Positions 1 through 64,000 of a stretch of 64,000 nucleotides of DNA are shown here, one piece after another (the first letter of the stretch is position 1; each line of letters opens with the position of its first letter). Location: the IMG/VR virus record IMGVR_UViG_3300005662_000021, positions 32,001 through 96,000 of that record, one strand, 5' to 3'. This stretch comes from a virus. Its lineage: Duplodnaviria > Caudoviricetes. The position numbers and the translations under genes were made by a program. The notes beneath the pieces are model-generated. The model worked only from the letters and a program-made list of their open reading frames with translations. It ran no database searches and had not been told where the DNA came from.

Positions 1-8842: not shown

Positions 8843-8874
8843 TTTGGAAATTAGAAAATGAAATCGTAATTTTG
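8843..8874 (+). promoter_or_regulatory. Bacteroidota-type promoter
   Basis: TTTG-N20-TAATTTTG, 12 nt before tRNA-like RNA at 8887. Confidence 0.7.
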
Positions 8875-8886
8875 TGATACAATAAT

Positions 8887-9034
8887 AGTCCTGTGGCGGA
8901 ATTGGTAGACGCTATTAAGATAACTAAGGCAGTATATTTTCTCGGAGTAAATATGCAAAGTCATAGTGTTGTACAGATTATCCGAGTGACGAGTACATGC
9001 TTAATTTTTACAGGTTCGAATCCTGTCAGGACTA
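8887..9034 (+). ncRNA. tRNA-Leu-scaffold RNA with replaced anticodon arm (copy 2)
   Basis: AGTCCTG/CAGGACT, Leu-type D-arm, ACAGG-TTCGAAT-CCTGT; attaag/cttaat stem closes about 80-nt insert. Confidence 0.7.
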
Positions 9035-9247
9035 CAAAAAATTAAAAAATAAAAGTTATGGACACACATTATTGGGTAAGATTTGAGATTAGAATTGAAA
9101 CTATCAACAATCAATTAACTTCTGATGAACAAAAAGAAATCTTTGACTATATAAAATCAAGAATTGACGGTAGAGATGACATAGATAGACCTAAAAAGTT
9201 GGATTGTTGTTTTGTCAATATGAGGAAATTTTAGATAAGTTAAATCA

Positions 9248-9377
9248 AGTCCTGTGGCGAAAGCTAAGGGTAGAGTGAAGATTGAATGTTCAGACACTCC
9301 TTAATACTAGGATTGGAGCGAAAGGTCTAACATAAACAATATGTAGCTTAATACGGGTTCGAATCCTGTCAGGACTA
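9248..9377 (+). ncRNA. tRNA-Leu-scaffold RNA with replaced D/anticodon region (copy 3)
   Basis: AGTCCTG/CAGGACT, TGGCGAAAGC, T-arm GGTTCGAATCC. Confidence 0.6.
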
Positions 9378-9404
9378 TTTTTTAAACTATAAAATTAAAA
9401 TATA

Positions 9405-9617
9405 ATGAACGCAAGAAAAGAAATACTTGGAAAAATAGAAGAGTTTGAAAAACGTGTGAAGTATTGGAAAGATAGACAAATAAATTTTAAATGGACAGAA
9501 GAAACTATAAAAGAGGGTGACCCATTATTTGTAATGTGTCAAGATTTTGAACATTCTTTTAAAGAAAAAATATTACTCTTGCAATGGGTATTAGATTTAA
9601 TTAAAGATGAAAATTAA
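9405..9617 (+). CDS. hypothetical protein
   Basis: 70-aa ORF. Confidence 0.55.
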   Translation: MNARKEILGKIEEFEKRVKYWKDRQINFKWTEETIKEGDPLFVMCQDFEHSFKEKILLLQWVLDLIKDEN

Positions 9618-9956
9618 AACAAACTAATATGATAAATAAAATTTCAGCACTTTTTGCACTTTTAATCGGTATAATGTATTTTTCTTTATTTGCATACGAT
9701 ATAGAATATGACCGAGATTTAATGACTTGGTTTTGGCTATTATTTTCCGAAATTTGGTTTATGATTAGTTTACGTTTTTGGATTTTATATGATAAAAATA
9801 ATTAAAAAATGTTAGTAATTATTGGTCTTTTATTTTTGATAATTGGAATCTTATTCTTAATTTTGTCTTACAAAACAAAGAACTCAGACTTGTTTATAGT
9901 TGGAATTATATTTCTAATTGTTCTTTTGTTTGGATTTATATATGGTTTAATAATAT

Positions 9957-10031
9957 AGAGTAGTAGCGCAATTGGTAGCGCACTCGGTTTGGGACCGAGA
10001 GATTTTGCAGGTTCGAGTCCTGTCTACTCTA
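9957..10031 (+). tRNA. tRNA-Pro(TGG)
   Basis: AGAGTAG/CTACTCT; ctcgg-TT TGG GA-ccgag. Confidence 0.9.
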
Positions 10032-10039
10032 CAAGATTT

Positions 10040-10116
10040 AGGAAAGTATCCCCTCAGCCTTATACGCCGTAGAAAGGGTAACTGGTAACATATGGGTTCG
10101 AACCCCATCTTTCCTA
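10040..10116 (+). ncRNA. non-cloverleaf tRNA-like RNA with Ile(TAT)-type loop
   Basis: AGGAAAG/CTTTCCT acceptor, A73, CT TAT AC loop at nt 20-26, TGG D-loop-like motif 3' of it, ATGGG-TTCGAAC-CCCAT T-arm. Confidence 0.7.
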
Positions 10117-10129
10117 CAAAATTATAATA

Positions 10130-10206
10130 CGGCAAGTATACCCTCCGTCTGATACACGGTAGAAAGGTTAATTGGTTACATATAGGTTCGATTCCTATCT
10201 TGCCGA
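10130..10206 (+). ncRNA. non-cloverleaf tRNA-like RNA with Ile(GAT)-type loop
   Basis: CGGCAAG/CTTGCCG acceptor, A73, ccgt-CT GAT AC-acgg, ATAGG-TTCGATT-CCTAT T-arm; same 77-nt layout as 10040..10116. Confidence 0.75.
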
Positions 10207-10215
10207 CAACAATAA

Positions 10216-10289
10216 GTCTCAGTAACTCAGTGGTTTAGAGTTCTCGACTGTTAATCGAGTGGTCGTAGGTTCGAATCCTACCTGGGACG
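10216..10289 (+). tRNA. tRNA-Asn(GTT)
   Basis: GTCTCAG/CTGGGAC; ctcga-CT GTT AA-tcgag. Confidence 0.92.
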
Positions 10290-10305
10290 CAAATTTTAAT
10301 AAATT

Positions 10306-10533
10306 ATGGTTAATGTAAAAATTGGTGAATTTAAGGTTGGTGATAAGTTGTTTATTGATTATAGTGAAGATAATCCAAACAATAAACACATCGAAATTAG
10401 AGCAATTGTGGATATGGAGGTGGTGATTTATTTGGATGACAAAAATAACTACCATATGGAACCAATTCATTACTTCAATGTGTTATGTAGATGTCACTCA
10501 CTTAAAAAAATAACAAATGAAACGGACAATTAG
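10306..10533 (+). CDS. hypothetical protein
   Basis: 75-aa ORF. Confidence 0.55.
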   Translation: MVNVKIGEFKVGDKLFIDYSEDNPNNKHIEIRAIVDMEVVIYLDDKNNYHMEPIHYFNVLCRCHSLKKITNETDN

Positions 10534-10672
10534 AAAACCAAGTTCTGCAAAGTTTTATGAAATGCTTAGAAATAAGTACAACAACTACATTAAGAAACAA
10601 GAAAATGAAATGGAAGATTCTACAAATTAGATTCCAACCTAAAAAATTTAATTAACAATATATAATTTTCAT

Positions 10673-11182
10673 ATGAAAAAAGAGTTTTTATTTAATGATA
10701 ACATTATTGATTTTGAATTTGACGAAGTAATAGATAAAAAAATAAATGTTAAGGTATTTCACTATTTCAATAATAATCTTTTATTTGAAAAAATTGATGA
10801 TAGAATAATTTGTCTTAAAGGTATTGGTAAATTATTCTTTCAAGAAGGATTCCCAATTTCATTATCTATTTCAAAATTAAAAGAACAAGGGGTTGAGGTT
10901 AGTATATTACACGTTGCTGATGAATGTTTAAAAAATGGGTGGTCACCAATCACAACATATAATAAATTAAAATCTGACTTTGAAGAAGATATTGACAAAG
11001 AAAATCATTATGATTTACATTTATTAAAAAAATTTTGTGAATCAAATTATGAAGACCAAAGAGAAATGATATTTGAATATCTGTTTAAATGCAAAACTGA
11101 TGATGTTAGAAATAAAAAAAATGAAAATCCAATAAATTGGTTACAATCACTTGTAACTAGTGGGGCTAAAAATAAACTTTAA
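10673..11182 (+). CDS. hypothetical protein
   Basis: 169-aa ORF. Confidence 0.6.
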   Translation: MKKEFLFNDNIIDFEFDEVIDKKINVKVFHYFNNNLLFEKIDDRIICLKGIGKLFFQEGFPISLSISKLKEQGVEVSILHVADECLKNGWSPITTYNKLKSDFEEDIDKENHYDLHLLKKFCESNYEDQREMIFEYLFKCKTDDVRNKKNENPINWLQSLVTSGAKNKL

Positions 11183-11191
11183 CAAGAAAAT

Positions 11192-11266
11192 GACCCTGTA
11201 GCTTAGCTGGTTTAAAGCACAATACTTTTAATATTGGGAGCGGGAGTTCGAATCTCCCCAGGGTCA
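11192..11266 (+). tRNA. tRNA-Lys(TTT)
   Basis: GACCCTG/CAGGGTC; caata-CT TTT AA-tattg. Confidence 0.92.
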
Positions 11267-11275
11267 CAACACAAT

Positions 11276-11360
11276 GTCCTTATGGTGTAATGGTTAAACA
11301 TCCCACTCTTACAAAGTGGAGACGAGAAGTATAATCCTAGTTCGAATCTAGGTAAGGACA
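11276..11360 (+). tRNA. tRNA-Val(TAC) with enlarged variable region
   Basis: GTCCTTA/TAAGGAC; ccact-CT TAC AA-agtgg; 16-nt variable region. Confidence 0.8.
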
Positions 11361-11388
11361 CATTAAATGATTTTTAAAATATAAAAAA

Positions 11389-11637
11389 ATGAAAAAAATA
11401 TTATTTCTTGGTTTGATATCTGTATTATTCCTTAGTTGCAAAAGAGAAGCTAAAGAAGAAATAGAAACAGATAATACTAATTATAGTGTTGAACTTCTAT
11501 TTGAAGTTGATGGATGTAAAGTCTATCGATTTTTGGATGGTGAATTCCATTATTTCACAACTTGTAATGGTTCTGTAACTCATAAAAGTAATGAAAAAAA
11601 CTCCAAAGATTTGGAAATACAAACCGTTGTGAAATAA
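11389..11637 (+). CDS. putative lipoprotein
   Basis: MKKILFLGLISVLFLSC lipobox-type signal. Confidence 0.7.
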   Translation: MKKILFLGLISVLFLSCKREAKEEIETDNTNYSVELLFEVDGCKVYRFLDGEFHYFTTCNGSVTHKSNEKNSKDLEIQTVVK

Positions 11638-11868
11638 AGATTTGAACAATTAAGGGACCGAGCCTGCCTACAATTTCGGTGTGAGGTGCTAGTAGGTAAT
11701 TGTTCTTTATGTTATAATAGTACCACGAGGCATCCCATAAGAACTGCTCACTGCTGTGGTCTTGTTGCTTGTAAACGAATAGCCCAAGGTATAAGTTAGG
11801 AAGCTTAACTCAACCTATCCCCCACTGACGAGTGGGGTGAAGTTGGGGGATTAAAAAAGAAACAATAG

Positions 11869-11954
11869 GGTCGGGTGGCCGAGTTGGTTAAGGCACTAGT
11901 CTGCAAAACTATCGAATGAAAAATTCATCGTGGGTTCAAATCCCTCCCCGACCT
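11869..11954 (+). tRNA. tRNA-Cys(GCA) with long variable arm
   Basis: GGTCGGG/CCCGACC, U73, CT GCA AA loop, gaat/attc variable hairpin. Confidence 0.85.
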
Positions 11955-12015
11955 CAAAAAAAAAGTTCAGTTAGTTATTTTTACTCATTTTGTTGATATT
12001 TATATATATATATAT

Positions 12016-12765
12016 ATGAAATGGAATGATAACGATATTGAAAAATTAATTGATTTGGTTAATCAAGGATTAAAACCAAATAGTATTGCTGAAATTTTTG
12101 GGGTTACGTATAAAACGATAACTAATAAAATGTTTAGATTGGGTTTACAAGTAGTTTATACAACAAATAAAACTTGTAAAAATTGTGGAAATACATTTGA
12201 GTCTTATTTAAGTAAAAACAAATTATTTTGTAATTCATCTTGTTCAACAACGTTTAATAATAAAAAACGTAAACATAGTGAAGAAACTAAAAATAAAATA
12301 TCAAAAACATTAAAAAGTAAACCAACTAAACCAACTAAGCCTACTAAACCTAAAGTTGGTAAAATAAAAACTTGTAGGATTTGTAATAATAAAGTTATTG
12401 AAAAGTACAAAATTGTTTGTACTAATTGTAGGTTAGAGTATTATCAATATTATAGACCTTCTTGTACTTTTCAATTTAATGTAAAGGATTATCCACAAGA
12501 ATTTGATTTAATTTTAATTGAACAATATGGATGGTATTCTCCAACAAATAAAAAAAATAATTTGGTTGGAGTCACAAAAGACCATAAATATTCAGTGATG
12601 GAAGGTTATAGAAATAAAATAGACCCTAATATTTTATCTCATCCAGCAAATTGTGAATTACTTTTATTTTCGGATAATTCGTCTAAAAATGGTAAATCGT
12701 CTTTAACATTAACCGAATTGCTTGAAAATATTGAAATTTGGAATAAGAAATACGGAAATATTTAA
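12016..12765 (+). CDS. putative HNH-family homing endonuclease with zinc-finger
   Basis: CKNC..FCNSSC; C-terminal TKDHKY..SHPANC..NSSKN; sits between tRNA-Cys and tRNA-Trp. Confidence 0.7.
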   Translation: MKWNDNDIEKLIDLVNQGLKPNSIAEIFGVTYKTITNKMFRLGLQVVYTTNKTCKNCGNTFESYLSKNKLFCNSSCSTTFNNKKRKHSEETKNKISKTLKSKPTKPTKPTKPKVGKIKTCRICNNKVIEKYKIVCTNCRLEYYQYYRPSCTFQFNVKDYPQEFDLILIEQYGWYSPTNKKNNLVGVTKDHKYSVMEGYRNKIDPNILSHPANCELLLFSDNSSKNGKSSLTLTELLENIEIWNKKYGNI

Positions 12766-12793
12766 AAGTTATTATTATCTTTACAAAACATAT

Positions 12794-12868
12794 GGGAATG
12801 TAGCTCAATTGGATTAGAGTAGTGGATTCCAGACCCACAGGTTATAGGTTCGAGTCCTATCGTTCTCG
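12794..12868 (+). tRNA. tRNA-Trp(CCA)
   Basis: GGGAATG/CGTTCTC, G73, TT CCA GA loop. Confidence 0.88.
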
Positions 12869-12899
12869 CAAATTTTATCAACAATTTAAAATACTTATT

Positions 12900-13211
12900 A
12901 TGGTAAGGGATTACATAATCGAAACATTAAAGAAAATCAAGGAACACGATGAGAAGGTGCACAAGTTGTATGATATGGGAGTTGATTTACTTGACTTTAA
13001 CAATACCACGTCCCAACTTGAGAAGTCTATTCCGACCATCCTCAGAAAAGAAAAAGACGAATCATACGGATGGATACAGGATTTAGTTGGTTGGTGGTTG
13101 TATGAAAATATTGAAAAAAAGATTTGGTATGATGAAATTGAAGTTAATGTTGAAAGTGTCGAAGATTTTACCGACTATTTATTAAAAGAGTACAGCTCTA
13201 TTAATGAATAA
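12900..13211 (+). CDS. hypothetical protein
   Basis: Start moved to ATG 12900; upstream part of track ORF overlaps tRNA-Trp. Confidence 0.6.
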   Translation: MVRDYIIETLKKIKEHDEKVHKLYDMGVDLLDFNNTTSQLEKSIPTILRKEKDESYGWIQDLVGWWLYENIEKKIWYDEIEVNVESVEDFTDYLLKEYSSINE

Positions 13212-13222
13212 TCGTTTAAACT

Positions 13223-14560
13223 ATGAAAATTTTCTATTCAATTTTACTAATCTTTTTACCTTTTTTAATTTATTCCCAAGGTCTTATAATAAATGAAATA
13301 TCAAATGGTGATTCTGGAAACAGAGAATATTTTGAGTTAGTTGTTATTGGCTCGACTTCAAACCCTACAATAAGTGTAGACTTGGGTGGATGGATAATAG
13401 ATGATAATAATGGAGATTTTGAAGGTGTTTTAAGTGGGGTTGGTACAGCTCAAGGTCATATAAGAATTAAACCAGGATGTTTATCTAATGTAAAACCTGG
13501 GTCAATTATTTTAATTTATAATAGTGCTGATGTTAATCCCACTTTTGGGATAACTCCAGACCCATTAGATTTTGATGGTGATTGTGTTTATATTTTACCA
13601 ATAAGTGATTTGTGTTTGGATAATACATCAAATTTACCAACAACAACAAATCCATTGTATACTCCAGTTAGTTATACCGCAACAAGAATTTGGGATAGGA
13701 TTGGATTTAGAAATGATGGTGATGCCGCACAAGTTAGAAGTCCAAATGGTTTATTTTTTCACGGATTTTCATACGGGGATGTGTCAACCCCATTTCCCAC
13801 TTTTCCATTTGGTGGTTCATCTTTTAATATTATAACAGGGAGTGGATTACAAAGAAATTATTTTTTCAATAGTGGTAGTTTTGGAGCAAAAGTCAATTTC
13901 AGTAGAGGTGTTGCCCCAACAAATGAAACTCCAGGTCAACCAAATAATGATGCCAATAGATATTTTATAAATTCATTAAGAATTGGGACTTATAATTATT
14001 CAAACTTATTAGACCCAATTAATATTGGTTCATCAACAACATTGGTTGATTGTGGGACAATATTACCAATTGGTATAATTGAATTTAAGGGAACAAAAAT
14101 TAACGATAATGTCAATCTTCAATGGACGCTTGATAATGTCACAGAAGTCAATTATATTGAGTTGGAGAAGAGTTCAAATGGTTATGATTTCTATCCCATT
14201 TCTGAGATTTATCCTTATGATTTAACAATGAATTATATTGATGATTTGACTTACTCAGAAAATTATTATAGACTTAAAATTGTTGAATATAGTGGTGATA
14301 TAACTTATAGTAATATTATTAATATCTCAAATAAAATTAACGATGATGTATTAATATATCCCAATCCAACAAAAGATATATTGAATATAAAAACAATCAA
14401 AAATATTAATAGAATTTCACTATTTAATGAACTTGGGGTTGAATTTGTTATTGAGAATCCGACATCTCAAATTGATTTATCCTCATTGTCAAAAGGAATT
14501 TATATAGTTAAGATTAATATTGATGAGAATACAATTATTAAAAAAATAATATTAATTTAA
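13223..14560 (+). CDS. T9SS (Por) C-terminal sorting domain protein
   Basis: Signal peptide; LIINEI lamin-tail-like start; LPIGIIEF..W..ELEKSSNG; IYPNP..LNI..IDLSSLSKGIYIVKI..KKIILI. Confidence 0.85.
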   Translation: MKIFYSILLIFLPFLIYSQGLIINEISNGDSGNREYFELVVIGSTSNPTISVDLGGWIIDDNNGDFEGVLSGVGTAQGHIRIKPGCLSNVKPGSIILIYNSADVNPTFGITPDPLDFDGDCVYILPISDLCLDNTSNLPTTTNPLYTPVSYTATRIWDRIGFRNDGDAAQVRSPNGLFFHGFSYGDVSTPFPTFPFGGSSFNIITGSGLQRNYFFNSGSFGAKVNFSRGVAPTNETPGQPNNDANRYFINSLRIGTYNYSNLLDPINIGSSTTLVDCGTILPIGIIEFKGTKINDNVNLQWTLDNVTEVNYIELEKSSNGYDFYPISEIYPYDLTMNYIDDLTYSENYYRLKIVEYSGDITYSNIINISNKINDDVLIYPNPTKDILNIKTIKNINRISLFNELGVEFVIENPTSQIDLSSLSKGIYIVKINIDENTIIKKIILI

Positions 14561-15202
14561 ATGGCTTATATTGAAGGTAATTTTTTCCCCTTAAAGGTAT
14601 ATGTTCGAAATGAATATCTATATCAAAATAAGAAGGGATTTGGTGAATTTACTGAGGGTGTTATAATATCAATTAGATGTTTACCAGGACAAGCGGCACT
14701 ATTCCAAGTATTATTTAATAATGGTGTTATGAGAGATAAACTTCCATCTCACGCATTATTAACTGAACCAAAATTACCTGATGTTGATTTACCATTCCAT
14801 TATCTTCAAATATGGAATTGTTTTTCATATAATTTCTCGGTACATCATTTAAGTTATGTCTATGATACCAGAGTTTCAGTCTTTATGAAAGATAAGAAAT
14901 GGTATGATGGAAGTTATTATGCCACAATAAATTGGGGTTCTAGTGATTTGAATAGTGATTTTACCTTGGCTGAAGACCCAATGGAACATAAGTCACACCA
15001 TATATTACTACTAGATAATGGCCAGATTGCCCTACAACCGAATAATAGGATAAGATGGTCAGAACCATCCTTTGTCACAAAATCTTTCCCTGAGAGACCT
15101 GATTATTTGGTTAATAAGGATTATTATAATTGTGAGGGTTATGATAAGTGGGCGACCGAGGATTCTGAGTATATGTTTTATGATACAAATGAAAATAAAT
15201 AA
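14561..15202 (+). CDS. hypothetical phage protein
   Basis: 213-aa ORF abutting upstream gene. Confidence 0.65.
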   Translation: MAYIEGNFFPLKVYVRNEYLYQNKKGFGEFTEGVIISIRCLPGQAALFQVLFNNGVMRDKLPSHALLTEPKLPDVDLPFHYLQIWNCFSYNFSVHHLSYVYDTRVSVFMKDKKWYDGSYYATINWGSSDLNSDFTLAEDPMEHKSHHILLLDNGQIALQPNNRIRWSEPSFVTKSFPERPDYLVNKDYYNCEGYDKWATEDSEYMFYDTNENK

Positions 15203-15211
15203 TTTTTAAAT

Positions 15212-15727
15212 ATGACACCAATGGTAATTGTAAATTTCTATAAACCCTATGATACAACTTGGGAACTACTCCAACTAATGGCATTGGATAAAATTGCCGA
15301 ACACGAAAAGGAAACAAGTGAAGTTGAATTTGGAGATGTATCCGTTCAACAACAATTTGATGATTATCGTGCAGCTTGTTTTCAAGGGTTAAAAACATTT
15401 ATAATGCAAGTTTTAAATGAATGGGGAACTGAAAACATCTTGGTGTTTAATGATAAATTCTATAAGAAATTTGAACATATGGAAATGGAGGGTAGATTAA
15501 AAACTTATACAACTCCCAATGTTTTCAAAACATCAAAAGAATTATTCAAATGTTTAAAGAAAGAAAAGTTTCAGTTAGAACCAGATGATTTTGATTTCAT
15601 TCACGAAACTTTTTCAAGTGCTGATGATGTTGTGTGTAATATATTCGCATTTGAATATGAATTAAAAGAAATTGATGATGATAAGGATTGGTTAGATGAG
15701 AACGGATTTGGTGATATTTTAGAATAA
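15212..15727 (+). CDS. hypothetical protein
   Basis: 171-aa acidic ORF. Confidence 0.6.
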   Translation: MTPMVIVNFYKPYDTTWELLQLMALDKIAEHEKETSEVEFGDVSVQQQFDDYRAACFQGLKTFIMQVLNEWGTENILVFNDKFYKKFEHMEMEGRLKTYTTPNVFKTSKELFKCLKKEKFQLEPDDFDFIHETFSSADDVVCNIFAFEYELKEIDDDKDWLDENGFGDILE

Positions 15728-15742
15728 AAAAAAGATAATAAT

Positions 15743-15955
15743 ATGAAAACAATAGGCGTATTAGAAGCATTGAAAGATGAAACAATTAAAAAAGGAGATA
15801 AAATAATTATTGAACTTATTGTTGATGAAATAGATATTGAAAGTATGTACCCATTATCTGCATTTTGTTTTAATAAATATGATGAAATATCAAAAACTAA
15901 TTATTTTAAATTGTCATGGAGTACTAAAATAAAAATAAAAGACAATAATAGTTAA
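15743..15955 (+). CDS. hypothetical protein
   Basis: 70-aa ORF. Confidence 0.5.
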   Translation: MKTIGVLEALKDETIKKGDKIIIELIVDEIDIESMYPLSAFCFNKYDEISKTNYFKLSWSTKIKIKDNNS

Positions 15956-16028
15956 TTTTTTTTGTAACCAACTTGACCTTTTGTATTATATCGTTATATT
16001 TAATAAAAAAATAGTAAAAACTTCACAA

Positions 16029-16100
16029 ATGAAACACAATCTCTATATGGACTTAACGACTGGAGCTGAGGGTAGAAATCCTCGGATGGAGATGGTATAA
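16029..16100 (+). CDS. putative leader peptide (23 aa) of an attenuator
   Basis: MKHNLYMDLTTGAEGRNPRMEMV*; 3' end can pair with downstream terminator arm. Confidence 0.5.
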   Translation: MKHNLYMDLTTGAEGRNPRMEMV

Positions 16101-16127
16101 TATAAGGTTTTAATTGTTAATAAAATC

Positions 16128-16164
16128 AAATCCATCTTCCTAAAAAAAAGATGGATTTTTTTTT
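16128..16164 (+). terminator. attenuator terminator
   Basis: aaatccatctt/aagatggattt + T-tract. Confidence 0.75.
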
Positions 16165-16173
16165 GTCACAGAG

Positions 16174-16204
16174 TTTGGGAATTAGAAATGGTTTTGTAAC
16201 TTTG
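16174..16204 (+). promoter_or_regulatory. Bacteroidota-type promoter
   Basis: TTTG-N19-TAACTTTG. Confidence 0.6.
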
Positions 16205-16208
16205 TGGT

Positions 16209-16688
16209 ATGAGAAAACAAACACCATACATATCCTCTTCGGTCGCCATAAAAGGGATTAATGATTCAGGACTTGCAAAGTCTGAAACAAACGATTGTGT
16301 AGTTAGAGCTTTTGCTTCAGCTTTCAACGTGACTTATGATTTTGCTCACAAAAAGGTTGCTGAAATATTTGGAAGAAAAAACGGACAAGGAACTTATTGT
16401 TTTAGTTTGGTGATGAGGTCTTTGGAAAGTAAAGGAATTAGTGTTAATAGAAAAAAAATTAAAACAATAAGTAAAGATGTGAACCTTTCTTATTGGATTA
16501 AGGTTAAAGGTGTAAACACTTTGAGAAGTATGACAACTGCAAAGTTTTTGGAGGATTATCCCAAAGGAACTTACATAGTCACAGTCAAAGGTCACGCTTT
16601 TACAATTAAAGATGGGGTGGTGATTGGAAATCCTGATGATGCAACAAAGAGAAAAAAAACTATCTATGGAGCTTGGAAAATTGGATAA
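16209..16688 (+). CDS. hypothetical protein, possible papain-like fold
   Basis: NDCVVRA Cys motif and VKGHAFTI His motif. Confidence 0.5.
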   Translation: MRKQTPYISSSVAIKGINDSGLAKSETNDCVVRAFASAFNVTYDFAHKKVAEIFGRKNGQGTYCFSLVMRSLESKGISVNRKKIKTISKDVNLSYWIKVKGVNTLRSMTTAKFLEDYPKGTYIVTVKGHAFTIKDGVVIGNPDDATKRKKTIYGAWKIG

Positions 16689-16737
16689 GATTACCTACTT
16701 TTGTGATGTTCATTGAAATTGAGGGAAAAATATTAAA

Positions 16738-16811
16738 GGGCTATTGGTGTAGTGGTCGAACATGCCACCCTGTCACGGTGGAGAACAGGGGTTCAAATCC
16801 CCTATAGCTCG
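16738..16811 (+). tRNA. tRNA-Asp(GTC)
   Basis: GGGCTAT/ATAGCTC; ccacc-CT GTC AC-ggtgg. Confidence 0.92.
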
Positions 16812-16824
16812 CAATACTTTAATT

Positions 16825-16914
16825 AATCGGTTGGTGTAAGTGGAAATGAATACCACCTTGGGTAGCAACCTATTTTTAGAATGGGGGATGTAGGTTCGAA
16901 TCCTACACTGGTTA
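16825..16914 (+). ncRNA. tRNA-like RNA without recognisable anticodon arm
   Basis: AATCGGT/ACTGGTT acceptor-like stem, GTAGG-TTCGAAT-CCTAC T-arm. Confidence 0.5.
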
Positions 16915-16932
16915 AAAAAAGTTTTAAAAGTT

Positions 16933-16961
16933 GGAACTAAATGATATGAAGGTTGGTTTAT
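16933..16961 (+). promoter_or_regulatory. ECF-sigma-like promoter GGAACT-N17-GTTTAT
   Basis: Third copy of motif. Confidence 0.55.
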
Positions 16962-17320
16962 AATAATGTAACTTAAAAAAATAGATTATGACAAACTTTA
17001 TGATAAATTTTATTATTCTTGCTATTTTTATAATGCTTTTGGGTTTTATTGGTAACTATATCATAAAAAAATATCCAGATTCTTGGGTAGCAAAATGGTG
17101 GGATGATATGACTGATATTGGTCATTGGTGGTAAATTAAAATAATATCTATGTCACGAGATTAAGATGTGACTTACGTTCTAAGGAGTTTACTTATTGTC
17201 AATTAGGGCGGACGAAGGCAACATAAGTTATATTATGGTGACTTGATATTCACCATAACGAATACAAGATATCAAAAAGAGAAGTGGAGAATCACTTATT
17301 CAAAACTTCTCTTAATTTTT

Positions 17321-17404
17321 GCCTAGGTGGTGTAATGGTAGCCACGCAAGACTTAAAATCTTGTGACCAGTAAGGTCGTGCGGGTTCGAGTCCCGCCCTG
17401 GGTA
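17321..17404 (+). tRNA. tRNA-Leu(TAA)
   Basis: GCCTAGG/CCTGGGT; caaga-CT TAA AA-tcttg; variable arm. Confidence 0.92.
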
Positions 17405-17420
17405 CAAAAAAATAAAAAAC

Positions 17421-17609
17421 ATGATATATTTTAAAATTTACTTTACACTACTTCTTATCACAATCATAGTTGCTGGAGTTACTGGGTCGCTTATGAATAG
17501 CGATACTAAAAGAAGTGATTTATGGTTCAAGATTTCAAACACTTGTTGGATAGCAACATTAGTTATGGTTATTGCAGGCGTATTAACTTCTGTATGGATT
17601 CTACATTAG
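17421..17609 (+). CDS. small two-TM membrane protein
   Basis: Two hydrophobic segments in 62 aa. Confidence 0.55.
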   Translation: MIYFKIYFTLLLITIIVAGVTGSLMNSDTKRSDLWFKISNTCWIATLVMVIAGVLTSVWILH

Positions 17610-17646
17610 AATCTTGTCGGGACTACAAAAAAAAGTTTAAAAAAGA

Positions 17647-17678
17647 TTTGGAATTAAGAAAATCAAATCGTAATTTTG
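17647..17678 (+). promoter_or_regulatory. Bacteroidota-type promoter
   Basis: TTTG-N20-TAATTTTG, 9 nt before tRNA-like RNA at 17688. Confidence 0.7.
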
Positions 17679-17687
17679 TGAGACAAT

Positions 17688-17780
17688 AGTCTTGTGGCGG
17701 AATGGAAGACGCTCGCTTCAAGGTGCGGTTAGTCAACGAAATGTAAAGCTAACGTACAGGTTCGAATCCTGTCAGGACTA
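17688..17780 (+). ncRNA. tRNA-Leu-scaffold RNA, degenerate CAA anticodon arm (copy 4)
   Basis: AGTCTTG/CAGGACT, Leu D-arm, cgc-TTCAAGGT-gcg short arm, gttag/ctaac variable arm, T-arm. Confidence 0.65.
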
Positions 17781-17902
17781 CAAATGTGTTGTTCCTTTGA
17801 GAAAGGAAATATAAAGATGAGTGACATTACTTGAATTATGGAATAGTAACATAATCGTACACTACAACACAGAGGATTTCTCATCCTCAAATTTTTAAAA
17901 AC

Positions 17903-17975
17903 GCACCATTCGACAAGGGGTCTAAGTCACCTCCCTTTCACGGAGGAGTCACGGGTTCGAATCCCGTATGGTGTA
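17903..17975 (+). tRNA. tRNA-Glu(TTC)
   Basis: GCACCAT/ATGGTGT; cctcc-CT TTC AC-ggagg. Confidence 0.92.
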
Positions 17976-18026
17976 CAAATCTCAGAAGTAATTAATCTGG
18001 GGCTGAGAGGTTCGAAACTCACGGAA

Positions 18027-18127
18027 ATGATTATGGTGTAGGCGCACGGAAAGATAAAGTATGAGAATGGTAAGTACCCATTAAAGAAATTGACATCAGG
18101 ATTAAGGTTCGAATCCTTATTAATCAA
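18027..18127 (+). ncRNA. degenerate tRNA-like RNA
   Basis: tgatta/taatca stem, gtg/cac D-like arm, TAAGG-TTCGAAT-CCTTA T-arm, no anticodon arm. Confidence 0.4.
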
Positions 18128-18197
18128 CAAACATTATGTGTATAGGATTTTTGGGTTGTGTATAGGATTTTCGGGTTTTTTGTGATATTTATATAAT

Positions 18198-18779
18198 ATG
18201 GAAGAATTAAATAGACATCAAAAAGCTGCATTGGTAAGTGGTATTAAGCGTAGACAGAAATCACTACAAGAATACTACGAAAATCCTAATATTTGTAGGT
18301 GTTGCAATAAACCAATTATGGTTGGTGAAAAACAAAAAGTTCGTGAGGTTAGAAGAAAAGTTTTTTGTGACCATAGTTGTTCTGCAACTTTTAATAATCA
18401 ACAAAGAGAAATTAAAGAACCGATTAAAAAAAATAAAGAACCAAGACCTAAAAAGGAAAATAAAGAATCTAAACCTAAAAAGGAAAAATTTGAATTTATT
18501 TTAGGTTTAACTAAAAAAGATTTGTTTGAAAAACACGAAATTTATTATAGATTTAGAGCAGTAATTAGGAAACATGCACATTATATTTTCAACAAACATC
18601 ATAAAGACCAAAAATGTAAGGTTTGTGGATATAATACTCACGTAGAAGTTTGTCATATAAAATCAGTTTCATCTTTCAGTGATGATACTCTAATAATTGA
18701 GATAAATTCTATAGATAATTTAGTTGGGTTATGCCCTAATCATCATTGGGAATTTGACAATGGTAAAATAAAATTATAA
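18198..18779 (+). CDS. HNH homing endonuclease
   Basis: CRCC..FCDHSC; CKVCG..EVCHIK..NLVGLCPNHHWEFD. Confidence 0.85.
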   Translation: MEELNRHQKAALVSGIKRRQKSLQEYYENPNICRCCNKPIMVGEKQKVREVRRKVFCDHSCSATFNNQQREIKEPIKKNKEPRPKKENKESKPKKEKFEFILGLTKKDLFEKHEIYYRFRAVIRKHAHYIFNKHHKDQKCKVCGYNTHVEVCHIKSVSSFSDDTLIIEINSIDNLVGLCPNHHWEFDNGKIKL

Positions 18780-18786
18780 CACATCA

Positions 18787-18872
18787 CGCAAGGTGGACGA
18801 GTGGTCAATGTCAGGGGTCTCATAAGCCTCTTCTGCGAAAGTGGAACTTCGGTTCGAATCCGAACTTTGCGT
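18787..18872 (+). tRNA. tRNA-CAT (Met or Ile2) with long variable arm
   Basis: CGCAAGG/CTTTGCG; CT CAT AA loop; ttctgc-GAAA-gtggaa variable arm; U at position 73. Confidence 0.8.
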
Positions 18873-18885
18873 CAAATTATTAAAA

Positions 18886-18971
18886 GGGTGTCTATCCAAA
18901 TTGGTGAAGGAAGCTGTCTGTAAAACAGTTGCTATATGCTAAACTTGGGGGTTCGAATCCCTCGGCACCCA
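18886..18971 (+). tRNA. tRNA-Tyr(GTA)
   Basis: GGGTGTC/GGCACCC; gctgt-CT GTA AA-acagt. Confidence 0.9.
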
Positions 18972-18976
18972 CAAAA

Positions 18977-19178
18977 GAAATGAAACCTTACATAGGATGG
19001 ATTAGCACCATTGAAAGGGAACTTGGCTCTCATAGGGTCGCAACCTAAATCGAGAGTAATAATGACCCAAGTTGCTATGTAGGAGACCCTGCTCTACCGT
19101 GCACGGTATCAGGTGATGGGGAACAAACCATCATTAAACGTCTTGCCCATATAATGCTTATGGAAGGACTTTCATTTC
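18977..19178 (+). ncRNA. unassigned multi-stem structured RNA
   Basis: gaaatgaaa/tttcatttc closing stem; cttacatag/ctatgtagg, ctctc/gagag, taccg/cggta, tgatgg/ccatca internal stems; no ORF. Confidence 0.5.
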
Positions 19179-19184
19179 TAATTT

Positions 19185-19259
19185 GCAGTAATAGCTCAAT
19201 GGTAGAGTTCTTGTCTTCCAAACAAGATGTTGCGAGTTCGAGTCTCGCTTACTGCTCCA
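19185..19259 (+). tRNA. tRNA-Gly(TCC), CCA encoded
   Basis: GCAGTAA/TTACTGC, U73; cttgt-CT TCC AA-acaag. Confidence 0.92.
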
Positions 19260-19275
19260 AATTTAAAAATTCATT

Positions 19276-19488
19276 ATGAATCAGTCCGAATTTAGAAATC
19301 TTAGAACTGGGGATAAAATCCATATTAAGTCTCGTGATGGTTTATATACCTTCTTAAAAAAAGACTTTAGAACTGGTGAAATTCATATAACCTGTAAAAT
19401 ATGGCAATATGAAGAAAATCCGATAAGAGTAACAAGTTTTGATGATTTCAAATGTTTGGCTGGTGGTTTATGGAGAAAAATTATGTAA
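19276..19488 (+). CDS. hypothetical protein
   Basis: 70-aa ORF. Confidence 0.55.
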   Translation: MNQSEFRNLRTGDKIHIKSRDGLYTFLKKDFRTGEIHITCKIWQYEENPIRVTSFDDFKCLAGGLWRKIM

Positions 19489-19561
19489 TAGGAGAAAGTA
19501 AGTCGGTTGGTGTATAGCTTCCTTACGTCTAAAATTTAAGCACGATTACATAATACAAAAA

Positions 19562-19635
19562 GGGGGATTAGCTCAGCTGGCTAGAGCACTTGATTTGCAT
19601 TCAAGAGGTCATCGGTTCGACTCCGATATCCTCCA
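19562..19635 (+). tRNA. tRNA-Ala(TGC)
   Basis: GGGGGAT/ATCCTCC with G3:U70; cttga-TT TGC AT-tcaag. Confidence 0.93.
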
Positions 19636-19667
19636 CTGAAAAATAAACATTGTTTTAAATTTAATTT

Positions 19668-20273
19668 ATGAAAAAATTTTTAGTATTTTTAGTGTTAGTA
19701 GTATTATTGACATCTTGGTCATATACACCCCCACGTAGGGTATTATTTATCGGTGATAGTTTAACCTGTGCAACTGGTGGGTGGCAAGACCAAGTTTCCA
19801 AACATTTTGGATATCAAAGGGTCAATTTATCTAAAGGTGGTGTTAGAACGGATTATATGAGGACAACCCTAAATGCTTGTTTTAAAAACGATTCAGCTTT
19901 TTCAAGTGTTTTTATCTATGGTGGATGTAATGATGCTTTCTCTTATGTAAATCTCCAAGGTGCGGTTAATAACATTCAAATGATGGTTGATAGTTGTAAT
20001 AGAAGAGGAATTGAACCAATTGTGATTGTGGGTTTTAATCCAGCTCAAGTAACAACAAAGACTGTGTATGATGCAGAAACAACCAAGAGATGTGTTGGAA
20101 GATACATTGAGTTTCAAAAGTTGATGGTTCACGAGAAAACTGGTTTAAAAAATTGTAAGATAATTCCAATGGACACTACAATGTTTTATAGTGATACTGG
20201 AGATGGAATTCATTTTGCTGCGAGTGGTCATAGAAAATTTGCTAATTGGGTTATAAATCATATGGAAAAATGA
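19668..20273 (+). CDS. exported SGNH/GDSL hydrolase
   Basis: Signal peptide; FIGDSLT (block I), GGCND (block III), DGIH (block V). Confidence 0.88.
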   Translation: MKKFLVFLVLVVLLTSWSYTPPRRVLFIGDSLTCATGGWQDQVSKHFGYQRVNLSKGGVRTDYMRTTLNACFKNDSAFSSVFIYGGCNDAFSYVNLQGAVNNIQMMVDSCNRRGIEPIVIVGFNPAQVTTKTVYDAETTKRCVGRYIEFQKLMVHEKTGLKNCKIIPMDTTMFYSDTGDGIHFAASGHRKFANWVINHMEK

Positions 20274-20521
20274 AAAAAATATTTTGGTTTTCAATTTTAA
20301 TCACTATCTTTGTATCCTGTAACAAACACCCCACGATAGAACCTGGTGATATTGTTAAGAAGTGTGTAATTGATACGATGTATATTACAGAATCTCCATC
20401 CACAATTGAATTTGGTAAGAGATATAATTATAAAACCGATTGTGATGAATTGATAATGACAAGAAGAAGTGATGTGTATGAAATAGGGGATACAATAACC
20501 TACGTTTATAAAAGAAGATAA
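20270..20521 (+). CDS. putative lipoprotein
   Basis: MKKIFWFSILITIFVSC; start moved to ATG 20270. Confidence 0.65.
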   Translation: MKKIFWFSILITIFVSCNKHPTIEPGDIVKKCVIDTMYITESPSTIEFGKRYNYKTDCDELIMTRRSDVYEIGDTITYVYKRR

Positions 20522-20527
20522 TTATTT

Positions 20528-20613
20528 GCCGTTTTCGCATAGTGGTTGATTGCACTGGATTTGTAACCCAGTTCCGTTAGGACACGTCAGTTCGAATCTG
20601 ACAAACGGCTCCA
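20528..20613 (+). tRNA. tRNA-Thr(TGT) with extra variable hairpin, CCA encoded
   Basis: GCCGTTT/AAACGGC; TT TGT AA loop; tcc-GTTA-gga variable hairpin. Confidence 0.88.
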
Positions 20614-20918
20614 AAAATCCCAATTGATGTAGATAGATTGGGTGGTCAGTAAGCCTAATTGCTCGTATTATGGTTAATATGTCACTATAACCAGGGTTGC
20701 CAAGACCAGATTGTTGGCAGTTTACACGAGATAGTCACTCGCATTTTCTACAAAAGGCAAAAAACACTAGTCCGTTTCTACAGGATGATGGGGCATTGAA
20801 AAAGTGTAGCTAACTTGGAAGATACCCCAAAATTTTTTAAAAAAAACATAGGAAAAAGTGAATAATTCAGGAAGAACAACTATCTTTGTCTTATTAATCA
20901 CTGAAACACATAATCACA

Positions 20919-21149
20919 ATGGCTAAAGAGAAAAAAACAATCCAAGTTGAGTTATTAAAAGAATTCGCAAACAACTATTTGGCTATTCCAATGGTTTCTA
21001 TCCAAGAAAAAATGGGCATTATCACAATGATTGAAAAGGTTCTACACGAATCTAATGCCTATAAAGGTTATATGTATTTAAAACTTGAAGAAAACAATAC
21101 CCCCCCAGCATTTGGTAGTGAGGGGTGGGCAACAAGAAAATATTTTTAA
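20919..21149 (+). CDS. hypothetical protein
   Basis: 76-aa ORF after TATCTTTG motif. Confidence 0.55.
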   Translation: MAKEKKTIQVELLKEFANNYLAIPMVSIQEKMGIITMIEKVLHESNAYKGYMYLKLEENNTPPAFGSEGWATRKYF

Positions 21150-21158
21150 TTTAAAACT

Positions 21159-21431
21159 TTGAATATTATGGCACTTATTTATGTAATCTTGGATAGTAAC
21201 GATAGAATTCCAATTCTAACTGCAAGTAGTATTGAAAAAGCTGAATTACTTTTGAATCAATATATGGGTGTTGAAGGTCCTATATTTGATGAAAGTGTTG
21301 AGTATATAGGTTTTGAACCATTTGATGACAGAGGTTATTATGAAATTTATGAAGGTGAATACAAATATAAGACAGAAGATGGTGAACAAAGATTCATAAG
21401 ATATTGTATGTCATTAGATAGTTTATATTAA
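21159..21431 (+). CDS. hypothetical protein
   Basis: 90-aa ORF. Confidence 0.55.
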   Translation: MNIMALIYVILDSNDRIPILTASSIEKAELLLNQYMGVEGPIFDESVEYIGFEPFDDRGYYEIYEGEYKYKTEDGEQRFIRYCMSLDSLY

Positions 21432-21436
21432 AATTT

Positions 21437-21582
21437 AGTCCTGTGGCGGAATGGAAGACGTTTGGGTGCAAATCCCATTAGCCCAAAGGGGGTTACAATA
21501 TATTGAGGTTCGATTCCTCTACTGGTACGGATGTGTCAGATTGGCGTTGTTGTAAATACAGGTTCGATTCCTGTCAGGACTA
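21437..21582 (+). ncRNA. tRNA-Leu-scaffold RNA with replaced anticodon arm (copy 5), containing a second T-arm
   Basis: AGTCCTG/CAGGACT, Leu D-arm, tttgggt/gcccaaa stem, internal GAGG-TTCGATT-CCTC, terminal ACAGG-TTCGATT-CCTGT. Confidence 0.65.
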
Positions 21583-21683
21583 CAACATTTAAAACATCAA
21601 CTCGTAAAGAAAATGATGGCAAAGAGGTTCAGATAAAGGTAACGAGCTCCTACCTACCCTGAACAAGATGTTTTAATTAATAT

Positions 21684-21797
21684 GGTCAAGTGGCGGAATG
21701 GAAGACGCTAAGTAAGATGGTGTACGTTTGTCCCATAAGAAAGACCGATGCAACAGAAATGTGAAGGGTCGTATAGGTTCAAATCCTATCTTGACTA
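21684..21797 (+). ncRNA. tRNA-Leu-scaffold RNA with replaced anticodon arm (copy 6)
   Basis: GGTCAAG/CTTGACT, TGGCGGAATGGAAGACGC, ATAGG-TTCAAAT-CCTAT. Confidence 0.7.
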
Positions 21798-21800
21798 CAA

Positions 21801-21998
21801 TGAGTAAGAGATACTCAGCAGTCTTAGTAAAGACTTAAATCTATACTCGGTTCTAAAGGGGACATCGTGAACGCCCCTTTCATGGGAATAAAGGCAGGTA
21901 GCAGAGCCTCCCAGTAGCTTGACTAATTTTAAGAGGGATGACCCACAGGTTTATTGAAAGCAAGAAAACCGATATATCTACTCACTTGGAATCTCAGA
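21801..21998 (+). ncRNA. unassigned structured RNA with TACTCAGCA motif
   Basis: tgagta..gata / tatc-tactca long-range stem; internal hairpins; motif resembles TROVE-adjacent RNAs. Confidence 0.45.
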
Positions 21999-22010
21999 GT
22001 GGGGAAATTT

Positions 22011-22098
22011 GCACCCATAGCTCAACTGGACAGAGCAACCGCCTTCTAAGCGGAAGGGTACCGAAAGGTCATTGTAGGTTCGAGTCCTACTGGGTGTA
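22011..22098 (+). tRNA. tRNA-Arg(TCT) with long variable arm
   Basis: GCACCCA/TGGGTGT; CT TCT AA loop; acc-GAAA-ggt variable hairpin. Confidence 0.88.
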
Positions 22099-22164
22099 CT
22101 AAATTTTAATAGTAGCTATTGGTTTGAATTATTGATTTGTTTATATTTATAGTAAAATACTATT

Positions 22165-22770
22165 ATGGAACAAAACAAATTCAATAAAGAAGATTTAGAA
22201 AACTTAATTCACACACAAAATAAGAGTTATCGTGAAATTGGTAAATTGTACGGAGTTAGTGACACTTATATCAAAAAAATAGCAAGAAAACTTGGTATAG
22301 AGTTATTGGTTAGAAAAGTGTTTCCTAAAGATTTTACCCCAATAAATAAAGGTACTTGTGAAATACTTACTTGTAAAAATTGTCTAGCTACTTTTCAAAA
22401 AAAATATGGTAATCCGAAATTTTGTTGTCATAGTTGTAGTATTGATTATAGACAAAAAAATAAATACAATCATTATTTATTCAACCAACAAGAATTTACT
22501 AATTGTATTTCAGATATGAAATGGTTTAAGAAATATATTCTTGAAGAACAAAATGAAAAATGTAATATTTGTAATATTGATAATTTTTGGAATGGTAAAC
22601 CATTGAAGTTCATTTTAGACCATATTGATGGAAATGCCGCTAACAATACAAGAAATAATTTAAGACTGATTTGTCATAATTGTGATTCCCAATTGGACAC
22701 TTACAAATCAAAAAATAAAAATTCGGCTAGAAAAAATAGGTATTTTTTAAACTATAAAAACAAATTATAA
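22165..22770 (+). CDS. HNH homing endonuclease
   Basis: N-terminal HTH; CNIC..LDHIDGN..NNTRNNLRLICHNCDSQ. Confidence 0.88.
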   Translation: MEQNKFNKEDLENLIHTQNKSYREIGKLYGVSDTYIKKIARKLGIELLVRKVFPKDFTPINKGTCEILTCKNCLATFQKKYGNPKFCCHSCSIDYRQKNKYNHYLFNQQEFTNCISDMKWFKKYILEEQNEKCNICNIDNFWNGKPLKFILDHIDGNAANNTRNNLRLICHNCDSQLDTYKSKNKNSARKNRYFLNYKNKL

Positions 22771-22774
22771 AATT

Positions 22775-22948
22775 ATGAAATTTAAAGTAGGAGACAAAGT
22801 TTACAAACCGAAAGGTTACAAATTCCCAGGTATAGTTGTTGCGGTATTCCAAACCACATCTGGTGAAACGAGAATTGTTGCAGAATTAATTGATAATGGT
22901 ATGTTACACATATTTAGTGAGAGTCAGCTTGAACTTGATATAAACTAA
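22775..22948 (+). CDS. small SH3-fold protein resembling DfrB/R67 (not in ORF track)
   Basis: 57 aa MKFKVGDKVYKPKGYKFPGIVVAVFQTTSGETRIVAELIDNGMLHIFSESQLELDIN. Confidence 0.55.
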   Translation: MKFKVGDKVYKPKGYKFPGIVVAVFQTTSGETRIVAELIDNGMLHIFSESQLELDIN

Positions 22949-22966
22949 ATAAATCATTATTAAGAT

Positions 22967-23224
22967 ATGAATTCTAAATTAACACAAAATAAAACACCTC
23001 TTCAAAACGTTATAGATAAAGTTGAAAAACTTACTAGAGAAGCTAAACAGAATACAGAGGAAAAAAGAAAATTAAACATAGTTATTTCTTATCTTTGGGA
23101 CGAGTTACAAAATGAAAGATATGTAATGTCTGAAATTTATGAAAAAAGTAAAAAAGAAGATAATGAAGTAACTGGAAAAATGTGGATTGAAAAAAATTTT
23201 ATAGACTATCAAAAATTTTTATAA
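22967..23224 (+). CDS. hypothetical protein
   Basis: 85-aa ORF. Confidence 0.55.
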   Translation: MNSKLTQNKTPLQNVIDKVEKLTREAKQNTEEKRKLNIVISYLWDELQNERYVMSEIYEKSKKEDNEVTGKMWIEKNFIDYQKFL

Positions 23225-23357
23225 TGAAAGACGAAAATCAAGGTAAAACAAATGACCAAAGAGAATTTGCAATGTTTATGTTCTCTGGTTCAATGTTAGC
23301 ACTAATTGTATTAGGATTGGTTTATCTAATCAAATTTGGATTTAACCTTTAAAAAAG

Positions 23358-23441
23358 ACCTGAGTGGTGGAATGGTAGACACGTTTGGCTTAGACCCAAA
23401 TTCCGTTTAAAGGAGTAAGAGTTCGAATCTCTTCTTAGGTA
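23358..23441 (+). tRNA. tRNA-Leu(TAG)
   Basis: ACCTGAG/CTTAGGT; tttgg-CT TAG AC-ccaaa; variable arm. Confidence 0.9.
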
Positions 23442-23461
23442 CAAAAATTGGACATAAAAAA

Positions 23462-23770
23462 ATGGAAGCAAAAATTCTTAAAAAAGGTATTAATGTTACC
23501 TATTATTTTCCACATGGAAATAATGAACCATTTTGTGTTACATTCATCAAATCAGGATGGAAGGAACATTATCACGTTATATCAGAGTGGGGTGATTCTG
23601 GAGATTTTACTCACAGAGTAATGAAACCTATTGAAATAATTGATATGTACAATTTGACAGCTGATGATTTACCAATTGGTAATGAAATTTATTTTATCTC
23701 TAAAAAAGAAATCTTGGAGCATCCAAATGATTATGATTTAGGTGAATTTGTTCGAAAAAAAATTTCTTAA
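23462..23770 (+). CDS. hypothetical protein
   Basis: 102-aa ORF. Confidence 0.55.
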   Translation: MEAKILKKGINVTYYFPHGNNEPFCVTFIKSGWKEHYHVISEWGDSGDFTHRVMKPIEIIDMYNLTADDLPIGNEIYFISKKEILEHPNDYDLGEFVRKKIS

Positions 23771-23959
23771 TGTAATTTTGTTTTTTTATCTTTGTATCAA
23801 ATAATAAAACTATGAAAAAGAAAGATAAATTAAAAAATACAATTGACGCCATAGGGAATGGTGCTCGTTTGGTATATTTAGAGAAGAACCCTCACGGTTT
23901 CTCCTCAATAACAAAAGTTCATAAAACTATTAAACAATATACTAGAAAAAACAAACGAA

Positions 23960-24382
23960 ATGAAATACAAAATATATTTGGATGATGAAAGAACTCCTAA
24001 TGATAAGGATTGGACTATTGTTAGAAATTATGGTCAATTCATCAAAAAGATTTCTGAAATTGGATTAGAAAATGTAGCAGTAATTTCATTTGACCATGAT
24101 TTGGGCGACACTGCGGTTGAAGAATATTACACAAACGTAATGAATAAAGGTATATTAGATTATGATAATATTGAAGAAAAAACTGGATATGATGCAGCTA
24201 AATGGTTGGTTGAACAATATATGGACAACATTACAAGTCCTTTCCCTCAAGTATATGTTCACTCAGCCAATCCTATTGGAGCTATTAATATTATTAATTA
24301 TGTTAATCGTTTCCTAAGACATATCGGTAAGAAACAAACCGCAAAATTAAAAGTAGAACCTTTCACCATTCAACATAAATAA
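23960..24382 (+). CDS. cyclic-phosphate-processing receiver-domain protein
   Basis: IYLDDERTP, ISFDHDLG, TGYDAAKWL, VHSANPIG motifs. Confidence 0.8.
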   Translation: MKYKIYLDDERTPNDKDWTIVRNYGQFIKKISEIGLENVAVISFDHDLGDTAVEEYYTNVMNKGILDYDNIEEKTGYDAAKWLVEQYMDNITSPFPQVYVHSANPIGAINIINYVNRFLRHIGKKQTAKLKVEPFTIQHK

Positions 24383-25034
24383 AAATGATATTAACAGAAC
24401 AACAAGAAAAATTTTTTGAGTTTGTCAAAGAACAACATGGCACTCAAGTGAGAAAATATACGGGTGAACCTTATTGGACTCATCCATTGGCTGTCGCAGA
24501 ATTAGTAAATAAATATAAATCAGATTCTTTTAGTAATGGTGAAGTATTTGCTATAGAAATATCGTTAGGTCATGATTTATTGGAAGATACTCCTTGTACT
24601 GTTGAAACTTTAAGAAAAAAATTAAGTGAGATTGGTTATCCCTATTTAAGTACTGAGATGATTGTTTCAGGTATTGGTCATTTAACCGACACCTATACTA
24701 AAGAAGCATATCCTAAACTCAATAGAGCCAAAAGAAAAGCTATGGAAGTTGAAAGGCTTGGTAGAATCCCTGCTTATTGTCAAACAATTAAATATGCTGA
24801 CTTGATTGAGAACATTTCATCTATTGTTGAGTATGATAAATCTTTCGCTGTTACTTATCTTCAAGAGAAAAAAGAGTTACTTAAGAATATGAGGGGTGGA
24901 AATTTTAATCTTTACTTGAAAGCAATAGAAGTTTATTTGGAAGCTTTAAAAACTCTTGAGGGGTAAAAGGATTTTGATAAAATTCCTTATTGCCCAAAGT
25001 AAAACCTTTCACCATCCAACATAAATAAAAATGA
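24350..25034 (+). repeat. 39-bp direct repeat (24350-24388 and 24996-25034) flanking HD gene
   Basis: aaagtagaacctttcaccattcaacataaataaaaatga vs aaagtaaaacctttcaccatccaacataaataaaaatga, 37/39 identical. Confidence 0.9.
24385..24966 (+). CDS. HD-domain hydrolase (RelA/SpoT-type small alarmone hydrolase-like)
   Basis: RKYTGEPYWTHP, GHDLLEDT, IKYADLIEN. Confidence 0.8.
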   Translation: MILTEQQEKFFEFVKEQHGTQVRKYTGEPYWTHPLAVAELVNKYKSDSFSNGEVFAIEISLGHDLLEDTPCTVETLRKKLSEIGYPYLSTEMIVSGIGHLTDTYTKEAYPKLNRAKRKAMEVERLGRIPAYCQTIKYADLIENISSIVEYDKSFAVTYLQEKKELLKNMRGGNFNLYLKAIEVYLEALKTLEG

Positions 25035-25105
25035 ATATTTTCTAATAAACATATAGTTAATTTGAGAATAGAAACCATTTTTCTTATATTTATATATAAA
25101 GATAT

Positions 25106-26074
25106 ATGGAAAATTGTAAAATTTGTTTCAAAGAATTTAAAAACTTAAAGGCACTTTCATCACATTTTAATTCTAAACATAAATTGAGTTCTAATGAATA
25201 TTATGATGTTTTTCTGTTAAAAGAGGGTGAAGGTAAATGTAAAATTTGTGGAAACCCAACTTCATTTAGAAATCTAAATAAAGGTTATTTAGATAATTGT
25301 TCAATTGAATGTAGAGATAAAAATGAATCATTTAATAAAGGTTATTGGAAAGGTAAGAAACAAACTGAGGATACAATTAAAAAAAGAATCAAAAATACTA
25401 ACCAAGTTTTAAAAGAACAAAAAAGAAAAGAAACAACATTAAAAAAATTTAATGTAGATAACCCCTCAAAAAACTCAGAGATTTCTAATAAAATTAGTTT
25501 AGCTTTAAAAGGAAGGAAGATTAAAAGAACAAATGAATGGCAAAAAAATATAATAACTGCTAAGAAAAAAAATGGCACAATCAAACATTCACAAGAAACC
25601 AAAGAAAAGATTACAAATTCTTTAAACATTTTTCACCAAAAAAATATTGATAGGGAAAAGTATATTACTAATTCATCAAACACCAAACATTTGACTGGTT
25701 GGTATAAAAAATTACATTTTAGAAGTTCTTTAGAACTTTCTTTTTTAATTAATAATCAAAATGTTAATTTTGAGAGTTGTGAGAATAAGTTATATGGTAT
25801 TGTTTATATAATAGATGGTAAATCAAAAATATACTATCCAGATTTTACTGATGGTCAATTTATATATGAAATTAAACCTTATAGTTTGTTAAACTATAAA
25901 AATAACAATCTAAAAATTAAGTTAGGGTATGAAAAATATAGTAATAATTTTAAATTGATAACTGAAAAAGAATCTCCATATGTATCAAAAAAAATAATAG
26001 AGGAATTAATTAAACTAGGGGTTATTATTTTAAGTAAATCAAGTGAAAATAAATTTAAAAAATACAAATATTAG
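25106..26074 (+). CDS. putative homing endonuclease (zinc-finger, NUMOD-type repeats, PD-(D/E)xK C-terminus)
   Basis: CKIC..H..H; KHSQETKEKI; FRSSLE..YYPDF..YEIKP. Confidence 0.75.
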   Translation: MENCKICFKEFKNLKALSSHFNSKHKLSSNEYYDVFLLKEGEGKCKICGNPTSFRNLNKGYLDNCSIECRDKNESFNKGYWKGKKQTEDTIKKRIKNTNQVLKEQKRKETTLKKFNVDNPSKNSEISNKISLALKGRKIKRTNEWQKNIITAKKKNGTIKHSQETKEKITNSLNIFHQKNIDREKYITNSSNTKHLTGWYKKLHFRSSLELSFLINNQNVNFESCENKLYGIVYIIDGKSKIYYPDFTDGQFIYEIKPYSLLNYKNNNLKIKLGYEKYSNNFKLITEKESPYVSKKIIEELIKLGVIILSKSSENKFKKYKY

Positions 26075-26095
26075 TTAACCAATTAAAGTTATTTT

Positions 26096-26587
26096 ATGAA
26101 CATTTTTTTCTTGGACTACGATGTTGTTAAATGTGCAAAGTATCATTGTGATAAACATTGTATCAAACAATTATTGGAATCAGCACAATTATTATGTGGT
26201 GCCCACCACGTAACAAATTCCAAATTGGATATCCCTTATAAATTATCCCACAAAAATCACCCTTGTTCAATATGGGTTAGAGAATCATTATCTAACTATT
26301 TATACCTATGTGAACTTGGATTGGAATTGTGTAAGGAGTATACTTATAGATATGGAAAACGTCATAAGTCCCAGGATGTTATTGAGTGGTGTGTAACAAA
26401 TTTTGTCAATATTTGTGACAAAGGTTTCACTGAACCACCCAAAGCAATGCCTGATGAATATAAGGTTAAAGACGTTATTCAATCTTATAGGAACTATTAC
26501 ATTGGGGCAAAAAAAGATTTTGTTTCTTGGAAGAATCGTGATGTTCCCTATTGGTTTTGTGAAGAAAATCACTTAGAATTAGCATAA
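26096..26587 (+). CDS. pyrimidine-dimer DNA glycosylase/endonuclease V-like protein
   Basis: MNIFFLD..CDKH..KQLLESAQLL..HKNHPCSIW..PKAMPDEYK..YRNYY. Confidence 0.7.
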   Translation: MNIFFLDYDVVKCAKYHCDKHCIKQLLESAQLLCGAHHVTNSKLDIPYKLSHKNHPCSIWVRESLSNYLYLCELGLELCKEYTYRYGKRHKSQDVIEWCVTNFVNICDKGFTEPPKAMPDEYKVKDVIQSYRNYYIGAKKDFVSWKNRDVPYWFCEENHLELA

Positions 26588-26683
26588 AAATAAAACTATG
26601 AATATATTCAATAAAATAATGACAGGATTTTGGTTTATACTATTTCTTCTATTTTTATTTACAATTAGAAAAAGGAGGAAGGC

Positions 26684-26923
26684 ATGAAAGAAAAATTAAC
26701 AAAGTTTCAAACAAAGGTTTGGCAAACAATTGAACCCATAATTAAAAAAGAATCTTATCAAGTTAATTTGACATTTGATGACGAATTTGTAATAACAAGA
26801 GATTCTAAATTTACAATTAAAATTTTTCCCAAAAAAGAAGTTTCAATAACAAAAGACAATACAATAATTTTTGAGGAAAAAGATATTACTGAATTTGTAA
26901 AATTTTTGGAAGAAATTAATTAA
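26684..26923 (+). CDS. hypothetical protein
   Basis: 79-aa ORF with aggagg upstream. Confidence 0.55.
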   Translation: MKEKLTKFQTKVWQTIEPIIKKESYQVNLTFDDEFVITRDSKFTIKIFPKKEVSITKDNTIIFEEKDITEFVKFLEEIN

Positions 26924-26941
26924 AAAAAGTCCCCATTTAAT

Positions 26942-26972
26942 TTTGATATTAGGTGGGGATTTCTTAATTTTG
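26942..26972 (+). promoter_or_regulatory. Bacteroidota-type promoter of RNA ligase operon
   Basis: TTTG-N19-TAATTTTG. Confidence 0.65.
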
Positions 26973-26997
26973 TGAAACAATTAAAACGAATAAAACA

Positions 26998-27486
26998 ATG
27001 GGAACAAACTACTACAGAATTCCAAGTGTGGAAGAAATGGAAAAAAGAAAACAAGAATTGATTGATACCATTAATTCTTTAGATATTCATCCATTTTCAA
27101 TTCAAAGAAACTTTAGAACAATTAAAAAACAAATTGATTCTATTGATTATTACTCAATTTGGGATTTGTTTGTTGAAGGTGCAAACATTCACTTAGGTAA
27201 ACGTAGTAGTGGATGGAAGTTTTTATGGAATTTCAATGACAAAAAATTTTATTCAAATAAAGAAGAATTATTGAACTTTATAAGAACAGGTAGGGTTGTA
27301 GATGAGTATGGTAATGAAATGGATGTTGAAGAGTTTATCACAATGGCACTAGTATGGGGACAACCTGATGGTTATGACCATAAAAAATATCGTAGAGAAC
27401 ATCCACGACAATACCACTACGATTTTGAACAACCTGAAGAATATATAGATGGATTAAGAGTTTCACCAAATACTGAATTTAGTTAA
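26998..27486 (+). CDS. hypothetical phage protein
   Basis: MGTNYY..IHLGKRSSGWKFLW. Confidence 0.65.
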   Translation: MGTNYYRIPSVEEMEKRKQELIDTINSLDIHPFSIQRNFRTIKKQIDSIDYYSIWDLFVEGANIHLGKRSSGWKFLWNFNDKKFYSNKEELLNFIRTGRVVDEYGNEMDVEEFITMALVWGQPDGYDHKKYRREHPRQYHYDFEQPEEYIDGLRVSPNTEFS

Positions 27487-27487
27487 T

Positions 27488-28498
27488 ATGGAAAGAAAAT
27501 TAGCGAGCATACAAATAGTAAAAGAAGTTAGACCAATAGTTGGGGCTGACGCTATAGAAGTTGTTAGAATAAACAATTGGGATGTTGTATCCAAAAAAGG
27601 AGAATACAAAGTTGGAGACTTTTGTATCTATTGTGAGATTGACTCCTTCTTACCCATTAAAGAAGAATTTGAATTCTTAAGAAAAACATCATACAAAAAA
27701 ATGTCTGATGGTAGTGAAGGATTTAGATTGAAAACAATAAGATTAAGAGGACAATTAAGTCAAGGTCTATTGTTACCAATAAGTGTTCTTCCAATTGATA
27801 TGGAACTAACTGAAGGAGAAGATGTTACTGAAATGTTGGGTATATTTAAATACGAACCCCCAATTCCAGCGGAACTTCAAGGTAAAGTTAAAGGTATGTT
27901 TCCATCTTTTATAAGAAAAACAGATGAAGAACGTATCCAAAACTTATCAAGTGAATACGAAAATATCAGATTGTCTGGTAAGGCATTTTATGTCACTGAG
28001 AAGTTGGATGGTTCAAGTGCTACATTCTACTACAAGGATGGTGTATTTGGGGTGTGTGCAAGAAATCTTGAGCTATTGGAGACTGAGGGTAATTCCTTTT
28101 GGAAAGTTGCAAGAGAATTGAATTTGGAGGAATCTTTATCTAAATTGGGTTATAATGTATGTGTTCAAGGTGAAATCATCGGAGAAGGAATCCAAGGTAA
28201 CCCATACAAGATAAAAGGTCAAACTGTTAAATTCTTCAACGCATTTAATATTGATGAACAAAAAAATATCCAATTTACTAAATTCCTAATGTTAATGGAA
28301 GATTTGGGTTTAAAAACAGTTCCAATATTGGATTACGAATTTGTACTTCCAAAATCAATTGATGAATTATTGTTATTTGCTGAAGATAAATCTCAACTTA
28401 ATGGGAACTTTGATAGGGAGGGTGTTGTTATAAGAGCATATGATAGAACAATATCATTCAAAGTTATATCAAACAAATTTTTGTTAAACGAAAAATAA
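27488..28498 (+). CDS. ATP-dependent RNA ligase (Rnl2/DRB0094-like)
   Basis: RKLASI..GADAIE OB-like N-terminus; TEKLDGSS (motif I), QGEIIG, REGVV, FKVISNKFL. Confidence 0.9.
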   Translation: MERKLASIQIVKEVRPIVGADAIEVVRINNWDVVSKKGEYKVGDFCIYCEIDSFLPIKEEFEFLRKTSYKKMSDGSEGFRLKTIRLRGQLSQGLLLPISVLPIDMELTEGEDVTEMLGIFKYEPPIPAELQGKVKGMFPSFIRKTDEERIQNLSSEYENIRLSGKAFYVTEKLDGSSATFYYKDGVFGVCARNLELLETEGNSFWKVARELNLEESLSKLGYNVCVQGEIIGEGIQGNPYKIKGQTVKFFNAFNIDEQKNIQFTKFLMLMEDLGLKTVPILDYEFVLPKSIDELLLFAEDKSQLNGNFDREGVVIRAYDRTISFKVISNKFLLNEK

Positions 28499-28506
28499 AT
28501 AAAACT

Positions 28507-28785
28507 ATGGCTAAGAGACTTTCATATCAAGAAAAAAAAGAAAAAATGCTTGTTGACATCTTGAATAAGATGTTTGAAATTGCTGGCCACGATGTTACTT
28601 TTGAGGATATAAAAGACCGTAAAGATGCGTGGTATAATGATTGGACAATGACTGAAGAACAATACGAAGAATGGAAAAAATGGGGGGCAAACCAAATCAA
28701 AAAAGTAATGAAGTATACTGATACTTATGCCGACAGACAAATGTCAATGATTGGTGCAAATTGGGGTCTTAAATTTAATAAATAA
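28507..28785 (+). CDS. hypothetical protein
   Basis: 92-aa ORF. Confidence 0.6.
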   Translation: MAKRLSYQEKKEKMLVDILNKMFEIAGHDVTFEDIKDRKDAWYNDWTMTEEQYEEWKKWGANQIKKVMKYTDTYADRQMSMIGANWGLKFNK

Positions 28786-28811
28786 GATATTTATAGTAAA
28801 GAAACTATTTA

Positions 28812-29225
28812 ATGGAACGAGATATAATAACCTATCAAAGTATTTTTTTGGATGATGTTATTATTACCGTGTTATTTAAAGAAAATGAAAACTATGAGTT
28901 ATTTACCAATTTTTTCGACCAATATGGTTTTGGATTTTATTATCCTAAAACAAAAACCATAATCATTGATGGTGAAATTTTTGTAAATACTGATTTAGAT
29001 TTTGATGATTTAAGATTTGTTGAAGCACACGAAATTGCTCATCTTATGTTAGGTCATATAGGTGGTGAGAGATATGATGAAGATGAAATTGATGCCGACC
29101 TCGCAGCTTATAAACTTCTTACAAATAAAGGATTATCAACTAAAAGGTTAACTGATTCTTTTGAAGATAGACACGGAATTAAATTCTCAAAGAAATTATT
29201 GAAAAGGTTAGAAGGAAGATTATAA
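28812..29225 (+). CDS. HExxH zincin-like protein (ImmA/IrrE-like)
   Basis: FVEAHEIAHLMLGH..EIDADLAA. Confidence 0.65.
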   Translation: MERDIITYQSIFLDDVIITVLFKENENYELFTNFFDQYGFGFYYPKTKTIIIDGEIFVNTDLDFDDLRFVEAHEIAHLMLGHIGGERYDEDEIDADLAAYKLLTNKGLSTKRLTDSFEDRHGIKFSKKLLKRLEGRL

Positions 29226-29322
29226 CAAAGTACAACTCAGGTTGTACTTTTTTTGTTTGAGTCATATTTATCTGATATAATAAAATTATATTCAGACTTT
29301 TTGTTTTAAACTCTATCAAAAT

Positions 29323-30132
29323 ATGTTAACTATAAATAATTATCCCGATAAAAATGTTCTTCTTGGAGAAGTTCCTGGTAATATTGATGTTAATTTTGAT
29401 AAAGCTCTTGAATCATTAATTAATTATTGGATTTCAAATAAACAATATAGTATTTCAATTAATAAAGTCCCAAATAATCCTAATGCTGTAACATTTGTAA
29501 CAAATACTTGGACAAAAAAGGAAGATGGTAGTTGGCAGGCGGGTGACAATCAAGATTCAACATTTAAACAATGGGTTGAGGGTTCATATAATAAAAATGA
29601 ACAAGTAAGTAAAAATGGAACATTTTCAGTTGATTTAACAAAAAAACAAATAATATTTACTCCCCCTACAACAACTACAACTGAAATAAATTGGAATAAT
29701 TATCCTTGTGTAACTAGTAACCAAACTAAAAAAGAAATAAAAGCGAATGATGGTAGTATAAGTTATGAAATCAGTGGGTTTACATATTTTGGTAATGGTA
29801 CTAAAAAAGATAAAAGTGGTGTCACATCTAAATATGAATGTACCGATAACAAAACAATATCTACAGGAACAACAAATTCTTTTAGTATTGGTTCTTCATC
29901 GTCTTCATCTTCTTCTTCATCAACTGGTTCAAACACAAGTGGTACACATCAAGAAGGTTTATCATATTGGGAAGGAGAACTTGAAAAAAAGGGTCCAGTA
30001 ACTATAAAAACAGCGGTAAATCAAATTGGTAATTTAAATAAAGATGATAAAACAAAAGTTACTGAAAATACAATTACACATAAAATACTTAATGAACAAA
30101 TTTTAAGAATAAAAAAACTAATGAATTTATGA
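29323..30132 (+). CDS. hypothetical protein with NYPCV domain
   Basis: Shares W.NYPCVTSN..DG..Y.I.G..Y.G.G with 55442..56464; C-terminal LNEQILRIKKLM. Confidence 0.6.
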   Translation: MLTINNYPDKNVLLGEVPGNIDVNFDKALESLINYWISNKQYSISINKVPNNPNAVTFVTNTWTKKEDGSWQAGDNQDSTFKQWVEGSYNKNEQVSKNGTFSVDLTKKQIIFTPPTTTTTEINWNNYPCVTSNQTKKEIKANDGSISYEISGFTYFGNGTKKDKSGVTSKYECTDNKTISTGTTNSFSIGSSSSSSSSSSTGSNTSGTHQEGLSYWEGELEKKGPVTIKTAVNQIGNLNKDDKTKVTENTITHKILNEQILRIKKLMNL

Positions 30133-30800
30133 CATTTATTAAACCAATTAAATATGGTCATTTGACAAATGAAACGTCAAAAAAACATATATACACCCCC
30201 GATAATGTTGATTCCGTTTTAGCACCATATGAAGGGGTTATTACAGATGTTAATTATTCAAAATGCGATGGGTTGATTCAAATTTCACATTTATTAAATG
30301 GTAAAGTATTTTATTCTGAAATATGTGGAGTGAATAAAAATATTTATGTTGGAAGTGGCATGAGTGTAAAGAAAGGAGATATAATAGGACAATGTGGGGG
30401 TAAAGATATTAAATTTGTTATTAAAGATTCAAATAAGAATGAAATTGACTTACAACCTTTTTTTGTTGGTAAATTTGAACCTGATAAAAAGGATTTAGAT
30501 AAAAAAGATTCGGATAAAGAAAAAAAAGAAAAAGGTTTAGGTAAACCATCGTCAGATAATGAAAAAAACAAAGAAAATAAAAAATACCAAAAAAATAAAG
30601 AAGACGATGAGGATGAAAACAAACCTTGGGATTTTACAAATTATGAACCAGGTATGACGTTACCAAATTTGTTTACAGCCGCAGCATTAACCCCATTTGA
30701 TTTTATTGAAAAAGCTTTGAAACCAAAAAGAAAGGAAAAAAAAGAAGAAATTGAAAATTTACAAGAAGAACTAAAAAGAATAAAAAAACTATTAAAATAA
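30129..30800 (+). CDS. M23/LytM-like domain protein (probably degenerate)
   Basis: VLAPYEGVI..IQISH..VKKGDIIG; lacks clear HxH. Confidence 0.5.
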   Translation: MTFIKPIKYGHLTNETSKKHIYTPDNVDSVLAPYEGVITDVNYSKCDGLIQISHLLNGKVFYSEICGVNKNIYVGSGMSVKKGDIIGQCGGKDIKFVIKDSNKNEIDLQPFFVGKFEPDKKDLDKKDSDKEKKEKGLGKPSSDNEKNKENKKYQKNKEDDEDENKPWDFTNYEPGMTLPNLFTAAALTPFDFIEKALKPKRKEKKEEIENLQEELKRIKKLLK

Positions 30801-30852
30801 AAAATCCCCATCTTAAAAAGTGGGGATTTTTACTTTTAGTTAGAAATTAAAA

Positions 30853-31017
30853 CTATTTCTCAACTTTAGCTGTGTCAACAGAAGGAGTTGTAACTGTAGT
30901 AGCTTCAACTTTAGTTGAATCTTCAGTTGTTTTAGTTTCTTCAGTTTTTGCAGTTGTTCCACAAGATGTGAAAACTAAGCTCAAAGTTACAATTGCTCCA
31001 AAAAGTACGTTTTTCAT
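30853..31017 (-). CDS. small lipoprotein (54 aa, not in ORF track)
   Basis: MKNVLFGAIVTLSLVFTSC + Thr/Glu/Lys-rich tail. Confidence 0.7.
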   Translation of the reverse strand: MKNVLFGAIVTLSLVFTSCGTTAKTEETKTTEDSTKVEATTVTTPSVDTAKVEK

Positions 31018-31151
31018 TTTTTTAAGTTTTTTTTAAGATTTAATTTTGTTTTAGTTATTGAACACTTAATAAATACACAATATGTTTTAATAAGTCAAAT
31101 GTATTTAAAAAATTTTATTAAAAATTATACTTATAAAAAAAACTAAATAAT

Positions 31152-31508
31152 ATGAACTGGAAACACACATTAATTATTGTGGTGTCTATTTTACTGATTG
31201 GAATGTTTTTGGGTTATTTGATAAGTTATAACGCAAAAGAGACAAGAAGTCTCCAACAACAAATTATAGATGCTGAAAGAAAAGCAATTGATTCCTTACA
31301 CAAGGAATTGGTAACAATGAAATCTGAGAGAGAAAAAATGGAATCTCAACTTGAATCACTAACTATGGGTATTAGTATTAGTGAATCAAACTTATCAACA
31401 AAAATAAACCAACTAAAAATTCAGAACAATGTTAAGATTGATGCTATTACTAGCAGTACTAATGACCAACTCCTTGATGGTTTACGCGCAAGATACAATA
31501 AAAAATAA
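31152..31508 (+). CDS. N-anchored coiled-coil membrane protein (possible spanin-like)
   Basis: N-terminal TM then coiled coil; overlaps next ORF. Confidence 0.45.
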   Translation: MNWKHTLIIVVSILLIGMFLGYLISYNAKETRSLQQQIIDAERKAIDSLHKELVTMKSEREKMESQLESLTMGISISESNLSTKINQLKIQNNVKIDAITSSTNDQLLDGLRARYNKK

Positions 31509-31923
31509 TAAAGATTCTATTGAACCCAAAATCGATTTAATGGTCATCAACGGTGACACATTGTTTACAATGAATAGAAAGTTTGCTGAAAGAATTGCAA
31601 TCGAACACGATTCATTAGAAATAATGGTAGACAAATTTAAAGAATGTAATGATGTGCTTTCAGCTAGTTTGGAACTTAAAGACCAATATAAAGTAGCTTT
31701 GGATAAATCAGAACAAGTTTCTGATATGTTAAGAAAGGAAGGTGATAAAAAAGATAAAATCATCAAGGGATATCAAACAATAGATGAGTCACAACAAAAG
31801 ATTATTGGCGAATTACATAATGAATTCAAAAAAGCAAGAAATAGGAATAAATGGTTAACTGGATTAACCATAGGAGGTGTTTCAGTGGGGTTTACTTCAA
31901 TTATCCTTTTACTACTAAAATAA
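31429..31923 (+). CDS. exported coiled-coil protein with C-terminal TM
   Basis: Signal-like N-terminus, coiled coil, hydrophobic C-terminus. Confidence 0.45.
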   Translation: MLRLMLLLAVLMTNSLMVYAQDTIKNNKDSIEPKIDLMVINGDTLFTMNRKFAERIAIEHDSLEIMVDKFKECNDVLSASLELKDQYKVALDKSEQVSDMLRKEGDKKDKIIKGYQTIDESQQKIIGELHNEFKKARNRNKWLTGLTIGGVSVGFTSIILLLLK

Positions 31924-31976
31924 GTTTATTATATTTTTTAGGTCTTCGGACATAAAAAATTAAATAATTTATTATT

Positions 31977-32351
31977 ATGGGAATTACTTATTTTGCTTTA
32001 GGTATGCTCTCGATGTTGGCTCTATTATTTGTTGGAGTTATTGTTTGGGGTTTGGTTAAGGTACTAAGAATTGAAAGGCAGATTGTTGCCATAAAAGAAA
32101 ACCAAAAATTTGATATTGATAACGTTCAACGTCAATTTGAGAATGTTTATAGGTCTATAAGTGACCATAGGGATGATTTTTCAAGGGGAGTTCACGAACT
32201 TACTAGAAGTACTAATCAACAATTTGATAAAATGGAACAATATGAAATTAAACGTTTTGATGAATTGTTAACAATAATTCATAATAAATTTGATGACTCA
32301 ATACGTTATACTGATAAAAGAGTTGACAAATCATATACTAAGCTTCAATAA
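31977..32351 (+). CDS. membrane-anchored coiled-coil protein
   Basis: N-terminal TM. Confidence 0.55.
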   Translation: MGITYFALGMLSMLALLFVGVIVWGLVKVLRIERQIVAIKENQKFDIDNVQRQFENVYRSISDHRDDFSRGVHELTRSTNQQFDKMEQYEIKRFDELLTIIHNKFDDSIRYTDKRVDKSYTKLQ

Positions 32352-32428
32352 AAAAAACCCCTTCTTAACGGAGGGGTTTTTTTATTACCTCCACGATTTT
32401 TTACGACCTCCACGATATTTATAATAAA

Positions 32429-32992
32429 ATGAATATTATGAAAAAAAGAGACAAAAGAAGAATGGGAAGTTGTACTTGTAGTAATTGTGGGGTTGAGTTT
32501 GAAAAACCTTTAAGTGAGTTAAACCGTAATGAAAAATTGGGTAGAAAGAATTTCTGTTCAAGGAGTTGTATAGGTCATTATAACACAGAAAGATTGTTAA
32601 ATGTAAAAAATCGTTATGATATAAGTAAACATTCTGGTAATGTTAGAGATAAATTCACAGGATTGAGAGATTTCTTAAAAAGAGTGAGAAACAGATTTAA
32701 GGAACACAATTTAGATTTGGATTATTTGAAAGAGTTGTGGGATAGTCAAAATGTTTGTGTTTATACTGGAGTTAAATTACAATTACCTAAAAATAAAGGT
32801 GTCAATAATCAAATATATACTGCATCATTAGATAGAATTGATTCTAGTATCGGTTACATAAAAGGAAATGTTCAATTTATATCAATTGCCGCAAATCACG
32901 CAAAAAGTAATTTAAGTCACGATGAAATGATTCTATTTTGTAATCTAATATATGAAAATAGAAAAATCCTTACCTATGGAGGTAAGGATTAA
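32429..32992 (+). CDS. HNH-like homing endonuclease
   Basis: CSNCG..FCSRSC; ASLDRIDSSIGYIKGNVQF..AANHAKS; abuts tmRNA 3' end. Confidence 0.8.
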   Translation: MNIMKKRDKRRMGSCTCSNCGVEFEKPLSELNRNEKLGRKNFCSRSCIGHYNTERLLNVKNRYDISKHSGNVRDKFTGLRDFLKRVRNRFKEHNLDLDYLKELWDSQNVCVYTGVKLQLPKNKGVNNQIYTASLDRIDSSIGYIKGNVQFISIAANHAKSNLSHDEMILFCNLIYENRKILTYGGKD

Positions 32993-32996
32993 TTTG

Positions 32997-33374
32997 TGGA
33001 GGTATAGGGAGTCGAACCCTTTCCTGTCCATCTTAACTATTAAGGACTACATGTTTAGGACAACATTATTCGCAGTGTTCCGAGCTATTTGATTTTTATA
33101 CACCCAAAATCAACAAAATCGGTCAATTCATTTTTAGGGATGAGAATTGATTAGACAACCCTATAGTGCTTCTGTTCCTGAGTTAACGCACCCCGACTCG
33201 AAAGTAATGACCTATTGACTAGGCTACTACTGCTTCTTCAGCACGGATTAAACCTACTGCAGAAAGTTTGTTGATAACGTTGCCGTGTATCGTTTCAAAC
33301 CAGTTTAACAGACTTAGTTTAGGTCTGACATGCCCCGAATAACTAACAACGTCAGTCAATTCCAGATTACCCCC
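32997..33374 (-). ncRNA. ssrA: tmRNA
   Basis: 5' GGGGGTAATCTGGAATTGAC, 3' GGGTTCGACTCCC-TATACCTCC-A with G3:U pair; internal tag ORF 33284..33219 GNVINKLSAVGLIRAEEAVVA*. Confidence 0.9.
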
Positions 33375-33453
33375 TTTTGTAAAGTAATACAATAATAAAT
33401 ATAATGATTGAATAAACCAAGTTTTAAAAGTATTTATTAAGAAAAATTATTTA

Positions 33454-43858: not shown

Positions 43859-45622
43859 ATGAGTTTAACAAAAGAACAAGTAATGATGGAATATGTGAAG
43901 TGTATGAGAGATACCCCATACGCGTTAAGAACATATCTGGAAACCTATGATAATACTGTGTCAAAGTATGTACCATTAGAGTTATTTCCTGACCAAATAT
44001 CATTATTAGATGACTATGAAAATTACAATGAAAATATTGCATTGAAATACAGGCAAGCGGGGGTATCAACAGTAACTGCGGCTTGGATATCAAAAAGAAT
44101 TGCTTTTGCAAAAAAACAAAAACCAGAAAAGATTTTGATTATTGCCAACAAATTGGATACATCAATGGAGATGGCTAATAAAATAAGAATGTTTATTAGT
44201 CAATGGCCAAGTTGGGTTGGTATTGATTTTTCATCTGATAAAAATTCACAAAAACATTACAAGACAAATAACGGATGTGAAGTGAAAGCTGTGGCAACCT
44301 CAAAGGATGCTCTTCGTGGTTTTACACCAACAATCCTAGTGTTTGACGAGGCAGCATTTATTGACGCGGATTCAGACTTTTGGGCGGCTTGTATGGCCTC
44401 ACTATCAACTGGGGGTAAAGTTATTGTAGTTTCAACACCAAATGGTTATGACCCAATTTATTATGAAATATATAACCAAGCAAGTAGGGGAATGAATGAT
44501 TTCAAAATCTCTGAAATGTATTGGTTTAGAGACCCAAGATATACAAAAGATTTATATCTAATTAAAACACAAGATACCATTCATTATTTATTAAACAAAG
44601 ATGAATATCCTAAAGAAAGTATTGTAAGTTGGGAAGGTATTCCATTTGAAGAAAGAAATTACGATGAATTAAAATTAATGATGGATTCAGGTTACAAACC
44701 TTGCTCATCTTGGTTTGAAGGAATGGTAAAGAAATTGAAATATGATAAGAGAAAAGTTTCTCAAGAGTTGGAATGTAATTTTTTGGGTTCAGGTGATAAT
44801 GTATTTGATTCTCTTTTAATGCAAAGAGTAAAAGAAAATATGATTAAAGAACCCCAAAATAAAATGATTGGTAATTCTTTATGGATTTGGAAAGAACCAG
44901 TTATTGGTCACAAATATGTAATGGGTGTGGATGTCAGTAGAGGGGATAGTGAAGACTTTAGTTCATTCCAAATTATTGATTTTGATACACGAGAACAAGT
45001 TGCTGAATATGTTGGGAAATTACCACCCGATACAATGGCCGAAATATGTTATAAGTGGGGTAATATGTACAATTGTTTTATTGTAATAGATATAACTGGT
45101 GGTATGGGAGTTTCAACATCACGAAAACTCCAAGAAATGGGTTATAAGAATTTATATGTGGATGGTGTTGATGTTGCAAACAAATGGAAATATGACCCAA
45201 AAGCTTTAGAAAAAATACCTGGTATAAATTTTAATAATAAACGAGTTCAAATTATTGCTTCATTTGAGGAAGCAATGAGACACGAGTTTAAGATTTATAG
45301 TATGAGATTGTTCAATGAAATGAATACTTTTGTATATGTTAACGGAAGACCTGACCACCAAAAAGGACAACATGATGACTTAATTATGTCAGTAGCAATG
45401 GCAACATATGTTGCGGAATCATCCTTTACTAGTTTGGAAAAGGTCTCTGAACATACTAAAGCAATGTTGGAATCTTGGTCTGTAAGTAACAACGAAGAAG
45501 TTAATAAACAAATAGAATTTAACCCAGTAATACCATATGGACACGATAGAATCAATCAAAGAAATCAAAATGTTTCAAAAGAGGATTATATGAAATATTC
45601 TTGGTTATTTGGTGGAAGATAA
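43859..45622 (+). CDS. terminase large subunit (T4 gp17-like)
   Basis: KYRQAGVST Walker A, VFDEAAFI Walker B, VSTPNG, GVDVSRG, HDDLIMS nuclease motifs. Confidence 0.95.
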   Translation: MSLTKEQVMMEYVKCMRDTPYALRTYLETYDNTVSKYVPLELFPDQISLLDDYENYNENIALKYRQAGVSTVTAAWISKRIAFAKKQKPEKILIIANKLDTSMEMANKIRMFISQWPSWVGIDFSSDKNSQKHYKTNNGCEVKAVATSKDALRGFTPTILVFDEAAFIDADSDFWAACMASLSTGGKVIVVSTPNGYDPIYYEIYNQASRGMNDFKISEMYWFRDPRYTKDLYLIKTQDTIHYLLNKDEYPKESIVSWEGIPFEERNYDELKLMMDSGYKPCSSWFEGMVKKLKYDKRKVSQELECNFLGSGDNVFDSLLMQRVKENMIKEPQNKMIGNSLWIWKEPVIGHKYVMGVDVSRGDSEDFSSFQIIDFDTREQVAEYVGKLPPDTMAEICYKWGNMYNCFIVIDITGGMGVSTSRKLQEMGYKNLYVDGVDVANKWKYDPKALEKIPGINFNNKRVQIIASFEEAMRHEFKIYSMRLFNEMNTFVYVNGRPDHQKGQHDDLIMSVAMATYVAESSFTSLEKVSEHTKAMLESWSVSNNEEVNKQIEFNPVIPYGHDRINQRNQNVSKEDYMKYSWLFGGR

Positions 45623-45642
45623 TATTTATAAATAAAAAGAAT

Positions 45643-45789
45643 ATGGGTTTAGTAATAAGAAAAAGACAAGGTAACAAAATATTGGCAGGTTCAAAATTAA
45701 ATGTACCTGGTCAAGGAATTGCGTCAGTGAAAATTCAACCCCAAGACAAACCCACAATCAAACAGAACAATTCGAATATTGATAGTTAA
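45643..45789 (+). CDS. small hypothetical protein
   Basis: ATG 45643 after ATATTTATA; 48 aa. Confidence 0.45.
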   Translation: MGLVIRKRQGNKILAGSKLNVPGQGIASVKIQPQDKPTIKQNNSNIDS

Positions 45790-45826
45790 CTATTTAGTTA
45801 TTATCAGTAGGCTTTAAATTAATTTT

Positions 45827-48571
45827 ATGGAAGAAAATAATAAAAATTTAACAGTTTGGCAGAGGTTATCTCACGCGTTTGGTCCTAACGCATTATTAAA
45901 TCAAGATTATCCAACATATAAGTTTGATAAAAAAGAATTATTAAGAACCACGTCAAAACAAGAATATGAGAAAGAGTTACTTCAAGCTCAACAAACATTC
46001 TATTTAGCAAATCAATGGACAAAAATTGAAGGTAATTTATACACTCAAGCCGTATATTATGAACCAACAAGATTGGCATCATTTTATGATTACGAATCTA
46101 TGGAATATTGTATACATGGGGATACAAAAATCGCAACACCTAACGGGTTTATCACAATCAAAGAATTGGCTGATAAGGGTAGGGATTATGAATTTATAAC
46201 TTATGCTTATGACCATAACTTAAAAAAAGTTGTCCCAGCTTTAGCAAGAAATGCTCATTACACTCGTGATGAAATGACCTACAAAATTACTTTTGACGAT
46301 GGGTCTCACATTATTGCAACTTGGGAACATCAATTTATGAAAAGAGATGGTTCGTTTGAAAGGGTTATGAATTTAAAACCTAATGACTCAATGCTGCCTT
46401 TTTATCGTAAATCATTCTATAATAATGAAAAATATAATTGGGTTTACACTTGTAATTCTGATGAAGGACACAATGGGTGGATTTCTGAACACAATCTTAT
46501 TGCTGAATGGTTTTATGACACCAAAGTGAAAGAAGATGAAGAAGTTCATCATATTGATTTTAATGGTAAAAATAATTTACCAGAAAATCTACAGATTATG
46601 ACTATATCAGAACATAGAGCGTATCACACAAGATTAAATAATGAGAAACTATGGTCTAATCCTCAATATAGACAAAAAATGTCTGAGGTTGCAAAAAGAA
46701 AAGGTAAATTGGTTTGGGCTGGAAGAAGAAGTGGTAACAATAATCCAGCTTATATCAAAATAGGATGGGATAATATTATAGAAACTGCTCGTAAAATTAA
46801 AACATTAAAAGGTACTGCTAAGGAATTAAATGTTTCTTATAGAAAACTACAAAGAGATATTGTTGCAAATGGTTATAAAGACTGGAGTACATTCTTAGAA
46901 GCGTACGGTATTCAAAAATCAATATATTCAACAGCAAGAACAAAGAATGATAAACTACAATTAAATCACAAAGTTGTTTCAGTAGAACCTTATGGTATTG
47001 TACCCGTTTATGATTTAACTGTACCTGGTTACAAGAATTTCGCCACAGATTCAATATTCTCACATAACACACCCGAAATATCTGCCGCATTGGACATATA
47101 TGGTGAAGAATCAACAACTGTTGATGAAGATGGTTATATGTTACAAATATATTCTGAATCAAAACGTATCAAGGGTATCTTAGCTGATTTATTCAACAAT
47201 GTTTTAGATATTAATACAAACTTACCTATGTGGACAAGAAACACTTGTAAGTATGGTGATAACTTTGTTTATTTGAAACTTGACCCTGACAAAGGAATTG
47301 TTGGTTGTATGCAATTACCAAACATTGAAATTGAACGTTTGGAACGAGGTATGCCCGCACAAGCAAGTAGACAAAATGTTGATGAACCAGCCGAAAACAA
47401 AGGTCTAAGATTCAAATGGAAAGCAAAGGATATGGAGTTTAATTCTTGGGAAATTGCTCACTTCCGTTTATTGGGTGATGATAGAAAACTTCCATATGGC
47501 ACATCAATGTTAGAGAAAGCAAGGCGTATTTGGAAACAATTATTGTTATCAGAAGATGCTATGTTAATTTATAGAACTTCACGTGCACCTGAGAGAAGGG
47601 TATTCAAAGTTTTTGTTGGTAATATGGATGATAAGGATGTTGAAGCTTATGTACAACGTGTTGCTAACAAATTCAAACGTAGTCAAGTTGTGGACTCTCA
47701 GACAGGTAATGTGGATATGAGATTCAATCAAATGGCGGTTGACCAAGATTATTTTATTCCTGTAAGAGACCCAGCACAAGGTAGTCCAATTGAAACATTG
47801 GCGGGTGGAACAAATTTAGGTGAAATTGCTGATATTGAATATATCCAAAAGAAATTATTAACCGCTCTTCGTGTACCAAAAGCATTCTTAGGTTTTGAAG
47901 AACCAGTTGGTGATGGTAAAAATTTATCGTTAATTGATATTCGTTTTGCAAGAACAATTAACAGAATACAAAAATCAATGGTGGCCGAATTGAATAAAAT
48001 TGCCATTATACATTTGTTTTTATTGGGATTTGAAGACGAATTAAATAATTTCACTTTAAGTCTAACTAATCCATCTAGTCAAGCTGATTTATTAAAAATT
48101 GATATTTGGAAAGAAAAAATTGCATTATACAAAGAATGTGTTACACCTATTGGTGGTACTGCACCAACATCAATAACTTGGGCTAAAAAACATATCTTAG
48201 GTTTCTCTGATGAAGAAATTAAAAATGATTTACAACAACAAAGAATTGAAAAAGCTGTTGATGCTGAACTTACGAATACTGCGACAATCATAACTAAAAC
48301 AGGTGTGTTTGATATGATTGATAAATTATACACTCAAAAAAGTGGTACTACTGCAGGTGGCGGAGCTGCAACACCACCACCTCCTGGAGGAGCACCTCCA
48401 CCTCCAGGTGGCGAACCAACAGGATTACCTGAGAGTGAAAAGAAAGATAATATGAAAATATTATTAGAAAGTGATAATTTTTTAGATGAAGAAAGTTTTA
48501 TTGATTTATCTAAAGCAAGAAATTACTTGGGTGAAATTGAGAAACATTTGAGTAAACTAATAGATGACTAA
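45827..48571 (+). CDS. portal protein (T4 gp20-like) containing an intein
   Basis: PEISAALD, YGTSMLEKARR..EDAMLIYRTSRAPERRVF, DYFIPVR, KLLTALRVPK. Confidence 0.93.
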   Translation: MEENNKNLTVWQRLSHAFGPNALLNQDYPTYKFDKKELLRTTSKQEYEKELLQAQQTFYLANQWTKIEGNLYTQAVYYEPTRLASFYDYESMEYCIHGDTKIATPNGFITIKELADKGRDYEFITYAYDHNLKKVVPALARNAHYTRDEMTYKITFDDGSHIIATWEHQFMKRDGSFERVMNLKPNDSMLPFYRKSFYNNEKYNWVYTCNSDEGHNGWISEHNLIAEWFYDTKVKEDEEVHHIDFNGKNNLPENLQIMTISEHRAYHTRLNNEKLWSNPQYRQKMSEVAKRKGKLVWAGRRSGNNNPAYIKIGWDNIIETARKIKTLKGTAKELNVSYRKLQRDIVANGYKDWSTFLEAYGIQKSIYSTARTKNDKLQLNHKVVSVEPYGIVPVYDLTVPGYKNFATDSIFSHNTPEISAALDIYGEESTTVDEDGYMLQIYSESKRIKGILADLFNNVLDINTNLPMWTRNTCKYGDNFVYLKLDPDKGIVGCMQLPNIEIERLERGMPAQASRQNVDEPAENKGLRFKWKAKDMEFNSWEIAHFRLLGDDRKLPYGTSMLEKARRIWKQLLLSEDAMLIYRTSRAPERRVFKVFVGNMDDKDVEAYVQRVANKFKRSQVVDSQTGNVDMRFNQMAVDQDYFIPVRDPAQGSPIETLAGGTNLGEIADIEYIQKKLLTALRVPKAFLGFEEPVGDGKNLSLIDIRFARTINRIQKSMVAELNKIAIIHLFLLGFEDELNNFTLSLTNPSSQADLLKIDIWKEKIALYKECVTPIGGTAPTSITWAKKHILGFSDEEIKNDLQQQRIEKAVDAELTNTATIITKTGVFDMIDKLYTQKSGTTAGGGAATPPPPGGAPPPPGGEPTGLPESEKKDNMKILLESDNFLDEESFIDLSKARNYLGEIEKHLSKLIDD
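46109..47068 (+). mobile_element. intein (320 aa) with HNH endonuclease in portal
   Basis: Y|CIHGDTKI N-terminus, VYDLTV..NF..FSHN|T C-terminus; internal VHHIDFNGKNNLPENL..EHRAYH. Confidence 0.92.
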
Positions 48572-48592
48572 TATTTATATAAAAAAACAACT

Positions 48593-49309
48593 ATGAAATT
48601 CGGAATTATTAAATCAAAAATAGATTACGTTTTAACAGAATCTTTCAAAAATGAAATTCTTTTTAAGGAAGAAATGAAATATTTCAAAAAAAATATTTTG
48701 GAAAATAAAACATTGAGTAAATTGTTTTATTTGTACGATGAATTAAGTTCAAAGAAAAATATTGATAAAAAAATTGTTGATGATTATATCAATGGTTCAA
48801 TAACTATTTACGAAAATCTAATTAATAAAATTAAATCAAATGATTTAAAAAAATTAAATTATTGGTTGGATGGAATTTCAGTTGAGAATACTTACGAAAA
48901 TATTGATAATGTTTTCTCAACTGACATTTTGAAACTTGAGAGTAAAATCAAAAGTAAACAAATTCTAACTGAGTCTTTAACTCAGACTGAGAAAAAACAA
49001 AATGAGGTGATTAATATCCCAGTAAGTTCAATGATTAAATTGGCTAACAAAACATTGAATAACTATTTGAATACCTTAGATGAAGGTAGTAAAAAAGAAT
49101 TAGTTAAATTATTATCTGAGGATGATAATACATTAGAACAAGAATATAACACAATAAAAGAACAAGTGATTGGAAAACTTACCAATCACCAAAAAGTATC
49201 AGACAATGAAACATCATCTAAAATAGATGAAACCATTACAAAAATAAAAAATGAAAAATACGATAAATTGACTTTTTTCAAATTGAAGGATTTGAATGAA
49301 AATCTTTAA
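48593..49309 (+). CDS. hypothetical head-module protein
   Basis: Position between portal and protease; LTE motifs. Confidence 0.6.
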   Translation: MKFGIIKSKIDYVLTESFKNEILFKEEMKYFKKNILENKTLSKLFYLYDELSSKKNIDKKIVDDYINGSITIYENLINKIKSNDLKKLNYWLDGISVENTYENIDNVFSTDILKLESKIKSKQILTESLTQTEKKQNEVINIPVSSMIKLANKTLNNYLNTLDEGSKKELVKLLSEDDNTLEQEYNTIKEQVIGKLTNHQKVSDNETSSKIDETITKIKNEKYDKLTFFKLKDLNENL

Positions 49310-49500
49310 TCGTTATCCTCTTTTTTGTATTTTTGTACATAGATAGCTTTATTGACCTGATTTCTGTTTTTTACAGATTTCTTTGTAAACTCTTTCCTAT
49401 TTTTTAATTCAGTCATCAATTTAGTTTTGATGACTTTACTTTTGAAAAGTTTTAAGGCTTTTTCAATAGGTGTTTTATTATCTACATTTACTATTAACAT
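49306..49500 (-). CDS. rpsU: 30S ribosomal protein bS21
   Basis: IEKALKLFKSKVIKTKLMTELKNRKEFTKKS matches bS21 pattern. Confidence 0.88.
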   Translation of the reverse strand: MLIVNVDNKTPIEKALKLFKSKVIKTKLMTELKNRKEFTKKSVKNRNQVNKAIYVQKYKKEDND

Positions 49501-49587
49501 AAATTTTATTTGGAAAATTATTTTTTGACTATTAATATATAATTATTTATTCTTTTACTAAAAAATAAATAATAAAAAAAATTATGA

Positions 49588-50040
49588 ATGAAAAAAGGTA
49601 AAACGTCAAAAATTCAAGGGTTTAAGACAACTAAAGTAATGTATGGTACAACAGATTCATTTGAACTAAAATCAATTTACTTAAATTTACAAACTTGGGT
49701 TGAACCCAAAGAAGAACTTGAGAATTGGGAACGAATAGTATTAAATCTATCTAGACAAATTAAACATACAATTTTCAACAATATTAATACAAAAACATTT
49801 AAAAAGAATTTTATAGTTGATTTAGACTTACGTGCAAGTGGGTTAACCCCAAATAAAAAATCATTCTTAAATTTAGAAATAAATTTATTCTTAGAAGAGA
49901 AAGATTTGGATTTCAAATCAAATTACCTTAGAGATAATCTTAAGGATTTATCAAAAAAAATAATAATATCAAACTTTAATAATAATCCATATTTCACATT
50001 CAGTTTAACTAAAAAAGGTATAATTGACGAAATTATTTAA
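49588..50040 (+). CDS. hypothetical protein
   Basis: 150-aa ORF. Confidence 0.65.
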   Translation: MKKGKTSKIQGFKTTKVMYGTTDSFELKSIYLNLQTWVEPKEELENWERIVLNLSRQIKHTIFNNINTKTFKKNFIVDLDLRASGLTPNKKSFLNLEINLFLEEKDLDFKSNYLRDNLKDLSKKIIISNFNNNPYFTFSLTKKGIIDEII

Positions 50041-50080
50041 TAATTGACAATTCATCAATATTTATTAATAAAAATAAAAG

Positions 50081-50800
50081 ATGAATTTGAGATTAATTAA
50101 ACCTGGTGAAGTAGGTAAAGGTATTTTAATAGAAAATGATGGATGGGTATCACCAAAAACTGAAATGAATTCCTATATAATGGAACAAAAAAGTTTTTTA
50201 GACCATTCTAAACCATTTGAATTTTATGCCGTATTACAAAAATACAATACACCAAATCGTAATGGTAGAATTTACCCTGAAAAAATATTAAAAAGGGAAG
50301 CTGAGAACTATAAAAAAATGATTCAAAAAGGGACTTCACTTTCCGAATTGAACCACCCTGAATCTTCTTTAATTGATTTAGATAGAGTTTCTCATATTAT
50401 CACAGAAGTATGGTGGGAAGGTCCAATATTGATGGGTAAACTTAAATTGTTGACATCACCAGGATTCCACGAGAGAGGAATTGTTTCAACTAAGGGTGAT
50501 ATGGCCGCAAATTATTTAAGACAAGGTGTAACCCTTGGTATATCTTCCCGTGGTGTTGGTTCATTAAAAAAGGTTGGGGAACAAAATGAGGTTCAAGATG
50601 ATTTTGAATTAATTTGTTTTGACTTGGTTTCTTCACCATCAACACCTGGGGCATATCTTTTCTTAAACAAAGAAGATAGAGATATGTATTCAGAAAACTT
50701 GGAAGAAGACAAAAGAGTTGCAATGGAAAGAAATGTTGGAGACTTTGGTAACAAATCACTTGACTTAATGAAAAGATTAAACGATTATTTGGGTTATTAA
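50081..50800 (+). CDS. prohead core protease (T4 gp21-like)
   Basis: NRNGRIYP, SELNHP, LGISSRGVGS, FDLVSSPSTPGA. Confidence 0.93.
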   Translation: MNLRLIKPGEVGKGILIENDGWVSPKTEMNSYIMEQKSFLDHSKPFEFYAVLQKYNTPNRNGRIYPEKILKREAENYKKMIQKGTSLSELNHPESSLIDLDRVSHIITEVWWEGPILMGKLKLLTSPGFHERGIVSTKGDMAANYLRQGVTLGISSRGVGSLKKVGEQNEVQDDFELICFDLVSSPSTPGAYLFLNKEDRDMYSENLEEDKRVAMERNVGDFGNKSLDLMKRLNDYLGY

Positions 50801-50826
50801 GTTAAACCAAAAAAAATTTTTAAAAA

Positions 50827-51042
50827 ATGGAAGATGGACAAAAATATTTCGTAGCAAAAATTGCTGAAGATTTAGTTGACGAAGACTCAGGTAAAGTAAA
50901 GAAAATTAAACTTGAGAAATTAGTTATGGGCTACAATCCAACCGATGTTGAAGCAAAAGTTACAAAAATTTATGAACACTATACAATGGATTGGAGAATT
51001 ACAGCTATTGTAGAAAGTAAAATAGATGAAGTAATTGAGTAA
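50827..51042 (+). CDS. hypothetical protein
   Basis: 71-aa ORF. Confidence 0.65.
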   Translation: MEDGQKYFVAKIAEDLVDEDSGKVKKIKLEKLVMGYNPTDVEAKVTKIYEHYTMDWRITAIVESKIDEVIE

Positions 51043-51210
51043 CTAAAACAAGAAAATTTTAAAATAAGGGTATCCATTTTGGGTATCCTTATTTTTTTTA
51101 TCAATACTATGATATTTATTGTTAACGTAAAAACAAATTTTTTGTGTGTGTGAAATACACCACAAAAGATTTTTTTAAAAAATTAACATATTTATATATA
51201 AAAAAACAAA

Positions 51211-52710
51211 ATGACAGAAAAAAAATCATTAGTTGAAGAAGCAATACTACAAATGAAAAATTTGGAAGAAGCTGTTGCTGAAAATGCAAAAGGAATACTT
51301 GCCTCTACTATGAGACAAGAAATCAAAGATTTGGTAAAAGAATCTCTCAAAGAACAAGACGATGAAGAGATTGAAGATGAAGAAGGTGATGAAATGGACA
51401 TAGAAGACGATGAAATGAACATTGAAGACGATGAAATGGAAATGGAAGATGATGAAATGGACATAGAAGACGATGAAATGGGCATGGAAGAAGATGAAAT
51501 GGATATGTCAGAACCTAATATGGAGGTGGATACAATAGACCTCACAAATCAACCAACTTCACAAGTTCTTAAAGTTTTCAAACTATTAAGTCCTGAAGAT
51601 GAAATCGTAGTTACCAAAGATAACGCGGGTAACATAAACCTAAAAGACAATGAAAAAGAATATATGATTGTTGGTGAAGGTATGGACGAGTTTGATGAAG
51701 ACTTATATGAGATGGATGATGAAAACTTATATGAGATGGATGACGAGTTATATGAAATGGATGATGAAGTCTATGAAATGGATAACGAGTTATATGAAAT
51801 GGATGATGAGTTTGAAATGGATAAATCTGACATTGAAAGTGTTTTCGAAAAAGAATTTAGTGAAGGAACAATCTACGAATTAGAAATTGAAGACGATTCT
51901 GATTACGAAGATTTAGGAGCTATGGATGAAGAATTTTATGAAGGTGACGAAGAATTTATGATGGAATCTAAAAAATCAAGAAAACCAAAAGGAATGGGTA
52001 TGGGTTCTGCTTCTAAATTCAAATTCCCTAAACAAACTACTGATTTCAAACAACCTAAACAAAAAGAAGGTACTAAAGGTATTGGTATGGGTAAAGGTCC
52101 TAAAAAGGATATTTATAAATCTGATTCTCCAAGTTTTGATGGTGAATTCACTAAGAAACCTACAAAGTCTAAAGAGACAAAAGAAGGTATGATGACAAAA
52201 CCTAAAAAGGTTGAAACCAAAGAAGCTTCACGTACTTTAGGTAATGGAAAATATTGGGGAAGAGAAGGTCTACCAAAACCAAAAGCAGCACCTCGTCACA
52301 TCAGAAAAGAATCTGTTGAAACAGAAGAATTAAATTTACTTAGAGAAAAAAATGAAGAGTACAGAAAAGCATTAAACATTTTTAGAAATAAACTTAATGA
52401 AGTTGCAATCTTCAATTCAAACTTGGCGTACGCAACTAGATTATTTACTGAACATTCAACTTCAAAACAAGAAAAAGTTAACATTCTAAAAAGATTTGAT
52501 GGTGTAGAAACTCTTAAAGAATCTAAAAATCTTTACAAAGTAATTAAAGACGAATTATCAAACACTAAGACTCAACAAGTTAATGAATCTGTTGAAAGAA
52601 CAATACAAAAATCACCATCAACAGGTTCAGCAGTTAATTTGATTGAATCAAAAACTTACGAAAATCCTCAATTCTTGAGAATGAAGGATTTGATGTCAAA
52701 ATTAAAATAA
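51211..52710 (+). CDS. prohead scaffold/core protein (gp22-like)
   Basis: Directly upstream of capsid gene; acidic repeats (YEMDDE)n; coiled-coil C-terminus. Confidence 0.75.
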   Translation: MTEKKSLVEEAILQMKNLEEAVAENAKGILASTMRQEIKDLVKESLKEQDDEEIEDEEGDEMDIEDDEMNIEDDEMEMEDDEMDIEDDEMGMEEDEMDMSEPNMEVDTIDLTNQPTSQVLKVFKLLSPEDEIVVTKDNAGNINLKDNEKEYMIVGEGMDEFDEDLYEMDDENLYEMDDELYEMDDEVYEMDNELYEMDDEFEMDKSDIESVFEKEFSEGTIYELEIEDDSDYEDLGAMDEEFYEGDEEFMMESKKSRKPKGMGMGSASKFKFPKQTTDFKQPKQKEGTKGIGMGKGPKKDIYKSDSPSFDGEFTKKPTKSKETKEGMMTKPKKVETKEASRTLGNGKYWGREGLPKPKAAPRHIRKESVETEELNLLREKNEEYRKALNIFRNKLNEVAIFNSNLAYATRLFTEHSTSKQEKVNILKRFDGVETLKESKNLYKVIKDELSNTKTQQVNESVERTIQKSPSTGSAVNLIESKTYENPQFLRMKDLMSKLK

Positions 52711-52744
52711 AATAAACCAAAAAAAAAAACAAAACAAATACAAA

Positions 52745-54607
52745 ATGGGAGCATTATTAGAAAGCGGTCTTGTTGGTAACATTGGTTTGAAACACCTTAA
52801 AGTTATCAAAGAAGATACTATTAACAAATGGGATAGATTAGGATTCCTTGAAGGTCTTAAAGGCCACCTAAAAGAAAACGTAGCTCAGTTATATGAAAAC
52901 CAAGCTTCTCACCTTATTAACGAAGCAACTTCTGATGGGTCATCTGGTTCATTCGAAACTGTTGTATTCCCTATCGTAAGAAGAGTTTTCTCTAAATTGT
53001 TAGCTAACGATATCGTATCTGTACAAGCTATGAACTTACCTATCGGTAAATTGTTCTACTTCGTACCTAAAATCCAAGGTTATTCTGGTGCGACATTTAC
53101 AGGACCTAATGGTTCACAAGATTATTCGGGAGAGCATTATTCACCTGTAGGTGGTCCTGGTAACTACCCTGGTAACCCTAACGCAGGTTACATTGGTTCA
53201 GGTTCTTTCACTAAAAACCTTTACGATTTATTCTATGAAGGTAGCGAACCTGGTTTAGAACCTGGTGGTTTATTTGATTACTCTAAAGGTCGTTGGACTG
53301 CTATTACTCAAGATACTTCATTATTGAAATGGTCTAATGGTGCTTTAGAAAATTATGAAATCACTGAAACTACTCCAAATGTAAGAAAAATGATTATGAA
53401 AGTTTGTGGATGGAGTACTTATCCTGGTTATGGTAAACTTATCGGACCTGATGGTGCTGAGGTTGATTCTGAAACTTTCTTATCCGACCTTAAAATCGTT
53501 AGAAATACTATTTCAGCCGATACTAACACTTGTGATACTATGGGTATTGGTACTGAGACTTATCCAAACTTATTATTTAGACTTGTAACACAACAATATG
53601 GTAAAGGTATTGTTAACCCAACATCAACAAGAGTTCAAACTACATTCAACGGAGCTTCTCCTAACGCAAATGGTGGTTCTTATGATAGTATTTGTGACCA
53701 AAATGGTTGTATCTATTTAGAAGTTGACTTATCTTGTCCTGCTTGTGCAACATGTGGTGATTCTTCTTTAGATGGTTACACTGGAACAACTATTTTCTCA
53801 GCTTCTTCTGCTGATTCATTTACAGCTGTTTGGAGAAGATACGAAGAACTTGAATTCGAAGATAAAATCGGTGAAGTTTCTTTCGACCTTGAATCAGTTA
53901 CTGTTTCTGTTTCTGAAAGAAAACTTAGAGCTCAATGGTCTCCTGAGTTAGCTCAAGACGTTGCGGCATTCCATAACATCGATGCTGAAGCTGAATTAAC
54001 TGCTCTTCTTTCTGAGCAAGTTGCAGCTGAAATCGATAGAGAAATCCTTCGTGACCTTAGAAAAGGTGCAGCTTGGAACTTGAGATGGGATTACAACGGA
54101 TGGAGAAGAATTGCTCAAACAACTTCTTACACTCAAAAAGACTGGAATCAAACGTTGATTACAGCTATCAACCAACTTTCAGCTCAAATCCACAAATCAA
54201 CTCTTAGAGGTGGTGCTAACTGGATTGTTGTTTCTTCTGAGGTTTCTGCAATCTTTGATGACTTGGAATACTTCCACGTATCAAATGCTTCTCCTGAGCA
54301 AGACCAATACAATATGGGTATTGAAAGAGTAGGTACATTAGCTGGTAGATACCAAGTATATCGTGACCCTTACTTCCCACCTAACCAAGTGTTAATCGGA
54401 CATAAAGGTACATCACTTCTTGATACTGGTTACATCTACGCTCCGTATGTTCCACTTCAATTAACTCCAACAATGTATAATCCATTCAACTTTACTCCTA
54501 TCAAGGGTATTATGACTAGATACGCTAAAAAAATGGTGAACAACCGCTTCTATGCGAGAATTACAGTTGATGGTGTTAGAACATTTGACTTACAAGAATT
54601 GAGATAG
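52745..54607 (+). CDS. major capsid protein (T4 gp23-like)
   Basis: VQAMNLPIGKLFY, RKLRAQWSPELAQD..IDAEAEL..EIDREIL, YAPYVPL, GIMTRY. Confidence 0.96.
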   Translation: MGALLESGLVGNIGLKHLKVIKEDTINKWDRLGFLEGLKGHLKENVAQLYENQASHLINEATSDGSSGSFETVVFPIVRRVFSKLLANDIVSVQAMNLPIGKLFYFVPKIQGYSGATFTGPNGSQDYSGEHYSPVGGPGNYPGNPNAGYIGSGSFTKNLYDLFYEGSEPGLEPGGLFDYSKGRWTAITQDTSLLKWSNGALENYEITETTPNVRKMIMKVCGWSTYPGYGKLIGPDGAEVDSETFLSDLKIVRNTISADTNTCDTMGIGTETYPNLLFRLVTQQYGKGIVNPTSTRVQTTFNGASPNANGGSYDSICDQNGCIYLEVDLSCPACATCGDSSLDGYTGTTIFSASSADSFTAVWRRYEELEFEDKIGEVSFDLESVTVSVSERKLRAQWSPELAQDVAAFHNIDAEAELTALLSEQVAAEIDREILRDLRKGAAWNLRWDYNGWRRIAQTTSYTQKDWNQTLITAINQLSAQIHKSTLRGGANWIVVSSEVSAIFDDLEYFHVSNASPEQDQYNMGIERVGTLAGRYQVYRDPYFPPNQVLIGHKGTSLLDTGYIYAPYVPLQLTPTMYNPFNFTPIKGIMTRYAKKMVNNRFYARITVDGVRTFDLQELR

Positions 54608-54629
54608 TAAATCTTAATAAAAAATGACG

Positions 54630-54662
54630 AGAGGGACAAGTTTTTTGTCCCTCTTTTTTTTT
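54630..54662 (+). terminator. intrinsic terminator after capsid gene
   Basis: gagggacaa/ttgtccctc + T-tract. Confidence 0.8.
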
Positions 54663-54715
54663 ATTTTTAAATTAAATAATTGATTTAATGTTTATATTCA
54701 TTATATTTATAATAT

Positions 54716-64000: not shown

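What the first reader, a model, noticed from the sequence alone, without database searches (positions are those of the whole stretch)
10040..10206. Two tandem 77-nt tRNA-Ile-like RNAs with a rearranged, non-cloverleaf fold fill the one gap in the tRNA set
Seen: both share the exact layout acceptor(7 bp)-TA-T(C/A)CCCT-4 bp stem-7 nt loop (CT TAT AC / CT GAT AC)-stem-TAGAA-AGG(G/T)TA-A(C/T)TGGT(A/T)AC-AT-T arm-acceptor-A73. The anticodon-like triplet sits at nt 22-24 instead of 34-36, and the D-loop-like TGG lies 3' of it. Acceptor, anticodon and T stems differ between copies yet stay paired (one mismatch in copy 1). The 22 cloverleaf tRNAs cover 19 amino acids and lack Ile (unless the CAT tRNA is Ile2), and both loops carry Ile triplets. 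Known: IleRS reads A73, the GAU anticodon and C4:G69 (present in copy 2); UAU-anticodon tRNAs are rare in bacteria. Inference: an alternative tRNA architecture for Ile, or an IleRS/anticodon-nuclease decoy, that cloverleaf scanners would miss.
Basis: partly seen in the sequence, partly recalled or inferred. Interest (0 to 1): 0.9.

Follow-up and report, generated by a model that had tools for sequence, protein, structure and literature searches.

The report
Phage isoleucine tRNAs with rearranged core
Two overlooked genes in a freshwater phage's tRNA cluster encode isoleucine tRNAs that keep every standard tRNA part but join the parts in a different order. This layout is shared by well over a hundred phages and, as far as I could find, is undescribed in the literature.

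Summary
Window 10040-10116 and 10130-10206 (+) are two 77-nt genes packed between tRNA-Pro and tRNA-Asn. Each has a 7-bp acceptor stem, A73, a canonical T arm and a canonical 7-nt anticodon loop (UAU, GAU).

ARAGORN finds 24 tRNAs for 19 amino acids here and none for Ile.

The fold needs one correction. It is the ordinary D-stem, whose two strands lie on either side of the anticodon arm. The D-loop (A14, R15, G18, G19, A21) follows it, and a 3-nt linker supplies base 48.

The gene order is 1-9 | 22-48 | 10-21 | linker | 49-76, a non-circular permutation.

Moving one segment back in silico makes ARAGORN of 100 family members as cloverleaf tRNAs, against 0 of 100 as encoded.

Covariation supports the D-stem register and the 15:48 Levitt pair.

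The family is widespread in phage contigs and occurs in 77 cultured Streptomyces phages. Its anticodons are Ile (UAU, GAU; CAU once) or, less often, Arg. The Arg members carry A20, the ArgRS determinant.

Most likely these are working tRNAs. Expression and charging are untested.

Earlier agents of this scan reported the same architecture for tRNA-Arg in other phages. I found no paper describing it.

The parts
10040..10116 (+). Rearranged tRNA-Ile(UAU), 77 nt, no encoded CCA
   Evidence: 89.4 bits with family model R1. ARAGORN calls it tRNA-Ile(tat) after in-silico un-permutation.
10040..10048 (+). Copy 1: acceptor 5' strand (10040-10046) and the invariant U8 A9 (10047-10048)
   Evidence: Acceptor pairs are 99% paired, with compensatory changes at all 7 positions. 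UA is invariant in 100 of 100 members.
10049..10052 (+). Copy 1: equivalent of canonical nt 22-25 (D-stem 3' strand). It pairs with 10076-10079.
   Evidence: Covariation at 11:39 (CG 66, AU 27, UA 5) and at 12:38 (CG 95, UA 2, UG 2, GC 1).
10053..10075 (+). Copy 1: nt 26 equivalent; anticodon arm (U.U plus 4 positions, one of them an A.C mismatch; loop CUUAUAC; anticodon UAU at 10061-10063); 5-nt variable-loop equivalent AGAAA (10071-10075)
   Evidence: The loop has U33 and A37. AGAAA is present in 94 of 100 members.
10076..10091 (+). Copy 1: equivalent of nt 10-13 (GGGU; G10), then D-loop AACUGGUAA (A14, A15, G18, G19, U20, A21), then linker CAU whose U is the base-48 Levitt partner of A15
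   Evidence: 15:48 covariation of AU 69 and GC 22, 94% paired. A14 and G18 are invariant.
10092..10116 (+). Copy 1: T arm (stem 5 bp, loop UUCGAAC), acceptor 3' strand, discriminator A73
   Evidence: G53, T54, U55, C56, A58 and C61 are invariant in the family.
10130..10206 (+). Rearranged tRNA-Ile(GAU), 77 nt, same layout; anticodon at 10151-10153. It carries A73, C4-G69, U12-A23, C29-G41, U20, G34A35U36 and A37.
   Evidence: 31.1 bits on RF00005; 94.1 bits on R1. The bacterial Ile determinant list is from PMC9976931.
9957..10032 (+). Flanking canonical tRNA-Pro(UGG), 7 nt upstream of copy 1
10216..10290 (+). Flanking canonical tRNA-Asn(GUU), 9 nt downstream of copy 2

Best explanation
Both elements are genes for isoleucine tRNAs whose backbone is non-circularly permuted.

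In standard tRNA numbering the gene reads: 1-9, then 22-48 (D-stem 3' strand, nt 26, the whole anticodon arm, variable loop), then 10-21 (D-stem 5' strand and D-loop), then a 3-nt linker ending in the base-48 equivalent, then 49-76.

The transcript forms the usual acceptor, T and anticodon helices. The D-stem forms by long-range pairing around the anticodon arm. U8, A14, R15:Y48, G18, G19, A21 and the T-loop invariants are all in place to build the normal L-shaped core.

The steps that follow are inference. The precursor is probably cut out of the Pro/Ile/Ile/Asn cluster by RNase P and 3' processing. CCA is then added and IleRS charges it, using the anticodon, A73, A37 and U20, plus C4-G69, U12-A23 and C29-G41 in copy 2. 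Copy 1 (UAU) would read AUA. Copy 2 (GAU) would read AUU and AUC.

The layout, its conservation, the covariation and the genomic context are shown. Folding into an L-shape, processing, charging and decoding are inferred. Why phages keep the rearranged form is unknown. Escape from a host or phage factor that recognises the contiguous D-arm is a guess.
For: 1. Un-permutation test. Moving the 13-15 nt after the variable-loop equivalent back to after nt 9, and dropping the 3-nt linker, makes ARAGORN of 51 and then 100 of 100 family members as cloverleaf tRNAs (Ile-UAU 66, Ile-GAU 25, Arg 8, CAU 1). It as encoded. Other rearrangements gave 0 to 20 of 51.

2. Covariation on 100 distinct sequences:
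- acceptor 99% paired;
- T stem 97% paired;
- D-stem 11:39 is CG 66, AU 27, UA 5, and 12:38 includes UA and GC;
- tertiary Levitt pair 15:48 is AU 69, GC 22.

3. The invariant positions are the universal tRNA ones: U8, A14, G18, U33, A37, G53, T54, U55, C56, A58, C61.

4. Searches that did not fix the anticodon found only Ile anticodons (UAU, GAU; CAU once) or Arg anticodons (ACG, UCU, UCG). Base 20 follows identity: A in 7 of 7 correctly aligned Arg members (the eighth, L041 UCG, is misaligned but reads GGA by eye), and U in 90 of 91 Ile members. One search lists A20 as the main bacterial ArgRS determinant and U20 among the Ile determinants.

5. Copy 2 carries A73, C4-G69, U12-A23, C29-G41, U20, GAU and A37.

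6. Context:
- The window's array has 19 amino acids and no Ile, although Ile codons make up 72 per 1000 (ATT 40.8, ATA 22.9, ATC 8.3) in a 30% GC genome.
- In phages with few tRNAs, the UAU form travels with tRNA-Arg(UCU) and tRNA-Leu(UAA), the usual A-ending codon helpers.
- In large arrays, the UAU form often sits beside a canonical Ile(GAU).

7. The spacing to neighbouring tRNAs is 7, 13 and 9 nt, as in the tightly packed parts of this tRNA cluster.
Against: - There is no direct evidence of a mature RNA, CCA addition, charging or decoding.
- The only RNA data are metatranscriptome contigs. One 204-nt contig covers 10006-10162. Such libraries can hold DNA, so this is a weak hint at most.
- Single-sequence folding is not better than shuffles (z -0.39 and -1.04). 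The MFE of copy 1 is a different fold.
- Copy 1 has an A.C mismatch in an anticodon stem that is already only 4 bp plus U.U.
- In Jay2Jay the rearranged Ile(GAU) is redundant with canonical Ile(GAU) and Ile(UAU), so it is not always needed to fill a gap.
- The window's genome is incomplete. The matching 128.5-kb contig is rated 43% complete, so a canonical tRNA-Ile elsewhere cannot be excluded.
- No 3D model could be computed here.
Confidence: 0.78

Rival explanations
1. A tRNA look-alike that is not used in translation. It could be a decoy that soaks up a host anticodon nuclease, another tRNA-targeting defence or IleRS. It could also be a partner RNA for a phage protein.
For: Jay2Jay has canonical Ile(GAU) and Ile(UAU) as well as the rearranged Ile(GAU). 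The same phage encodes Ro-like, RNA ligase and polynucleotide kinase genes, which are typical of tRNA damage and repair conflicts. No charging data exist.
Against: A decoy would not need the full set of aminoacylation determinants to track the anticodon (A20 with Arg, U20 and A73 with Ile). It would not be the only Ile-type molecule in otherwise complete arrays. It would not be expected to travel with tRNA-Arg(UCU) and tRNA-Leu(UAA) in minimal sets. Jay2Jay duplicates many of its tRNAs anyway.
Confidence: 0.13
2. A D-arm-less tRNA of the mitochondrial kind, as the first reader drew it and as the Rfam model aligns it. It would have one long, extended anticodon hairpin (6 bp + bulge + 4 bp), a long unstructured connector and no D-stem equivalent.
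For: The Rfam tRNA model aligns both copies with the D arm deleted and an 18-nt insertion. The nearest-neighbour energy of the 6-bp register equals that of the shifted register: -16.1 against -16.2 kcal/mol for copy 2, and -12.1 against -12.0 for copy 1.
Against: Two pairs of the 6-bp register are unpaired in 38 of 51 and 15 of 51 sequences, while the shifted register is 100% paired with compensatory changes. The 'connector' holds A14, R15, G18, G19 and A21 in canonical spacing. Its base 15 covaries with the base before the T stem, as the Levitt pair does. Un-permuted sequences are perfect cloverleaves.
Confidence: 0.05
3. A decaying or scrambled tRNA pseudogene, a recombination scar or an assembly artefact, with no function.
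For: Standard tRNA finders reject it. Folding z-scores are unremarkable.
Against: There are about 100 distinct sequences from unrelated phage contigs and 77 cultured phage genomes. Stems stay paired through compensatory changes and core bases are invariant.
Confidence: 0.02

Closest known systems
Canonical bacterial and phage tRNA-Ile (Rfam RF00005), e.g. E. coli tRNA-Ile(GAU)
   Same: It has a 7-bp acceptor stem, A73, a T arm with GTTCRA, a 7-nt anticodon loop with U33 and A37, a 4-position D-stem, a D-loop with A14, R15, G18, G19 and A21, and the R15:Y48 pair. Copy 2 also has C4-G69, U12-A23, C29-G41 and U20.
   Different: The D-stem strands are not contiguous. Segment 22-48 comes before segment 10-21, and a 3-nt linker joins A21 to the T stem. 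Three backbone junctions are new: 9 to 22, 48-equivalent to 10, and 21 to linker to 49. Pair 27:43 is U.U, so the anticodon stem is effectively 4 bp. ARAGORN does not detect it, and RF00005 scores lie at the threshold.
Circularly permuted tRNA genes of Cyanidioschyzon merolae and other algae (Soma; cited in PMC10085705)
   Same: The tRNA parts are encoded in a non-standard order.
   Different: In those genes the 3' half precedes the 5' half, and a circular intermediate restores a normal tRNA. Here the 5' and 3' ends of the acceptor stem are the gene's ends and two internal segments are swapped. Circularisation cannot restore the standard order, so the mature RNA must keep the rearrangement.
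Non-circularly permuted hammerhead ribozymes (Eckert et al. 2023, PMC10085705)
   Same: This is a natural RNA in which internal segments are reordered while the pairing and tertiary partners are kept.
   Different: The RNA class is different. That paper states that no non-circular permutation of a natural RNA was known before it, and it does not report tRNAs.
D-arm-less mitochondrial tRNAs (tRNA-Ser(AGY), nematode tRNAs; PMC7609411, PMC4013460)
   Same: There is no D hairpin between the acceptor and anticodon arms, so the anticodon lies unusually close to the 5' end.
   Different: The mitochondrial molecules have lost the D-stem and the G18 G19 elbow contact, are shorter, and need adapted partner proteins. 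Here every D-arm nucleotide is kept, the length is 77 nt, and the setting is bacterial translation.
tRNA-like modules of bacterial and phage Y RNAs (YrlA) and the TYMV tRNA-like structure (PMC11472068)
   Same: These are tRNA-shaped folds reached with a permuted backbone (circular in Y RNA, non-circular in TYMV).
   Different: Those are mimics: Y RNA has no anticodon arm, and TYMV has a pseudoknotted acceptor stem. The elements here have free acceptor ends, a discriminator base and a genuine anticodon loop.

Membership tests
tRNA (Rfam RF00005) | Score at or above the curated gathering score (29 bits) | tested here: inconclusive
   Copy 2 scores 31.1 bits (above). Copy 1 scores 28.6 bits (just below). 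Both are aligned only with the D arm deleted.
tRNA (Rfam RF00005) | 7-bp acceptor stem with discriminator; T arm with the T54, U55, C56, A58 loop; 7-nt anticodon loop with U33 and a purine at 37 | tested here: met
tRNA (Rfam RF00005) | Contiguous D hairpin (nt 10-25) between nt 9 and nt 26 | tested here: not met
   The D-stem strands are separated by the anticodon arm and variable loop. ARAGORN makes no call.
tRNA (functional definition) | Processed, given CCA, aminoacylated and used on the ribosome | not testable with these tools
   The only data are metatranscriptome contigs covering the locus, which do not show a mature RNA.
Phage tRNAs with a permuted D-arm (family model R1 built here; the same class noted earlier in this scan for Arg) | Order 1-9 | 22-48 | 10-21 | linker | 49-76, with a long-range D-stem and the 15:48 pair | tested here: met
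   R1 scores are 94.1 and 89.4 bits, against 32 bits or less for canonical tRNAs. Un-permutation gives cloverleaf calls for both copies.
Bacterial tRNA-Ile identity (determinants listed in PMC9976931) | A73, A35, U36, A37, G34 (or modified C34), U20; minor determinants C4-G69, U12-A23, C29-G41 | tested here: met
   Copy 2 has all of these. Copy 1 has A73, A35, U36, A37 and U20 but lacks the three minor stem pairs, and it has U34. Whether the host IleRS uses the E. coli minor set is unknown.
D-arm-less mitochondrial-type tRNA | Loss of the D-stem and of the G18 G19 loop | tested here: not met
   The D-stem equivalent covaries. A14, G18 and G19 are present and conserved.
Circularly permuted tRNA gene | The 3' half lies upstream of the 5' half, and the acceptor ends are internal to the gene | tested here: not met
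   The acceptor 5' and 3' strands are at the ends of the 77-nt gene.
Y RNA (YrlA) tRNA-like module | No anticodon loop; closed by a long Ro-binding stem | tested here: not met
   A canonical anticodon loop is present and there is no closing stem. No Y RNA family match appears in Rfam.

The most novel reading that the evidence does not exclude
These are the isoleucine branch of a natural class of tRNAs with a non-circularly permuted backbone. They fold into the normal L-shape, are charged by ordinary bacterial IleRS or ArgRS, and are read by ordinary bacterial ribosomes. If so, the linear order of tRNA domains, treated as near-universal outside organelles, is not required for function. Phages may keep the rearranged form because it escapes something that recognises the contiguous D-arm of normal tRNAs or of their genes.
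Probability: 0.6. Interest if true: 0.92.

Novelty: new variant of a known kind. Interest (0 to 1): 0.86.

Why it matters
tRNA architecture is among the most conserved features of life. [quoted passage not shown] A 2020 review of non-canonical tRNAs has no occurrence of 'phage' or 'permut' in its text.

A working tRNA with a reordered backbone would matter in several ways:
- It would be a natural experiment on which features of tRNA are read by RNase P, the CCA-adding enzyme, synthetases, EF-Tu and the ribosome as 3D shape rather than as chain connectivity.
- It would be a new scaffold for orthogonal translation.
- It would be a systematic blind spot in phage annotation. It is unannotated under the match in all but one of the listed Streptomyces phage records and labelled tRNA-Leu in EGole (listed under two accessions).

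The question is directly testable, because cultured phages with laboratory hosts (Jay2Jay and relatives, on Streptomyces griseus and S. lividans) carry the gene.

Tried and rejected
Rejected on covariation. Energy does not distinguish the two registers.
- **Ile-only family.** My first pattern gave only NAU anticodons. A second pattern and a descriptor search found Arg members, so this was rejected.
- **Cellular genomes, pattern scan.** All 120 rows returned from genome contigs were chance matches with no full element.
- **Cellular genomes, model search.** R1 run on 151 Bacteroidota and 151 Actinomycetota genomes found nothing at E <= 1e-10. Phage records ring as a positive control. Only a subset of candidates per genome was scored, so the result is 'not found in those searched'.
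- **Homing-endonuclease link hinted by earlier scan notes.** Of 10 ORFs directly upstream of family members, 1 has an HNH domain. The others are dNMP kinase (2), ThyX (1), a papain-like protease (1) and 5 with no Pfam match above its curated cutoff. There is no general association.
- **Descent from canonical tRNA-Ile.** With the anticodon masked, the best canonical match of both window copies is a phage tRNA-Ile(GAU). Scores are low, and other members match Lys or Arg best. This is inconclusive.
- **RNA evidence.** Metatranscriptome contigs overlap the locus (X15) or relatives of copy 2 (X18, X17). They cannot show transcription, ends or level.
- **Literature.** Eight full-text searches and five papers opened gave no description of a permuted, D-segment-transposed tRNA in phages or bacteria. 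Subscription journals are not covered.

Full report
**What is there.** They sit between tRNA-Pro (9957-10032) and tRNA-Asn (10216-10290), with spacers of 7, 13 and 9 nt. They lie inside an array in which ARAGORN tRNAs: 19 amino acids, one of unknown identity, and no Ile.

ARAGORN does not call the two elements. The Rfam tRNA model reaches them only by deleting the D arm and opening an 18-nt insertion before the T arm. It scores 28.6 and 31.1 bits against a gathering score of 29. Single-sequence folding is unremarkable, with z-scores of -0.39 and -1.04.

**A large family.** Of these matches, 84 copies (51 distinct sequences) have the complete 77-nt layout with a 7-bp acceptor stem, a 4-bp anticodon stem and a T arm.

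A second pattern left the 3' half free. An anticodon-agnostic structural descriptor was then run over all phage loci held. Together they raised this to 99 distinct sequences in 1.8 Mb, against 1 hit in the reversed-sequence control.

Members also occur in GenBank phages:
- 77 Streptomyces phages of the Jay2Jay group;
- bajarodcaudo virus 1;
- the macaque crAss-like phage cr130_1;
- a 462-kb uncultured phage;
- one Kehishuvirus record, which I did not inspect.

No feature is annotated under the match in any listed record but one. The exception is phage EGole (listed under two accessions), where exactly these 77 nt are labelled tRNA-Leu reading UUA.

**The fold.** Shifting the register by one base gives three pairs that are 100% paired. 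Element nt 11 covaries with nt 39: C-G 36, A-U 13, U-A 2.

Read in standard tRNA numbering, the element is then:

| Element nt | Sequence or role | Canonical equivalent |
|---|---|---|
| 1-7 | acceptor 5' strand | 1-7 |
| 8-9 | U8 A9 | 8-9 |
| 10-13 | D-stem 3' strand | 22-25 |
| 14 | single base | 26 |
| 15-31 | anticodon arm (15:31 is U.U) | 27-43 |
| 32-36 | AGAAA | 44-48 |
| 37-40 | GGNU (G10) | 10-13 |
| 41-49 | AAYUGGUNA | A14, R15, Y16, U17, G18, G19, Y20, N, A21 |
| 50-52 | linker CAY | last base plays the role of 48 |
| 53-77 | T arm, acceptor 3' strand, A73 | 49-73 |

The gene is therefore a tRNA in which segments 10-21 and 22-48 have changed places.

**Test of the permutation.** I moved the transposed segment back in silico and dropped the linker. 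ARAGORN then of 51 sequences, and on the larger set 100 of 100, as cloverleaf tRNAs: Ile-UAU 66, Ile-GAU 25, Arg 8, CAU 1. It calls none of them as encoded. Control rearrangements gave 0, 0 and 20 of 51.

On the 100-sequence alignment:
- the acceptor is 99% paired and the T stem 97%;
- D-stem pair 11:39 is CG 66, AU 27, UA 5;
- D-stem pair 12:38 is CG 95, UA 2, UG 2, GC 1;
- the base equivalent to 15 covaries with the base before the T stem: A-U 69, G-C 22, 94% paired.

That last pattern is the signature of the tertiary Levitt pair 15:48.

The invariant columns are U8, A9, the 26 equivalent, C32, U33, A37, G10, A14, G18, the middle linker A, G53, T54, U55, C56, A58 and C61. This includes the full set of universal tRNA core nucleotides.

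From what is known of tRNA 3D structure (my knowledge, not computed here), each new junction joins residues that are neighbours in the folded molecule. U8 and A9 lie next to the 13:22 end of the D-stem. Base 44 stacks directly under base 10. A21 lies one layer from base 48. An L-shape with the normal elbow is therefore plausible, but it is inferred.

**Identity.** Among the 100 aligned sequences the anticodons are UAU 66, GAU 25, CAU 1, ACG 6, UCU 1 and UCG 1. The architecture therefore serves Ile and, less often, Arg.

Base 20 of the transposed D-loop is A in all seven correctly aligned Arg members. It is also A, by eye, in the misaligned eighth. It is U in 90 of 91 Ile members. A recent review lists A20 as the main bacterial ArgRS determinant and U20 among the bacterial Ile determinants (PMC9976931). 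All 91 Ile members have A73. The ACG Arg members have G73 or A73, three each.

Window copy 2 has A73, C4-G69, U12-A23 (in the long-range D-stem), C29-G41, U20, GAU and A37. Copy 1 has A73, U20, UAU and A37 but not the minor stem determinants. It also has an A.C mismatch at 29:41, and the same mismatch recurs in two unrelated members.

**Context.** The window is 30.4% G+C. Ile is 72 codons per 1000: ATT 40.8, ATA 22.9, ATC 8.3. The DNA is found in freshwater metagenomes. A protein inside the array carries a type IX secretion sorting domain, which points to a Bacteroidota host.

A 128.5-kb IMG/VR contig with identical copies has all its tRNA hits in one cluster and is rated 43% complete. A canonical tRNA-Ile elsewhere in the genome is therefore not excluded.

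Across the family:
- phages with only one to three tRNAs pair the UAU form with tRNA-Arg(UCU), and often also with tRNA-Leu(UAA);
- large arrays often place the UAU form next to a canonical Ile(GAU);
- other arrays, like this window, carry both rearranged forms and no canonical Ile.

Jay2Jay carries a rearranged Ile(GAU) plus canonical Ile(GAU) and Ile(UAU). Jay2Jay duplicates many tRNAs.

**Specificity and distribution.** Family model R1 scores the two window copies 94.1 and 89.4 bits, and nothing else in the window scores above 32. It found no member in 302 sampled Bacteroidota and Actinomycetota genomes, while phage records ring as controls. This is a sample searched with strict filters, not proof of absence.

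**Expression.** One 204-nt contig from a freshwater metatranscriptome covers 10006-10162 with three differences. Contigs from wastewater and compost RNA libraries cover relatives of copy 2. Such libraries can contain DNA, so this is only a weak hint.

**Verdict.** The fold is better described as a non-circularly permuted cloverleaf than as a non-cloverleaf.

The most likely function is ordinary decoding of AUA (copy 1) and AUU/AUC (copy 2). A decoy role is the main rival.

I found no description in the searchable literature. A 2023 paper reports the first non-circular permutation of any natural RNA, in hammerhead ribozymes, and does not mention permuted mature tRNAs.

Earlier agents of this scan independently reported the same architecture for tRNA-Arg in other phages. 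I reached my reading before seeing those notes, and I confirmed Arg members in my own loci. This window adds the Ile branch and the case where both Ile decoders of a near-complete array are of the rearranged type.

Noticed in passing
window 8446-8568, 8894-9034, 17688-17781, 21437-21582, 21684-21797: These are long (94-146 nt) tRNA-like RNAs with a near-identical acceptor stem, a Leu-type D arm and a T arm, but a large, different insert where the anticodon arm should be. The Rfam tRNA model hits several at 32-41 bits. ARAGORN calls two of them (17688-17781 as unknown identity, 21438-21528 as Leu-CAA) and misses the others.
   Followed up: partly
window 11276-11361 (Val-UAC), 18787-18873 (Met-CAU), 22011-22099 (Arg-UCU); also 11869-11955 (Cys), 20528-20613 (Thr), 16824-16915 (Gln): These are 86-92-nt tRNAs for amino acids that normally have short variable loops. 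For Val, Met and Arg, ARAGORN draws a paired long variable arm, as in Leu, Ser and Tyr tRNAs; Cys, Thr and Gln are judged from length alone. The single CAU tRNA also has a 6-bp anticodon stem.
   Followed up: partly
window 19078-19139: A full-length match to the Rfam freshwater-1 RNA motif scores 68.7 bits, just under its gathering score of 72. It lies inside the tRNA array.
   Followed up: no
L134:1815-1890, L135:4756-4832 and 4918-4994, L149:1301-1377, L150:2892-2968, L158:5900-5976, L162:5250-5325, L166:553-630, L041:5066-5139: These are rearranged tRNAs of the same architecture with Arg anticodons (ACG, UCU, UCG). They have A at the base-20 position, and G73 or A73.
   Followed up: partly
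L148:65-142, L041:2956-3032: These are rearranged Ile(GAU) genes that lack the conserved AGAAAGG core and have a fully paired 5-bp anticodon stem. The class is therefore broader than the sequence patterns used here can capture.
   Followed up: no
L121 295-371 (Streptomyces phage EGole, MK494112.1 75265-75341): The rearranged Ile(GAU) gene is annotated as tRNA-Leu reading UUA, which is a misannotation. In Jay2Jay and the other listed relatives no feature is annotated under the match.
   Followed up: yes
L016, L024, L033, L036, L037, L039, L042, L048, L052, L067, L077, L088, L101, L106 (upstream of the rearranged Ile-UAU gene): In one widespread group (acceptor CCGCGAG and close variants), the stop codon of an upstream same-strand ORF of about 115-185 aa abuts the first base of the tRNA. 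All four of these ORFs that I tested had no Pfam match above its curated cutoff.
   Followed up: partly
window 5027-6487 and 13223-14560: The first is a DUF2828/DUF7788 protein just upstream of the tRNA array. The second, inside the array, is a protein with a type IX secretion C-terminal sorting domain, which suggests a Bacteroidota host.
   Followed up: no
L122 (Jay2Jay, KM652554.1 60000-109000): The Streptomyces phage that carries the rearranged Ile(GAU) also encodes a Ro-like protein, a T4-like RNA ligase, a polynucleotide kinase, a tmRNA and a nucleotidyltransferase gene directly upstream of the rearranged tRNA.
   Followed up: no
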